A stretch of 62,101 bases of DNA, filler included. It is 3 parts of 3 records of this genome, joined end to end, with 100 filler letters (N's around TTAATTAATTAA, not from the genome) between each part and the next. Parts side by side here need not be neighbours in the genome. Positions count along the whole stretch, not along the records: positions 46,151 to 62,101 come from SRR22947727_1479; 2 more parts are not named here. One strand, written 5' to 3'. The translations under genes were made by a program, and so were the position numbers. The first letter of the stretch is position 1; each line of letters opens with the position of its first letter. Below the pieces are notes generated by a model. It searched no databases, was not told the origin of the DNA, and was given only the letters and a program-made list of their open reading frames with translations. Below, in pieces: positions 1-62,101 of the stretch.

Positions 1-36
1 GCTCATGCACCTCAGCTCATGCACCTCAGCCCATGC
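1..36. repeat. 14-bp tandem repeat (GCTCATGCACCTCA x2 plus partial copy) at contig start
   Basis: Read directly from the sequence. Confidence 0.7.
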
Positions 37-238
37 GTTCGCCCAGTCCCCGGTCAGTGTAAAATAAGGGAGGCGGCACGGAATGCCGTGCAGCCTCTCT
101 GCTTCAGGGCTATCAGCCTGCCAACCTGCTCAGACTCATTGGCTACGCCCGCCTCAAACCTTAACACTCACCCCCTAAGTCCCTCAGAGCCAAATCAGTG
201 TTAGTCCTGCTAGGCGCCCTAGTGGGCGCACAAAGGGC

Positions 239-272
239 AAAAAAAAGACCCATTGAGTCTCCTCAATGGGCC
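239..272 (-). terminator. Rho-independent terminator of the TonB-dependent receptor gene
   Basis: Minus strand reads GGCCCATTGAG-GAGA-CTCAATGGGTC followed by T8, about 20 nt after the stop codon. Confidence 0.85.
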
Positions 273-293
273 AGTGGTGACATACCTGTTGTG

Positions 294-2771
294 CTAGAAA
301 TTCACTAACAACTCCACCCCGTAGGTGCGGCCTTTAGATTGCTGACCGTAGGTGATGAGGGTACTGGTCGTTCGGCTCACCCAGTTGGTGTTGTCTTCAA
401 TATTGTTCACAAAGGCCGCAATTTTATAGTTGCCGCGATCGTATGCAATCGACAAGTTTGTTTTCCCATAGGACTCCACCAAAGACACTGGATCATTGTC
501 CTCTTGCGTGTAGAAATCATCTGTCCATGAGTAAGTCAGATCGGTCAAAATCAAACCCCCAAAAGCTTCAGCGGTGTAATTAGCCGTGACACCTACCGTC
601 AAATCTGGCGCCTGCTTCGGCTTGAGATAGCTGTTGTCGACAGGGTTACCACCTTGGGTCGAAGAGAGGTCAGCGTCAAAAGACTTGTACTCCGCATCGA
701 GGATCCCGATCGCACCACTTAATGTGAAACCGTCAGTGATGCGAGCTTGGCCCTCAATCTCAAAGCCCTGATACTCGACCTCGCCCACATTAAACGGTAC
801 CGAGACAGCCGTGCCGTCGTCGGCTGGCAACGTGGTAATAGCCTGCAATTTTTCAACATTACTGCTGAAGGCGGCCACGTTTAAACGCACCCGGTTATTC
901 AAGAACTCCATTTTTGCGCCCAACTCTAAGCTCTCAATCTCTTCAGGGTCATAGGTGATCGCGTAATCGACCAGACGCTGGTTCTTGCCGTAAAAACCGC
1001 CGCTGTGGAAGCCAGTGGCATAAGAACCATAGACCATCACGTCTTCGCTAAGTCGATAAGACAAGCCTGCTTTACCGGTTGTTTTACTCCAGCTTTCATC
1101 CCAGCTGCCCGTCTTTTCATCGTCGGCGTACTGTGCGCCGTGAACACACTCGCCCCAGTTTTGGAGGTCACGGTCAGCGTCAGCCTTGATACAAAATTGC
1201 CGAGCGAAGAAATCTTTCTCGTCCTTCGAATAGCGTAAGCCCAAGGAGATTTCGAGCCGCTCAGTAATATCGTAGTCGAACTGCCCAAATACGGCCTGGC
1301 TTTTCGCTTCCTGAGATTGGTAAATATTTTGACCAAAATCATTACCCAGTCGGTCAACCTGCTCTGGTGTGGCGCCGTAGAGTGCAACCAGCAGCTCCGG
1401 CGTTCTCACGATTTCCCAAAAATCGTAGGTAAACCAATCCTGCGAGTAGGAGTTCTCCATCTGATAAACACCGACGACCAAATCGAAGTTGTCGCCCGAG
1501 GTCGCCCATCGCAACTCATGGCTCTCTTGGTCATTCTCATTTCGGTTATCGACCGTAATGAAGTCACAACGACTGCCTGAATAAGGCCATATGGCGAGCT
1601 CTTCTGTGTCACGGTACCCGTAAATATAGGTTGCCGTAGAGCCGTTACTGAACTCGTAGTCCATCTGCAAAGTAATGGCGTCAGTTTCCATGTCGCCTAG
1701 GTTCTCTTTCGAGGCACTGGTGGTTGTCGCAGTCGACCCAGGATCATTTTCCAGCAGACAATCTTCGCCACGAACATCGGGATAAGACGCATTATCGTTG
1801 TAGGCCTGTATCCGCCAGTCTGTCGCAGCGGGCCCCTCTAGCGCGGTAAGCGCCACGATCGCCGGCGAATATGGCTCCCAGCCACCGGAGTAACCATCTT
1901 GGAGTGCAATAGCGCGATTACCACCCAAACCCGTGAGGTTTCGGAAAGCACCGTTGTCACTCTGGTCATCAATTGTTTCAATCGTCAGCTTCGCCGTGAA
2001 GTTATCAGTCGGCGTCCACAAGAACTTAGCGCCGTAATTGAGATAATCCTGCTTCGCAACATCTTTATTTAACGTGACGTTATTAATGTAACCGTCATCT
2101 TGCAAGCTCGCCCCAAAAAGCTTCACCGCCAGCACGTCTTCCACGATCGGAAAGTTGAGGATCGCCTTCACATCCGTACGTCCAAAATTACCCAACGTGC
2201 CAGAAATGGAGCCGCCGAGCTCGCCTGTAGGATCGGTTCGAGTCAATGAAATCACGCCGGCAATTGTATTCTTGCCGAATAAGGTGCCCTGTGGGCCCCG
2301 CATCACTTCGATCGATTCGATATCAAAATTATCAATCAAAGCTCCCGAGTTGGTCGTGAGTGCAATGCCGTCATAAACAACGCCAACAGCCGGATCAAAA
2401 CTTTTTTCATCGTTGCTGTAACCAATTCCCCTAATGGAAATGGCGTGGCCGGCCGTACGACCCATAGACTGGCGAACCTGCACGTTAGGCGCCAATCCTT
2501 CAATATGTCTGAGGTTTCTAATCGCAGGATTGTCTAGCTGAGTAGTAATGGAAGTCACCGCAATGGGCACATCCTGAATCGACTCTTGGCGTTTTCTGGA
2601 GGTCACAATGACTTCCTCAATAGCCAAGGCGCTCTCGCCTTCCTCTTGTGCCGCTGCATATTGAGAGCCCGTCGCTGCCAATACCAGCCCGCACATGAGC
2701 GTGAGCTTTTTTTGAAGATGTTTTGCAGAACCCTCGAACTTGGGAAAACCCGATCCATATTGACGCTCCAA
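294..2771 (-). CDS. TonB-dependent receptor
   Basis: 825 aa with signal peptide, EEVIVTSRKR TonB-box region, plug motif IEVMRGPQGTLFGKNT and C-terminal Phe. The TTG start is uncertain. Confidence 0.95.
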   Translation of the reverse strand: MERQYGSGFPKFEGSAKHLQKKLTLMCGLVLAATGSQYAAAQEEGESALAIEEVIVTSRKRQESIQDVPIAVTSITTQLDNPAIRNLRHIEGLAPNVQVRQSMGRTAGHAISIRGIGYSNDEKSFDPAVGVVYDGIALTTNSGALIDNFDIESIEVMRGPQGTLFGKNTIAGVISLTRTDPTGELGGSISGTLGNFGRTDVKAILNFPIVEDVLAVKLFGASLQDDGYINNVTLNKDVAKQDYLNYGAKFLWTPTDNFTAKLTIETIDDQSDNGAFRNLTGLGGNRAIALQDGYSGGWEPYSPAIVALTALEGPAATDWRIQAYNDNASYPDVRGEDCLLENDPGSTATTTSASKENLGDMETDAITLQMDYEFSNGSTATYIYGYRDTEELAIWPYSGSRCDFITVDNRNENDQESHELRWATSGDNFDLVVGVYQMENSYSQDWFTYDFWEIVRTPELLVALYGATPEQVDRLGNDFGQNIYQSQEAKSQAVFGQFDYDITERLEISLGLRYSKDEKDFFARQFCIKADADRDLQNWGECVHGAQYADDEKTGSWDESWSKTTGKAGLSYRLSEDVMVYGSYATGFHSGGFYGKNQRLVDYAITYDPEEIESLELGAKMEFLNNRVRLNVAAFSSNVEKLQAITTLPADDGTAVSVPFNVGEVEYQGFEIEGQARITDGFTLSGAIGILDAEYKSFDADLSSTQGGNPVDNSYLKPKQAPDLTVGVTANYTAEAFGGLILTDLTYSWTDDFYTQEDNDPVSLVESYGKTNLSIAYDRGNYKIAAFVNNIEDNTNWVSRTTSTLITYGQQSKGRTYGVELLVNF

Positions 2772-2806
2772 TAATTTATTTTTGTACTACGACAATCAGT
2801 ACATGG

Positions 2807-2826
2807 GCTGAGCTGAGCTGAGCTGA
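2807..2826. repeat. (GCTGA)4 simple sequence repeat in a divergent promoter region
   Basis: Direct read; 35 nt upstream of the receptor start. Confidence 0.8.
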
Positions 2827-3071
2827 GTCAATTTGTAAATTTTTAAAGATCGTCAAAAAATAGGTTTGAATCGGGACCGACAGGTGCGTAGCTTGGTTAG
2901 CGCAAAGCCGCATTACTACAGTCTTTTGCTCTCTTCGGTGCGCTCGCTGATATGCTGTTACCGTCGGGAAGTTTTCGGCAAAAAAGCGGGTCGACATTAG
3001 GCAAACTGGTCACTCATCGTGTGCTGACACATTCAAGAACCGTCACACAGATTGCATCGCTAGGAGACGTC

Positions 3072-3911
3072 ATGACACAACAACGCCTGCAAGGAAAAGT
3101 AGCTGTTATCACCGGTGCAGCAAGTGGCATTGGGGCCGCGACCGCTCGTCGATTTAAGGAAGAAGGCTGTGCCTTGATTCTCGGTGATATCCAATCGGAT
3201 CTGGGTCATGACCTCGCCAACACACTCGGCGATCGCGTTTTTTTTGAGCACTGCAACGTCACCCTCGAAGCCGACGTTAAAAAACTGGTCGATCGTGCCC
3301 TGTCAGCGTTTGGTCAACTAGACATCATGTTCAACAACGCAGGTATCGTCGGTGCCAAAGGCCCCATTGATCAGACTCCCGCCGATGAGTGGCGCATTAC
3401 TACCGACATTCTCATTAATGGCGTTTTTTACGGCGTAAAGCATGCGGCCGCTGTCATGAAGCAACAGCGCTCGGGCTCGATTATTAACATGTCTAGCGTC
3501 GCTGGGGTCATGGGCGGGCTCGGACCTCATGCCTACACCACAGCAAAGCATGCCGTCATTGGGCTGACCACCAGTGCCAGCGCTGAGCTGTGCCAACACA
3601 ATGTGAGGGTCAATGCCATCGCCCCCTTCTCAATGGCAACACCGATGGTGGCCGATGCCCATCTGCAGAATCACCATGCGACAGATGAGGTCGCCAAAAC
3701 ACTGGCGGCTAATTCACCATTGCCGGGACGTGCCGGCACCGCGCTCGACGTGGCTAACGCAGCGCTTTGGTTGGGTAGCGACGAATCCGGCTACACCAGC
3801 GGCCTCACTCTGACCACCGACGCAGGGGTTACCACGGGGTCCATAGTGAGACGGCCCAACTACGACGAGTATGTGCCGATGCAAAAAGAAGCGGGGAATC
3901 GAGGGGTGTAG
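3072..3911 (+). CDS. Short-chain dehydrogenase/reductase (classical SDR)
   Basis: TGAASGIG, NNAG and YTTAK motifs; SD AGGAGA before the ATG at 3072. Confidence 0.93.
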   Translation: MTQQRLQGKVAVITGAASGIGAATARRFKEEGCALILGDIQSDLGHDLANTLGDRVFFEHCNVTLEADVKKLVDRALSAFGQLDIMFNNAGIVGAKGPIDQTPADEWRITTDILINGVFYGVKHAAAVMKQQRSGSIINMSSVAGVMGGLGPHAYTTAKHAVIGLTTSASAELCQHNVRVNAIAPFSMATPMVADAHLQNHHATDEVAKTLAANSPLPGRAGTALDVANAALWLGSDESGYTSGLTLTTDAGVTTGSIVRRPNYDEYVPMQKEAGNRGV

Positions 3912-3992
3912 TGCAAGCCTTGGCCTCTATACCCCTAAGCCATCGCGGTGACACCCTGTTGATTGATCAGCACCCCAAGAGACAATGAAATT

Positions 3993-5633
3993 ATGGATTT
4001 AAGTCACGTTAACAGCCCGTCTCAATCACCCCCGAACTTTCATATCGGTCCCTATAGGATCGGTGGGCCCTACGCAAAATACATCCTCTTTTTACTGATC
4101 CTTGTTTACGCAATGAACCTATTAGATCGCCAAATCCTCGCCATTCTCGCTGGCGAGATTCAGGCAGACCTTGGCATCAGTGACTCTCAAATGGGGTTTT
4201 TATACGGTACGTCATTTGCCGTTTTTTACGCTATCTTTGGCCTGCCGCTTGGACGCCTAGCAGATCTGTGGGTCCGCAAAACTCTCATCGCCTGCGGCCT
4301 TTTTACCTGGAGCCTCATGACGATGCTATGCGGGATGGCGGGCGGTGCTGCCAGTCTCACTTTCTTTCGGTTTGGGGTCGGTATTGGTGAAGCCACCGCG
4401 ACACCCTCGGCCTACTCCCTTTTGTCTGATTGGTTCGAACCCAAAGACAGGGCCTCGGTTATCGCCATTTACTCGACCGGTGCTTATATCGGCATGGGGT
4501 TGAGTATGTTTATCGGCGGCTGGATCGTCGACTGGTGGAACTTAAGCTATCCCGATATTGCCAACGCGCCCCTCGGACTCAAAGGATGGCAGGTCACGTT
4601 TATCATCGTCGGCGCTCCCGGCATATTGCTTGCCGCTTTGTTCAGAACGCTAAAGGAGCCCGTGCGCGGCTACAGCGAAAATGTCGCCAGTATTCAAAAC
4701 CACCCCCATCCCTTCAGAGAGGGTTGGAGCGAGTTCGCCAGCATTCTCCCTCCTTTCTCCGTCATTAGCCTGTATCGCCAGGTGGGCTTTACGGCGCCCT
4801 TAATTACCAACATTGCTGCAGCGCTCATTATTGTCGCGCTGGGGAGCCTGATCAGCCACCTCACTGGTCGCGTCACGCAGTGGGTAGTGCTCGGTGTCGG
4901 TGTCTATGCGCTTTTCAGTTGGGCAAAATCTCTAGCCGTGAGAGATCCTGTGACCTATGCGATGATCTTTCGCTGTAAGTCGATGATCTACGTCAACCTC
5001 GCCTACCCCATTATTACCTTCATCACCTACGGATTTGCGCTGTGGCTTGCTCAGTACTTGCTGCGTAAATTTGATGCCGACTTATCAGAGCTCGGCATGG
5101 TTCTTGGACTCTCTACTGCAATCTGCGGTGGCGTGGGTGTGGCCACTGGCGGGGTGGTAGCCGATCTGATGAAGCGTCATATCCGCGAGGATGCCCACAC
5201 GTTCATGGGCCTCATCTCGGGCATCCTTACGATCATTGCTGCGCTGTTTGTGCTCAACGCAGAAACCCTTCAAGAGGCTTATGTTGCCAACGCGTTTCTG
5301 CAGTTTGTCAGTGTGCTGTGGACTGGCGCCGCTGGCGGCATTATCACCACCCTTGTGCTCCCCAGAATGCGCGCCACCGCTTCTGCCTTTTATCTGGCAA
5401 TGGGCACGTTTTTAGGGCTCGCGATGGGTCCCTTCACCATCGGCTACCTCAGCGACACGTTTCAAGCATCGGGCAATACGCCCTCTGATTCACTGGGTCT
5501 GAGTTTGAAGCTGGCATTACTGGTCTACTTGATCGTAGCTATATTTACTGTCCTGCTGTTTCGGCATTATCGACAGGACTTTAATACACGAGAAGCCCGC
5601 GCCATCGCAGCAGGCGAGCCCAGTCACCCCTAA
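3993..5633 (+). CDS. MFS transporter (spinster-like)
   Basis: NLLDRQIL, GRLADLWVRK (motif A), RFGVGIGEA; many transmembrane helices. Confidence 0.92.
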   Translation: MDLSHVNSPSQSPPNFHIGPYRIGGPYAKYILFLLILVYAMNLLDRQILAILAGEIQADLGISDSQMGFLYGTSFAVFYAIFGLPLGRLADLWVRKTLIACGLFTWSLMTMLCGMAGGAASLTFFRFGVGIGEATATPSAYSLLSDWFEPKDRASVIAIYSTGAYIGMGLSMFIGGWIVDWWNLSYPDIANAPLGLKGWQVTFIIVGAPGILLAALFRTLKEPVRGYSENVASIQNHPHPFREGWSEFASILPPFSVISLYRQVGFTAPLITNIAAALIIVALGSLISHLTGRVTQWVVLGVGVYALFSWAKSLAVRDPVTYAMIFRCKSMIYVNLAYPIITFITYGFALWLAQYLLRKFDADLSELGMVLGLSTAICGGVGVATGGVVADLMKRHIREDAHTFMGLISGILTIIAALFVLNAETLQEAYVANAFLQFVSVLWTGAAGGIITTLVLPRMRATASAFYLAMGTFLGLAMGPFTIGYLSDTFQASGNTPSDSLGLSLKLALLVYLIVAIFTVLLFRHYRQDFNTREARAIAAGEPSHP

Positions 5634-5879
5634 AACAGACCACAGACCGGTCGCTTGGCAGAGCATGTATCCACGCCGCGCGTGGGCGGTTGGCTTATTC
5701 TCAAATTATGAGATCATATGGGTCTCGGTTCTCACAGCGCACAACAGGAGCCCGTTTGAGTGAGCGGATTGCTACTACAGCAAACCAGCCAAGAATCGGC
5801 GACCCCATTGCCAATGCACGCAATGGGCGCTCGAAAAGGGTCAGTTTCGTCTCAACAAGAGGGTTGGCTTACAGTAACG

Positions 5880-6494
5880 ATGCAGCTATACAAACCGAAC
5901 AAACCCAAGGGCACGAAACGCAGAGACAGCATCATCAGTGGTTTCTTGTCCTCACTGGAAAAAAACGGGTTTTCGAAGACCTCGATGACCGGCATCGCGC
6001 AAGAAGCCGATATTGCGCCCAGCCATGTCTTTTACTATTTTAATTCTAAAGAAGACCTTCTGACTGAGGTGTTCAAGCACCAGTGCGATGTCATTGTTGA
6101 AGGCATGGCGGCACTGAAGCAGCACGACTTTGCCGCAAAAATAAATTACCTCTGCGACTTTTTCTACACCGAAAACAAATCCGTCAACCACCTCTCTACT
6201 GGTGTGATGTATGAAGCCATTGGGGCTTCGGTGACCGACCCCAGTCTCGCTGCGCACAAAAGCGAACTAGACCGATGCTGCATCGAGCTACTCAGCGTCG
6301 TTTTTTCTCACGATCAGATCGGTGAGGACGCCTGTATGGAAAGGGCCGAGATCTTGTACGCGGTGATCGCAGGGTCGAAGCTCAATGGGTTTTTTAGACC
6401 CGATGTCGACTTAGCCCACGGCAAGGATCTTTTCATTAAAACGGCTTATTTATTGGCCCATAACGACAAAACTGATCATCCAACCTCTGACTAG
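5880..6494 (+). CDS. TetR/AcrR family transcriptional regulator
   Basis: N-terminal HTH GFSKTSMTGIAQEADIAPSHVFYYFNSKEDL; start chosen at ATG 5880. Confidence 0.9.
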   Translation: MQLYKPNKPKGTKRRDSIISGFLSSLEKNGFSKTSMTGIAQEADIAPSHVFYYFNSKEDLLTEVFKHQCDVIVEGMAALKQHDFAAKINYLCDFFYTENKSVNHLSTGVMYEAIGASVTDPSLAAHKSELDRCCIELLSVVFSHDQIGEDACMERAEILYAVIAGSKLNGFFRPDVDLAHGKDLFIKTAYLLAHNDKTDHPTSD

Positions 6495-6560
6495 GTGATA
6501 GCGCAGCGCCCTGCGCCTTGATACCACCAGTGGATCAGACCGTAATCGAAGGAGTCGGCT

Positions 6561-7061
6561 ATCACTCGCTATATTGTCATCTCAGACGGGCCAGCCCAGC
6601 CCGACCCGAGCGCACTCGACGCTTGCTGGGAGCAGGTGCTCAACGCTCATCCAGAATTGGCGGGTGATTATCAGGTTCGCTCCCTCGGTATCGATGCCGA
6701 TACGACAGAGCAAATATTTGGCTTCATTAAGTCACGCGAAAAGGTAGCTACTTTCAGTTTGCCTTGGGTGCTTGAGGCCAATCAGTTTCCCCACCCGAAA
6801 GTCGGCATGCCCATCTTGCTTTGCGACTATGACGGCAAGCCCCGCCTCGTAGTCAAACTGACCGATATTCGCAGCATCACTTTTGGTGAGATGGGGATCA
6901 ATGAGTCGTCTCTGGATGGCCCTCCCGTGCAAGACCCTGACATCTGGATCCCGCTCCATCGAACGTATTGGAATGGACTGCTCTCCAAGTACGATCGTGA
7001 GTGCACCGACGACATGCCGGTACTCGTTGAGCCGTTTGATTACATCGGCGAATTCACCTGA
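6561..7061 (+). CDS. ASCH domain protein (start ATC 6561 or GTG 6636)
   Basis: KVATFSL, ILLCDYDGKPRLVV and W...HRTYW...MPVLVEPF pattern typical of ASCH; stop overlaps the next ATG. Confidence 0.8.
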   Translation: MTRYIVISDGPAQPDPSALDACWEQVLNAHPELAGDYQVRSLGIDADTTEQIFGFIKSREKVATFSLPWVLEANQFPHPKVGMPILLCDYDGKPRLVVKLTDIRSITFGEMGINESSLDGPPVQDPDIWIPLHRTYWNGLLSKYDRECTDDMPVLVEPFDYIGEFT

Positions 7062-8404
7062 TGACTGCGCTCTCCCGCAGCCCCTATGTGATCATTGGTG
7101 CCGGGATTCATGGGCTCAGCACCGCTTACCACCTCGCGATACAACTGAAAGCGACTGGCAGAGGCACCGGTCGGGATATCATTGTCCTCGAGAAGTCGGG
7201 TATCTGCGCCGGCGCAACGGGCATCGCCTGTGGCGTGATCCGCAACAACTACTTTCAGCCGGCCATGCGCGAGCTGATGGCGCACTCGGTGAACATTTGG
7301 GAGAGCGACCTAGAGACCTACAGCTATCACCCCGTGGGCTATATGCAAATCAGCTGCGAGTCGATGCACGAGGACGTGGCAGCCATCCATGCACAACAAC
7401 AGGCGATTGGCTACGAATCCGTTTTTATTGAGGGTGTCGCTGACAGCGAGCGGTACATGAAGGGCCTGTTTTCCGATTGGCGCGCCCAGGGTATTACCTC
7501 CGTACTCCACGAGAAGCCTGGTGGCTACGCCAACAACAGCCTTGCGATGCAGGGCCTTGCGGCCAAAGCCGAGGCGCTCGGGGTCCGCATCATCAGCGGC
7601 ATCACCGTGACTGCGCTCGAAGGCGACAACAGCGGCGCAATCGTCGCAGTCGTCACCGATCAAGGACGCATCGAGTGTGACTATACCGTCGTAGCAGCAG
7701 GCCCCTGGGTCCGCAGCTTCTGGGAAATGCTGGAACTGCCAATGGAAATCAGTATCCGCAACGGCGCAACTGACGAGGTCAGCGAGGGCATCCCAATGTG
7801 GATTTACTGGTCACTTCAGGAGGGCACGCTAGGCATTGATCCCACGCTGCAGGTCACCAATGAAGGCAACATGCCGCCCGTTATTCATGTGGATACCGAT
7901 GCACCCCTGCACTCAGATCAAGACGGCCGGCTACTGACGGACACGATGTGGGGCATCTACTACAAGCCAGACTTTCACTTTGGCGGCGTCCAGGGCGGGG
8001 CGGCCCCTTTTATCGTCGACAAGCCGGCGGGCGAGGTGGCGGTGGACCCGTACGGCCCGGATTCACCAGAATTCGTGGTGGGACCCGAATTTGCCGAGAT
8101 GTGGGTATCGGCCCTCGCGCATTGCCAGCAGCGCTTCTCCGGCACCCTGCCCCGCTTTAAACGAGAACCCTCGGGAGGTATTGGTGCATTTACACCCGAC
8201 AGCTTCCCCGTTTTCGATGCCATGAGAGAGAACTGTTTTGTCATTGCAGATTCTAATCACGGCTACAAAATGATTGGCGTGGGCGATCTCGTCGCGCAAA
8301 CCATCTGCGGTAGTAAACCGGATTTGCTCAACCCCTTTCGCCTCTCTCGCTACGCCGAGGGTGATCTTCATCCGGTATCGAATAGCCCCTTCCCCTGGAG
8401 CTAG
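7061..8404 (+). CDS. FAD-dependent oxidoreductase, DAO/sarcosine-oxidase-beta-like family
   Basis: IIGAGIHGLSTAYHL FAD motif, VVAAGPW, TPDSFPV, HGYKM. Confidence 0.88.
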   Translation: MTALSRSPYVIIGAGIHGLSTAYHLAIQLKATGRGTGRDIIVLEKSGICAGATGIACGVIRNNYFQPAMRELMAHSVNIWESDLETYSYHPVGYMQISCESMHEDVAAIHAQQQAIGYESVFIEGVADSERYMKGLFSDWRAQGITSVLHEKPGGYANNSLAMQGLAAKAEALGVRIISGITVTALEGDNSGAIVAVVTDQGRIECDYTVVAAGPWVRSFWEMLELPMEISIRNGATDEVSEGIPMWIYWSLQEGTLGIDPTLQVTNEGNMPPVIHVDTDAPLHSDQDGRLLTDTMWGIYYKPDFHFGGVQGGAAPFIVDKPAGEVAVDPYGPDSPEFVVGPEFAEMWVSALAHCQQRFSGTLPRFKREPSGGIGAFTPDSFPVFDAMRENCFVIADSNHGYKMIGVGDLVAQTICGSKPDLLNPFRLSRYAEGDLHPVSNSPFPWS

Positions 8405-8536
8405 TGGATTGCTTTACCGCGACTTAATGACTATGTGGTTAAACCACTGTCGCGCCATTGCGAGCAAGCAAAAAAGGCATTTTCCCCGCCTCCATAGAGG
8501 CGTAGAATCATGACACCAGCCCGCAAGGTGTGACCG

Positions 8537-9742
8537 ATGACACCAACTGACACACTTGCCACCACCGCTTCAGTCAGCCCCCACGGCTTAGCAGACCCTG
8601 CTATCACGCAACGCGCTGCGCTGCCCAATCGCGCTTATACCGACCACAAGGAGTGGCTGCGCGAACGCAGTGGGGTCATGGCAACAACGTGGGCGGGGCT
8701 GGGATTTAGCGCCGATATCGCCGCCCCTGGCGCCGTCTTTCCGGTCGTCTTTATGGGGCTACCGTTACTCATGGTGCGCGACCAACAGGGTCACGCGCAT
8801 GTGTTTCACAACGTGTGCCGTCACCGCGGCATGCAGCTGGTGGCCGAGGCTGGCGAAGCGGGATTGATGATTCGCTGCCCCTATCACAAGTGGGGCTATG
8901 ATCTGACTGGTCAGCTCAGGGCAACTCCTAATATCGGTGGCATGGGCGTGCACGAAATTGCCGGATTCAACTGCGCTGACCACGCCTTATCCGCGGTGCG
9001 CTGTGAAGAGTCGATGGGGATCGTGTTTATTAATCTTTCTGGGGAGGCACCTTCGCTAGCGGAACATTTAGCGCCTCTTGTGTCGCGTTGGCGTGAACTC
9101 GCTGGCGACAACTTTGCGCAGCAACTGACCGCCGACTCAGGCGAGTACGGCTCAATGGAGCTGGTGCTCCGCAGCAACTATAAGCTGGCGGTCGAGAACT
9201 ACTGTGAGTCTTACCACCTACCCTCCGTCCATCCAGATCTCAATACCTACTCACCTCTCGATGCACACTACAATTTGGTGGTGGAGCCGCTGGCATCCGG
9301 TCAGGGTACGCGGGTCTATGATCTGACACGCGGAGACAATCAATCGCTGCCCCTCTTTTCAGGCTGGGACAGCGAACGGCTGAAAACCGCCGAGTACCTG
9401 TCGCTCTACCCCAATGTGCTTTTAGGCATTCAAGCCGACCACTTTTTTGTCATCCTGCTCACACCAGTGGCGGCCGACCAGACCCGCGAACGGCTGCAGT
9501 TTTTTTACGCTGACCAACAGGCTCTCACTGACGATTTCAGCATGCGCCGTCAAAGCCTTCACGAGGCTTGGAGTTTGGTATTTGCAGAGGACATATCGGT
9601 CGTGGAGGGCATGCAAAAAGGTCGCGCCTCTCCAGCTTTCGATGGCGGGTTGTTCACGCCACTAATGGATATCCCAACACATCACTTTCATCAATGGCTG
9701 CAACAGGGCGTGACCGCCCATCAGGGCCCTCGGTCGAAATAG
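8537..9742 (+). CDS. Rieske non-heme iron oxygenase alpha subunit (choline monooxygenase/betaine demethylase-like)
   Basis: CRH...CPYH Rieske motif; ENYCESYHLPSVHP and AED mononuclear Fe ligands. Confidence 0.92.
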   Translation: MTPTDTLATTASVSPHGLADPAITQRAALPNRAYTDHKEWLRERSGVMATTWAGLGFSADIAAPGAVFPVVFMGLPLLMVRDQQGHAHVFHNVCRHRGMQLVAEAGEAGLMIRCPYHKWGYDLTGQLRATPNIGGMGVHEIAGFNCADHALSAVRCEESMGIVFINLSGEAPSLAEHLAPLVSRWRELAGDNFAQQLTADSGEYGSMELVLRSNYKLAVENYCESYHLPSVHPDLNTYSPLDAHYNLVVEPLASGQGTRVYDLTRGDNQSLPLFSGWDSERLKTAEYLSLYPNVLLGIQADHFFVILLTPVAADQTRERLQFFYADQQALTDDFSMRRQSLHEAWSLVFAEDISVVEGMQKGRASPAFDGGLFTPLMDIPTHHFHQWLQQGVTAHQGPRSK

Positions 9743-9887
9743 ACACGCTCGATGTATTGGCTTGACCCTATACCCTGCAACTACCCCGCAGCGCGCACCG
9801 CTTGTTTCTGCGCAGACTGTGCCCAAGCACGCTGAAAACAGCGTGCTCTATCGGTTCAAGGCGCTACACATCACAAGGCCGCGAGGG

Positions 9888-10685
9888 CTAGCGCCTGATC
9901 GCGGTCGCTGTGTACGCGTAATTCTCGCAGGTCGCCATCGCTTCCCAGCTGGCTTCTAGCGCTGAGCCAGACCAGCTTGCCGTGCCCGCCGCTAGCGCAG
10001 CCTCGTCACCGAACAGGTCGAGCCATACAAAATCGGCATCGGCGAGCTCAAACTGGGGCTCCATCAGGTAGTAACCATAGTTGTTGGACCCACTTTCGGC
10101 GAGCCATGGGTCGTACTCGGCACGAAAGGCTGCGAGCGAGGCCGCGTCTTGCCCTTCATTGAAGGAGCAAAAGTCGAATCTAGGGTGAAAGGTGCCACCC
10201 ACCGCAATATCTGCCATCCCATCGTGACCGTCTGTCGGTTTAAACGTGTAGACGTTCTCAGGATCGTAGGACATGGCACCGGCCAATTCTGCGGACCAGT
10301 CGTCAACCTGATTTGCATTCCAATCGGCCCAGCCCGCCTCACGCGCCTCACTAGAGGGCCACATGATCACCCAGATCAAATCGAAGGCATCGGTCTCAAA
10401 CTGGGGCATCAACACATTAGCGCCCAGCATGTTGTAGCCGCCCGCATCAATGCGCGCGTTCCATCGATCGACAATATCCGCCATCTGCGCCTCGGTCATA
10501 TCGTCTGCGGTGTTATTCCAAACATAGTCAACCAGCAATTCACCAGCGGCCGCACTACTTTGCATCGGTGTCTCTGACATCTCAGGCGCGGTGACCTTAG
10601 GGGCAGCGACCGCAGCAGGCTCCTCGCTTTGACCACAGGCGGTCAGAAAAAGGGTTAATGAGGCAAGAACAATGAACATTTTCAT
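9888..10685 (-). CDS. Acidic lipoprotein of unknown function with two internally repeated domains
   Basis: Lipobox LTAC; internal repeat LMPQFE..DLIWV / LMEPQFE..DFVWL. Confidence 0.8.
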   Translation of the reverse strand: MKMFIVLASLTLFLTACGQSEEPAAVAAPKVTAPEMSETPMQSSAAAGELLVDYVWNNTADDMTEAQMADIVDRWNARIDAGGYNMLGANVLMPQFETDAFDLIWVIMWPSSEAREAGWADWNANQVDDWSAELAGAMSYDPENVYTFKPTDGHDGMADIAVGGTFHPRFDFCSFNEGQDAASLAAFRAEYDPWLAESGSNNYGYYLMEPQFELADADFVWLDLFGDEAALAAGTASWSGSALEASWEAMATCENYAYTATAIRR

Positions 10686-10805
10686 ATTGATTTAATCCTA
10701 GTCATTATTGTTAGGGGATATCAACGACACCGCAGTAAACCTAATTTTTCTCAGACCTACAAGCCCGCACGCATCGCCGCATACGGCGAGGCATCCATCT
10801 CGATG

Positions 10806-11573
10806 CTACATTGTCGGGTGCTGACTGACCGTACCGCCCTCGACGGGAAACTGCCCCCCCGTGCAAAAACTCGATTCATCGGAGGCCAAAAAGAGCGCCA
10901 TCGCGGCCACTTCTTCTACCGTTCCCATCCTCCCCAATGGGGACATCTGATTGCAGGCTGCTTCGACTTCAGGCGCCTGTGCAATCGCTGTTTTGAGAAT
11001 ATTGGTGAGGGTTGCGCCGGGATGAATCGAGTTGCAGCGAATGGTCAGGCCTGCATTGGCACAAGACACTGCGACCGACTTGGTGAGTCCCACCACACCC
11101 GCTTTCGAAGTGGTATAGGCTACGTCAGGGATCGCCAGGTAGGAGGTGGACGACGCCGTGTTCACAATAGAACCACTGGATCCGGCGGGGTTATCGCGCA
11201 TCAGCGCAATGGCGGTTTGGCAGCCCAGCATCATACCGGTGAGGTTAATGCTCAGTAGTTGGTTCCAAGTGGCCACGTCTACGGTCATGATGTCGGCGTT
11301 GCTGACGATGCCCGCGTTATTAATCATCACATCTAAGTGGCCAAAGTCTGCGCGGACTTTTTCTGCCAGGGCCGACCACGCCTGCTCAGAACTGACATCG
11401 AGCCGCACGAACTCTGCGCCGCATTCAGCCGCGACTGCGACGCCCCCTACTTCATCAATGTCGGCTAGTAAGACTTGGGCGCCCTCAGCGCAAAATCGGC
11501 GCACAATCCCCTCACCAATGCCCGAGGCACCGCCCGTTACCACCGCTATCTTGTCCTGCAATCGCCCCGCCAT
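10806..11573 (-). CDS. Short-chain dehydrogenase/reductase
   Basis: TGGASGIG, NNAG and YTTSK motifs; SD GAGGAG before the ATG at 11573. Confidence 0.93.
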   Translation of the reverse strand: MAGRLQDKIAVVTGGASGIGEGIVRRFCAEGAQVLLADIDEVGGVAVAAECGAEFVRLDVSSEQAWSALAEKVRADFGHLDVMINNAGIVSNADIMTVDVATWNQLLSINLTGMMLGCQTAIALMRDNPAGSSGSIVNTASSTSYLAIPDVAYTTSKAGVVGLTKSVAVSCANAGLTIRCNSIHPGATLTNILKTAIAQAPEVEAACNQMSPLGRMGTVEEVAAMALFLASDESSFCTGGQFPVEGGTVSQHPTM

Positions 11574-11900
11574 ACCTGGCTCCTCAACCGTCATCGAGGT
11601 TGGAGCGTAGCATCGCCGATCGCAAACGAATATCGTCTTTAACGGCACCTTGGTGGTTGAACATTGTTTTGTTAACTAACGCAAAGACAGCGAGCGCCGC
11701 CTGTTGGGAAATGGGTTGCCAAAACGCCTGTCACGTAGACTGGTTTCAGACCGAACCATTGAACCGCAGCGTCCTACGCTGCGGTTGCATGCCCTCCCTA
11801 GTGTGCCGTCCGTGGCGATGTCATCCCTGACCTAAGGTAAGCCGCGCTTGACCGGCTGAGTTTGCACCTTCAGCGCACATTAGCGAGCGGGCAGCGACGT

Positions 11901-12545
11901 TCACGAGGGCACACTGCAGCCGGGGCTTGCGCTCGCGGCGGACGCTTTGTCGATGAAGCGATCCTGAGCAACGCTGAAGATCAACAAGCCGTCTACCTCG
12001 ACCTCAGTGTTGACCTGCGTATCGTAAAGCGTGTCGCCCAAGGCCACTGGATAGCTCGACTTAAAGATAATCTCAGAGGCAAAGTCGACGGGTAAAGTCC
12101 CACCCTCAAGCTGCCTCACCACGTCACCAGTCCTCGCTAATCGGGCGCCCTCCCCGAAGGTATCGCGGCAGGCCGCTGAGAGGTTCCAAAAGGCAGGTAG
12201 ATCATTACCCGTGCTGTACACGGCGTCTGCAATACCCGCGTAGCGGTATCGGTATAAATCAAATTCTTGGCGCAATGCCTCTATCTCGTCGGTCACCGCG
12301 CTGATATCGATCGCCTCTAGACGGCCTAAAATCTCGCCCAGATCAATATTGGCGGCCTCTGCTTGCCCCAGAAAAGACTCCAATAGCCCCGCAAGATCAC
12401 TGCTGTCGTTATCAGCGCCATCGAACAAATCGTCAAAAAATGACATCAGATCTGCAGAGCTGTTCGCTTGATTTGGCGGGGCAGATTGCGCCCAGCCGGT
12501 CATAGGCAACATCACTATGATGAATGCCAAGGTCCATGCTTTCAT
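11901..12545 (-). CDS. Hypothetical secreted protein
   Basis: 214 aa with signal peptide MKAWTLAFIIVMLPMTGWA. Confidence 0.75.
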   Translation of the reverse strand: MKAWTLAFIIVMLPMTGWAQSAPPNQANSSADLMSFFDDLFDGADNDSSDLAGLLESFLGQAEAANIDLGEILGRLEAIDISAVTDEIEALRQEFDLYRYRYAGIADAVYSTGNDLPAFWNLSAACRDTFGEGARLARTGDVVRQLEGGTLPVDFASEIIFKSSYPVALGDTLYDTQVNTEVEVDGLLIFSVAQDRFIDKASAASASPGCSVPS

Positions 12546-12711
12546 TACATCGCATCCTATCGCTTAAAGAGAACACTCAGTATTGCATCGGCCTATAGGG
12601 CCTTACTTGACCGGCTCCGCCAATCATTTGACGAAACGCGTCAGAAAAGCGCGCTGCTCAACAACCAACTCACCAGCAGCAACGGCCAGCCAGCGTGGCC
12701 CCGCATCGACG

Positions 12712-13185
12712 CTACCAGCCGCGAGACCCCGGCACCCCCTTAAAGGGACCCACGAGGTTTGAGGTAATCCAGCCACCATAAAAATCCCCCGCCTGGGCCT
12801 GCACCTGCTCTCCCTCGACAAAACAGGCATCGACCTTCGAGGCATAAAAACTCAAGTAATCGGTGATGGGCTCAAATAGCTCAGAGGGGCGTCGATAGGT
12901 CCAGCTCACATTCGCCACAGTCCCCGACGCGCCCTCAAGATCAAAATAACTGGCGGCACCTTTCCATTCGCAAAAGGTGCGATGCTCGCTGTTATGCAAT
13001 TGCGACAGGTCCACGGCATCGGGCGGAAAATAGTAGGTGGGAGGATGCGAGGTTTCTAAAGTCCGAAATCCTCGTGTGGTTTCTGCCAGCACGCGGCCGC
13101 CGTGAAGGATCCTGAGATTGCCTGAAAACGGCTCGCAAACAGCCGGCCGCGGATAATCCCAGACGTTTTCAGTTTGCATCGTCAT
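12712..13185 (-). CDS. DUF427 family protein
   Basis: ENVWDYPRP, LETSHPPTYY, TFCEWKG, FYGGWIT motifs. Confidence 0.9.
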   Translation of the reverse strand: MTMQTENVWDYPRPAVCEPFSGNLRILHGGRVLAETTRGFRTLETSHPPTYYFPPDAVDLSQLHNSEHRTFCEWKGAASYFDLEGASGTVANVSWTYRRPSELFEPITDYLSFYASKVDACFVEGEQVQAQAGDFYGGWITSNLVGPFKGVPGSRGW

Positions 13186-13263
13186 AACCTTTCGGTCTCC
13201 GTCTGTCGTTAATCGATTCAGTGGTCGTTTCCACAGCCAATCGCCATGGACTATGTATCGTGA

Positions 13264-14250
13264 TCAGCGCTCCATGGGCTCAAGGTAATGCAGTGCAAAC
13301 AGGCACTCATCATCCATCCACGTCTGAACGCGTCGCAATCCCGCCCGGGCGGCAAGATCGGAAAAGCCGTCCACCGTATATTTATAGGAGCTCTCCGTGT
13401 GGATGCGCTCACCGGCCGAGAAACCGATGTCATGCCCACTGATGTGGATTGTCTGGTAATGCGCACTGATCAGATGCATCTCAATGCGCCGCAATGTCTC
13501 ATCATAAAAGGCGTGATGCTGAAAAGCGTCGGGATCAAAGTCGGACCCCACCAGATCATTCACACGCTGCAGGATGTTGCGATTAAATCGCGCTGTCACG
13601 CCCGCGGCATCGTTGTAGGCCGCCTCCAGTCGATCGGTGGCTTTGTGCAAATCAACGCCGATCAGCACGCCGCCATCAGATCCAATGAGGCTCACCGCTT
13701 GATCTAAAAAATTGAGGGCAGCCTGTGGGTCGAGATTGCCGATTGTCGACCCGGGATAAAACAACACGCGACGGCCCTCAGGAAGGTGCTCCTCAAAGGA
13801 TGAAAAGTCGCGAAAGTCAGCGCAGAGCGCGCTCACCGAGAGCCAAGGATAAGCCGCCGCAACATCCTGCGCTGCGCTGAAAAGAAAATCGGCCGAGATA
13901 TCCAGAGGTACAAATGCGGAGGGCTTAATCGCATCCAGTAACAAGCGGACTTTGGCGCAACTGCCCGCACCGGGCTCAATGAGCACGCTACCCTGACCGC
14001 AATATGCCGCAATACTGTCTCGCTGCGCCTTGAGAATACTGACTTCAGTACGCGTGGGGTAATACTCAGGTAACGCCGTGATCTGCTCGAACAAAGCCGA
14101 CCCCTCCGCATCGTAAAACCATTTTGGGTCCAGCATCTTGGGCTCTGTCTGTAGACCCGCCAGGATTTCTTTATGGCAGTCGTCTGGTGCCGGGTGAGCG
14201 TCAAAAAAGCTGACGTTCGCCGGTGTCAACGATGGCGATTTACTGTTCAT
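13264..14250 (-). CDS. egtD: L-histidine N-alpha-trimethyltransferase (hercynine synthase)
   Basis: PKWFYDAEGSALFEQITALPEYYPTRTE, PGSTIGN, AYNDAAGVT, IHTESSYKY. Confidence 0.95.
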   Translation of the reverse strand: MNSKSPSLTPANVSFFDAHPAPDDCHKEILAGLQTEPKMLDPKWFYDAEGSALFEQITALPEYYPTRTEVSILKAQRDSIAAYCGQGSVLIEPGAGSCAKVRLLLDAIKPSAFVPLDISADFLFSAAQDVAAAYPWLSVSALCADFRDFSSFEEHLPEGRRVLFYPGSTIGNLDPQAALNFLDQAVSLIGSDGGVLIGVDLHKATDRLEAAYNDAAGVTARFNRNILQRVNDLVGSDFDPDAFQHHAFYDETLRRIEMHLISAHYQTIHISGHDIGFSAGERIHTESSYKYTVDGFSDLAARAGLRRVQTWMDDECLFALHYLEPMER

Positions 14251-14258
14251 GACGAATC

Positions 14259-15515
14259 CTATGCGTTCTCGCGTGCGAGGCGCAGGCCGGTAAACTGCCA
14301 ACGGTCTTCGGGATAGAAAAAATTGCGGTAAGAGGGCCGTAAGTGCCCGGGGCTACTCACACATGAGCCACCGCGCAGCACCCACTGATTACTCATGAAT
14401 TTGCCATTGTATTCACCAATGGCACCCTCGGCCGCACTGAACCCGGGGTACGGCACATAGGCGCTGCGGGTCCACTGCCAACAGGCATCGTCAAGCTGCT
14501 GCAATCCTTGCTCAGCGCTGTCTGCGGGCTCTGGATGAAGACGCACTGCATGGGTGCCAGCCGACTCAGCCATGCTCGCGGCCACCTCCCACTCCTGCTC
14601 TGTCGGCAATCTCGCCCCCGCCCATCGCGCGTAAGCCTCGGCCTCATAGCCACTGATATGAGTGACCGGCGACTGTGGACTGCGAGACACCAAACCCTCA
14701 AGGGTGTATTCCTCACTGCCCCGCCAGTACAGCGGCGCCGTCCAGTTCTCGCACTGCACGGTATTCCAACCATCTGAGAGCCACAATTCAGGGCGCTGGT
14801 AACCCCCGTCGGCAATAAACTGCTCATACTCGCCATTGGTCACCAGTCTCCGAGCCAGCTCAAACGGTGCGATGTAAACCTGATGGCGGGGTTGTTCGTT
14901 GTCGAAACAAAAGCCGGCGCCATCGTGGCCGATGGACACCAGTCCGCCGTCAACAACCGACCAGGCCAGCGGCGCTGTGACGCCGTCAGAACTCTTCGGT
15001 GCCGCCGCAGCCAAAAAAGCGGGGGACAGCGGATTGATCGACAGTGAGTATTTGATATCGGTAAAAAAGAGCTCCTGATGCTGGCATTCATGCTCAATAC
15101 CCAATCGCACCCGAGCATGAATTTCCTCGCGCGCGGGATGTGCGCCGTCCGCGAGCAATTGCAAAATGGCTGCCTCAACCGTGGAGCGATAGTGGCGAAT
15201 CTCCTCCAGCGAGGGACGTGATAATAACGCGCGTTTTGGCCGAGGAAATAGCTCACCAATGCCGTTGTAATAAGAATTAAACAGCATCTCGTAACGCGGA
15301 TTCTCCGGCTCATAGTCGTTGAGAAAGGGCACCAGAATAAAAGTCTCGAAGAACCACGTGGTATGCGCGAGGTGCCACTTAGGCGGGCTGGTAAAGGCCT
15401 CCGCCTGAAGAGAGTGATCTTCAATGGATAATGACCGGCAGTGACTCAGCGACGCTTGCCTGACCTCACGGAACCGCGCGACTAACTCCAGCGACCCGAC
15501 GCTTGCCTGATTCAT
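14259..15515 (-). CDS. egtB: Ergothioneine sulfoxide synthase, NSYY (type II-like) variant
   Basis: SPPKWHLAHTTWFFETF, FNSYY, HECQHQEL Fe ligands, FGE-like C-terminal domain, YRNFFYPEDRWQFTGLRLA. Confidence 0.95.
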   Translation of the reverse strand: MNQASVGSLELVARFREVRQASLSHCRSLSIEDHSLQAEAFTSPPKWHLAHTTWFFETFILVPFLNDYEPENPRYEMLFNSYYNGIGELFPRPKRALLSRPSLEEIRHYRSTVEAAILQLLADGAHPAREEIHARVRLGIEHECQHQELFFTDIKYSLSINPLSPAFLAAAAPKSSDGVTAPLAWSVVDGGLVSIGHDGAGFCFDNEQPRHQVYIAPFELARRLVTNGEYEQFIADGGYQRPELWLSDGWNTVQCENWTAPLYWRGSEEYTLEGLVSRSPQSPVTHISGYEAEAYARWAGARLPTEQEWEVAASMAESAGTHAVRLHPEPADSAEQGLQQLDDACWQWTRSAYVPYPGFSAAEGAIGEYNGKFMSNQWVLRGGSCVSSPGHLRPSYRNFFYPEDRWQFTGLRLARENA

Positions 15516-16291
15516 TCTATTTGCGGTTCCCTTTGCACTTGCCCACCGACCCACACGGTGTCGCCTTCAACGGCACCATAAAGCAGACCCCCTCCTGGGG
15601 ATAACTGCGCTGCCATTATTTCATGGTCAGTGTAGCGTGTCCCAGCGCTGGCGGTGATTAGGCGCATTGCTGACCCGGTCGCCGTGTCCTCGGCGGACCC
15701 ATACTGGGGTGCAAAATAACGAAAGCAATAAGGCGTCGGGGTGGCGTCATTTTGTGCGCATCGAACATATACCAGCAGCGCCCGATCGGTCAGCGCCTTC
15801 AATGCCTCGCCGGGTGGTGTCATGGCGGCCAGTTCATCCGGCGACTGCAACTCGACCAGCAGATACCCCGACGCAGCGCCAACCCGATCGCAGGACAGTG
15901 CGGCACCGGGCAAAAGACGATCAATACCCTGGGGGAGCGCCGAGGGCGTTAGATCAGGATAGGGAAATTGCAGCCAGATGAGCGCGCCCTCCTGACGAAA
16001 GGGAATGTGAGTAGCGCCATTGACCAGCCCACCATCACACTCCCATCGCGCCCGCCAGAACGCGGCACTGCACAGCAACCCATGCCCACAGCACTCAATC
16101 GGCCTACCCTGATCAGAGAAGCACCTGACTTCGGCTCGCCGCTCACCCAGATCCCGGGTCAGGCAGCGTGTGGTTGGCCCTGCCGGTAATTGATCGGGCA
16201 GTGCGGTCGCCAGTGCGCGCAGACCACAGGGATTGCCCTCGGCCGCTTCACCGTAAAAAGCGCGAAAGTGCTCGTAGGTGTCATCAGACAT
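15512..16291 (-). CDS. PhzF/DAP-epimerase-fold protein
   Basis: AF...GNP, CGHG and RYFAP...EDTATGSA motifs; stop overlaps the egtB ATG (ATGA). Confidence 0.88.
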   Translation of the reverse strand: MSDDTYEHFRAFYGEAAEGNPCGLRALATALPDQLPAGPTTRCLTRDLGERRAEVRCFSDQGRPIECCGHGLLCSAAFWRARWECDGGLVNGATHIPFRQEGALIWLQFPYPDLTPSALPQGIDRLLPGAALSCDRVGAASGYLLVELQSPDELAAMTPPGEALKALTDRALLVYVRCAQNDATPTPYCFRYFAPQYGSAEDTATGSAMRLITASAGTRYTDHEIMAAQLSPGGGLLYGAVEGDTVWVGGQVQREPQIE

Positions 16292-16461
16292 ACCATCTCC
16301 ATCACGCTATTTGCGGCCACACTCGGTCGACTTTGCCGCTGTTCGCAGCCCGCCCCTTAGCGTCATTACGCTGCTGGTTGTGATTCGGTTGTCACACTGA
16401 GCACCCGGGGCAGGCAACGGCCACGCATGACAGTCATACAGTGCGTGATGCTAGGAGATCG

Positions 16462-16491
16462 CTGGCCTGCACTGGCCTGCACTGTACTGCA
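16462..16491. repeat. 10-bp tandem repeat (CTGGCCTGCA x2, CTGTACTGCA)
   Basis: Direct read, intergenic. Confidence 0.6.
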
Positions 16492-16773
16492 TAAAACGCA
16501 ACTTTAAAGCCGGGCAGGAGACCTAAGGTGGCAGTATTAGTGCTTTAAGCGCTGTTCGCGTGACGCCAGGGTGTATTCTTAATCAGATGCTTTCTAGCTT
16601 AGCGTGTAGCACTGAGACTTCTTTTTGGTAATCATGAAGTCATGACAAGCCTTAAAGACAGACTAGGCGATTTTGCCGCTAGAATGGGATTCACAGTGCT
16701 ACTGGCCCTACTTCACTAGACTGTCGCGGGGCTTCAACTGAGTTAAGTCGTCACAACGGTAAAGGTAACTACT

Positions 16774-17565
16774 ATGTCGAATCACAAAGCGTTAGAGATG
16801 TTTGGTCGATCGGGCAACCCCTCTCTGAATGCAGAAACGTTCTCCAGCAGCGCCCCCGACGCATCATTTGCGGCCGGTGCACCCGCCGCGACAATGACCT
16901 TACAAGGCACGGTCAACAGAACGGGCATATTGCTGGCACTGGTCTTCGTTTCGGCGTCTTATACCTGGTCGATGTTTTTCTCAAGCGGGAATCCTGCAAC
17001 GGTAATGCCCTGGGCTATCGGCGGAGCGGTGGTTGGCCTTATCTTGGCGCTGGTCACCATGTTTAAAAAACAATGGTCAGGCATCACAGCGCCGTTATAT
17101 GCGATAGCAGAAGGGTTATTTTTAGGCGCCATTTCGGCCATCTTCGAGGCGCAGTATCCGGGCATTGTGATACAGGCGGTAGGGCTAACCTTAGGCACCC
17201 TAGCGTCACTGTTGTTCCTCTATAAAACCGGTCTCGTCAAGCCAACAGAAAACTTCCGACTCATGGTGACCTCTGCGACGATGGGCATAGGCTTACTCTA
17301 TTTAGTCAGCATGATTATGAATATGTTTGGCTCTGGCGGTATCGGTTTCATTCACTCAAACGGCTTGTTCGGTATTGGCTTTAGCCTTTTCGTGGTCGCT
17401 ATAGCAGCTTTAAATCTAGTGCTCGATTTTGATTTTATTGAGCAGGGTTCGGAGATGGGCGCCCCTAAATACATGGAATGGTTCGGCGCATTCTCTCTGA
17501 TGGTCACCCTCATATGGCTCTACCTTGAAATGCTGAGACTGTTAGCCAAACTGAGAAGTCGATAG
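16774..17565 (+). CDS. Bax inhibitor-1/YccA family membrane protein
   Basis: RSGNP, MTLQGTVNRT, NLVLDFDFIEQG, APKYMEWFGAF, WLYLEMLRLL. Confidence 0.92.
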   Translation: MSNHKALEMFGRSGNPSLNAETFSSSAPDASFAAGAPAATMTLQGTVNRTGILLALVFVSASYTWSMFFSSGNPATVMPWAIGGAVVGLILALVTMFKKQWSGITAPLYAIAEGLFLGAISAIFEAQYPGIVIQAVGLTLGTLASLLFLYKTGLVKPTENFRLMVTSATMGIGLLYLVSMIMNMFGSGGIGFIHSNGLFGIGFSLFVVAIAALNLVLDFDFIEQGSEMGAPKYMEWFGAFSLMVTLIWLYLEMLRLLAKLRSR

Positions 17566-17765
17566 TGGATTTTAATACGCTGCTGTTTGGCGGGTTATCG
17601 ATTTTATCCCTCGCCGTTTTTTTCTACCTTAGCCGTTTTAAGGCGTCGTCGAGACAGACTCAGAGGGAGGATCGTATCGATTGGTCTTCCCGACAGTTTT
17701 CTCTGTGGAAGGTTTTTCTATGTTGCCTAGTTGCCGCTATCGGGGTGGCATTCCTGGCGGCGTAG
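17565..17765 (+). CDS. Small two-TM hypothetical protein
   Basis: GTG start overlaps the upstream stop; two hydrophobic segments. Confidence 0.65.
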   Translation: MDFNTLLFGGLSILSLAVFFYLSRFKASSRQTQREDRIDWSSRQFSLWKVFLCCLVAAIGVAFLAA

Positions 17766-17861
17766 AAACCTAACGCCTCGCTGAGTTGGAGTAGGTGATG
17801 GGAACCGCATTTCGGGCTCAACCCGTTAATAGTGCTACGTGCCAGGAAAGCTCACCTGGAC

Positions 17862-17897
17862 GATACCCCCACGGATACCCCCACGGATACCCCCAAA
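17862..17897. repeat. 12-bp tandem repeat GATACCCCCACG x3 (third copy imperfect)
   Basis: Direct read. Confidence 0.85.
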
Positions 17898-17931
17898 TAG
17901 GCGCGCTAACCCCCTTTCTGCTACGGGCAAC

Positions 17932-18015
17932 TCAGAGCAGTGCAGTCAGAACACTTCAGTCAGAGCACTTCAGTCAGAGCACTTCAGTCAGAGCAGTGCA
18001 GTCAGAGCAGTGCCA
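17932..18015. repeat. 14-bp tandem repeat x6 (TCAGAGCAGTGCAG / TCAGAGCACTTCAG variants)
   Basis: Direct read; contiguous units with no spacers. Confidence 0.9.
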
Positions 18016-18083
18016 GCGAGATGTGTTCCTGCGATAACAAGAGTGCCCTCCCGCCAAGCGACGGCAGGGCCGATGTTACCAGA

Positions 18084-21000
18084 CTACGCCAGCCGCAAGC
18101 GCCGGTAGCCCATCCAGCCCATGAGGCCCGCAAGCAGCCCCAGCACCCAGTAAGGAATCGGCACCGGGACCGTCGCCACCGGAGGCACAATCACAACAGA
18201 TTCGGAGGCCGGGCTGTCGCCCTCACTATTGCGCGCCTTCAAGGTAATGCTTACGCCCTCACCATTGGTGAGCCCGGTGATCGTGATCGGGCTTGAGGCA
18301 TCTGCAGGATCCAAGGCGGTGTAGTCGACACCATTGGTACTGTAGAGATAGTTAGTGATCGCATTACCCTGATCATTACCCGGCGTAAACGAAATGGTCG
18401 CGCTGCCATCACCCGCCGTCGCCAAGAGGTCATAGGGTCTCTCGGGCTTGCCCGAGGACACCGCAACTGCCACCGGGTCGTTAATCTCACCCGATGTGGG
18501 ATCCGCGTCTAGCGGCCCATTGTCGGTCAAGTTGTAACGGATCGTTCTGCCCTCGATAGTCGCCCCTTCGATCGCACGCCACTCTCCACCCTGATATTTA
18601 TAGGGGATGCCATTCGCCGGGGGGTCCTGACTCAGCGTAATGGCGACGCCCACTGTTTCACCGGGTTTACAGTTGGTCAGCGTGAAATCGAGCATGTTTA
18701 CATAGGCTGACTTGACGTTCGACTCAAGTGCCGGGGCCGGTGTCAGCGCGGCTGTCTTAACGGAGCAACTGCTGCCATTCTCGGGCGTAATATCCAGGTC
18801 AATTGTCTCGTTTTGATCCGTGATAATCGTGACCTTCGGGCGAGGTAAGGTCGCAGTTACTGGCACTGAATTCGCGCCACTGCCCTCGGCGTTGATCGCT
18901 CTGACAGATATCTTATAGCTCTCCCCGTTCTCCAAGCCTGTGATCGTGAAAGAGGTAGAGGTACTCGCAGGGCTCAGCGCCCTCCAGTTTCCACCATCGA
19001 TCTGGTAGGCATAGTTGGTGATGGCCGCACCGTTATCGCTGCCGGGGGTGAAGCTGACCGATAGCTGTTTATCACCGGGCGTCAGTGCCACGTTAATCGG
19101 CGCATCGGGTGGAGAGGCTCCGGAGACCGGCGTAAACGTGAGGGTAGCCGACGGGACGCTCAAACCCACACTTGTTTGGGTCTGCAGGGAAATCCTGTGG
19201 GCCTGATCATTGGTAAGCCCGGTGACCGTCAAAGGCCCGCTGGTATCTCCTAAAGGCGCAGGTTCGCCGCCATCCACACTCACATAGTAGTTGGTAATCG
19301 CGGCACCGTTGTTCGGGTCGCTATTGGAGAAATCAACGACCGCAAAGCCGTCCCCCACCGTTGCCGATAAATTCGTTGGCGGTAAAGGCCGGCCCACGGG
19401 AACAAAAGTCACAGACTCAGATGGGTCGCTGATGAGCACCTCATCGCCCACGCCCGCACTCACAGTGCGCATCACCAGACCATAGATAGCGCCATTTGTG
19501 AGATCAGCGACGGTGAAGGGTGCCACGGTGTCACCGACGGCAGTCCAGGCGCCATTACCCAGCCGATACTCATAGGCCAGCACTGTGGCGCCCGCGTTAT
19601 TGCCGGCACTAAAGGTAATCTGTGCCTGCTTGTGACCGGCGGTCGCAGCAACTTGCACCGGTGATGGCGCTTCGACCGGCGGCGGCACGATCTCAAAGTC
19701 ATAAAAGGTACCATTGACTTCAATAAAATCAACGTAGCTTTGGCGAGCGACCACCGCAGGACCGCCCAAGCGAATCCGGTTGACCGCTCGATTTCCATAG
19801 AGCTCGGTCCATTGGTCGAGCGTATAAGTGGCACCAGCATTGGCTTCATTGCTGTTGTTTACGTTGATGTGTCTAAATCGAGAGGTGGCCGGGTTAATCG
19901 TGACTTTACTCCAGGCGCCGGCCGTGCCCAGCGGCTGCTGGTTGACTTGCAAGGCGAGCGTCTCGGTACCCTGCCCGTCAAGACGATCAACAACAATGCT
20001 GAGCGCCGGATAATTACCGACTTTGTCGTGCCATACCTCGTAGCTAAGGCTCTCAATATCATGCAATTTCTGCAGTACGCGCCCGCCTTCGTGCAAATCC
20101 GTCGCCGAGATTTCCACCCGCCAAATATCGCCGACATCGGCGAGGCTAGCATTGAGGCTGTAGGCATTGCCCCGGATATTGTTCGGGATGCCGCCCTGCA
20201 GGCGATCTTTAACGTACCGCGAAGACTGGACCGCCAGATACCATCCGTGCGGGTCGTCCTCATCAACAATCACCAGGATATCAGCAAGGTCAGCCCGGGG
20301 CCTGAAGGCAATCGTCGCGCTCTCACCCACGCCGGCAGCACTCACCGCACGGAGGGACAATCGATCCTCGCGGCCGTTCTTGAGCCCGGAGGTCACGGCA
20401 AATTGGTACGGCGCGCTGTCGATGGCGCCTAGCGACTCCCACGTGGCCTCGCTGCCTGCCTCGCCATTGAGGCTGTACTCATAGTGGGTAATGGGCTTGT
20501 CCCCGGGGTCGCCCGGCGCAAACGAGAAGATAATGGCCTCTTCAGTCCCCGGTGCGGCGTCTAAATTGACAGGCGCTGCGGGGGGCAAAGGTGGCAAACC
20601 TTCAAAATCGAAGGTGACGCCATTCACCTCGATGTGATCAACGTAGGTGGTATTGGCGGTCTCACCGGAGTCGGAACCCGTCTGCCATCGGATCAAATTA
20701 ATGCGTCGGTCGCCGTACTGTGCAATCCACTCAGAGAGCGGCTTAGATTCAGACTCCTCGCCCTCTGCCAGAAAGCCACTCCTGAAACGCGTTGCATTGA
20801 AATCAATGGTGACAAGATTCCACCCTGTGCTGATAGCGGGCATGTCGCGGCTATCGACGTCGAGTTGCGCAATGGTTTTACCATCGGCGGCCACGGTGTT
20901 CCGTGCGATCTGCAAACCCAACCGCGGGTAACTGACAGCGTCGCTGTGCTGCGTGTAGAAACTGAGGCTCGTGAGGTCAGAGAGCCGATCAATCTTGCGC

Positions 21001-23189
21001 CCGCCATAGGCACCTCCTTCAAACGCTTTAACTTCCTCTTTGTACTGCGCCGGTTTCAGAAAGAGACCCCATCGATCGCCTCCTTGACCGGTCAGCGACG
21101 CGTCGATGCTGGCTGCACCGCCAAGCCCATCGGCAACACCCACGTTATTGCGATCTTTTACATACTCAGCGGTCCAGCCCGATAGGCTGAAGCCGCGTGG
21201 CGTGTCCGCCTCCACAACCAGATCAATGCCGTTTTGATTGGCTTGGCGCGGCGCAAACGTGACTGGCGCCGACTCTTCGCCAACCCCCGCGTTACTGACA
21301 GCCCGCAGGCCGACACGATAATCGGTGCCATTGGTAAGGCCGGTTAGCGTCAGCGTGGTGTTTGTGCCGCTCGTGGAGGTCCAATCACCCGCTGTCCAGT
21401 TGTTTGCGCTATCCAGTGCCTCGAGCTGGTACTCGTAATGGGTCAGTGGTGTGCCGTTATCCACGGCCGCGGTAAACGCAATGGAGACCTGACCATCCCC
21501 CGCCGTGGCCACCACGTCTGTGGGAGGACCCGGTGGCTGAAGCGGCGCGCCCTCAAAGTCAAAGGTCACGCCGTTGATCTCTAGGTAGTCGATATAAGAC
21601 GTGAACGTCAGCGCATTGTGCTTGCTGCCATAGGCCCATGTGATAGCGGCAATTTCCAGATCGCCGTACCCATCTATCCACTGTGCAATCGGTCGTTTCT
21701 GATGTGTGCCGGGATTAATCGGCGAAAAGGCATCGAGCGGGCCATTGTGGCGGAACTGTGAGCCACCATCCGTGAAATCAACCGTCACCGTGTCCCATTC
21801 ACCGGGAGTCAGCTTCTGGTTTTTGCGCAGAAAAGCCAGGCGCTCGTATTTTTTATAGGGAATGAGCTTGGTCTCACCATTCCCCCCGATGTTGATATTG
21901 GGCTTTGCCCTTAAAGTCACACTAAATCGTGGGTAGGTCAGCGGGTCGCTATGATGGATGCGCCAGCTGACGCTGGTGAGGTCTCTCAGGTAGCGGAGAT
22001 CCTGCAGTGCCGGCGGGAAATCCTGTTGCCGCAGCTTGACTACCCGCTTATTACCCATCTGACCTGCCAGCGTAAAATTAAGCGACGCGGAGCCGCCCAA
22101 GGCATCGGCAATGCCGGTAATGGGGGCCTCTCCCGGCGCGGAGACGTCTGGGGTTGCGTTAAATTTCCACTCGTAGAAATCAGCCTGAGCGTTGGCTGTC
22201 AGCTTAACCGGCGCTTTCGGGGTGAAGTCCACCGAGGCAGATTCTCCCTCGCCTGCCGCGCTCACCGCCCGCAGCGAGGCCGTATAGCGGGTGCCATTGG
22301 TCAGGCCAGTAAGGACGATCGGTGACGCCGATTTACCCGCCGATTGCCAATCACCGCCACCCAAACGGTACTCATAGTCACTAATGGGGTTGCCATGGTC
22401 TTTGCCCGGTGTAAACGAGAGACTCACGGCACCATCACCAGGTGTTGCCCTCAATCCCTCGGGTGCATTCGGCGCTTGCGGCACGGCCGCCTCAAAGTCG
22501 AAGGTGGTGCCATTGACTTCAACGTAGTCGACGTACGAGGAATACTGCTTACCCGGGCTGTTGTACTGGATTTGGATTTTGTGAATTGCGTAGGTACCAA
22601 TGGTGTTCTGCCACTGTGCGAACGTGCGCGTCGTTTTATTAGGGGCATTGCTCGGAACCAGCTTGGCGCCATTGGTCGTGAAATTTGAGGTGTTCCAGTT
22701 GACCTCAACGCGATCCCACTGTCCGGGCGTAACGGCCACGTTCTGGGGTCTGAAGTAGATGGCCTCGCGCTGCAAGGTGTTGCCTTCCATCCACTCTACC
22801 CATACGGCGATCTTGGGGTAGTCTCCAGCGGTGCTGTGGTTCACATACCAGCTCATGCTGGTGAGATCGTTGAGCGTGAAAACCGTGCTCATCGATGTCG
22901 GAAAATCACTCCTCGCAAGCCTGACACCCCGGCTACTGTCGCTGCCCAGTGTGGTGCTGAAGTTCAGTGAGGCATTGCCGCCAGCATGATCACCCATGCC
23001 GCGAATGGGGGCTTCACCGCTCCGATTGATGTCGGGACGGGCGTTGAATCCCCAGCCCTGTGTGGCGGAGCCGTCGACCACCAAGGTCTGTTGGCTCAGG
23101 GCGACATCGGGGAACAAAGCGAACAGCAGAAAGACGACAAAGCCGGCGCTTATGCGCCGGTACTGCTCAACAATACCGCATAACTTCAT
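18084..23189 (-). CDS. Giant surface protein: four repeated beta-rich domains alternating with FN3, further FN3 domains, choice-of-anchor-U-like domain, C-terminal sorting signal
   Basis: Signal peptide; FN3 motifs (L.ATPGDG..S.SFT, YEY, LTGLTNG..Y..SLRAV); YNLTDNGPLDAD..GEINDP; PVPIPYW-TM-YRRL tail. Start uncertain. Confidence 0.88.
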   Translation of the reverse strand: MKLCGIVEQYRRISAGFVVFLLFALFPDVALSQQTLVVDGSATQGWGFNARPDINRSGEAPIRGMGDHAGGNASLNFSTTLGSDSSRGVRLARSDFPTSMSTVFTLNDLTSMSWYVNHSTAGDYPKIAVWVEWMEGNTLQREAIYFRPQNVAVTPGQWDRVEVNWNTSNFTTNGAKLVPSNAPNKTTRTFAQWQNTIGTYAIHKIQIQYNSPGKQYSSYVDYVEVNGTTFDFEAAVPQAPNAPEGLRATPGDGAVSLSFTPGKDHGNPISDYEYRLGGGDWQSAGKSASPIVLTGLTNGTRYTASLRAVSAAGEGESASVDFTPKAPVKLTANAQADFYEWKFNATPDVSAPGEAPITGIADALGGSASLNFTLAGQMGNKRVVKLRQQDFPPALQDLRYLRDLTSVSWRIHHSDPLTYPRFSVTLRAKPNINIGGNGETKLIPYKKYERLAFLRKNQKLTPGEWDTVTVDFTDGGSQFRHNGPLDAFSPINPGTHQKRPIAQWIDGYGDLEIAAITWAYGSKHNALTFTSYIDYLEINGVTFDFEGAPLQPPGPPTDVVATAGDGQVSIAFTAAVDNGTPLTHYEYQLEALDSANNWTAGDWTSTSGTNTTLTLTGLTNGTDYRVGLRAVSNAGVGEESAPVTFAPRQANQNGIDLVVEADTPRGFSLSGWTAEYVKDRNNVGVADGLGGAASIDASLTGQGGDRWGLFLKPAQYKEEVKAFEGGAYGGRKIDRLSDLTSLSFYTQHSDAVSYPRLGLQIARNTVAADGKTIAQLDVDSRDMPAISTGWNLVTIDFNATRFRSGFLAEGEESESKPLSEWIAQYGDRRINLIRWQTGSDSGETANTTYVDHIEVNGVTFDFEGLPPLPPAAPVNLDAAPGTEEAIIFSFAPGDPGDKPITHYEYSLNGEAGSEATWESLGAIDSAPYQFAVTSGLKNGREDRLSLRAVSAAGVGESATIAFRPRADLADILVIVDEDDPHGWYLAVQSSRYVKDRLQGGIPNNIRGNAYSLNASLADVGDIWRVEISATDLHEGGRVLQKLHDIESLSYEVWHDKVGNYPALSIVVDRLDGQGTETLALQVNQQPLGTAGAWSKVTINPATSRFRHINVNNSNEANAGATYTLDQWTELYGNRAVNRIRLGGPAVVARQSYVDFIEVNGTFYDFEIVPPPVEAPSPVQVAATAGHKQAQITFSAGNNAGATVLAYEYRLGNGAWTAVGDTVAPFTVADLTNGAIYGLVMRTVSAGVGDEVLISDPSESVTFVPVGRPLPPTNLSATVGDGFAVVDFSNSDPNNGAAITNYYVSVDGGEPAPLGDTSGPLTVTGLTNDQAHRISLQTQTSVGLSVPSATLTFTPVSGASPPDAPINVALTPGDKQLSVSFTPGSDNGAAITNYAYQIDGGNWRALSPASTSTSFTITGLENGESYKISVRAINAEGSGANSVPVTATLPRPKVTIITDQNETIDLDITPENGSSCSVKTAALTPAPALESNVKSAYVNMLDFTLTNCKPGETVGVAITLSQDPPANGIPYKYQGGEWRAIEGATIEGRTIRYNLTDNGPLDADPTSGEINDPVAVAVSSGKPERPYDLLATAGDGSATISFTPGNDQGNAITNYLYSTNGVDYTALDPADASSPITITGLTNGEGVSITLKARNSEGDSPASESVVIVPPVATVPVPIPYWVLGLLAGLMGWMGYRRLRLA

Positions 23190-23380
23190 GTTGGCTTTCC
23201 GTAGCAAACAACTTCGACAAAACGCGTTCCGCACCTGAACCTCAAGGCAAGTGCGCAAATAAAGATGTAAAGTATCTTAAATAGAGGGCGTTGTTAACTG
23301 ACTTATGTCCGATACAGTACTCGTTGTCACCTTTTGCACATCACCAGCGCGAGTGCGCGGCAACATTGCTATCAATAAAC

Positions 23381-23406
23381 AAAAAAACCCGCCGAGGCGG
23401 GTTTTT
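23381..23406. terminator. Bidirectional rho-independent terminator
   Basis: AAAAAAACCCGCC-GA-GGCGGGTTTTT between the two surface-protein genes. Confidence 0.85.
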
Positions 23407-23470
23407 CAGGGTTCATCTAAACGCTACCCCAGAAGGCGCGGCCGGCTACCCGCCTGCAGGGCGGGCAGCC

Positions 23471-26400
23471 TCAGGCAGCTGAGAGCCGCCGGTAGCCCAG
23501 CCAGCCCACTGCGCCCATGAGGGCAGCGAGTAGCCACAGCGGCAGCGGCACCGGGATCACCGGCTTAGCGGGTGCTTCGCCCTCGGGGAACGCCAGTGCC
23601 ACCGGGTCTCGCAGCGTGCCCCGGGTCTTGTCCTGGTCCAGATCTCCATCGTCGGTAATGCTGTAGGTCACGGTCTGACCCGTGATCACCGCATCTTGGA
23701 TCACAGCCCAAGCACCCGCATCGGAGATCTTGTACAGCTTGGCATCAGCGGCTATGGCCTGACCGACGTCGATCTTCACCGTCAGCGTCTCCGGGTAGCT
23801 GGTGGGCGAGTTGCTATTTTTGGCACAGTCGACCACCGTGAAGCCCACCGTATTGGCAAACGAGAGTGTGATGCCCTCTGGTGGTGTCGGTGCCGCCGCT
23901 ACGACCGGCTGGCCCGACAGCTTACAGCTGGATCCCGGAACCTCTGGCGTGATCGTCACCTCCTCTGGGAAAGTTCGGATCATGGATGCCGTACCCTCAG
24001 CGCCATTGCTGCTCGCGGTCGCCGTCAGCGCCCCCGCATCCTCCACACGTACCGTGAAGTTCTTGGGGTCACTGCCTCGTGAGGAAAGCGAGCTGGTGGT
24101 CCAGCTCAACACACGCGTGTCCGCATTCCAGCTGGCGCCATCGAACGCGGTCGCTGTCAGACCCGCAGACAGGGTCACCGTGTTGGTAATAGCGTCCGAG
24201 GCCGCGCCGCCCACATTCGCAGGGCCCGCTATCAAGGTGACGCTGTCACCCGCCTTGGCCTCGGCTACGCTGAACTGCGCGGCGGCTTGAATCACCGCAG
24301 AAGTCAGGCTAGTGACCTCCAAAGTCTTCCTGTCGTTGTTGACCTGAGATTTAGACGCCGCCGCCACCTCTGCAATTAGATCGTACGAAGCTGCCGCCGC
24401 AGGAGCGCCAAGAATCGGCTTCAGTGTTTTCGTGGTACCTGCCGGGATGTCGAGGGTCCACTTGATGGCCTGCCCCCCCACCGTGCCACCCACTGCGTCA
24501 CTGACGGTAAAGCCCGCCGGCAACGTCGTCAGTGTCACCGTGGTGCCGTTGGCGTCCGTGTTACCCCTGTTCGTGGCCACCACTGTGGCGGTAAAGCTAT
24601 CCCCCGTCGTTAACGGGCTCGGTGCATCCACCTTGATGTCTAGCTGCGTCACTGAGCCAATCACCGTCGTGCCGGTGGCGTTGGCAGACAGGTTCGACGC
24701 AGATCCCTCAAGGCTCGCAAAGTGCGTCAGCACCTCGTTAGCTGGGGCATCTGCTGCCGCCTTCACCGTGAGGGTCTTGCTGCCGCTCGCGCCCGCAGCC
24801 AGGCTGCCCAGGCTCCAGCTATAAGTCGCACCCGATGCCGATGCACCATCGGCCGCAGTGACCGACAGATTATCTGGCAACAGGTAGCGAAGCGTCGCAT
24901 CGGTCGCCGCCGTACCGGTGTTCTGGTAGGTGATCACCACATCGCCAGAGGCGTCGGGCTGTAGGCCCGCGGGTGCAGCCAAGGTCACACCCAGCTCGCC
25001 AATCGAAGTGATCTCCAGCCGTGCACTGGCGCTGTCAGTTTGGCCCGTGGTCGAACGCACGTGCGCCAGATTCTCCAGCGCCACGGTGCTGGCCACAGTG
25101 GGAATCGTGACGACATAGCTCAGCTCAATCGCCTCACCGACCCCCAGAGAGAGTTTGCTCCAGGACAGCGTATTGCCCGACAGGCTGGCACCGCTGCCAG
25201 CGAGGTTCAGGCAGCTGCCACAATCAATTACCTCGGCCGGCAACACATCAGTGACGTCGATCACCAGATTCGGGGTGCCCTCCGGGTTACCGTTTACCAC
25301 CCGCAGCGTATACGTCACCGCATCACCGATCTCGGCGTAGGTCGGGTTCAGCGTGCCATTGGCATCGGTCACCGACTTATCCAGCGTCAACACTGCGGGC
25401 ACCACGGTCGTGGTCGCCTCGCCGACCTGTGTGAAGTTCGCGTCGTCGTGCTTGAGCCGGTGGATGCGCAGACCATCTTTGGCGTCGTTATCAACCGACA
25501 GCGCATAACTGATGGTACGTTCAGCGCCTGGTACCTGGGCGCCCAGCGTCCAACTCAGGGTCGAGTACGCTACGCAGGGGTCGGGACTGCAACTGCCCCC
25601 GGAGCCCAGATAAGCCAGCTGTGTGCCCTCAGGCAGCTCCGTCGTGACCGTGGCCGGCGCCGACGCGACAGAGCCTGCATTAGTAATTACCGCGTCCACC
25701 CCGATCTGGCCGCCGCGGATCACCTCTTTTGGCGCCGTCACCACAATCGTGGTGGCCGACGCTTCTGCCACCAGCGTTGAGGCCAGCGCGAGCCGACCCG
25801 ACCGCGGGGTGGTAGTCGTGCGGTCGCTGCCCGCTGCCATCGCACCAGCACGCTGCTCACTCTGCAGCCGCGATACCGCTTGCTTCAGCGTGCCGCCGGA
25901 AGATCGGCATGTACCCGGACATCCAAGCTCTCTTCCGACAAAGCTCGCCGCAATCAGGCGAGTGCCTTCCGGCACATCGGCTTTGACCGTCACGCTAACC
26001 CTTTTCGTCTCCTGTTGCTCAGGTCTCAGTGCGCCCAAATCCCAGGTCAATCGATTGTCATCCACCTTGCAACTGTCACAGTGGCTCAAGATCACATCGC
26101 GGGGCAATGACAGCGTCAGAAGTGCTTCAGGCGGTGCTCCTAGGTTCCCTTTATTTTCGACACTCACTGTATAAGTGAGCAGCTTACCGGGCGCTACCAC
26201 CTCGGGGCTGGTCGCGATATCGGTTCGCAACAACGGTGTCAGGCCAACCTCCACCGGAGCAGGTTCAGCAACCGCTATCTGCGCACCGGAGCTGAGTTGA
26301 ACGCGGTTATCGAGCACCGTGCGCACCTCGGCGTTATCGTTAACCTCAAGGGCGATCGTTTGGTCGACCTTACCGTACCGGGGAATTGTCACTGGCCACT

Positions 26401-26597
26401 CGACTCCGGAGTCAGTGGCGGTGCTGCCCGGCGCACCCACAACACGGGTGTCCCCGGGGATATCGTCCGTGAGCAGCGCATTGTTGGCAGCTATGTTGCC
26501 CTTGTTCTCGGCAATAATTTCATAAATAAGCTTCCCGCCGGGCGCCACAATGTTCTGAGACGAACGCTGCTCTCCCCTTTGATCTGTCAGCGAGTCA
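23471..26597 (-). CDS. DUF11/Ig-like repeat surface protein with choice-of-anchor-U-like domain and C-terminal sorting signal (5'-truncated)
   Basis: Repeated PG..LTYT..V.N.G and L.W.LG.L motifs; YSITDDGDLDQD..GTLRDP; PVPLPLW-TM-YRRL tail. The frame stays open to the contig end. Confidence 0.88.
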
Positions 26598-26697
26598 NNN
26601 NNNNNNNNNNNNNNNNNNNNNNNNNNNNNNNNNNNNNNNNNTTAATTAATTAANNNNNNNNNNNNNNNNNNNNNNNNNNNNNNNNNNNNNNNNNNNN
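26598..26697. other. Artificial contig spacer N44-TTAATTAATTAA-N44
   Basis: All-frame stop linker; composition and gene content change across it. Confidence 0.98.
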
Positions 26698-26786
26698 TAG
26701 AAGAAGCACAGTGGGACGTGGGAGATACTATAGAGTATTCAGAGGATATTGACGGATCTATTATAATGAAGAAAGTAGTGACTTAA
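26698..26786 (+). CDS. Partial small protein, AbrB-like (EEAQWDVGDTIEYSEDIDGSIIMKKVVT)
   Basis: Hand translation; W..GD.....DGS pattern. Confidence 0.55.
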
Positions 26787-26815
26787 AAAATCCGCGAAAA
26801 ACCGCGTCCAAAATT

Positions 26816-27106
26816 ATGAGTGAAACACCTAAGTTTGAAACCCTAGAAGAATATTGCAACTGGGGGTTTGAGCAACTATCTCAAGCGTTAGTGCAACTCA
26901 CTAATCGCACGACTGCCTTAGAGCAGGCAGTATCTAAGTTTCCCCCGCCTGGTGCGGATATGATTAAGTATAAGATTCCTGAGCGAGAAGATTATAGTAA
27001 TCTGGTAGATTTGTTTGACAATCTATATGACCGTATTCGTAATCTTGAAGATGAGCGAGACCGTCTAAAGACCCGTCTAAATAAAATCGAAGGGATTGAT
27101 CACTAA
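26816..27106 (+). CDS. Hypothetical coiled-coil phage protein
   Basis: 96-aa ORF with heptad pattern. Confidence 0.75.
   Translation: MSETPKFETLEEYCNWGFEQLSQALVQLTNRTTALEQAVSKFPPPGADMIKYKIPEREDYSNLVDLFDNLYDRIRNLEDERDRLKTRLNKIEGIDH
27077..27083 (+). promoter_or_regulatory. Putative T4-like late promoter (CTAAATA)
   Basis: TAAATA core about 30 nt upstream of a structural gene. Confidence 0.6.
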
Positions 27107-27111
27107 TTGTA

Positions 27112-30100
27112 ATGCCAGCATATCTCCTAGAATCTGCTCGGAGTTTTCCTAACCCTATTGCAGGGGAGGAATATAATACAACCTGGAAAAGACCATCCAG
27201 TGGTGACTATGAAAGTCATTCATCTGGTAATGGACTTGGGACGGGCACCGATTACTTTATTACCTTTGAGGGTAGCGGACCTGGATCCTATCCTCTAGGG
27301 AAAGATGGTGTACACTATATCGGTGATCAAGAGGAAACTTGTGTAGCATACTGCGGATATACTCGTAAACCTGTATACAGATGGTATCGTGGTGCTAAGC
27401 GCGATCACAAGTATACAAAGAATCCTGAGATGATCGAAGCAGATGCAGGATGTGAGAATGAATCGTGGAAGAAGATATCAAGTGGATATAATCATGAGCC
27501 TAGGAAAGGCACTCCATACTTCTTCTGTCTAGATCGTGAGAGGGAGAATAGTGTCCCACTCGTAGTGTGGTATTCATATTGGCCTGACAACACAATGTTA
27601 GTTGCTGGCACTGGTAACCCTTCTGGTGTTAATACTGGTTGTGGTAAAGGAAAGTATTACGAGTGCTATACCATAGGTTATATCTGCACAAACGAAGCGC
27701 AAGCACAGGAATACGGATCAGATGCTGTGCCTCTGTATCATTACCGCTATGGTAGTCAGGGTGCAAGTAGTGGTAAAGATATTGATGACTTCTATACTAT
27801 TAACCCTGCAGAGGAAGTCAACCTAGTTGATAGTCCTATTCCATGTAAGAAACCCATGGATAGAGAATATCAATACATTGGTATCGTTGGGTATGTGTAT
27901 CCTGCAGACGCTCCTAATGCACCAAAGGAGACGGTTGTAGATGTTGGTAAGATAGGACCTACTGGTCAGTGTGTTAATAAGCTTGGTTGGTACAATTTTG
28001 GATTAGACTCATCACCATTTAACTCTAGAGCTTATAACCGAGGCATGTATCCTGCAGGGACTCCTTGGGGATTTACTGGTCATCCTGGTGGCACTCCTGG
28101 TTTGATTGGATTTGGTAATCCTGACAACGCAGAGATGTTAAGTGAAGAAGCAAACTTCGAGTGGATGTATGGACTCAATGGTGCAATCAAAGGTGCTGTG
28201 CCTCGTTTCCTAGGATTTGAGGATTCATATGACTCGCAGTTTTACTATTACTTGTATGATACATCATACCCCTGGAATGGTCCGATCTTTGGTATTCAGT
28301 ATGCACTGAATGATATCCCTTGCTGTCCTAATACCACTTGTCCTGACGAGAATAGTGGCAGACCTAGACCATGTTGTGTGCCCAATGATCATTTTTACTC
28401 ACACTTCTATCAAATTAGGCAAGACTCATGGGAGACTACTAAGACTAAGTGTGTATTAACTGATGAATCTACGAATGCAGTTAACGAATCCTTTGAAACT
28501 ATTGATACAGACAGTCCTAGAATCCTGTTTAGATACACAACACGGACTGGAGACTTCAATAGAGGTGAGCAAATCAACGGTTGGAATATAGTTTCCGTCC
28601 TTTATTACGGTGATCAGCTCAAATGCGGCATCATGGAGTTGGAAGGTAGTGGAAGTGACTTCACATATCTCGAAACTTTCACATCTACAGACGGTGGCAC
28701 ATGCGAAATCCTTGCTGGATACGGCATTGCAGACAAATGTGCGTTTGCTGGTGTGTATGAATTCCCTAAAAAGGTATCATTCTATAAGGTTGAGCTCTCT
28801 CCAAAGGCACTTGTCCCCAATCGTACGCTAGATGAGGCAAAGTTTGAGGCAATTATCAATGACAAAGGTGGTATTGATGAGGTTGAGATCATTAATAGCG
28901 GACGTGGTTACTCTAAAAATGCAAAAATTACTGCAATTACACCCAAAGTCCTGAAGAATTTCTCTGCTACGGACACTACAGAGCACCTAGAAGACCTAAT
29001 CCTTAAGGATCCTGACTGGAATAAGGCAATTGGTTTTACAGAATCCTCATTTGCAGGTGATGATCCCATCAAAGATGTGCAAGTTGCCTCTGGATCTGCT
29101 CAAGGGTCTCTCGATTTCCCTATTGATCACGATAATATTGGGGCAAAACTCACAGCTGCTACGTTAGAGATTTCGGCATTCGATGAAATTGGTGGAATCG
29201 CTGCAATTAGAGTGGTCAAACCTGGATCAGGATACGATCCTGAAGAGCCACCCGATGTATTTGTCACTGATCCTGAGTTTATTGAGTATGAAAGTCCAGG
29301 CATTGGTGACATTGCTGCACTAGGACAGGGTATTTCTGACCAGTTTCAGGGGTTTGATAATAAATTACCTACTGGTGAGCAGCAAGATCCTACGTCTTGG
29401 ATCAATACTAACACTGGAGATGACTTTAGGGGCGCACCTACTGAGTTTCAGTCCCTTGGCACTTCGGGTCTTGGGTCTGCAACCTCCCCTAATCAGGTTG
29501 CAAACACGGGTTTCACTATTATGAATACCCCTGTTGCCTCTGCAGCACCTGATTCTTACATTAGAATGGCGGAGCTTGATGATGAGAATATAACCAAACT
29601 GTGTTTTGACCTTCCACCTAACTGTTTAGAGGTGAATGGTCGCGGTAATGTGCTTGATGCTATCCCCAAACAGGACTTTTGGCAGATCATGAGTGGTCTA
29701 GATGACCGCCTTCGCGGGTTTGAGTCGCAAGTGATGCCTGAGATCTACAAAACAGTCGGTGACTTGGATGCATACCAAGACGAAGTGTCGCATGTTTACG
29801 GTCCCTTCCAGAAAAACCGCTGTTTAACCATGGGACAACCTAAAGTTTACAACATCAGACGCTGGTTTGACATGCCATGTGCGTACATTAGCACTACTGA
29901 GAAGGGATCTGCCACTCTTGACATGATTGAGAAGGGCAGAAACCTTTCCGATGAGCGTGCTTTTGGATATTTGCCTTACAAATACTGCGCTTCTAAAGTT
30001 AAAGAGGCAGAATTTAACGTATCAATCATGGTTGAAGGCAAAACTATAGGATCTTTGGGTGATGATTTCATGAGTTACCTTGAAAATTTCAAAAAACCCA

Positions 30101-31023
30101 AGGTTACACCGCGCAGAAAGGTATCTGGTGGTTACAAAACGTGGAATTGTAGCAACGGATCTGTTAATGGGCGCTGTTATCGTGATCCTAATGACCAAAA
30201 TGACATTATTTTCGTCCCAGTGGGTCTAGATGAGAATACTTTTGACTATAACCGTAGTGGTTTCACGGAATATGAGCAATTCCAGCTCTGGTTAGGTGAT
30301 AATCTGACTGGTGGTGGTCTGACATCCTCATCTTTTGGATTGACTTGGGTTGATGATGAGACAACTACAACTACAACCACAGATCCAAACACAGGTGAGT
30401 CATCTTCAACTACATCTACTACGAGTTACGGTGGCAGTACCACGCCTCAATCATACACTTCATTTACGGTAGATTGTAGTCCTGATCCTGGCAGCACTAA
30501 TGTGCCTAACCATGATTGTTGGGACAAGTATGTACGTGCCTCAGGATCGCCCTCAGACGCCCCTCTAGACGTTTATTGTGGTTGGGATACCAATGGTGAC
30601 CCGATCGCTGGAAATCGCTTCTGGGAGATCAACGGACCCGCTACGGGCACATCACCATCTGGACATACAACCGCCACTGGACCACTGAATCCTTTCTGTG
30701 CAACTTGCGTTTCAGGAGCTGGATATACTGGTGGTTTATTTTACACTCTACTTGGATTAGGTGGTGGACCTCCTGCATGTGGTCTAGATAATGTGAATGA
30801 CGCATCTATTGCTGTTGACCCAACAAGAGTATATGACAATGAGGATGGAGACACGGTATTGAAGATGGGATCTTACAGCGGCACAATGCGTGTGCGGAAT
30901 TGGTTGACTGGTGGAGTGCAAGCACTAAGTAATGCATTAAATAATTTTGGCAACCCATACTTCTCCGAGTGTGATGTTGCTAGACCTGATACTGCAGGTA
31001 AAGATATTAACCAAGAATTTTAA
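27112..31023 (+). CDS. Large Cys-rich putative virion structural protein
   Basis: 1303 aa; PVYRWY/PLYHYRY..DDFYT repeats (DUF5648-like); IINSGRGY/KPGSGY repeats shared with gp7; baseplate context. Confidence 0.75.
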   Translation: MPAYLLESARSFPNPIAGEEYNTTWKRPSSGDYESHSSGNGLGTGTDYFITFEGSGPGSYPLGKDGVHYIGDQEETCVAYCGYTRKPVYRWYRGAKRDHKYTKNPEMIEADAGCENESWKKISSGYNHEPRKGTPYFFCLDRERENSVPLVVWYSYWPDNTMLVAGTGNPSGVNTGCGKGKYYECYTIGYICTNEAQAQEYGSDAVPLYHYRYGSQGASSGKDIDDFYTINPAEEVNLVDSPIPCKKPMDREYQYIGIVGYVYPADAPNAPKETVVDVGKIGPTGQCVNKLGWYNFGLDSSPFNSRAYNRGMYPAGTPWGFTGHPGGTPGLIGFGNPDNAEMLSEEANFEWMYGLNGAIKGAVPRFLGFEDSYDSQFYYYLYDTSYPWNGPIFGIQYALNDIPCCPNTTCPDENSGRPRPCCVPNDHFYSHFYQIRQDSWETTKTKCVLTDESTNAVNESFETIDTDSPRILFRYTTRTGDFNRGEQINGWNIVSVLYYGDQLKCGIMELEGSGSDFTYLETFTSTDGGTCEILAGYGIADKCAFAGVYEFPKKVSFYKVELSPKALVPNRTLDEAKFEAIINDKGGIDEVEIINSGRGYSKNAKITAITPKVLKNFSATDTTEHLEDLILKDPDWNKAIGFTESSFAGDDPIKDVQVASGSAQGSLDFPIDHDNIGAKLTAATLEISAFDEIGGIAAIRVVKPGSGYDPEEPPDVFVTDPEFIEYESPGIGDIAALGQGISDQFQGFDNKLPTGEQQDPTSWINTNTGDDFRGAPTEFQSLGTSGLGSATSPNQVANTGFTIMNTPVASAAPDSYIRMAELDDENITKLCFDLPPNCLEVNGRGNVLDAIPKQDFWQIMSGLDDRLRGFESQVMPEIYKTVGDLDAYQDEVSHVYGPFQKNRCLTMGQPKVYNIRRWFDMPCAYISTTEKGSATLDMIEKGRNLSDERAFGYLPYKYCASKVKEAEFNVSIMVEGKTIGSLGDDFMSYLENFKKPKVTPRRKVSGGYKTWNCSNGSVNGRCYRDPNDQNDIIFVPVGLDENTFDYNRSGFTEYEQFQLWLGDNLTGGGLTSSSFGLTWVDDETTTTTTTDPNTGESSSTTSTTSYGGSTTPQSYTSFTVDCSPDPGSTNVPNHDCWDKYVRASGSPSDAPLDVYCGWDTNGDPIAGNRFWEINGPATGTSPSGHTTATGPLNPFCATCVSGAGYTGGLFYTLLGLGGGPPACGLDNVNDASIAVDPTRVYDNEDGDTVLKMGSYSGTMRVRNWLTGGVQALSNALNNFGNPYFSECDVARPDTAGKDINQEF

Positions 31024-31556
31024 TGGCATACGGATTTCTAAAACCAGTTGCATCACTGAATGGTCTACCCTGCTCAGGGCATGGTCTTTGCTTGCCATCC
31101 ACTATTCACTCAATACAGTCGTGTGGCACCCCTCCAGTGCCCTACAGCATCCTCATTAAGAATTTTACATGCTGGTGGCCACCCACACCACTAATTCCCC
31201 TTTCATCGATCAACCCACTTAGGGCAACAGTGCTTGTGCAGTTTCTCCCCATCATGATTGGTGGCGATTACTTTACTTCACATATTGCATTGTGTACAAA
31301 TATTGTAATTTACCTCTGCCCTTGCGGTAATAGTATATGTCCCATCCCTACACCCGAGCCTTGTAGCGTATTGACTATTGAGGATTCAGGTGGCGCAGGA
31401 CACCCGAGAGTCCTCTTCCCCACTACGTTGACAGTCTTTGCATTTAAGATTCCTGTTGCGAGGATCTTAGATCCACTAGGTGTCGGATTCCCTGGATTCT
31501 CATATCCATGCTCCTCAGTGGTTGCTTTTGGGCATCCAACTGTGCTATCATCCTGA
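31023..31556 (+). CDS. PAAR-like spike-tip protein (gp5.4-like), Cys-rich
   Basis: CSGHG, H..L, TVFAFKIPVARILDPL, CSSVVAFGHPTVL; lies before gp25. Confidence 0.72.
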   Translation: MAYGFLKPVASLNGLPCSGHGLCLPSTIHSIQSCGTPPVPYSILIKNFTCWWPPTPLIPLSSINPLRATVLVQFLPIMIGGDYFTSHIALCTNIVIYLCPCGNSICPIPTPEPCSVLTIEDSGGAGHPRVLFPTTLTVFAFKIPVARILDPLGVGFPGFSYPCSSVVAFGHPTVLSS

Positions 31557-31575
31557 GGTAGTTTGAAAGGGACTA

Positions 31576-31725
31576 ATGCCTGCACGCGCAACAACAGGAC
31601 TGGTTAAAGATGGATGGGTACCTGGGAAACCTAAGATGACTCGACAGGGTACTTCTAAGAATACTAAATATTCTGCAACATCTCGTAATAGCAAAGGTAA
31701 GCGTTATCGTGGTCAAGGTCGATGA
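31576..31725 (+). CDS. 49-aa basic hypothetical protein (MPARATTG...KRYRGQGR)
   Basis: Hand translation; AAAGGGA upstream; stop overlaps the next ATG (ATGA). Confidence 0.75.
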   Translation: MPARATTGLVKDGWVPGKPKMTRQGTSKNTKYSATSRNSKGKRYRGQGR

Positions 31726-31973
31726 GATCTGAGACTAGAGAGTCTATGGAGATGCTTTGGTCTGCTAAATGGAATCTTCCAAAAGCAGCGAATCATTGTG
31801 GACTCTCTTACAAAGAGATGAAGATTACCTTTAACGAGTATTGTAATTTCCATCCAGCAACATATAATCATGAAGAGGAAACTCAATTTCATTTCCCAAG
31901 ACAAGGAAATGGCACTGATTCAGGAAATGATTTATCGGATCCAAATGGAGGATCCAGACATTCATCCGAGTAA
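31722..31973 (+). CDS. Small hypothetical protein, possible HTH (WNLPKAANHCGLS)
   Basis: Coupled start; the 3' part overlaps the next gene by 104 nt. Confidence 0.7.
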   Translation: MRSETRESMEMLWSAKWNLPKAANHCGLSYKEMKITFNEYCNFHPATYNHEEETQFHFPRQGNGTDSGNDLSDPNGGSRHSSE

Positions 31974-32394
31974 CACTTGTTTCTTATGTGTCTCACCAGA
32001 CTATTCCAGTATTGTGACTCAACATTTGAGTCATGCACTAAGTAAGGATGGTGAGATTTATCACATTGAAGCAGTGAATGTCCCATTCCCAGATGAATAT
32101 ACTGGAGCATATGCTAAGAGATTCACCGACGACTTTTTGTTGTGGACTCTAGACTGGGACAACTTTGTATTGATCGAAGCAGGTGTCATTAGAGGTGGCA
32201 ACTACACTTGGATCACAGATATCATGAAAGAGTATCAAGTAGTTGGTGATCGCACACCTTACTATACCGTTGCTCTTTGTGAGAATACAGGAAGCAGATT
32301 TAAGTCTGACTTCGTTTCCCATTATTATGACAATACCAAAGAAGATTTACACTTCTGGTGGGAGCGTCCTAATAATCATTGGGAATGTCCATAA
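31870..32394 (+). CDS. Phosphoribosyltransferase-fold-like protein
   Basis: FVLIEAGVIRGGNY resembles the PRPP-binding loop; C-terminal FWWE. Confidence 0.55.
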   Translation: MKRKLNFISQDKEMALIQEMIYRIQMEDPDIHPSNTCFLCVSPDYSSIVTQHLSHALSKDGEIYHIEAVNVPFPDEYTGAYAKRFTDDFLLWTLDWDNFVLIEAGVIRGGNYTWITDIMKEYQVVGDRTPYYTVALCENTGSRFKSDFVSHYYDNTKEDLHFWWERPNNHWECP

Positions 32395-32397
32395 ATA
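32391..32397 (+). promoter_or_regulatory. T4-like late promoter ATAAATA
   Basis: Consensus motif upstream of the small ORF and gp25. Confidence 0.7.
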
Positions 32398-32421
32398 AAA
32401 TTACCATGTGGAGGATTCATC

Positions 32422-32568
32422 GTGGCCAACAGTCCAGTACCTGATCAGAGCGAAGATTTTATCAAATCGGGTATGCGTCTAATAACCGACCCACGAAGTG
32501 ATAAATATCTTCATAAGGTGAGTCGCAACATCCAACCACCTGAGAGACCAAAGAAAAAAGAGGGTTAA
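32422..32568 (+). CDS. 48-aa hypothetical protein (MANSPVPDQSEDF...)
   Basis: GGAGG SD 7 nt before GTG; stop abuts the gp25 ATG. Confidence 0.7.
   Translation: MANSPVPDQSEDFIKSGMRLITDPRSDKYLHKVSRNIQPPERPKKKEG
32501..32507 (+). promoter_or_regulatory. T4-like late promoter ATAAATA upstream of gp25
   Basis: Consensus motif about 60 nt upstream of the ATG. Confidence 0.6.
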
Positions 32569-32982
32569 ATGCCTGCTTACAGATTCAGATCAGACCAATA
32601 CGTCAGTAGAGGGTTTAAGGATTTAGCAATTTCCTTTAATTCAAATCCTTCTACTGACGACTTTGGTGCTGTCAAGAATGAGAGAGCAATCAATCAATCT
32701 GTAAGAAATTTATTATTGACTATACTAGGTGAAAGACCTTTTCAACCGAACATTGGAAGTCGGGTGAAAGGTCTTCTTTTTGAGCCATGGGATCCATTCT
32801 CTAAGGATGCGATCAAGACTGAAATTCGTGATTGTCTCAAACGTCTTGAACCACGGATTACTGTTGAGGATGTACGTATCAGAGATAACAGTGATCTAAA
32901 TGAAATTCAAGTTGAGCTTGAATATTTGATTACTGGAGAAAACGTAACCCAAGAAGTAACATTCCTCTTAGAGAAGACCTGA
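32569..32982 (+). CDS. g25: Baseplate wedge subunit gp25
   Basis: AINQSVRNLLLT..GERPFQP.IGS and LEPRI motifs. Confidence 0.93.
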   Translation: MPAYRFRSDQYVSRGFKDLAISFNSNPSTDDFGAVKNERAINQSVRNLLLTILGERPFQPNIGSRVKGLLFEPWDPFSKDAIKTEIRDCLKRLEPRITVEDVRIRDNSDLNEIQVELEYLITGENVTQEVTFLLEKT

Positions 32983-32983
32983 A

Positions 32984-35179
32984 ATGTCTGCTATCCCATC
33001 ACAACTAACATCGTTAGACTTCTTTGAGATTAAAGAGTCTATTAAATCCTACCTCAGAACGCGTAACGAGTTTACTGATTACGACTTTGAGGGTAGTGCT
33101 GCGTCGTATCTCATTGATACCCTCGCTTATAACACATATTATACGGCATTCAACGCTAATATGGCGCTGAATGAAGCATTTCTTGAGACTGCTACGGTCA
33201 GAGATAACGTTATCCGCATCGCAAAGCAGTTAAATTACACCCCTAGGTCAATTAAAGCACCTAGAGCGTGTGTAACTATCCGTGTGCAGACACAAGTTTC
33301 GCTAAATGGCACTACATATCCAGAATTCTGCACACTCGCTGCAGGAGATGTGTTTGTTGCCCGTAACTTTAATGATACTTACACCTTCTGTGTGACTAGG
33401 GCGTTGCAAACTACGGTAGATCCTGCAACTGGTATCGCAGTATTCGACCCTGTGCTCGTTTATCAGGGCAATTTGCTCAAGTATAACTACACAGTTGATT
33501 ATACGAAGAGGCAGGACTATATTATTCCCGCTGAAAACGTAGATACCGCCTTGGTTTATGTTGATATCTCACCTAACGCACAGTCACAAGAGATTGATAC
33601 ATATAACCTTGCTGCAAACGTAACTACACTCAACAATACTTCTCGTGTTTACTACCTTGAGGAGTCAGATGACCTTAGATACCGCCTAGTTTTCGGTGAT
33701 GGCATCCTTGGACGTAAATTGATCAACGGTGAATTCATCAGACTGTCCTATGTGACCACTTTTGGTGAAGAAGCAAATGGTTGTAAGGACTTTGCCTTCA
33801 TTGGCACTATCAGAGATAGTGATCAACGCGCAATTGCACCTGCAAACATTGCAGTTGTCACTAGAGAGTCTGCAGCAGACGGTGAAGAGCGCGAAAGTGC
33901 GCTGTCTATTAAGTTTAGAGCACCTAGATCCTTCGCTACTCAAAACAGAGCAGTGACTGAAACTGATTATGAGCATATTGTCTCGGAGATCTATCCTCAA
34001 GCAGCATCAGTGACCGCATATGGTGGTGAGAAACTCAGTCCACCCATTTACGGTAAAGTTTATGTTGCAATTCGTCCCAAAACTGGCAATAAACTGAATG
34101 AGACGACAAAAGCAAAGATTAGAAACGATCTGAAGCGTTATACAGTTGCATCAATCGATCCTGTGATCATTGATCCTACTATTTTCTACGTTATCCCCAA
34201 ATCTTACGTTTATTACGACGGAAATAACACTAATAAGAGTGGTGCTCAACTCGGAAGTGATGTTTTGCGTAATGTTGACCAGTTTAACAAGAATGGTCAA
34301 AACAATCGTTTCGGTGGTCGCATCGATACGTCAAAATACAATGCGATGGTCGATAATAGCGATCCTGCAATCTCAGGTAGTGTTACTCAGATGACCATTG
34401 GTCAGAATCTCGACCAATTTGAGTTTGGTAATGTCTTTACTCAATGTCTCGACTTTGGAAACCCACTTTATAATCCTGGCGATTACTCAGGAAGTCCTGA
34501 AGGTGGTGGTGGCAGTGGTGATGGCGGTGAGTGCTCCACTGATGCAGATTGTCCAGCGGGTCAAGTCTGTATTAACGGTAGATGTGAGGATGATCCCAAT
34601 TCTGGTGGTGGAGATAAAGGTACTTGTGCTCCTTCCTTCTCTGTAGTGAAATCGGGCACATTCTATGCAACAGGTTACTCTGAAGATCTCGTTAATTTGA
34701 CATTACAAGGTGCTGGCACTAATTCCACCAGTCCTGTTACGTCTTCTCAATCAATTACAGGAGAAAATCAAGTATTGGTGCCTGTTAACATCAGAGATGA
34801 TGGAAAAGGTAACCTCCTTCTTATCACTAAAAGAGATGAGGTTGAAGTTGTGTTAAATAATGCTGTTGGTAGCGTTGATTACAGTAAAGGACAAGTTTGC
34901 GTCGGTCCCCTTGCAATTCAAGGCACGCCAGACGACTCAACTCGTCTTCCCATCCAAGTATTGCCTTATGGTGGATCTCTCTTGATTCCACCTGGCGTTG
35001 ATCCTACATTATTCGATGTTAACGTCTTCCCAATCGATTGGAAAACCAATGACATCTCAATCCCCAACTTCGATCCTAATAACTTTAGCGGTTATAACTT
35101 CGGTGACCCTAATGGGATAAATATCATTGATTATCCCACGGATAGTTTCACATATCCAGTAGATACCTCCTGTTTCTGA
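32984..35179 (+). CDS. g6: Baseplate wedge subunit gp6
   Basis: LDFFEIKESIK, FTDYDFEGS, LAYNTYY, FGDGILG, QNRAVT..DY, YGKVYVAI. Confidence 0.93.
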   Translation: MSAIPSQLTSLDFFEIKESIKSYLRTRNEFTDYDFEGSAASYLIDTLAYNTYYTAFNANMALNEAFLETATVRDNVIRIAKQLNYTPRSIKAPRACVTIRVQTQVSLNGTTYPEFCTLAAGDVFVARNFNDTYTFCVTRALQTTVDPATGIAVFDPVLVYQGNLLKYNYTVDYTKRQDYIIPAENVDTALVYVDISPNAQSQEIDTYNLAANVTTLNNTSRVYYLEESDDLRYRLVFGDGILGRKLINGEFIRLSYVTTFGEEANGCKDFAFIGTIRDSDQRAIAPANIAVVTRESAADGEERESALSIKFRAPRSFATQNRAVTETDYEHIVSEIYPQAASVTAYGGEKLSPPIYGKVYVAIRPKTGNKLNETTKAKIRNDLKRYTVASIDPVIIDPTIFYVIPKSYVYYDGNNTNKSGAQLGSDVLRNVDQFNKNGQNNRFGGRIDTSKYNAMVDNSDPAISGSVTQMTIGQNLDQFEFGNVFTQCLDFGNPLYNPGDYSGSPEGGGGSGDGGECSTDADCPAGQVCINGRCEDDPNSGGGDKGTCAPSFSVVKSGTFYATGYSEDLVNLTLQGAGTNSTSPVTSSQSITGENQVLVPVNIRDDGKGNLLLITKRDEVEVVLNNAVGSVDYSKGQVCVGPLAIQGTPDDSTRLPIQVLPYGGSLLIPPGVDPTLFDVNVFPIDWKTNDISIPNFDPNNFSGYNFGDPNGINIIDYPTDSFTYPVDTSCF
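35117..35123 (+). promoter_or_regulatory. T4-like late promoter ATAAATA upstream of gp7
   Basis: Consensus motif about 60 nt upstream of the ATG. Confidence 0.6.
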
Positions 35180-35184
35180 GATAG

Positions 35185-38100
35185 ATGCCTACCAAAAATA
35201 TCAACATTTCGGATAGAGTTGAAAATCAACTCCCAGAATTTATTAGGGAGGAAGATCGACATTTTGTTGACTTTCTCTTCCAATATTACAAGTCTCAAGA
35301 AAAAACAGGTCGTCCTTATGACATCCTGAATAATCTTCTGGGTTATTTGGACCTGGACTCTTATACTTCAGACGAATTGTCACAAGATACACTCTTATTG
35401 AGTGATATCGGTCTGTACGATAAAAATATTCAAATTGAGTCGATTGACGGTTTCAAGGAAACCAATGGATCGATCATGATCGATAATGAGGTCATTTATT
35501 ACGAGAATGTTACTCGTGGACCTGATGCGATCATTACCCCAGGTGTTTCTCCTAGTCAATTCGACAAAAAGAAACAACAACTAGAAAATCCCTTCACTTT
35601 GTTTGATGGGACTAGAAATCAATTCCCCCTAAGCTTTTTAGGGACTCCTGTAAATCCTCCTTCGGCAGAGCACCTAATTGTTGTCACGTACAACGAAATA
35701 TTAGTCCCTGGCACTGATTATTTTCTTGAGGGCGATGAAATTCGCTTTGCTGTTGCTCCCCGTGCGAGATCTGGTGCTGACGACTCTGCATTCACTGAAA
35801 TTGTATATTTGGTTGGGTATGCCGATCAAACGATCGTCACAACTGATGCAATACCCTCTGCAGAATTTCAAGGTAAGAAAGAATATCCCCTCAGAGTAAA
35901 TACTCAACCATATACACCAACTTCGGCAATTGGTCTGATTGTTAAGAAAAACAATCGCCAACTTGAGGCATATACTGATTATACTGTATATGGAAATGAA
36001 ATTATCTTCAGATTCCCGCTGGGTGCTGCTGATAATATTCATATTCGCTCTATTGAGTATAATTCCCCCTCTTTCGGATCTGGAGCATCTGCAGTCGTAT
36101 CTGTTGATGCAAATGGTCGAGTTGACCGTCTAATTCCTAAAACTGGTGGTAGTGGATATAGACTAGACTTTGAGCCTAAGGTTGTAGTCCAGCACAACGA
36201 AGGTGTAGGTGCAACTGCCAAGACTTTGGTTAGTGGTATCAAAGATATTACCCTAATTGATGGTGGGCAGGGTTACACATCATACAACCCTCCAATCGCT
36301 ATTGTGGGCGCTCCTGCGGGCGGCACACTGGCAAAAGTTGCTCTGACTGTAAATGATGAAACTGGTCAGGTCAATAGTCTGACTATTATGAATTCTGGTA
36401 GTGGATATGACTTTATCCCTGCTATCTCTTTCGTTAATCCTGGTGGTTGTAAAATCGGTCAACCAACGATTGATAGTGAAGGTCGTGTAAACATCAATAG
36501 TATTGATGTCACAGAACAAGGTCTTAACTACAGCAATCCTCCTATTGTTTATTTGGACCCTGCACCTGAAGGCGGTATTAACGCTCAGGCAATCTCTAGA
36601 ATCAACCAAGACGGTCAAGTCTATGAGATCGTTATTACGAATAGAGGTAGAGGGTATACAACCCCACCTAGAGCAAGAATTATTCAACCTATTGGTGCTC
36701 AGGTTCTTGACGTTACTGTTGCATCTGGTAACGTTACGAATATTGAAATGCTAACAGGTGGCACAGGTTATACTGATGCTCCTTCTGTGTATATTGTTGA
36801 CGATAGAAAGGATCCTTACGGTGATCCAATTGGTGGCACAGGTGCAACTGCTGCTGCAACTATTTTCAACGGTGAAATCACCGATATCAATATTACCAAC
36901 TTTGGTACTGGATATTCAGAAACAGAACCTCCTAAGATTTACATTGCCGAACCTAAAGCAGCAAGAGCATCTGTTGCTGTCGGTTTTAACGAACTGACTG
37001 GTTATGAAATTATTGAAAGAGGTACTGGTTATTCCCCCTCTGCATTCCTTGAGTGTAGTCGTGGTGTATCTGGTGCTGTTGGATATGATAATCTCCATAA
37101 CGAGATCTACGCTGGTGAAGCATCATTACGTCAGTCTACTCACCCTGCAGCATCTACAGTTATTAACCTAGACTCTCTGTTTATTAGAGAAGTCTTTGAT
37201 AAATTTAGAAGACAATATCTTCCTACTATTGAGATTGATTATACTTCAATCAATCCAGTCCAAGTCATTAAAAGTATCACTGATTTTTACATCAGTAAAG
37301 GTACTGAGATCTCCACACAGTATCTGTTTAAGATCATGTTTGGCGAGCAGGTGGATATCTACTATCCTAGAGATGAGATCATCTCTCCGTCTGCTGCAAC
37401 ATGGGTTGTTGACACAGTGTTGCGTGCTGAATTGATTTCAGGTGATCCTGCAAATCTCATCGACTCTCAACTTCGTCAGTATGCTGATCCTGTTGACCTT
37501 AGTGTTAAGGCAGCAAATGCTCTGATTGAAAACGTCATTACCATCATCGAAGGTAAAGATACCATCTATGAATTGGCAATCTCTGAAGAGACGCTAACTG
37601 GTAGTTTCATCATCCCTTATAAGACGACTCTAGTTGAGCCACTGACCACCACAGGTCAGATTATTACCGTTGACTCCACTATTGGATGGCCAGAAAGAAA
37701 CGGCACCATTCGTATCAACGATCAAGAAATTGTACAGTATAAAGAGAAATCACTTAACCAGTTTATCGAATGCACCAGATCCCAAAATGGTGTTGTAGAA
37801 GATTGGGATCCTGGCACTCTTGTCTTCTCTGACATCTTTGTATATGTCAATAAGGATACTGCTACTGAGTGCAAACTCAGAGTGCTTGGTATTGCAGAAG
37901 CAGGTACAACGATTCTAGAGGATACTGGATCTTACTATCTACAAGGCGACAAACTAAAGGTTGCTAAACTTGGATCTTCTTCTGAAGATGAGAGACTATC
38001 TTCTTGGTTGTATAACGTTAAGAAACTTATTCAAGTTGATACTGTTACTCCTGGTGGTGTTAATAACCAGACTGCTACTGTTGTTTGTAATAATCCACAC

Positions 38101-41100
38101 GGTCTCTTGGTATCAGATCAGGTGACGATTTATGGTGCAAACCCTGTTGTATTCAACGGCACTTTCACCGTTACTTCTCGTATTGATACATTCCAATTTA
38201 CATATCAGATTAATACTCCTACAGAGATTATTCCTGAAGGTAACATTCTTCTCTCTGTAGACCTTAACCGAGGTAAGTCTGATGTCAATTCCATCAACAC
38301 TGTTGTTAGCGAATTTACAACAAATATTCAAAACTCATTCTTTAATGATGAGTATGTTTATATTGCTTCCTCTGGTCTACCCAACTATAAGGTTGGTCCT
38401 TTCATAGGATCAGCACTGATTCCTGGTAACCAGCGTAAACTGCTTCGTCTCCCCCGTAACGTCCAGACCATTTCTGAGCGTCAGGATATTAAAGCAAACA
38501 CCTCGATCGGTGCTTGGGTAAACGGTGTTTCTATCTGGGCATATAAGTCTGGCGACTTTGTTAGATTTGGTCCTCTGACTGGCATTACAGTTGCCAATAC
38601 TGGTCAAGACTATGATGCAGGATCTAAACCTGCTCTAGAGATTACTGGTGGTGGCGGTACAGGTGCTACTGGTGAAGTTGTTGTTAATGGCAGTCTAACT
38701 TCACTTGATGTTACTAATGAAGGTAGTGGATATACAGAATCTCCCCTAGTCTCCATCGTTGGTGGTGGCGGTATTGGAGCAACTGCACAAGCTATCGTAA
38801 CTGGTGGTCGTGTTACCAGAATTCTGGTTGAGCAACCAGGATCAGGGTATACTTCACAACCTAGTATTTCAGTTACTGGTGGTGGTGGCACAGGTGCTAC
38901 AGCAAATGCAAACGTCCGTGGTCCTATTCAAAGTGTTAGTATCACTGCTGCTGGTACTGGTTATACAGATTTGCCTGCAATCAGAGTTAACTCTGGTGAA
39001 GGTGCTTTAGCACAACCCATTGTTATCAATGGTCGTATTGTTTCTATTGCTATCATTAACTCTGGTAGTGGTTATACCACTGCTCCTACCATTGTCATCA
39101 ATGGTGATGGTTTTGGTGCTATTGCAAGAGCAGTCATTGGCACCATTGGTGAAGATAAAGGTAGAGTCCTTAGCGTTGAGATCACTAATAGAGGTATTGG
39201 ATATACTCAAGGTCTTACTACTGTCAGACTTGAGTCTGTTGGCGACTTTGCTGAGTTTACGCCACAAGTTTTTGAGTGGAATAAAAACCTTCAGTATGAT
39301 CTTGCTTCTAGATATGATGGAGCAAGAGGATACGTCTTCACTGGTCTGAATAACCAGTTTGGTGGTGAGTATGCTCACCTTAGTGATCCCAAAGAGCTCC
39401 GTTATGTGGTTGGGGATAATGTTTTCCTCAATGCTGTAACACAACGATTCCAAGAGGTAGAATCTAACTTTGAGCACTCTCCTATTTTGGGTTGGGCGTA
39501 TGATGGTAACCCAATCTATGGTCCCTATGGTTACATTGACCCAACTGACCAGAACAGCGGAGTCAGAAGACTTCGTACTTCATATAAACTAAAGGATAAC
39601 GTTGTCTTTGATGCTGCGACTAACCCTAATCCCGCTCGTGTTGATGGACCTGCTCTAACAACATATCCTGCAGGATCGTTTGTTGCTGACTATGAGTATG
39701 ACTTCCAGTCTGGTGACCTTGACAACTATAACGGTCGTTTCTGTAAGACACCTCAATATCCTGATGGCACATATGCATACTTTATCACTATTGATGCATC
39801 AGAAGCAGGTATTGCAGAATTCCCATATATCCTTGGTCCCCAGTTTAACTCTCTACCCGATAGTTGGAATTTTGCCCAAGGGGCAACTCAGGAAAATATT
39901 CCACAAGATGTTGTAAGGTATAGAGATCCTTATGTCAACGTTGACATTGATGTTGATCGTCAACCTAACCAAGAAGCAGATGTCCTGACGACTGAGATCG
40001 AAGGATATCCTATTATCTTCGAGGTACAGGATAGTAATAACGACGGAATCATTGATGCCAATGAGCAGCAAGAAATCCTTGAGATGTCTGAAGAGGCAAC
40101 TCTGCAAATCTACGATTACTTCCCTCAGGTTTCTGAAGAGTCTAGGGTTGACATTGAAGTTGAGACAACCACTCAGTTTGAGGATGCTCAGATTGACGGT
40201 TTCGTTATTGAGAATCCAGGTGAGTCTTATCAGGTTAATGACACCATCTTCTTTGATGACGAAGGCACTGGTGGTTTCGGTGCTTCGGCATTCATCGAAT
40301 CTGTTAAGGGTCAAGTTATCCAGGCATATAGTAAGGAGATCATTGGTGATCGTCCTTACGGTGTAATTACTACATCAGCTGACCACGACTTGCGTCAACA
40401 AGATGAGTTGATTATCAATTCCTCTCCTGTTATCGATAACACCAACAAAAACTTTAAAGTTAAAGTTGTATCTGGCATTGAGCGTATCAACGTAACTCAG
40501 GTTGGTGTTGGTTATAATGAGGACATTCCTCCCACGTTTGAATTGATCACATCTGCTGGTCAGGATGGTCAACTACAGATTGTCTTACAAAATACTGGTC
40601 AGATCAACAGCGTCAACATTATCAACTCTGGTAATGGTTATGATCCCGAGAATCCTCCTCAAATCCGTGTCTCACATCCACAGCAGTTTAAGAAGACTCG
40701 CTATTGGTTGAGTGAGTATATGGAAGCAACTGGTATCATTGAAGTCAATGATATTAAGATCACCGCACAACGCTATACCTATATTTGCGGTAAGATTACT
40801 GAGGCAGATGCCGATGAGTCTGGTTTCCTTGCTAAGTTTGATGACTTGGGTCAGAAGATCTGGGAGAGAACTCTCATTCCTATTAATGCTAACCAGAAGA
40901 GGGCTGAATTCCTCAAGATGGTGATAAATGACTCTCCAGAAAACGACCTCATATATGTTACAGGCCAAACAAAGAATCCTGACAACGATACGTACAACCC
41001 AGACATCTGGTTAGGACTTTATGAGTCTGGATTCAATAATGCAAACGATCCTGACGGTATCCTGAAGTGGCAGAGAGCGATCGCTGGTATCTCTGGTAGC

Positions 41101-44100
41101 ACCAGAAGAGACTATGTAACTTCTATTGCCCTTGATCAAGAGCAACGCATTTACCTCTGTGGTTATACCGATACCAACTCTGTTGATCCCGATGATATGT
41201 GGATCATCCAGTGTGGTATTGAAGGCGATCTTGTTGAGAAGCGTAAGGTTGCTTCTCAGGATGATTCTGAGAAAATGCATCAGATCATGATGATCTCCGA
41301 TGATAGATTCTTCTTTATTGGTGTTAACGACCAAAATGATGACTTGATCTTCGGTGAATTCTTCTACGATGGTGCAAACCTTGAGATGGATTGGATCAAG
41401 CAGATTCCTACGGTGGGTGGACGTGTTACCAACCCAACAATGACCATGGATGACTATGGTGCAGTTATTGTTGCTTGGGATATCTTCAACTCTGCAGCAT
41501 CTAAGTACGATAAGATCCAGGTCAACAAATTCCTTCTTTCTACTGCACAAACTGAATGGGAATGGAGTAAGACAGTCACAACTGCTGGTGATTTCCTTGA
41601 AATGCATCATGCAGGTATCTCATATGATCAATGGGGTAACTACACTCTCGTTTCTGATGTTATTGAAGCACAGAATCAGAGATATGCAGTTATCACTTAT
41701 ATGAAGTATGACGGCACTCTGCTATATCAGACTAAGGTTGATGATACTGCAAACATCGGTTTCCAAGCAACTACTCATGCTCTGGATAACTCTGGTGACA
41801 CAGTTATCGCTGTCAACCGTCAGAAATCTGATCAGCTCGTCTCCTGGAGAATGGGCAACAGTGCAAATCCCGTAGAAGATACCACTAAGCAAGATCTTGG
41901 CACATACAACTACTTCAGTCAGTCTGACATCACTCATGATGCTGTTGTTTATAAGTTTGATGGTGGATCTCTGAAGTTTGATGATGTTGCACCTATCACT
42001 ATCGCTAACTTGGGTCTGAGTCCCCTTGAGTGGAGTGGCAGAATGTGGATGTCCATGAATACAACAGTATGGAATACTGCTCATGAGCCAACGCTGCTTC
42101 ATGTGAATGATGCAACTAATACCAACTCAATTACGGTAACAATTCAAGGTGACAACACTGATCCTGATTATCAGAAAGTTATCCTATATTTGAATAACAC
42201 TCAGGTTGCTTCTTCTGTTGCTGCAACCAACTGGGATGCCTTTGCTGCTGGTGCATGGGTCCATGTTACTGTCCAGAAGCGTCAAGAGTCTCTGGGTCTG
42301 TATCGTTATGAGGTATTTACTGCTGGTAACCAACAGATCAGTTATCAGAGCACTACTGATGTTGCTCTCGATGACGTTGTTATCTGTGGTCCTTCTAGTA
42401 CTCCAACAACTGCAAATAGTTTCCGTGGTAACATCGACGACTTTGTGCTCGATGATGCTGCTTCATATTCTGGCACTTCTTACACTGTGCCTACTGCTGA
42501 GATTGCAATCACGACATCTAACTCTGATGTTGCACTGATTAAGTTTGATAGAGCACATACTCAGCGTGCATCTTATACCTTAACTGGTCTTAGCAATTAC
42601 AGCACTATTGCATTCACCGACCATGTAATCGGTATGACCTGGACATCTGTTAGTCCTGGTGCAATTTCTCCATGGTTAGAAGGTCCTGGTGGTTTGCAAA
42701 TTCTGGACATGTCCCAGACTTTCTCCACACTGATCCCTGGTACATATACACTATCTGCAGCGTATGACCAGTATGCATCTAAGACTTCTACCATCCCATC
42801 ACCTCGTGGTAAGAGACTAATTATCTCTGCCGATGTTATCCCCAAATTCTATATCAGAGATGCTCTGTATCAGAAGATTGATAACGTCCAAGAGTTTACA
42901 TTTACCCAACCAATCAAACTTACTCAGTATTCTATTCTGCAGCAGTTTAATGCTGTTGGCACTACAACTGCATTTGCAACTATTACTAAGGTCCCTGCAG
43001 GTACTCTACTGAATCCTGGTGTTGGCACCAAGTATGAAATTGGTAAGGTTTTTGGTACGTTTAATACTACTGATAGATTCCGCACTACAACTGTTGGTGG
43101 AGATATTAACCAGATTGAAGGTACATACTTCGATACTATTGAAGAGGAATCTCCTTGGGAAGCAACAACTGCATACAATCAAGGCGATCGTGTTTATAAT
43201 CAAAAGAGAATCTATGAAGCACAGGGTGCTGGCACATCTGGCACCATTGCACCTCAGCACAGCACTGGTGTTGTCTCTGATGGTGTCATCAACTGGGCAT
43301 TCATTGACACTGCAGGTAAGTTTACTGTTGACCTGACTCAGCATCCTTATCCTAGACCTCAGTATACTGGTCTGGATATGCCTGAGTGGTTGCCACATCG
43401 TCTGTATGCTGTCGGTCAGCGTGTTTGGTATCGTCTCAATGTTTATCAGGTTGCTGTTGGTGGTGGTGGTGTTACTACAACTACTCCCCCTACTCATACT
43501 ACTGGTGATGTCTCTGATGGCACTGTTACTTGGTCCTTCGTTGAAACTAACGAGGCAATCAGTCAGTACACCCGTTTAATGCCTTACGATCAGGGTAACA
43601 ACTATAGTATTGAGATTGTAGAAGTCCAACCTGGATCAAACTTCATTCCTAATGATGTTGTTAGCGTCAATACTGGAAACATCACTTTAGCAGACGATGA
43701 GAAGTCTGTAGAGATCTCTGGTTTTGCATCTGTTAAGAAGATTCGTGTTACTGCACGTCTTGAGAAGGATATTCTTCTTGCTAGTAGCGTTAGGACTGAT
43801 AGAGTTTATTGCACATCTAATTCTCCACATTTCTATAAGGAAGGTGAGATTATCTTTGCTGAAGGATTCTCTGGTAATCAATATAACGGATCATTCTTTA
43901 TCGATGATGTTATTGGATCTAGAGAATTTACATTTGGTATCAGAGCAACTGCAGTATCGGATCCCACGTTTGTCAATAATGGAATTGCAAATGTCAACAT
44001 CTATGCTAAGCATCCTACTCTAATTTTCACTAGAAATCACCAGTATAACTTCGATCTTAGCGACGCTTCTAACTTCGGTTATTACATGTCATTCTCTCAG

Positions 44101-46050
44101 GATAACCAGTATAAACTGGAATATTCCTTTAACAATACTATTAGAGATGGCACTCCTGGTATTGCAGGTGCAGGTGCAAGTAATCCATTCGTTAAGTTCT
44201 TGGTGCTTGGTGATGTTACTAACATTTCATACTACTTTGACCCATCTAGGACTGGATCTAACTCACCAGTTGGAGAAAATTCATATGTTGACGTTATCAA
44301 TACTCCATATGAAGGCAGATTCAGAATCAGCGAAATTGTAAGTGATACTGAATTCAAATTCCCACTTAACAGAGAACCTGAGCGTAGTAACGCTGAGATT
44401 GGATCTGATGATCAAGGAAATGAGTATTCTTTCTATTCCACAACATCTACTAGAGCAGTTGGTCCTATTAATACGATCAAACTTGTTTCTCCTGGTGGAT
44501 TCTATAAGAAACTGCCCATCATCTCCGATATTGCATCCTTCCGTCAAATTGAGAAGGTTGTTGTCGTTGATGGCGGCACAGAATATGCACCTGGCGTTTA
44601 CTATGACGTTCCTGTTGCTGGAGATGGTGAAGGCGGTAAAGTTACCGTTACAGTCCTCCTAGATGATGAAACTGGATCTGGCGCTCTCTCTTCCGTTTCG
44701 GTTGCAGACCCAGGTAAAGGTTATACCACTGCAAGCGTTGATATTGATGCTATCCCTGGTATTCTTGGACCCACACTGTCTGGATCTGGCGGTGCTGTTA
44801 CTGTTAACATTCCTAGCGAAGGTACTGGTGCATCTGTCTTCTTAACAGGTAGAAATATTGGTAAGATCAAGAGACTTAAGAATAATGAGTTTGGTTTCGG
44901 ATATTCTCACGATTATACCCTGAAACCTGAAATTACCTTCCCCGTTAACCTCCAACTCTTTAATACGTCGATCCTTTCAGAAATCAAGATCACAGATCCT
45001 GGTGCTGGTTATACATCGACTCCTGCAGTCGTTATTGAAGGTGGCGGCGGCACAGGTGCCGAGGCAGTCGCAATTATCAAGAATAACCGACTTAACGAAA
45101 TTATTATCAAGAGTCCAGGTGCTGGTTACTCTTCGGAACCTACAGTTACGCTGAAGTCTGAGTTTAACTACGTTGTTAACCTTGACCTCAACTATCTGCA
45201 GTTTAACTTCCCTCATGGTATTACATCTGGTGCAGAAATCCAATTCCGTGCTGAAGATGTAGGTAGCACTGAAGGTGTCCTACCCAAACCCTCTAGCGCA
45301 GGTTTGACCTCTTTGATTGATGGTCAAATCTATTATGCAATCGCTGGTCAAGCAAATTCACTTGAATCTGATCAAATCCGTTTTGGACTGACTTTACAAT
45401 CAGCACTAGCAGGTGATTACATCACATTCCTGACTCAGGGTAGTGGTCGTCAAGTAGTACTTACCGAAGTCTTTGGTGGTAAAGCCGAAGCAGTTGTTGA
45501 GACATCTCGCTTCCTTGAAGGCGAAGAAGTCTTCCAAGGTAGTGCAGTTGAGCTTGCAAGTGCAACTGGTAAGGTTTCTACCAATACTGGTTGGCAAATC
45601 GGTCCTAAGATTCTCAAGATCGTCGATTACGATGGGGATTGGAAAGTTGGCGAAAAAGTCACTGGATCTATTTCCAAAGCGTCTGGTGTCATCGATAACC
45701 TGAGTATTGCTCGTGGTGTGTTGAATATTGGATCTTTGACGAGGACTCCTGGTAAGTTTATCGATAACGTCGGCAAACCTTCCGAAATTGTCCAAAAAAT
45801 TCAAGATTCCTTCTTCTACCAAAACTTCTCTTACGTTGTCAAGTCTGAGATCCCTATCACAAAATGGAAGACTCAAATCCTTGAAAACAACCACCCTGCT
45901 GGATTCCAACTGTTTGGGCAGTTGCAACTGGTTGGCGGTAAGGATGTTTCGGGTAGAAATGTCGGTACTGAGTTTACGAAGGAAGTTAACATCAATAACT
46001 ACTCCAACGTCAACCAGATCACATCTTTTGGTGCAGCACAACCAATTTAC
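35185..46050 (+). CDS. g7: Giant cyanophage baseplate wedge initiator (gp7-like), 3'-truncated, over 3600 aa
   Basis: QLPEFIRE..FVDFL.QYY N-terminus, FY.SKGT..S...LFK.MFG, IQDSFFYQNFSY..HPAGF; follows gp6. Confidence 0.88.
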
Positions 46051-46150
46051 NNNNNNNNNNNNNNNNNNNNNNNNNNNNNNNNNNNNNNNNNNNNTTAATT
46101 AATTAANNNNNNNNNNNNNNNNNNNNNNNNNNNNNNNNNNNNNNNNNNNN
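46051..46150. other. Artificial contig spacer N44-TTAATTAATTAA-N44
   Basis: Identical to the first spacer. Confidence 0.98.
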
Positions 46151-46151
46151 G

Positions 46152-46310
46152 ATTTACATACAAGCCGATGAAGACCAATCGAGTATTCAACGGGTAAATT
46201 TACGTGCATTGCAAGAAATGGAACCACAAACGTTTCAAGATTGTATATGCGACCTAATACAATACAATAAAATCCGACCTTGGAAAGTATCACAAATAAA
46301 CGAAAAATAA
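46152..46310 (+). CDS. Partial hypothetical protein (5'-truncated)
   Basis: Open frame from the contig start to a TAA 2 nt before the next ATG. Confidence 0.55.
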   Translation: MYIQADEDQSSIQRVNLRALQEMEPQTFQDCICDLIQYNKIRPWKVSQINEK

Positions 46311-46312
46311 TT

Positions 46313-46522
46313 ATGTTACCTATTTACTACGCAATTTTCACTATCGGGTGCATCACGTGCGCCTTGGGAATTTTTGGAATCATTTACGCGGGATTTAAGT
46401 ACCGCAATTGGGAAAAAGAAGCCGAGTACGAACGCGAACAATATTTTTGGAAACGTCGAAAGTACCCGAGCAAACGCAACCGAATGTACAAGGGAAAACT
46501 AAAACTTAACGAATATGAGTAA
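46313..46522 (+). CDS. Small membrane protein
   Basis: N-terminal TM helix and basic tail. Confidence 0.7.
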   Translation: MLPIYYAIFTIGCITCALGIFGIIYAGFKYRNWEKEAEYEREQYFWKRRKYPSKRNRMYKGKLKLNEYE

Positions 46523-46727
46523 ATCACCATTCCAACTAGCAAAAGAGTATATTACGGCTTACAAAGTCCAAGATATAACCTTACACGAACTCAACGAGGC
46601 ATTGGATAGCCTTGTGGAGTATGAACAAAACACCATTAACCAAGCATACGCCGAGGGGCATTATGACCACTCAATAGGTGCAAATCAATCTAATTATTAT
46701 AAGTGGCGTTTCGAGAATAAAACGTAA
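46515..46727 (+). CDS. Hypothetical phage protein
   Basis: 70 aa in a tightly packed operon. Confidence 0.7.
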   Translation: MSKSPFQLAKEYITAYKVQDITLHELNEALDSLVEYEQNTINQAYAEGHYDHSIGANQSNYYKWRFENKT

Positions 46728-46736
46728 ATTTGCAAT

Positions 46737-46955
46737 ATGAACACGCAAGAAGCATTACGGGAATTATTTACCGAACACACTAACCGCGAATTATCCGAAA
46801 TAACGGGCGAGAATTACTATACGGTAACGTCCTGGAAATTCAAATTTAAGCATAACCAACTCTCGATGGAAAAGCAAATCGAGATATTGACAAAAACAAA
46901 TCACAAAATAAATACAAATCTAACATGGAAAAGAAATCAAAAGTTAACGGCGTAA
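46737..46955 (+). CDS. Small HTH-like protein
   Basis: NRELSEITGENYYTVTSWK resembles an HTH; TAAATTTG (-7-like) at 46725-46732. Confidence 0.6.
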   Translation: MNTQEALRELFTEHTNRELSEITGENYYTVTSWKFKFKHNQLSMEKQIEILTKTNHKINTNLTWKRNQKLTA

Positions 46956-47380
46956 CCGCCAATGGTACATGGGATTCCAAGTATGGAACAATGTACAAAT
47001 TCGAAGTATCATTTGAAAACGGGGATGTAGGGGAGTACAACTCTAAGACCCAAGACCAAAACAAATTCGTACAAGGACAAGAAACCGATTATTCTATTAC
47101 CTCAAGGGAATATAACGGCAACACGTTTTACACGATCAAGCCAGTACAACAACAATCGTTTGGAGGTGGTTATAAAAAAGACCCCGAAACCGATAAGAAA
47201 ATCGCCCGTATGTCGGTGCTAAAGGTAGCGGGTGACCTTGTAATAAACGGCGATGTTCAATTACACGACCTAACCAAGATAGCGACGTTTTTAGAGCATT
47301 ACGTGAACACGGGCGAGGATAGTATGTCCAAGTTATACGACGCGCGTATCAAAGAAGTTAAAGACCAATTGCCATTTTAA
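46925..47380 (+). CDS. Putative single-stranded DNA-binding (OB-fold-like) protein
   Basis: Aromatic beta-rich N-terminus and DQLPF C-terminal tail. Confidence 0.55.
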   Translation: MEKKSKVNGVTANGTWDSKYGTMYKFEVSFENGDVGEYNSKTQDQNKFVQGQETDYSITSREYNGNTFYTIKPVQQQSFGGGYKKDPETDKKIARMSVLKVAGDLVINGDVQLHDLTKIATFLEHYVNTGEDSMSKLYDARIKEVKDQLPF

Positions 47381-47688
47381 TGAAAAATATACAAGATAAA
47401 GTTAGGCGTATTTTAACCGATACGCCTATTACTAGGGATAACGATAAGAAACTAACCGCTATTTATTGGTATTTTGAATTAGATATGGCCGATATTGATT
47501 GGTTAAAATTATCTACGAAAGACTTTTTGGCTATTTATGCGGGGGAGGGATTGACCGACGCGCAAACAATTACCCGCGCCCGTAGGCAATTACAAATGAA
47601 GGAACCTCAATTACGAGGTGAAAAATACAAAGCCCGAATGGCTAACCAAGAAAAGGTTAAAGAAGATTTGGGATATAAAGTTAATTAG
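47380..47688 (+). CDS. Hypothetical phage protein
   Basis: TRDNDKKL...TITRARRQLQ...LRG; coupled start. Confidence 0.75.
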   Translation: MKNIQDKVRRILTDTPITRDNDKKLTAIYWYFELDMADIDWLKLSTKDFLAIYAGEGLTDAQTITRARRQLQMKEPQLRGEKYKARMANQEKVKEDLGYKVN

Positions 47689-47698
47689 GGTATATTTG
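47667..47698 (+). promoter_or_regulatory. Bacteroidetes-type promoter TTTG-N20-TATATTTG
   Basis: Exact match to the -33/-7 consensus TTTG-N19-21-TAnnTTTG. Confidence 0.8.
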
Positions 47699-47700
47699 AA

Positions 47701-47796
47701 TATGCGATGGGCAGATCGCGTGAGTGTAATTTTATTTGAGTATAAACCCGTACCGCTTGGATTCCTGCCCGTTTCCTCGCCGTGCGGGTTTTTATA
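47701..47796 (+). ncRNA. Candidate structured leader RNA: two hairpins with complementary loops and a terminator-like end
   Basis: Hairpin 1 loop GGGCAG (47709-14) complements CTGCCC (47765-70) in hairpin 2, whose stem runs into a U-tract. Confidence 0.6.
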
Positions 47797-47799
47797 TTT

Positions 47800-48504
47800 A
47801 TGAAAGTTATTGCGTTTCAACCACAACACGCCGAATTATACGGCATAGAATGCGCCATATTAATACAAGGTATTAAACTAGGCCTAGAATTAAATGAGAA
47901 TAAAGATACCCATATACATAATGGGAAAGTATGGATGTACAACACCGTTAAAGAATGGCACCGTATTTATCCATTTATGACCGAATCAAAGATTAAACGA
48001 TCGATTGCAAAGCTACAAGCAATGGGCGTAATAGAGGTTGCCCAACTCGATAGGAACAAACTGAACCATACGAATTGGTATACCTTGACTAATCGATTAG
48101 GTCAAATTGAACCAATCGAAGGGTACAAAATGAACCAATCGAATAGCGCAAATTGCACCAATCTAAACAATATAAAACAAGACATTATAAATCAACAATA
48201 TAAAACAAACAATAAGGGGGACGAACGGGAAGGTATTTTTAATGAGGTATGGAAAGCATACGCTACGGTGAGTACGCGACAACCTGGAAGCAAGAAAGAC
48301 GCTAAAAGCAAATTTAAACGGCTTACAAGCGACGAACTTGAGTTAATACGTGTTCACCTACCAAAATATCTTAAAAATCACGTAGCGGCCGCGAAAACGG
48401 ATTATTTGCCCAATTTCACGACGTATTTAAACCAACGACGATACGAAGATGAAAAAATGCCGTATGTTGATACCCAAGATGAAATCGAAAATTGGATGCG
48501 ATGA
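47800..48504 (+). CDS. Phage replication initiator (wHTH N-terminus, lambda O/DnaD-like architecture)
   Basis: HAELYGIECAILI, WMYNTVKEW...PF, TNWY; C-terminal F...W.AY...SKKDA and TYLNQRRYEDE; internal iterons. Confidence 0.8.
   Translation: MKVIAFQPQHAELYGIECAILIQGIKLGLELNENKDTHIHNGKVWMYNTVKEWHRIYPFMTESKIKRSIAKLQAMGVIEVAQLDRNKLNHTNWYTLTNRLGQIEPIEGYKMNQSNSANCTNLNNIKQDIINQQYKTNNKGDEREGIFNEVWKAYATVSTRQPGSKKDAKSKFKRLTSDELELIRVHLPKYLKNHVAAAKTDYLPNFTTYLNQRRYEDEKMPYVDTQDEIENWMR
48057..48215. repeat. Putative replication origin: 18-bp iterons at 23-bp period plus AT-rich tract
   Basis: CAAA(T/A/C)TG(A/C)ACCAATCGAA-like units at 48057, 48080 (degenerate), 48103, 48126 and 48149; AACAATATAAAACAA at 48166 and 48194. 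Confidence 0.75.
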
Positions 48505-49166
48505 ATTACGAAATTAGATCAATAGATTATGAAGATTGCAAAGAGTGGTTTTTAAAAAAACACTATGCTAAAAGAATACCACCCATTGATTTTTGTTTTG
48601 GGTTATATGATAAGGATATATTAGTAGGTATATGCAGTTATGGAACTCCCGTAAGTCATCCATTAAGATCTATATTTACAGATTATAAACTTTACGAATT
48701 AAACAGACTTGTTATAAATGAAAATATGCCAAAAAATACATTATCGTATTTTGTTTCTAGTACATTAAAAAAAATGCCGAATCCATGCGTAGTTATTTCG
48801 TATGCGGATACTTCACATAATCACCACGGATTTATATATCAAGCCACCAATTTTATATATACGGGCTTATCTGCCAAGTTTATGGATTATATGGTTCAAG
48901 GCATGGAGCATTTACATGGGGCTAGTGTTTTCGATATGTCTAGAGGCCAAAAAAATAGGGTACAATGGTTAAAAAATAAATTTGGTGATCGTTTATACAT
49001 GAAAGAGCGACCACGAAAACACCGATATTTTTATTTTATAGGCGATAAAAGAACCAAAAAAAATATGTTAAATATATTGCCATATAACATAGAACCATAT
49101 CCAAAAGGAGAAAATAAGCGTTATGATGCTAGTTATAAGCCTACAACTCAAATTAAATTATTTTGA
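48501..49166 (+). CDS. Mom-family (GNAT-fold) adenine-modification protein, copy 1
   Basis: KKHYAKR, FGL...GICSYG, ELNRL, KNTLSYF, ISYADTSHNHHGFIYQATNFIYTG, KHRYFYF, PYPK. Confidence 0.82.
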   Translation: MNYEIRSIDYEDCKEWFLKKHYAKRIPPIDFCFGLYDKDILVGICSYGTPVSHPLRSIFTDYKLYELNRLVINENMPKNTLSYFVSSTLKKMPNPCVVISYADTSHNHHGFIYQATNFIYTGLSAKFMDYMVQGMEHLHGASVFDMSRGQKNRVQWLKNKFGDRLYMKERPRKHRYFYFIGDKRTKKNMLNILPYNIEPYPKGENKRYDASYKPTTQIKLF

Positions 49167-49196
49167 AATTACAAAATGAAATTATAAAATTGCACT

Positions 49197-49805
49197 ATGT
49201 ACATTGAACAAGCACAACCCGAACAAATAATAACGCATTTACGGCGTTTATGTAACCTTGGGGGTATAAGGCCCCCGCAAAATGGGAAAGAATTTGTGGC
49301 ATTTATTCAACTAGGATTTGGAAGGTGGCCCGTGGAAATAATGGACCATGCCTTTACTAGTTACCTAATGGGTCAATACGAAGACAAAGCCCCGCAAGTA
49401 TTAAACGTTAGATTCGTAAGCAACATTTTAAACGCCTATATCAAAGACAATAGGCACCGCATACAAAAGAAACCGCGCGAGTATATGCAAATAGAGGCAC
49501 CCAAAGACGAAAGCCCGAAAATGAGCAAATACGAATTAGCCAAAAGCAATTGGCAAAACGTTAAACAAAAAAACGCGGTGGTGTTTCCTAGCATCCTAGC
49601 CAACGCATGGGATGAATTAAACCCTAAACCCCAAGTGGACCAAACTCGAACCACAGAATTGGTTGAGTTTATTAACGATAACCAAGCCCGTTGGTATTAC
49701 AAAATGAAACGCGAACGCGGACATAAACAAAAGCGTAACGAGTTAGACGATCAAATTATTTACAACGCCGCACAGATGGCACAAATACTAGAAAATGAAA
49801 AATAG
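49197..49805 (+). CDS. Hypothetical phage protein
   Basis: 202-aa ORF in the operon. Confidence 0.75.
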   Translation: MYIEQAQPEQIITHLRRLCNLGGIRPPQNGKEFVAFIQLGFGRWPVEIMDHAFTSYLMGQYEDKAPQVLNVRFVSNILNAYIKDNRHRIQKKPREYMQIEAPKDESPKMSKYELAKSNWQNVKQKNAVVFPSILANAWDELNPKPQVDQTRTTELVEFINDNQARWYYKMKRERGHKQKRNELDDQIIYNAAQMAQILENEK

Positions 49806-49926
49806 GCGCAAACCTTTAACACCAAAGAGAAATGAAAACTTCTAATTATATGTTATTGCATACAATGTTGGGTAAAACCAACAAAATTATACTTTTTCTA
49901 ATATAATGCTAAATAAAACCAACATC

Positions 49927-50382
49927 ATGAAAGATTATTACCCCGAATACATTAAAGCGAAAACGCGCTTAACAAAGCTTGAGAAAGCGCATGATAATTT
50001 ACTAAAGGCACGACGCAAGGAATTACGCGAGTACAAGTTACTCATTCATAAGATGCGCCAAGAAATACACCAACTGAAAGGGGGGAGTATTGAGAAATGC
50101 GCGGATATCTACGACCGAATAATGAACGAATACGGCGTAAGTGAACAAGAATTAAAAAGCCCCATACGTGACCGAAACATAGTTAACGTGCGCCACGCCT
50201 TGTTTTACTATCTACGCTATACAAAGAACATGAACACCAACCAAATAGGGGCATTATTTAACCGCGACCATTCAACCGTAATAAATGCGTGTAAGAACGT
50301 GAACGCATGGCTAGACGTTCCGCAAGTGTACCGCGAGGAATTACAAATATTAAAAACGATTGATGCGACACTTGGAGTCTAA
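49927..50382 (+). CDS. DnaA C-terminal (domain IV)-like HTH protein
   Basis: RDRNIVNVRH, IGALFNRDHSTVINAC. Confidence 0.85.
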   Translation: MKDYYPEYIKAKTRLTKLEKAHDNLLKARRKELREYKLLIHKMRQEIHQLKGGSIEKCADIYDRIMNEYGVSEQELKSPIRDRNIVNVRHALFYYLRYTKNMNTNQIGALFNRDHSTVINACKNVNAWLDVPQVYREELQILKTIDATLGV

Positions 50383-50713
50383 ATTACAACAAATGATGGT
50401 TAAATGGTTTAGACTGCGCCATCCCGATCTAATGTTATTTCATATACCTAATGGCGGTAAGCGGTCCCCTATAACGGCTAAGATATTAAAAGCCGAGGGG
50501 GTATTACCTGGAGTGGCCGACCTTTTTTTAATGCACCCAAACGAAAAATATCACGGGCTATGGATTGAAGTAAAAACCGAAAAGGGACGACAAAGTGAAC
50601 ACCAAAAGTATTTTGAAAAAGTGGCTACCCGTGAGGGTTATAAATACCAAGTGTGTAAAAGTTTACAAGAATTTAATCAACTAATTGATAATTATATTAA
50701 CAATGTATTCTAA
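50363..50713 (+). CDS. VRR-NUC family nuclease
   Basis: FHIPNGGKR, KAEGVLPGVADL, IEVKTEKGRQSEHQK. Confidence 0.88.
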   Translation: MRHLESKLQQMMVKWFRLRHPDLMLFHIPNGGKRSPITAKILKAEGVLPGVADLFLMHPNEKYHGLWIEVKTEKGRQSEHQKYFEKVATREGYKYQVCKSLQEFNQLIDNYINNVF

Positions 50714-50727
50714 ATTCACAAACCGTA

Positions 50728-51300
50728 ATGGCATCCCTAAAGGCAATAGCCGAACGCCACGCGGATTGGATAAAAATGGCCGCCTATCTCGGAAGTGAAA
50801 GCCCCGAAGATACCGTACAAGATATGTACTTAAAGTTGGCGGAATCCCCCGACATTGTAGCCAAGATTGATTATAACGGCGATATTAACACGATGTACAT
50901 TTTTACTATTATTCGTTCCAAGGTGGTGGACCGCCAACGCAAAGCAAACCGCGAAAATTACGACGATGTATTATTTGACCCTTGCTTTAATGCCGACGAA
51001 AGCGAACGCCAATACCAAAACTTAATGGACGATGTTAAAAGCGTAATAGATGAAATGCCCGAATACGACCAAATGTTATTAGAGTTGCATTTTGTTTATA
51101 AACTATCCATGCGGGACATTGAGAAACGAACGGGTATACCTTTACATTCCATATTTAACCGACTTAAAAACGCAAAGAATCTAATTAAAAACCATACTTA
51201 TGTCCAATACCAAAACTACTGTGAAGCGCAAAACGCGAAAGAAACCATCGCAAGGACTCGGGGATACGGTCGAGAAGGTGACCAAAGCCACTGGGATTAA
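50728..51300 (+). CDS. Phage sigma-70/ECF-like RNA polymerase sigma factor
   Basis: EDTVQDMYLKL (region 2) and LSMRDIEKRTGIPLHSIFNRLK (region 4 HTH). Confidence 0.8.
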   Translation: MASLKAIAERHADWIKMAAYLGSESPEDTVQDMYLKLAESPDIVAKIDYNGDINTMYIFTIIRSKVVDRQRKANRENYDDVLFDPCFNADESERQYQNLMDDVKSVIDEMPEYDQMLLELHFVYKLSMRDIEKRTGIPLHSIFNRLKNAKNLIKNHTYVQYQNYCEAQNAKETIARTRGYGREGDQSHWD

Positions 51301-51607
51301 AAAACTAGTCGAATGGGTGGCGGGTGAAGATTGCGGATGCGATCAACGCAAAGCCAAACTAAACAAATTATTCCCCTATCGTACAACTCAATGTATGACC
51401 GAGCAAGAATATTTTTATTGGGGCAACTTTCGGGAGAAGGCCGAGCAAACGTTAACCAAAGAGGAAGCCGACGAAGTAGCGATTATTTGGAATCGGTTAT
51501 TTCAAGCGCGTAAATTTTACCGCCCGTGTACGTGTGACCCAAGGGCATGGCAAAAGATGATAAATGAAATTAACCAGGTTTACGAAGCGTATGAAACGAC
51601 ACACTAA
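51200..51607 (+). CDS. Cys-containing hypothetical phage protein
   Basis: GLGDTVEKVTKATGIKK, DCGCDQRKAKLN, PCTC. Confidence 0.8.
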   Translation: MSNTKTTVKRKTRKKPSQGLGDTVEKVTKATGIKKLVEWVAGEDCGCDQRKAKLNKLFPYRTTQCMTEQEYFYWGNFREKAEQTLTKEEADEVAIIWNRLFQARKFYRPCTCDPRAWQKMINEINQVYEAYETTH

Positions 51608-51851
51608 TGTATATTTCTCATTTTTCGGGTATGATAAAACGTCGTACATCGAGTGTGAAGTATGCCACGCCCAAGCCCAAGACATTCATCACATTGAACC
51701 TAGGGGTATGGGGGGAAACCCTAAAGGCGACAAAGACCGAATCGAAAATTTAATGGCCGTTTGCCGTACGTGCCACGATAAATACGGGGACAAAAAGCAA
51801 TACAAAGACTTTCTTAAGGAAATACATCTTAGAAACATTCAAAACATTTAA
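51591..51851 (+). CDS. HNH endonuclease
   Basis: CEVC, DIHHI, ENLMAVCRTCH. Confidence 0.88.
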   Translation: MKRHTNVYFSFFGYDKTSYIECEVCHAQAQDIHHIEPRGMGGNPKGDKDRIENLMAVCRTCHDKYGDKKQYKDFLKEIHLRNIQNI

Positions 51852-51861
51852 CGTTAATTAC

Positions 51862-52455
51862 ATGGTGCAAGTTATCGACATTAACAAAATCCAAGGCAAC
51901 CGAGAAAACCCAAGGGTAATTAAGGACGACAAATTTAAAAAGCTTGTTAAATCAATACAAGAGTTCCCCGAAATGCTAAATTTACGGCCAATCGTTGTAA
52001 ATAAAGACATGGTTATCCTTGGTGGGAATATGCGCCACAAGGCCGCGAAGGATGCGGGACTAAAGGAAATACCCATTATTATAGCGGAAAACCTAGACGA
52101 AGCAAAAGAACGAGAATTTATCATTAAAGATAACGTTGGTTTTGGTGAGTGGGACTGGGACGCATTGGCAAACCTTTGGGATATTGAGGAACTCGACGAA
52201 TGGGGGTTAGAACTTCCCGTTACTATGTCAACGGATGAACTAGGCGAAGAGTTTAATTTGCCTGATGGTGATAAAGAACCATTCCAACAAATGACGTTTA
52301 CACTAGCGGACCAACAAGCCGTTGTTATTAAAAATGCAATAGACATAATTAGGGGTACCGAAGAATTTAAATACGTAGAAACATACGCAAACGAAAACGG
52401 CAATGGTAACGCATTGTATCTAATTATTACGCAATGGGTAGAGCAAAGGAAATAA
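51862..52455 (+). CDS. ParB/Srx-like N-terminal domain protein
   Basis: NPRVIKDDKFKKLVKSI, RPIVV, ILGGNMR, FIIKDNVGFGEWD. Confidence 0.88.
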   Translation: MVQVIDINKIQGNRENPRVIKDDKFKKLVKSIQEFPEMLNLRPIVVNKDMVILGGNMRHKAAKDAGLKEIPIIIAENLDEAKEREFIIKDNVGFGEWDWDALANLWDIEELDEWGLELPVTMSTDELGEEFNLPDGDKEPFQQMTFTLADQQAVVIKNAIDIIRGTEEFKYVETYANENGNGNALYLIITQWVEQRK

Positions 52456-53132
52456 TCGTAAAAGTAATACCCGCAAATATTGCGAATGAGTTTGTAAAAA
52501 AACATCACTACTCGGGAAAGGTTGTACCAAATAGTAAATTGCATTTTGGGGCATTTTTAGATAATAGACTGCACGGCGTTATGAGTTATGGAAGTCCTAT
52601 GATGAAATCAAAAGCACTAATTATGGTAGAAAATACGGGGTGGAATGAAATGTTAGAATTAAACCGTATGGCCTTTGATTCGTTTTTGCCTAAAAATAGC
52701 GAAAGCCGATGCATTGCAATTTCGATTAAATTAATTAAAAAGAACGCACCGCATATAAAATGGATATTGTCGTATTCAGATGGTACGCAATGCGGCGATG
52801 GTACAATATACCGAGCAAGTGGGTTTTATTTAACGGATATAAAAAAGAACACGGGAATTATTCAAATGCCTAATGGTGAAATACGCGCTAAAATGACCTT
52901 TACAAAGGGAACACATATTTTAAAACAAAATGGTAAAGCCAATATTCCTAAAGGTGCCAAATATTTAGATGGTTTCCAATTGCGGTACATCTATTTAATA
53001 GATAAGAATTGTAAATTAAACGTGCCAATATTGCCATTTTCAAAAATTAAAGAACTTGGCGCATCTATGTATAAAGGTAAAAAATTGAGCGAGGGGGTCG
53101 AATCGAACGCCGCTTTTAACCTGGATGGCTAA
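52434..53132 (+). CDS. Mom-family (GNAT-fold) adenine-modification protein, copy 2
   Basis: FVKKHHYSGK, HFGAFL..LHGVMSYG, LELNRMAF, PKNSESR, ILSYSDGTQCGDGTIYRASGF, FQLRYIY, MYKG. Confidence 0.85.
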   Translation: MGRAKEIIVKVIPANIANEFVKKHHYSGKVVPNSKLHFGAFLDNRLHGVMSYGSPMMKSKALIMVENTGWNEMLELNRMAFDSFLPKNSESRCIAISIKLIKKNAPHIKWILSYSDGTQCGDGTIYRASGFYLTDIKKNTGIIQMPNGEIRAKMTFTKGTHILKQNGKANIPKGAKYLDGFQLRYIYLIDKNCKLNVPILPFSKIKELGASMYKGKKLSEGVESNAAFNLDG

Positions 53133-53157
53133 TGTGCTACCATTACACTACCCCCGC
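53088..53157 (-). tRNA. Non-canonical tRNA-Gly(TCC)-like gene
   Basis: Minus strand GCGGGGG TA GTGT AATGGTA GCAC A TTAGC CATCCAG GTTAA AAGC GGCG TTCGATT CGACC CCCTCGC T. Acceptor, D and anticodon stems pair; TTCGA T-loop; U73; A at position 33; T-stem 4 bp with a bulge; CCA not encoded. Confidence 0.85.
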
Positions 53158-53167
53158 TTATATTTAA

Positions 53168-53198
53168 CAAAGTTATGAAAAATGTACACATATTCAAA
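53168..53198 (-). promoter_or_regulatory. Bacteroidetes-type promoter TTTG-N19-TAACTTTG driving the tRNA-like gene
   Basis: Exact consensus match on the minus strand, ending 10 nt upstream of tRNA G1. Confidence 0.78.
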
Positions 53199-54038
53199 AA
53201 CAACTTCGACCCCAAAAAAGTCTTACTCCTTTCCGATATCCATTGGGATAATCCCAAGTGCGACCGCGTTTTACTCAAACGCCACTTGGACCAAGCCATG
53301 GAAATGGACGCGAGAATATGTATGAATGGGGATACTCTTTGCCTCATGATGGGCCGCGCAGATCGTAGGGGAAGTAAGAGTGGAATACGCCCCGAGCATA
53401 ACGTAGACCATTATTTCGACGCGGTGGTAAATGACGCAATAGAATGGTTTAGCCCATACGCAAAAAATATCGACGTTATCAGTTACGGCAACCACGAAAC
53501 GGCAATAATCAAGCATCAAGAGATTGACGTAATACAACGCCTCGTTGGTGGGTTGAATCAAAAAAACGGAACGCACATACAAACGGGCGGTTATGGCGGT
53601 TGGATAGTGTACAATTTTAAACGACCTAAAAGCGCGGGTAGTGTTTCGTATAGAATCAAGTATTTTCATGGTAGTGGTGGGGGTGGTCCCGCTTCGCGTG
53701 GTACAATTCAGTTTCACCGAGCAAGTAGCGTTATACAAGGTGCCGATATGGTATGGATGGGACACGTACACGAAGACCACGAATTAACCTACCAGGTAGA
53801 GCGAATGAATCACAACAACAATGTACATTTGAAGGAGGTTTTAATGGTAAGGACGGCAACTTACAAAGAGGAATACGGCGACGAAAAAGACGGATACGGT
53901 GCCAAAGGTTGGATGGTAGAGAGAGGAAGTCCACCCAAACCCCTAGGCGGTCGATGGTTAGTATTAGAACCTATCCGAGAAATAATAAAGGGCCACGAAG
54001 AAATTAAAGTAAAAGCATACACATACCGCGCAAAATGA
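53175..54038 (+). CDS. Calcineurin-like metallophosphoesterase
   Basis: SDIH, NGD, GNHE, HG and GHVH motifs. Confidence 0.9.
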   Translation: MKNVHIFKNNFDPKKVLLLSDIHWDNPKCDRVLLKRHLDQAMEMDARICMNGDTLCLMMGRADRRGSKSGIRPEHNVDHYFDAVVNDAIEWFSPYAKNIDVISYGNHETAIIKHQEIDVIQRLVGGLNQKNGTHIQTGGYGGWIVYNFKRPKSAGSVSYRIKYFHGSGGGGPASRGTIQFHRASSVIQGADMVWMGHVHEDHELTYQVERMNHNNNVHLKEVLMVRTATYKEEYGDEKDGYGAKGWMVERGSPPKPLGGRWLVLEPIREIIKGHEEIKVKAYTYRAK

Positions 54039-54268
54039 TTATACCCGTAACATTTATTTACTCCGAGGATAAAATAGACCCCATTTATGAAATGCTAGGG
54101 CTACAAATGGACGCGGACAAAGTAGAAATACTTGAGGATGGATATATAGATACCGACCAAATCGAAGCGGTCGCGGGTTCAATGGGATTTACACAAGTTT
54201 ACACCAAAGGCGGCCACGTATTCGAAATAGAAATGGAAACCGAAGATTTTATAGCACTATGGACGTAG
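54035..54268 (+). CDS. Acidic hypothetical protein
   Basis: 77 aa, coupled start. Confidence 0.7.
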   Translation: MIIPVTFIYSEDKIDPIYEMLGLQMDADKVEILEDGYIDTDQIEAVAGSMGFTQVYTKGGHVFEIEMETEDFIALWT

Positions 54269-54471
54269 TAAACAACCCATCACATTACCAAGGCGAAATT
54301 GAATGCATTGAATGTATAAAGGCATCCATGAGCAAAGACCAATTTATTGGATACCTAAAGGGCAACATAATAAAATATACGTGGCGTTTTGATCGTAAAA
54401 ACCAAAGCGAAGACATTAAAAAAATGCAAGTCTACGCCCAATGGCTTGAAAAAGAATTAATCGTGAAATAA
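54259..54471 (+). CDS. DUF3310 family protein
   Basis: VNNPSHY..IECIECI, GYLKGNIIKY.WR...K...EDIKK. Confidence 0.88.
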   Translation: MDVVNNPSHYQGEIECIECIKASMSKDQFIGYLKGNIIKYTWRFDRKNQSEDIKKMQVYAQWLEKELIVK

Positions 54472-54480
54472 ACGTGAGAT

Positions 54481-54804
54481 ATGGCAAACGAAAAAAACCT
54501 TAAACCATTCCCACCAGGAAACAACGCAAACCCAAAGGGTAGACCCAAGGGTAGTTTAAACCGTTCGACCATAGCCAAGCGATGGTTGGAGGTAATGCAA
54601 GATTCTAAAAACCCAATAAGCGGCGAGATTGAAAAGTTAAGCCAAGCCGACCTAATGACGTTAGCGTTAATACATAAAGCGCGTAAAGGGGACGTAAGCG
54701 CGTATAAGCAATTAATGGACTCGGCCTTTGGGTTACCACAACAGAACGTAAACGTAACCGAGGAAAAGCCAATATTTCCTGGCATTGATTTGGATGTTGA
54801 ATAA
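54481..54804 (+). CDS. terS: Terminase small subunit (DUF5681-like)
   Basis: NLKPF..G...NPKGRPKGS, KARKGDV.AY; directly upstream of TerL. Confidence 0.78.
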   Translation: MANEKNLKPFPPGNNANPKGRPKGSLNRSTIAKRWLEVMQDSKNPISGEIEKLSQADLMTLALIHKARKGDVSAYKQLMDSAFGLPQQNVNVTEEKPIFPGIDLDVE

Positions 54805-55961
54805 TGCTAAAAAAGACCACGGCGCAAAGCAAGATTGCAAAACTCAAAAAGCGGGTGCGTATAGTTCGTGGCGGTACAAGCTCATCCAAAACATTCTCGA
54901 TTATTCCGTTACTTATATCTTACGCCGTCGAAAACGCCAATTGCGAAATCAGCGTAGTCGCCGAAAGCATCCCGCATTTAAGGCGTGGCGCAATTAGGGA
55001 CTTTCTTAAAATAATGGACATGGTAGGAATGTACGAACCTACCAAGTGGAACAAATCAAGTTTAACATACACATTTAACAACGGGGCGTTTATTGAGTTC
55101 TTTAGCGCGGACCAACCCGACAAATTACGAGGGGCTAGGCGTGACGTTCTTTTTGTGAATGAGTGTAATAACATAGATTGGGAATCATACTACCAAATGG
55201 CCATACGAACGCGGCGGTTTATTTATTTAGATTATAACCCCGTGGTGGAATTTTGGGTAGACACCGAATTAAAAAACGATAAGGATAGCGAAATGGTAGT
55301 ATTGACGTACAAGGATAACGAGGCCTTGGATGCGTCGATAGTTAAGGAAATAGAAAAGGCCAAAGTAAAAGCCGAAACCTCAAGTTATTGGGCCAATTGG
55401 TGGCGTGTATATGGGCTAGGTGAAATTGGAAACCTGGAAGGCGTTGTATTTAGCAACTATAAAACCATCGACACCATACCAAGCGAGGCGCGATTAATAG
55501 GGTGTGGGTTAGATTTTGGATATTCAAACGATCCCACGGCATTGGTGGAGGTCTACCAATACGATGGCCAACGAATCATTAACCTAAAATGTTATCGAAC
55601 CGCTATGTTAAATTCCGATATCGCCAAGGTATTACCCGAAGGCGTACCCATATATGCGGATAGTGCCGAACCTAAAAGCATTGAGGAAATAAGACGATAC
55701 GGAAAAATGATAAGGGCGGTAACCAAGGGCAAAGATTCGATTTTGTACGGAATACAGATAATGCAAAGCCAAGAATATTTGGTTACAAAGGATAGCACCG
55801 AACTAATAAAGGAACTACGCGGGTATTGTTGGGACAAAGACAAAGCGGGTAATACGTTAAATAATCCCGTAGGGGTGGACCACGCAATAGACGCTTGGCG
55901 TTACCACGAAATGGAAGCCCTAGGCCTAAAACGTAACCACGGGCAATACGACGTTAGATAA
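54804..55961 (+). CDS. terL: Terminase large subunit, PBSX-like
   Basis: GGTSSSKT Walker A, LFVNE Walker B, DYNP, GLDFGYSNDPT, ADSAEPKSI, DHAIDAWRY. Confidence 0.93.
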   Translation: MLKKTTAQSKIAKLKKRVRIVRGGTSSSKTFSIIPLLISYAVENANCEISVVAESIPHLRRGAIRDFLKIMDMVGMYEPTKWNKSSLTYTFNNGAFIEFFSADQPDKLRGARRDVLFVNECNNIDWESYYQMAIRTRRFIYLDYNPVVEFWVDTELKNDKDSEMVVLTYKDNEALDASIVKEIEKAKVKAETSSYWANWWRVYGLGEIGNLEGVVFSNYKTIDTIPSEARLIGCGLDFGYSNDPTALVEVYQYDGQRIINLKCYRTAMLNSDIAKVLPEGVPIYADSAEPKSIEEIRRYGKMIRAVTKGKDSILYGIQIMQSQEYLVTKDSTELIKELRGYCWDKDKAGNTLNNPVGVDHAIDAWRYHEMEALGLKRNHGQYDVR

Positions 55962-55989
55962 ATTTTTTTACTTTTTTTTGGGTTAAATA

Positions 55990-56019
55990 TTGCGTATTTA
56001 AAATATGTGTGTATATTTG
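55990..56019 (+). promoter_or_regulatory. Bacteroidetes-type promoter TTG-N19-TATATTTG
   Basis: The -7 element ends 4 nt before the ATG at 56024. Confidence 0.7.
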
Positions 56020-56023
56020 TTAT

Positions 56024-56266
56024 ATGAAACAAACACAAATTTCTTTACCAATCATTTACGAGGCAAATAAGAAAGGGCTACGCCTTTGCACACCTTACTT
56101 GGAAAAAGTCGAAGATGGATTCATTGTGACGTGGAAATACCAAGCCACAAGTTTTGCTTGTCAAGGGCAATGGTCAAAGTACGAAGTTTTTTATTCTTTT
56201 AAAGATTACGATTTTAATAAAGCGATGCAATGCCTAACCAATTTCATTAGTTCTGAATATCGTTAA
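56024..56266 (+). CDS. Hypothetical protein, moron-like
   Basis: 80 aa, flanked by its own promoter and terminator. Confidence 0.65.
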   Translation: MKQTQISLPIIYEANKKGLRLCTPYLEKVEDGFIVTWKYQATSFACQGQWSKYEVFYSFKDYDFNKAMQCLTNFISSEYR

Positions 56267-56321
56267 GTTCTATAACAGAATCAAAAGGGTTAGAAAGTAG
56301 CCCTTTTGTTTCATACTTAAG

Positions 56322-56346
56322 GCCTCCCATTTGGGGGGCTTTTTTT
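56322..56346 (+). terminator. Rho-independent terminator
   Basis: GCCTCCC-ATTT-GGGGGGC-T7, preceded by a second hairpin at 56282-56308. Confidence 0.82.
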
Positions 56347-56385
56347 ATGTAAAAACATTCGCCTAACCATGCGTTAATTAAGTAG

Positions 56386-57108
56386 ATGGAAATAACCATA
56401 CCTACTAAATTATCCGAGGTACCGTTATACCGCATGGTTGAATACAACGCCCTAGAGGCGAAGGGCGAAACCGAACGCGCCATTATGGCCGTGGCGATAT
56501 TTACGGGACTTACGTATAAGGAAACAAGCGCATTGCCTTTAAAGGTCCTAAATCGTGCCATAAAGCACATTACGGGCATACTAGAAGAAAAGCCCGAACT
56601 ACAAACAACATTTACTTATAAGGGAATCGAATACGGGTTTATTCCAAACCTTGACGAGTTAACCACGGGTGAATTTATCGACATTGAGAATTACCAAAAG
56701 GAACCAAGGGACCTTTACAAGGTAATGAGTGTATTATATCGCCCGATCAAAGAAAAGAGTAAAAAGCGGTATTTAATCGAACCTTACAAAGGGGAAATTA
56801 ACGAGGCATTTAAGGATATGCCAAGCGATGTAGCATTTGGGGCGCAACTTTTTTTTTATCTTATCGCCACCGACTTACTGAACTTTACCAAGAAGTTTTT
56901 GGAGGCGGCGAAGGCGAAACAGACCAACACGGATTTAACCAAAAGTGGGGATGGATGGGCTTCATCCATTTACTCACTGGAGGAGATGTTACAAAGTTTG
57001 ACCAAGTTAGTAAGCTACCCATTCATACAAATCTCATGTGGGCGGCTTACAAATCGGACTTGGGGGATTTGGAAAGAAATATTATTAAGAAAGCACAACG
57101 ATGAGTAA
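56386..57108 (+). CDS. Putative tail assembly chaperone (G/GT-like) with a -1 frameshift product ending at 57104
   Basis: YGFIPNLDELTTGEFIDIE, VLYRPI; T9 run at 56849-56857; -1 frame open to TGA 57102-57104. Confidence 0.7.
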   Translation: MEITIPTKLSEVPLYRMVEYNALEAKGETERAIMAVAIFTGLTYKETSALPLKVLNRAIKHITGILEEKPELQTTFTYKGIEYGFIPNLDELTTGEFIDIENYQKEPRDLYKVMSVLYRPIKEKSKKRYLIEPYKGEINEAFKDMPSDVAFGAQLFFYLIATDLLNFTKKFLEAAKAKQTNTDLTKSGDGWASSIYSLEEMLQSLTKLVSYPFIQISCGRLTNRTWGIWKEILLRKHNDE

Positions 57109-57595
57109 ACACGGAATAGGCGGCGTTTTTGCCGTACTTAAAGAAATAGCAAACGATTTAGGATGGAACTACTCACATGGTAATTTAACCGAGGTAGCAT
57201 TAAAGGCGGTGCAAGTGTACCCCTTACAACATTGTTCAATTTCAACTATTGCCGTACAAGACCAAATTAGTACGGTAACGGTTAACGTAATGGTGGCTGA
57301 TATAGTCAATTTTTTGAAGACGGAAAACGAACAAGACAATTTGGTTAACCTTTATTCGGAAATAGGATATACGGAAAACTCAAACTACGCGCATATCCTG
57401 GAAAACCTATACATGGAATTTAGCTTGAAACTACGCGAAAAAGATTTAGCATATAACGAAGATATAAGATTAGTAAGGCCTATAAGTATGAACCCATTTA
57501 TTGAAGCGGACGCGGACGTATTAGCGGGGTTTACGGTAGACCTACAATTTGAGATTAGAAGCCCTTGGGTAACCGATTGTTACAATGAAGTATAA
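57101..57595 (+). CDS. Putative tail terminator/completion-like protein
   Basis: YPL.H, PF.E...DVLAGFT pattern; late-operon context. Confidence 0.5.
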   Translation: MSKHGIGGVFAVLKEIANDLGWNYSHGNLTEVALKAVQVYPLQHCSISTIAVQDQISTVTVNVMVADIVNFLKTENEQDNLVNLYSEIGYTENSNYAHILENLYMEFSLKLREKDLAYNEDIRLVRPISMNPFIEADADVLAGFTVDLQFEIRSPWVTDCYNEV

Positions 57596-58154
57596 AAAGA
57601 CCGAAGGCATAATTAAAGAGGCGGCGGATTATTTCGCTAGTCAAACGCAACTGCAATTAAAAGCGAAGCACCCGCGTACGTCTATTCGTGCGGAATGGAA
57701 ACGAGTGGGTAATGATTGGCAACCCGAATACGTAACAATTAAAAAAGTACGGGCTAATTATGTGGCGAGTGGTAACCTTGTAAGGTCTATTAAACCCATT
57801 GCGGAGGGTTTAGAATTTGGAGTAGAATACGATCGATACGGCGATGCAATACGTAAGGGTAGAAAGCCGTGGCCAGGTGCTAAAGGGAAAGGGGATAAAG
57901 GCATACCCATTAAGCGTATGCGTGAATGGACTAAAATAAAAGGCCTACGCCCTAGGGATTTACAAAGCGGCTCATTCCTAAAGAACACAAATAGCAACCG
58001 TAACGCTATGGGGTTTTTAATGAACCGAAAAATAAAGCACTTTGGAATCGAACCATTTGATTTTGTACAGATGCCAAGGCGTGTAACAATGGATAAATAT
58101 ATGCCACAAATAAGGGAGGCAATAACCGAAGATATTAAGGACAATTTAAAATGA
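57585..58154 (+). CDS. Putative neck/tail-completion protein (basic)
   Basis: ASGNLVRSI, GRKP, RKIKHFGIEPFDF. Confidence 0.55.
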   Translation: MKYKKTEGIIKEAADYFASQTQLQLKAKHPRTSIRAEWKRVGNDWQPEYVTIKKVRANYVASGNLVRSIKPIAEGLEFGVEYDRYGDAIRKGRKPWPGAKGKGDKGIPIKRMREWTKIKGLRPRDLQSGSFLKNTNSNRNAMGFLMNRKIKHFGIEPFDFVQMPRRVTMDKYMPQIREAITEDIKDNLK

Positions 58155-59263
58155 ATTTTAACGAGCAACCCACCGAGATAGCGGCGGCAAATAGCCCGAT
58201 AATGTACCAATTCTATGATGGGAACTATGGGCAACCTAAATTTTACTATGAGGTAAAAATATATGCGTGGCAAGGAACCAATACAATACCAGGTACCCCC
58301 GTGGCAACAATTGAACGTTACCCCGATCAATACGGAAACGGCCGAGGATGGATTGACGCGCATAAAATAGCCGAGCAATATATAAATAGCGATTCGTTTG
58401 ATGCCTCAACGGCGCAACCTACAATTGGAGGCGGTGCCGCTTGGGTAGCGGTTAAGGTACAAGGTAAGTACGAAGACGGAAGCGGTAACCCCCTAACGAC
58501 TACACAAATTACGTCTAACGTAGTTTTAGCCACGGCGGGGTTCACATATACAAGCGAAGGGTTTAACGCTAATTTAAGCGGTCCCGTATTGACCACAAAA
58601 AGCAAGTTCGAAATACCATTAGGGGTTAGTTCTTATTACGTATGGTATGAGGCCGACGATGTAACGGGTATTACCATAGGGTCAACCACGTACACCCCCG
58701 CAACGGTAACACAAAGCAATAATAAAGTTCAAGGGGTTGATTTAGTCGACCTATACGACACCGAAGGGGCAACGGGCGATACCACGGTAACTTTTACCAC
58801 AAGTGGGGACGATGTAGTTTATACAATTGAACGCCCATGCGAGAATAGATACGGGCATATCCTAATACATTTTATTAACAAATTCGGGGTGTATGATTCG
58901 TATGTATTCAATGCACTACACAAAACGCAAGTAGAGTTTACGGGTGAAAGCTACGAAAAGCCACAATACGCCCAAGAAGATTTAACGAGGGCTTGGACGT
59001 ATGGGGTGCAACAAACAACACCATTTTTAAAGCAGTCAAAAGAGAAATATACGCTAAATACAAATTGGATACCCGAAGGCGATAACGACGTAATGCAAGA
59101 AATGTTTATGTCGGATAATATTTTAATCGACGACGATTATTTAAAAAGCGCACGGGTTACAAGTACGAGTTTCCAACGTAAGACGCGCACCAACGATAAA
59201 TTAATACAATATACGATTGAACTAGAAGTTAACCACGGATTGGTAAATAAGATTGTACGATGA
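58151..59263 (+). CDS. Putative tail structural protein
   Basis: FINKFGVYDS, LNTNWI, KLIQYTIEL; coupled to its neighbours. Confidence 0.6.
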   Translation: MNFNEQPTEIAAANSPIMYQFYDGNYGQPKFYYEVKIYAWQGTNTIPGTPVATIERYPDQYGNGRGWIDAHKIAEQYINSDSFDASTAQPTIGGGAAWVAVKVQGKYEDGSGNPLTTTQITSNVVLATAGFTYTSEGFNANLSGPVLTTKSKFEIPLGVSSYYVWYEADDVTGITIGSTTYTPATVTQSNNKVQGVDLVDLYDTEGATGDTTVTFTTSGDDVVYTIERPCENRYGHILIHFINKFGVYDSYVFNALHKTQVEFTGESYEKPQYAQEDLTRAWTYGVQQTTPFLKQSKEKYTLNTNWIPEGDNDVMQEMFMSDNILIDDDYLKSARVTSTSFQRKTRTNDKLIQYTIELEVNHGLVNKIVR

Positions 59264-61989
59264 GGTTTTCGCTAGTAATTAAAACGGGTACTAATGACAT
59301 AACCCAATACTTAAGCGCAATGGCCGCGCGTACTGGGGTAATATTCGAAGCCCAAGAATGTTTAATAGATGGCCTTAAAGCATTAGGAGGTACGTTTGAA
59401 GTAGAAACGCCCGTAGATTTATTCGGTGATGAAACCATACAACTAACGAGGCAAATAAAAGAGTTACAAGATTTAAGTAACGCGCACACGGATTTTACGC
59501 AACAATTCACAATACCAAGCACACCAACCAACGACCCGATTTTCCAAAATTACTTCGACGAAAACATATTACTAGATGGTTGGAACGCATTTTTAAAACT
59601 TGATGCGGCTATTTATATACATGGGTTACCCGTATTTGATGGGTGTATTGAGTTAACGGGGGTTGAGTTTAAGAACGGATTACCACGCCAATATAATATT
59701 GTATTCTATGGACAAAGCAAAAAGGCCATAGCCGATTGGGGCGAGAAGATATTAAACGAAGTCGATTGGTCGGCATATAACCATACGGTAAGTTATGCCA
59801 ATGTCGTTTCATCTTGGGCGGGTGGATTATTAAGCGGTAAAATTATGTACCCCGTAGCCGATTGGCATTTAGGTATGCAGTATTGCAAAGTGCCAGTGGT
59901 TGAAAACAATTTATACGATCAAGGATTAAGCGTTAACGATTTACGCCCCGCCATACTTTTAAAAGAAATGGTAACGGCGTGTTTTGACGATATAGGGTAC
60001 ACCATTAGCGGTTCACTATTAGACAAAGACAATTTTACCGACCTTTTCGTAATACCGCAAAACGCGGCGGGTCCTATACAAAACCCCGCAAATGAAAACG
60101 CCAAAATTAACGTTAATAGCAATACGGCGTTAACCTTTAATCAGAATTGGCAAGGCCAAAAGGTTGTATTTAATACCGAGGTAAGCGACCCACTAAACGC
60201 ATACGATACAACCACGGGTAAATATACCGTTCCTTTTAATGGTGAAATAACCATGAGAGTAAGCGGAAATTGTACGGTATTTAATGCCACCGCATATATT
60301 AGAATATACAATAGTACGGGGCAATCGCTATTTTATCAAACCATAACAAGCGTTGGAACGTTTGATTTTACATTTATTGGCCAATTCAACAAAGGCAACC
60401 AATTATATGTTGAAATTAAAACGAGTGCCACCACAACTATAAGCGGCTTTACTTGGGAAATTACCAAGGTACCTTATGGAATAGATGGCACCACTATGAA
60501 CATGGCGGTGGTTATGCCGCAAATTAAGGTTAGTGATTTTATCCAAAAATTCCTAAAGACTTACAACGCTATTTTATTACCCGTAAGCGATACGGAGTTT
60601 GAGTTACACAATATAGACGACTATTACGCCGATGGTTCAACCAAGAATTGGACCGAGTACATAGACATAACCGATATTAGGCACGAAAAAATGCCTATTC
60701 CTGGGCGTATAACGATGCAACACACCGAGGCCGAAGACCAAGCCAACGTTGCGTTTAAAAGTTTAAATAATCGCAATTATGGAAGTGTTGACGTATCGCC
60801 CGAAGTGGACTTTTCGGCAGACGAATTAAACATCGAAACGCCGTTTAGCGTATTTACTCCGTCGGTAATTAGAGAGGTAGACACCAAAGGGCAATTGGTA
60901 GGGGAAACGGACTTACAAATACCCGTGGTTTTAGATGCTGATAATAAGGGCGTTAAAGCCGATTTGTGGTTATATTATTACGTGGGCTTTACTAGTACCT
61001 CGGATTCGTGGAAACTAAACAATACAGACCAATTTAGTTACCCTTTAATTTCCTCTTATTCAGACTACCCAACGGCAAGTGATGATTTTTCGTTAGCGTT
61101 TGGCCTAGAAACAACATTAAGCGGAGATACTCCAACCAATACTATGTACGTAGAATTTTGGAGGGCGTATTTATCGCGGTTGTATTCAAGCAAAAGCCGC
61201 GTAGTTTATTTGGATGCGGTGTTACCCGTTGGTGAGTGGCTTAATTTAGAAATGAACGACACCATAGCCGTAAGTTCTAATTACTACAAAATCCAAAGTA
61301 TCGAGTACGATATGTTAGCCGAAAGGGCCAAGCTAGTATTAATAAGTTACCCCGATGTTGACGTACAGAAATACACAAGTGCGGGGGATGGCGTAGGATG
61401 GACCGATGGCGACGACCGAGTGGATGGCGTAAGTGTTCTTAATGGTGATAGTGTAGGTAGGGCGGTAACGCATGGTAAACCCGATTTAAACGGGGATGTA
61501 ACCGTTGACAACCTGGGCCAAAAAGGGTATGGGTTTAGTAACGTTGGATTCTTAAATAGGGCGGTTCGTGAATTACTCAAGGGTATAAATGTAATAACCG
61601 CATACGCCACAAGCACCGAAATTATAACCGTAGATGAATTTGGTAATTATACGGCGGTGAGTTTAGATAGTAGCCAAATATATGGGAATGAGGCATATTT
61701 TGGTTTAGGTACCAATTCGGTAGATATCAGCGTAAGCGCACGTTATAAAATTACGGGTATGATTGGGTTAGACCATTCACATGGCCATGATTTAAGCGTG
61801 GCGGTATTGGTTAACGATCAAATCACATTAGCCGAGTGTAACGTAGGAACTACGGACCAATCCACAAGCGTAAGCACCATTTTGGATTTGAACGCGGGGG
61901 ATGTTGTTACCTTGGGCGTTAGTTGCATTGATAATCATTCGGGTAATGTGGACATAAATACGGCTCGATTAATGGTTGAAACAAAATGA
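59260..61989 (+). CDS. Tail tip/hub-like structural protein with C1q-like beta domains
   Basis: VDLFGDETIQLT, TDFTQQFTIP...NDPIF, beta-rich C-terminus. Confidence 0.65.
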   Translation: MRFSLVIKTGTNDITQYLSAMAARTGVIFEAQECLIDGLKALGGTFEVETPVDLFGDETIQLTRQIKELQDLSNAHTDFTQQFTIPSTPTNDPIFQNYFDENILLDGWNAFLKLDAAIYIHGLPVFDGCIELTGVEFKNGLPRQYNIVFYGQSKKAIADWGEKILNEVDWSAYNHTVSYANVVSSWAGGLLSGKIMYPVADWHLGMQYCKVPVVENNLYDQGLSVNDLRPAILLKEMVTACFDDIGYTISGSLLDKDNFTDLFVIPQNAAGPIQNPANENAKINVNSNTALTFNQNWQGQKVVFNTEVSDPLNAYDTTTGKYTVPFNGEITMRVSGNCTVFNATAYIRIYNSTGQSLFYQTITSVGTFDFTFIGQFNKGNQLYVEIKTSATTTISGFTWEITKVPYGIDGTTMNMAVVMPQIKVSDFIQKFLKTYNAILLPVSDTEFELHNIDDYYADGSTKNWTEYIDITDIRHEKMPIPGRITMQHTEAEDQANVAFKSLNNRNYGSVDVSPEVDFSADELNIETPFSVFTPSVIREVDTKGQLVGETDLQIPVVLDADNKGVKADLWLYYYVGFTSTSDSWKLNNTDQFSYPLISSYSDYPTASDDFSLAFGLETTLSGDTPTNTMYVEFWRAYLSRLYSSKSRVVYLDAVLPVGEWLNLEMNDTIAVSSNYYKIQSIEYDMLAERAKLVLISYPDVDVQKYTSAGDGVGWTDGDDRVDGVSVLNGDSVGRAVTHGKPDLNGDVTVDNLGQKGYGFSNVGFLNRAVRELLKGINVITAYATSTEIITVDEFGNYTAVSLDSSQIYGNEAYFGLGTNSVDISVSARYKITGMIGLDHSHGHDLSVAVLVNDQITLAECNVGTTDQSTSVSTILDLNAGDVVTLGVSCIDNHSGNVDINTARLMVETK

Positions 61990-62101
61990 TAAGCGAAGTA
62001 ATAAAAATAATTCAAAGCGACGAATGGCACGGCGTTTCTAAACGGATGGAAATAGCCAAGGGCCAAAATAAAATTGTTACCTCTTGGGGTGGCGTATTCA
62101 A
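61986..62101 (+). CDS. Partial hypothetical protein (MISEVIKIIQSDEWHGVSKRMEIAKG...)
   Basis: ATGA overlap with the previous stop; runs off the window. Confidence 0.65.
   Translation, partial: MISEVIKIIQSDEWHGVSKRMEIAKGQNKIVTSWGGVF

What the first reader, a model, noticed from the sequence alone, without database searches (positions are those of the whole stretch)
52434..53198. Mom-family DNA-modifying gene paired with its own non-translational tRNA-Gly: candidate dedicated glycyl-donor system for phage DNA hypermodification
Seen in sequence: a 70-nt cloverleaf on the minus strand (53157 to 53088) overlaps the last 45 nt of a Mom-like CDS. It keeps the bacterial GlyRS identity set (G1-C72, C2-G71, G3-C70, C35/C36 in anticodon UCC, discriminator U73). 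It departs from decoding tRNAs in translation-relevant positions: A replaces invariant U33, position 38 is G, the T-stem has only 4 bp plus a bulge across the 49-65/50-64/51-63 region read by EF-Tu, and no CCA is encoded. Established: Mu Mom is a GNAT-fold enzyme making N6-carbamoylmethyl-adenine and, as I recall, uses Gly-tRNA(Gly) as donor; staphylococci use T-stem-altered non-proteinogenic tRNA-Gly for cell-wall synthesis. Inference: the phage encodes a tRNA that host GlyRS charges but EF-Tu and the ribosome ignore, reserving activated glycine for DNA modification (anti-restriction). Scanners may score it as a pseudo-tRNA or miss it.
Basis: partly seen in the sequence, partly recalled or inferred. 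Interest (0 to 1): 0.93.

Follow-up and report, generated by a model that had tools for sequence, protein, structure and literature searches.

The report
Private glycine tRNA beside phage Mom
A phage enzyme (Mom) that disguises DNA using glycine taken from charged glycine-tRNA is here always accompanied by its own oddly built glycine-tRNA look-alike, most likely a private glycine carrier for DNA modification and not a tRNA for making protein.

Summary
A tRNA-Gly(UCC)-like gene lies at 53087-53157 on the minus strand (ARAGORN; Rfam tRNA 38.8 bits) and overlaps the last 45 nt of a Mom-family gene (Pfam Mom, E 5.9e-52).

It is not a decayed tRNA. A covariance model built from it finds the same RNA at the Mom 3' end in 80 of 80 closest viral relatives. 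It also finds it in 80 of 80 relatives of a second Mom clade only about 30% identical. In the reverse test, 115 of 118 contigs found by the RNA pattern alone carry Mom beside it; the other 3 are cut by contig ends.

All stems covary. The bacterial GlyRS identity set and a bulged A in a 4-bp T-stem are invariant. U33, loop size (7 or 8 nt) and position 34 are free. The antisense copies, including the window's, carry their own Bacteroidota-type -7 promoter box.

Mu Mom is now shown to use Gly-tRNAGly (Nat Commun 2026). So a dedicated, probably non-translational glycyl carrier is the best reading (about 0.65). Transcription, charging, EF-Tu evasion and Mom preference are untested.

One 2011 paper noted a tRNA-Gly-like locus inside Dehalococcoides mom genes without explaining it. 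This scan has seen a 5'-embedded form on other DNA.

The parts
53087..53157 (-). tRNA-Gly-like RNA gene. It has the GlyRS identity set, a UCC anticodon in a C...G-closed loop with A33, a 4-bp T-stem with a bulged A, U73, then C, and no encoded CCA.
   Evidence: ARAGORN. Rfam tRNA 38.8 bits. Own model R1 89.4 bits. Covariation in 27 and 57 distinct relatives.
53168..53175 (-). TAACTTTG, a match to the Bacteroidota sigma-A -7 box TAnnTTTG. It ends 10 nt upstream of G1 of the RNA and is the presumed promoter of the antisense RNA gene. It overlaps the start codon of the next + strand ORF.
   Evidence: The motif is present 4-13 nt upstream in 26 of 27 distinct antisense copies, against 0.023 expected per 40-nt window. 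The consensus and its -12 to -5 position come from PMC9723704 (passages). Function is not tested.
52434..53132 (+). Mom-family GNAT (Mom1), 232 aa, presumed Gly-tRNA-dependent N6-adenine DNA glycyl transferase. The last 15 codons are antisense to the RNA gene.
   Evidence: Pfam PF25680 E 5.9e-52. PHROG 1384. 29% identity to Mu Mom with the equivalents of Mu R111 and S124 kept. The only solved relative is 8BV8, Mu Mom, E 7.4e-19.
51862..52455 (+). ParB_N-domain gene overlapping the Mom start by 22 nt. It is the conserved third member of the module.
   Evidence: Pfam ParB_N E 9.3e-11. A homolog lies directly upstream of Mom in 76 of 76 set-A loci with enough sequence. There is some hit in 80/80 set A and 80/80 set B.

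Best explanation
The element is a phage-encoded glycine-specific carrier RNA derived from tRNA-Gly(UCC). It forms a fixed module with a ParB_N-domain gene and a Mom-family DNA glycyl transferase.

Proposed steps:
1. In this window the RNA is transcribed from its own promoter, antisense to the end of mom. In other phages it is co-oriented with mom.
2. RNase P and 3' processing plus CCA addition trim it.
3. Host GlyRS glycylates it through the conserved G1-C72, C2-G71, G3-C70, U73, C35 and C36.
4. Mom takes the glycyl group from it and puts it on N6 of adenine in double-stranded phage DNA. The group then rearranges to N6-carbamoylmethyl-adenine, which protects the DNA from restriction.

The bulged T-stem, the C32/G38-closed 7- or 8-nt loop and the frequent loss of U33 make it a poor substrate for EF-Tu and the ribosome. 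That would give Mom a glycyl pool that translation does not drain, and Mom would not drain translation.

Shown here: the RNA's conservation and structure, its linkage to Mom, and the promoter motif. Shown in the literature: Mom's chemistry in Mu. Inferred: expression, charging, exclusion from translation, and use by this Mom.
For: Linkage.
- R1 finds the element at the Mom 3' end in the window and in 80 of 80 of the best viral relatives. Those are the best 80 of 535 relatives, at 64-92% identity.
- It finds it in 80 of 80 relatives of a second clade (best 80 of 183). That clade's Mom is about 30% identical to the window's.
- It finds it in 9 full copies plus 1 partial copy among 12 genome-contig loci.
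- Reverse test: of 118 viral loci retrieved by an RNA-only pattern, 111 have Mom by tblastn and 4 more by Pfam. The last 3 have the RNA within 252 nt of a contig end. 86 of the 118 are stretches not in the two forward sets.
- On a Mom tree the RNA's orientation changes at least 22-36 times but its presence only about 3 times.

Structure.
- 99.8% of 540 cells are paired and 15 of 20 pairs show compensatory changes on an unfitted MAFFT alignment. 0 of 500 shuffles reach this, and slid controls give 37-56%.
- The normal 5-bp T-stem fails: 0 of 27 and 1 of 27 cells pair at two positions.
- RNAalifold independently gives the bulged T-stem and a sixth anticodon-stem pair.

Constraint pattern.
- Invariant: G1-C72, C2-G71, U73-C74, C35, C36 and the bulged A, in 57 of 57 and 52 of 52 distinct copies.
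- Free: position 33, loop size (7 nt in 29 and 28 copies, 8 nt in 27 and 24) and position 34 (A or C in several).
- The D-loop GG is lost in 18 of 57.
- Control: 25 of 25 host tRNAs of an isolate have U33 and 0 of 25 have C32/G38.

Not a host copy. The Anaerococcus cruorum prophage copy differs from the host tRNA-Gly(UCC) in loop, D-loop and T-arm. Yet like every host tRNA gene it encodes CCA.

Only tRNA-like gene. This holds in the window and in five long viral records, four of them at least 93% complete.

Own promoter box: 26 of 27 antisense copies.

Chemistry. Mu Mom transfers glycine from Gly-tRNAGly and not from Gly-tRNAAla (PMC13219725, sections 10 and 14). The Mu R111 and S124 equivalents are kept here.

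Precedent. S. aureus non-proteogenic tRNAGly interact poorly with EF-Tu and are preferred by the transferase FmhB (PMC7826273, abstract).
Against: - No transcript, aminoacylation, EF-Tu binding or Mom assay exists for this RNA. The RNA-library contigs laid on it were uninformative.
- Mu Mom works with all three E. coli tRNAGly isoacceptors, so a private donor is not required by the chemistry.
- Some relatives have ParB-Mom without the RNA: Psychrobacter phage Y8A (48.7% identity) and two Bacilli MAG prophages. 0 of 11 cultured-phage Mom loci from other clades have it.
- The window's second Mom paralog and its 4 relatives have none beside them.
- U34 is kept in most copies although it is not listed among the identity determinants in the passages read.
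- 39 of 57 copies keep a normal D-loop GG, and many keep a normal T-loop.
- GGA is 20-22% of glycine codons in the phage genes against 8% in the left, possibly host, part of the window. A decoding benefit is therefore conceivable.
- U32/A38, seen in a minority of copies, also occurs in 2 of 25 normal host tRNAs.
- R1 also scores a canonical host tRNA-Gly(UCC) at 58 bits. The family is therefore told apart by its aligned features, not by score.
- Mu R151 aligns with Q in the window's Mom.
Confidence: 0.65

Rival explanations
1. It is an ordinary phage decoding tRNA-Gly(UCC). It supplements reading of GGA codons in an AT-richer phage, and it sits next to mom only through inherited gene order.
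For: - ARAGORN and Rfam call it a tRNA.
- The UCC anticodon is kept in most copies.
- GGA use is 20-22% of Gly codons in the phage genes against 8% in the left part of the window.
- 39 of 57 copies keep G18G19.
Against: - U33 with a 7-nt loop is present in only 11 of 57 and 16 of 52 distinct copies, against 25 of 25 host tRNAs.
- About half of the copies have 8-nt loops, and C32/G38 closes the loop in 50 of 57 and 44 of 52.
- The invariant bulge lies in the T-stem.
- Position 34 drifts to A or C while C35 and C36 never change.
- ARAGORN misses 40 of 80 copies, and Rfam tRNA misses 3 of 5 in long records.
- Linkage to Mom survives at least 22 orientation changes and about 70% protein divergence.
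Confidence: 0.14
2. It is a tRNA-Gly variant that serves counter-defence at the tRNA level, for example as a replacement or decoy that resists a host anticodon nuclease or a Gly-tRNA-acetylating GNAT toxin. It would act independently of Mom.
For: - The anticodon loop is remodelled.
- Phage tRNAs with loop changes that evade anticodon nucleases have been described (recalled, not checked here).
- TacT-type toxins read U73 and G71 of tRNAGly (PMC9976931, passage).
Against: - It does not explain the near-absolute linkage to Mom in both directions.
- It does not explain the conserved T-stem bulge.
- A replacement tRNA would still have to decode, which the loop features argue against.
Confidence: 0.07
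3. The RNA binds Mom (or ParB_N) as a regulator or scaffold without donating glycine. For example, an uncharged mimic could hold Mom inactive until late infection, or could time its expression through antisense overlap with the mom 3' end.
For: - In 36 of 80 and 18 of 80 loci it is antisense to the mom 3' end.
- Mu controls mom tightly with Com (annotation).
- The acceptor end that Mom is thought to read is invariant.
Against: - The full GlyRS identity set, including C35 and C36 far from the acceptor end, is invariant. That is what charging requires, not binding to Mom.
- The Firmicute copy encodes CCA.
- Co-oriented copies (44 of 80 and 62 of 80) cannot act by antisense pairing.
Confidence: 0.08
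4. It is a DNA or cis-RNA feature and not a trans-acting RNA: a former or current integration site copied from a host tRNA gene, a recombination hotspot at a module boundary, or a terminator for mom.
For: - It sits at a boundary where downstream genes differ between relatives. The 287-aa exonuclease is present in only 5 of 80 and 3 of 80 loci.
- Orientation types behave like swapped cassettes: 6 changes on the element tree against 36 on the Mom tree.
Against: - It lies inside the phage gene array, not at an end.
- It differs from the host tRNA-Gly in the one isolate where both can be read.
- The conserved letters are strand-specific to the tRNA sense whichever way it faces.
- The antisense copies have their own promoter box.
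- The non-host features (bulge, C32/G38) are conserved with covariation.
Confidence: 0.04

Closest known systems
Phage Mu Mom with host Gly-tRNAGly (PMC13219725; PDB 8BV8)
   Same: It is the same enzyme family (Pfam PF25680), and the equivalents of the essential Mu R111 and S124 are kept. The donor of the reaction is glycyl-tRNAGly, with the 3' acceptor end thought to be read.
   Different: Mu encodes no tRNA, uses any host isoacceptor and regulates mom with Com. Here and in at least 246 viral loci the enzyme comes with a ParB_N gene and its own deformed tRNA-Gly-like RNA. Identity to Mu Mom is only 29%, and Mu R151 aligns with Q.
Non-proteogenic tRNAGly (NP1-3) of Staphylococcus aureus, used by FmhB/FemA/FemB (PMC7826273, abstract read)
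   Same: These are glycine tRNAs charged by the normal GlyRS. They interact poorly with EF-Tu and the ribosome and are preferred by a non-ribosomal transferase. The discrimination lies in the D and T arms. That Fem transferases have a GNAT-like fold is recalled; Fig. 5 of PMC13219725 groups FemX with GNAT enzymes.
   Different: They are cellular, not viral, and the acceptor is peptidoglycan, not DNA. As recalled, their T-stem differs by base-pair identity, not by a bulged nucleotide, and their anticodon loops are 7 nt. There is no gene-level linkage to the enzyme of the kind seen here. Common descent was not tested.
76-bp tRNA-Gly-like 'pseudo-tRNA' embedded in the first 150 bp of the mom homolog of Dehalococcoides ssrA genomic islands (McMurdie et al. 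2011, PMC3146451; passages read)
   Same: It is the same trio: a ParBc-domain gene, a Mom homolog and a conserved tRNA-Gly-like locus overlapping mom.
   Different: There the RNA lies in the 5' end of mom in integrative islands of Chloroflexota. Here it lies at the 3' end, in either orientation, in phages. The paper predates the Gly-tRNA chemistry and offers no function. I could not fetch those sequences, so whether they share the bulged A is untested.
Canonical bacterial elongator tRNA-Gly(UCC)
   Same: It shares the cloverleaf, the GlyRS identity set and the UCC anticodon. Rfam tRNA scores the window copy above threshold.
   Different: The T-stem has 4 bp (5 in some) plus an invariant bulged A. 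C32/G38 replaces the usual C32/A38. U33 is not conserved. About half of the copies have 8-nt loops, and G18G19 and the T-loop are lost in a third.

Membership tests
Mom protein family (Pfam PF25680) | Profile match above the curated cut-off over the whole domain | tested here: met
   E 5.9e-52, 176.7 bits (cut-off 27.1), profile positions 2-202 of 202. PHROG 1384, 'Mom-like DNA modification protein', E 7.9e-49.
Mom protein family (Pfam PF25680) | Catalytic residues shown essential in Mu Mom (R111, S124) | tested here: met
   In the pairwise alignments the R of ELNRM and the second S of NSES are kept. Mu R151, named among the surrounding essential residues, aligns with Q.
Mom protein family (Pfam PF25680) | Gly-tRNAGly-dependent modification of N6-adenine in dsDNA | not testable with these tools
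   This is shown only for Mu Mom and two metagenomic homologs in PMC13219725.
tRNA (Rfam RF00005), canonical elongator tRNA-Gly | Cloverleaf scoring above the gathering threshold | tested here: met
   The window copy scores 38.8 bits against 29. Many relatives fail: ARAGORN misses 40 of 80, and Rfam finds 2 of 5 in long records.
tRNA (Rfam RF00005), canonical elongator tRNA-Gly | 7-nt anticodon loop with U33 and an unpaired-type 32/38 combination | tested here: not met
   The window copy has A33 and C32/G38. In the family, 7-nt loops with U33 occur in 11 of 57 and 16 of 52 copies, and C/G at 32/38 in 50 of 57 and 44 of 52. Host control: U33 in 25 of 25, C/G in 0 of 25.
tRNA (Rfam RF00005), canonical elongator tRNA-Gly | Regular 5-bp T-stem | tested here: not met
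   The 5-bp pairing fails: 0 of 27 and 1 of 27 cells pair at two positions. The 4-bp stem plus bulged A fits 100% of cells with covariation.
tRNA (Rfam RF00005), canonical elongator tRNA-Gly | Bacterial GlyRS identity set (G1-C72, C2-G71, U73, C35, C36; G3-C70) | tested here: met
   G1-C72, C2-G71, U73, C35 and C36 are invariant in 57 and 52 distinct copies. The 3:70 pair is G-C in 51 of 57. The identity set is taken from PMC9976931 (passages). Actual charging is not tested.
Non-proteogenic tRNAGly (staphylococcal type) | Weak EF-Tu and ribosome interaction, and preference by a non-ribosomal transferase | not testable with these tools
   This is inferred from the T-stem bulge and the loop features only. 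The precedent is PMC7826273 (abstract).
Non-proteogenic tRNAGly (staphylococcal type) | Membership of the staphylococcal NP lineage | not tested
   The abstract says the lineage is present only in staphylococci. No sequence comparison was made here. I file the RNA as working like that lineage, not as a member of it.
ParB-Mom-tRNA-Gly-like module (Dehalococcoides ssrA islands) | ParB-domain gene, Mom homolog and tRNA-Gly-like locus overlapping mom | tested here: met
   The window has ParB_N at 51862-52455, Mom at 52434-53132 and the RNA at 53087-53157. ParB lies upstream in 76 of 76 loci. The position of the RNA differs: 3' end here, first 150 bp there.

The most novel reading that the evidence does not exclude
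ParB_N-Mom-carrier RNA is a self-contained DNA-aminoacylation module spread among phages and islands of many phyla. Its RNA is a new class of virus-encoded aminoacyl carrier that is orthogonal to translation. Host GlyRS charges it, the T-stem bulge and closed loop make it invisible to EF-Tu and the ribosome, and its own Mom picks it out through the invariant bulged A. Variants with G3.U70 or altered position 34 may carry other amino acids and so give adenine modifications not yet described.
Probability: 0.4. Interest if true: 0.92.

Novelty: new variant of a known kind. Interest (0 to 1): 0.86.

Why it matters
Mom was shown only in 2026 to modify DNA with glycine taken from charged tRNA. The authors noted the possible cost of drawing on the host translation machinery.

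A large, mostly marine set of phages appears to have solved that problem by carrying a private, translation-proof glycine carrier next to the enzyme. If so, this would be the first virus-encoded tRNA whose job is DNA chemistry and not decoding. It would be a second, independent case of the "non-proteogenic tRNAGly" principle known from staphylococcal cell-wall synthesis.

It would also explain a tRNA-like locus left unexplained in Dehalococcoides islands since 2011. It gives an RNA marker for finding active momylation systems that tRNA finders miss in about half of cases. And it offers a compact orthogonal aminoacyl-RNA/transferase pair for engineering DNA modification.

Tried and rejected
- **Whole genome of the window.** None is held, so the host's own tRNA-Gly could not be compared. 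I used the one isolate genome with the module instead.
- **blastn against cultured phages.** The 71-nt element gave no match. No cultured phage with the module was identified. The 11 cultured Mom phages sampled lack it.
- **Expression.** The run search found marine metagenomes and three RNA libraries. Laying four runs gave only contigs. One 320-nt RNA-library contig touches 53079-53111 with unlike flanks, so it is a relative's conserved T-arm. This says nothing about transcription, ends or strand.
- **Sigma-70 promoter and terminator scan of 52800-53500.** It gave no more hits than shuffles and no terminator.
- **T-run downstream of the element.** A run of five or more T follows antisense copies in 22 of 24 and 15 of 15 loci, against 0 of 30 and 0 of 37 co-oriented ones. 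I do not count this as terminator evidence, because it is the antisense of Mom's conserved K-G-K-K codons.
- **Single-sequence folding.** It was not significant.
- **The downstream 287-aa exonuclease-like gene (53175-54038).** I considered it as a module member and rejected it. Homologs occur in only 5 of 80 and 3 of 80 loci.
- **The attP or host-copy idea.** Rejected; see the rival explanations.
- **Fitted alignments.** The model-fitted alignments A3 and A4 lean towards the structure. The unfitted MAFFT alignment A1 gave the same result.
- **Trees.** They are FastTree only. Proteins were cut to 225 residues, 2 rows under 170 aa were dropped, and identical rows were merged (215 to 157 rows). 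The element tree has only 72 columns.
- **Supplements.** They may hold genome-neighbourhood data or the Dehalococcoides RNA alignment.
Full report
**1. The observation**

ARAGORN finds exactly one tRNA in the 62-kb window: tRNA-Gly(tcc) at 53087-53157 on the minus strand. Rfam's tRNA model matches 53088-53157(-) at 38.8 bits (threshold 29, E 3.8e-6), with one position missing from the 5' strand of the T-stem.

The ORF 52434-53132(+) of 232 aa is a Mom-family protein (Pfam PF25680, E 5.9e-52, domain residues 7-204). Its last 45 nt are therefore antisense to the 3' half of the RNA, outside the Mom domain.

Read directly, the RNA has these features:
- G1-C72, C2-G71, G3-C70, G4.U69 and U73, followed by C and no CCA.
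- The loop C-A-U-C-C-A-G.
- A 4-bp T-stem with one bulged A.

The single-sequence fold is not significant, so what follows rests on comparison with relatives.

**2. It is a conserved RNA, not a decayed tRNA**

The Mom protein has 535 relatives in viral contigs. The best 80 (64-92% identity) were fetched. ARAGORN calls a tRNA at the Mom 3' end in 40 of these 80, 31 as Gly and 9 with an undetermined 2-letter "anticodon".

The 27 distinct called sequences were aligned by MAFFT (A1). They fit a cloverleaf with a 4-bp T-stem plus a bulged A:
- 99.8% of 540 cells are paired.
- 15 of 20 pairs show compensatory double changes.
- 0 of 500 shuffles reach this, and slid controls give 37-56%.

The textbook 5-bp T-stem does not fit. 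One of its pairs forms in 0 of 27 sequences and another in 1 of 27. RNAalifold on the same alignment independently returns the bulged T-stem. It also returns an extra pair between loop positions 32 and 38.

**3. Linkage to Mom, forward**

A covariance model of A1 (R1) finds the element in the window and in all 80 loci, always at the Mom 3' end (E 1e-20 to 8e-10). 44 copies are on Mom's strand and 36 are antisense.

A second clade was tested without reference to the RNA. Starting from the Mom of L088, about 30% identical to the window's, the best 80 of its 183 viral relatives were fetched. All 80 have the element at the Mom 3' end, 62 co-oriented and 18 antisense.

Of 12 loci in genome contigs, assigned to very different phyla and mostly MAGs, 9 have it in full and 1 in part. 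Two Bacilli MAG loci lack it even with filters off.

**4. Linkage, reverse**

An RNA-only pattern (anticodon loop, T-arm with bulge, 3' end) was scanned over all viral contigs.
- 111 have a Mom homolog beside the RNA by tblastn, many at only 27-38% identity.
- 4 more have a Pfam Mom gene directly upstream.
- The remaining 3 have the RNA within 252 nt of a contig end.

86 of the 118 are stretches absent from the two forward sets. So at least 246 viral loci carry the pair.

**5. Where it is absent**

Eleven cultured-phage Mom loci have no such element within 2.5-4 kb: Mu, JD024, PAN70, pAEv1818, Q69, a Porphyromonas phage, BC-6, DSL-LC03, Melnitz, PX29 and Psychrobacter Y8A. The only model hit is an ordinary tRNA-Trp 1 kb upstream in Melnitz.

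On a quick Mom tree of 157 rows, presence and absence need about 3 changes. Orientation needs 36, at least 22 of them forced by well-supported branches. On a low-resolution element tree orientation changes only about 6 times. So the two orientation types look like alternative cassettes exchanged by recombination, yet one of them is always kept next to Mom.

**6. What is conserved and what is free**

Two sets of distinct copies were examined: 57 from the window's clade plus genome loci, and 52 from the second clade.

Invariant in both sets:
- G1-C72 and C2-G71.
- The 3' end G-C-U-C, that is U73 then C.
- C35 and C36.
- The bulged A, including in copies whose T-stem has 5 bp.

The 3:70 pair is G-C in 51 of 57 copies. 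These invariants are the bacterial GlyRS determinants as listed in PMC9976931 (passages). That review also reports that the GNAT toxin TacT reads U73 and G71.

Free to vary:
- The residue before the anticodon is A, U or C.
- Loop length is 7 nt in 29 and 28 copies, and 8 nt in 27 and 24.
- Position 34 is mostly U but A or C in several.
- The D-loop GG is lost in 18 of 57.
- Many copies have non-canonical T-loops.

Loop ends are C/G in 50 of 57 and 44 of 52 copies. As a control, 25 of 25 host tRNAs of an isolate have U33. None has C32/G38, and 2 have U32/A38. Selection thus preserves what a synthetase and an acceptor-end reader need, and has released what the ribosome needs.

**7. Not a host copy, and the only tRNA-like gene**

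The Anaerococcus cruorum ENR1039 prophage copy (L212) differs from that host's tRNA-Gly(UCC) in anticodon loop, D-loop, T-loop and T-stem. Yet it ends in an encoded CCA, as every host tRNA gene there does.

In five long viral records, four of them at least 93% complete, Rfam's tRNA model finds nothing except this element in two of them. The window also has no other tRNA.

**8. Expression signals**

The window's copy is preceded by TAACTTTG, which ends 10 nt before G1 (53168-53175, minus strand). TAnnTTTG is the sigma-A -7 box of Bacteroidota, placed at -12 to -5 (PMC9723704, passages).

| Set | Antisense copies with the motif | Co-oriented copies with the motif |
|---|---|---|
| Window's clade | 26 of 27 distinct upstream sequences, 4-13 nt upstream | 9 of 26 |
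| Second clade | 8 of 15 | 1 of 37 |

The expectation is 0.023 per 40-nt window. Co-oriented copies would be cut out of the mom transcript. No transcript evidence could be obtained.

**9. The enzyme and the chemistry**

Silva et al. (Nat Commun 2026, PMC13219725; abstract and sections 10 and 14 read) show the following for Mu Mom:
- It transfers glycine from Gly-tRNAGly to N6 of adenine in dsDNA.
- An on-base rearrangement to N6-carbamoylmethyl-adenine follows.
- All three E. coli isoacceptors work, and Gly-tRNAAla does not.
- R111 and S124 are essential.

The window's Mom keeps both residues. Neither that paper's main text nor its 2023 preprint mentions a phage tRNA, a pseudo-tRNA, Dehalococcoides or gene neighbours.

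Full-text searches for Mom with glycyl-tRNA, carbamoylmethyl, momylation, tRNA-like and ParB were run. They found only one paper that notes the co-occurrence: McMurdie et al. 2011 (PMC3146451, passages). It reports a ParBc gene, a Mom homolog and a 76-bp tRNA-Gly-like "pseudo-tRNA" inside the first 150 bp of mom in Dehalococcoides ssrA islands, and gives no function.

**10. Reading**

The best explanation is a dedicated glycyl carrier for Mom. It would be charged by host GlyRS and kept out of translation. This is analogous to the non-proteogenic tRNAGly that staphylococci reserve for FmhB/FemAB (PMC7826273, abstract).

Points against it:
- No direct data exist on transcription, charging or use.
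- Mu Mom needs no private tRNA.
- A few close relatives, and the window's second Mom paralog, lack the RNA.
- U34 is mostly retained, and GGA use is higher in the phage genes than in the left part of the window. A residual decoding role in the more canonical copies is therefore not excluded.

I put the carrier reading at about 0.65. The rival explanations are listed with their own odds.

**11. Context**

ParB_N is the third constant member. It lies upstream of Mom in 76 of 76 loci with enough sequence. The right part of the window is a phage, with gp25 and gp6-like baseplate genes, a terminase, a sigma factor and an HNH gene. The runs holding this DNA are marine.

**12. Earlier findings of this scan**

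Earlier notes describe the same idea on other DNA, with the RNA embedded in the 5' end of mom (e1-5918537, e1-5808782, e1-5764572). One contrary case (e1-5818277) describes a different odd tRNA-Gly family that mostly occurs without Mom. The reverse test here (section 4) shows the opposite for this family.

Noticed in passing
window 48492-49166 (+): There is a second Mom-family gene (Pfam Mom E 1.1e-36; 30% identity to the first over 115 aa) 3.3 kb upstream. It has no tRNA-like element of its own, and none was found beside its 4 viral relatives. The phage thus has two Mom paralogs and one carrier-like RNA.
   Followed up: partly
window 51862-52455 (+); loci L002-L081, L236-L315: A ParB_N-domain gene always precedes Mom (76 of 76 loci with room) and overlaps its start by 22 nt in the window. 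In L187 ParB_N is instead fused to an N6/N4 DNA methylase. ParB_N may be a DNA-targeting partner of DNA-modifying enzymes. Binding to Mom was not tested.
   Followed up: partly
L034, L053/L065, L060/L068/L069 (elements at the Mom 3' end): Three distinct copies have G3.U70, the main AlaRS determinant, in an otherwise glycine-type acceptor stem. They might be charged with alanine as well as, or in place of, glycine.
   Followed up: no
A4 (second Mom clade), e.g. L298, L291, L300, L243, L246: Position 34 is A or C in several copies (ACC, CCC) while C35 and C36 never change. An ACC glycine anticodon is unusual for bacterial decoding (recalled).
   Followed up: no
window about 26500-27100: There is a sharp composition step: 52-63% G+C to the left (including a 1024-aa DUF11-repeat protein) and 36-44% to the right (phage baseplate genes onward). 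This could be a prophage junction or an assembly chimera. No integrase or att repeat was looked for.
   Followed up: no
window 35185-46098 (+): A giant 3637-aa ORF lies after the gp6-like baseplate gene. It has a YHYH domain and weak baseplate-wedge and beta-propeller matches. It is presumably a very large tail-fibre or baseplate-associated protein.
   Followed up: no
window 53087-53132 and L088 8733-8777: In antisense arrangements of both Mom clades the Mom C-terminal peptide ends alike (…L-S-E/D-G/E-V-E-S-N…N-L-D/E). This is because it is read from the antisense of the conserved RNA 3' half. It is a protein tail dictated by an RNA gene.
   Followed up: partly
L212 (Anaerococcus cruorum ENR1039, 6721-6795): An isolate genome carries the ParB-Mom-RNA module in a prophage, and its RNA ends in an encoded CCA. 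This is the only cultured carrier found.
   Followed up: partly
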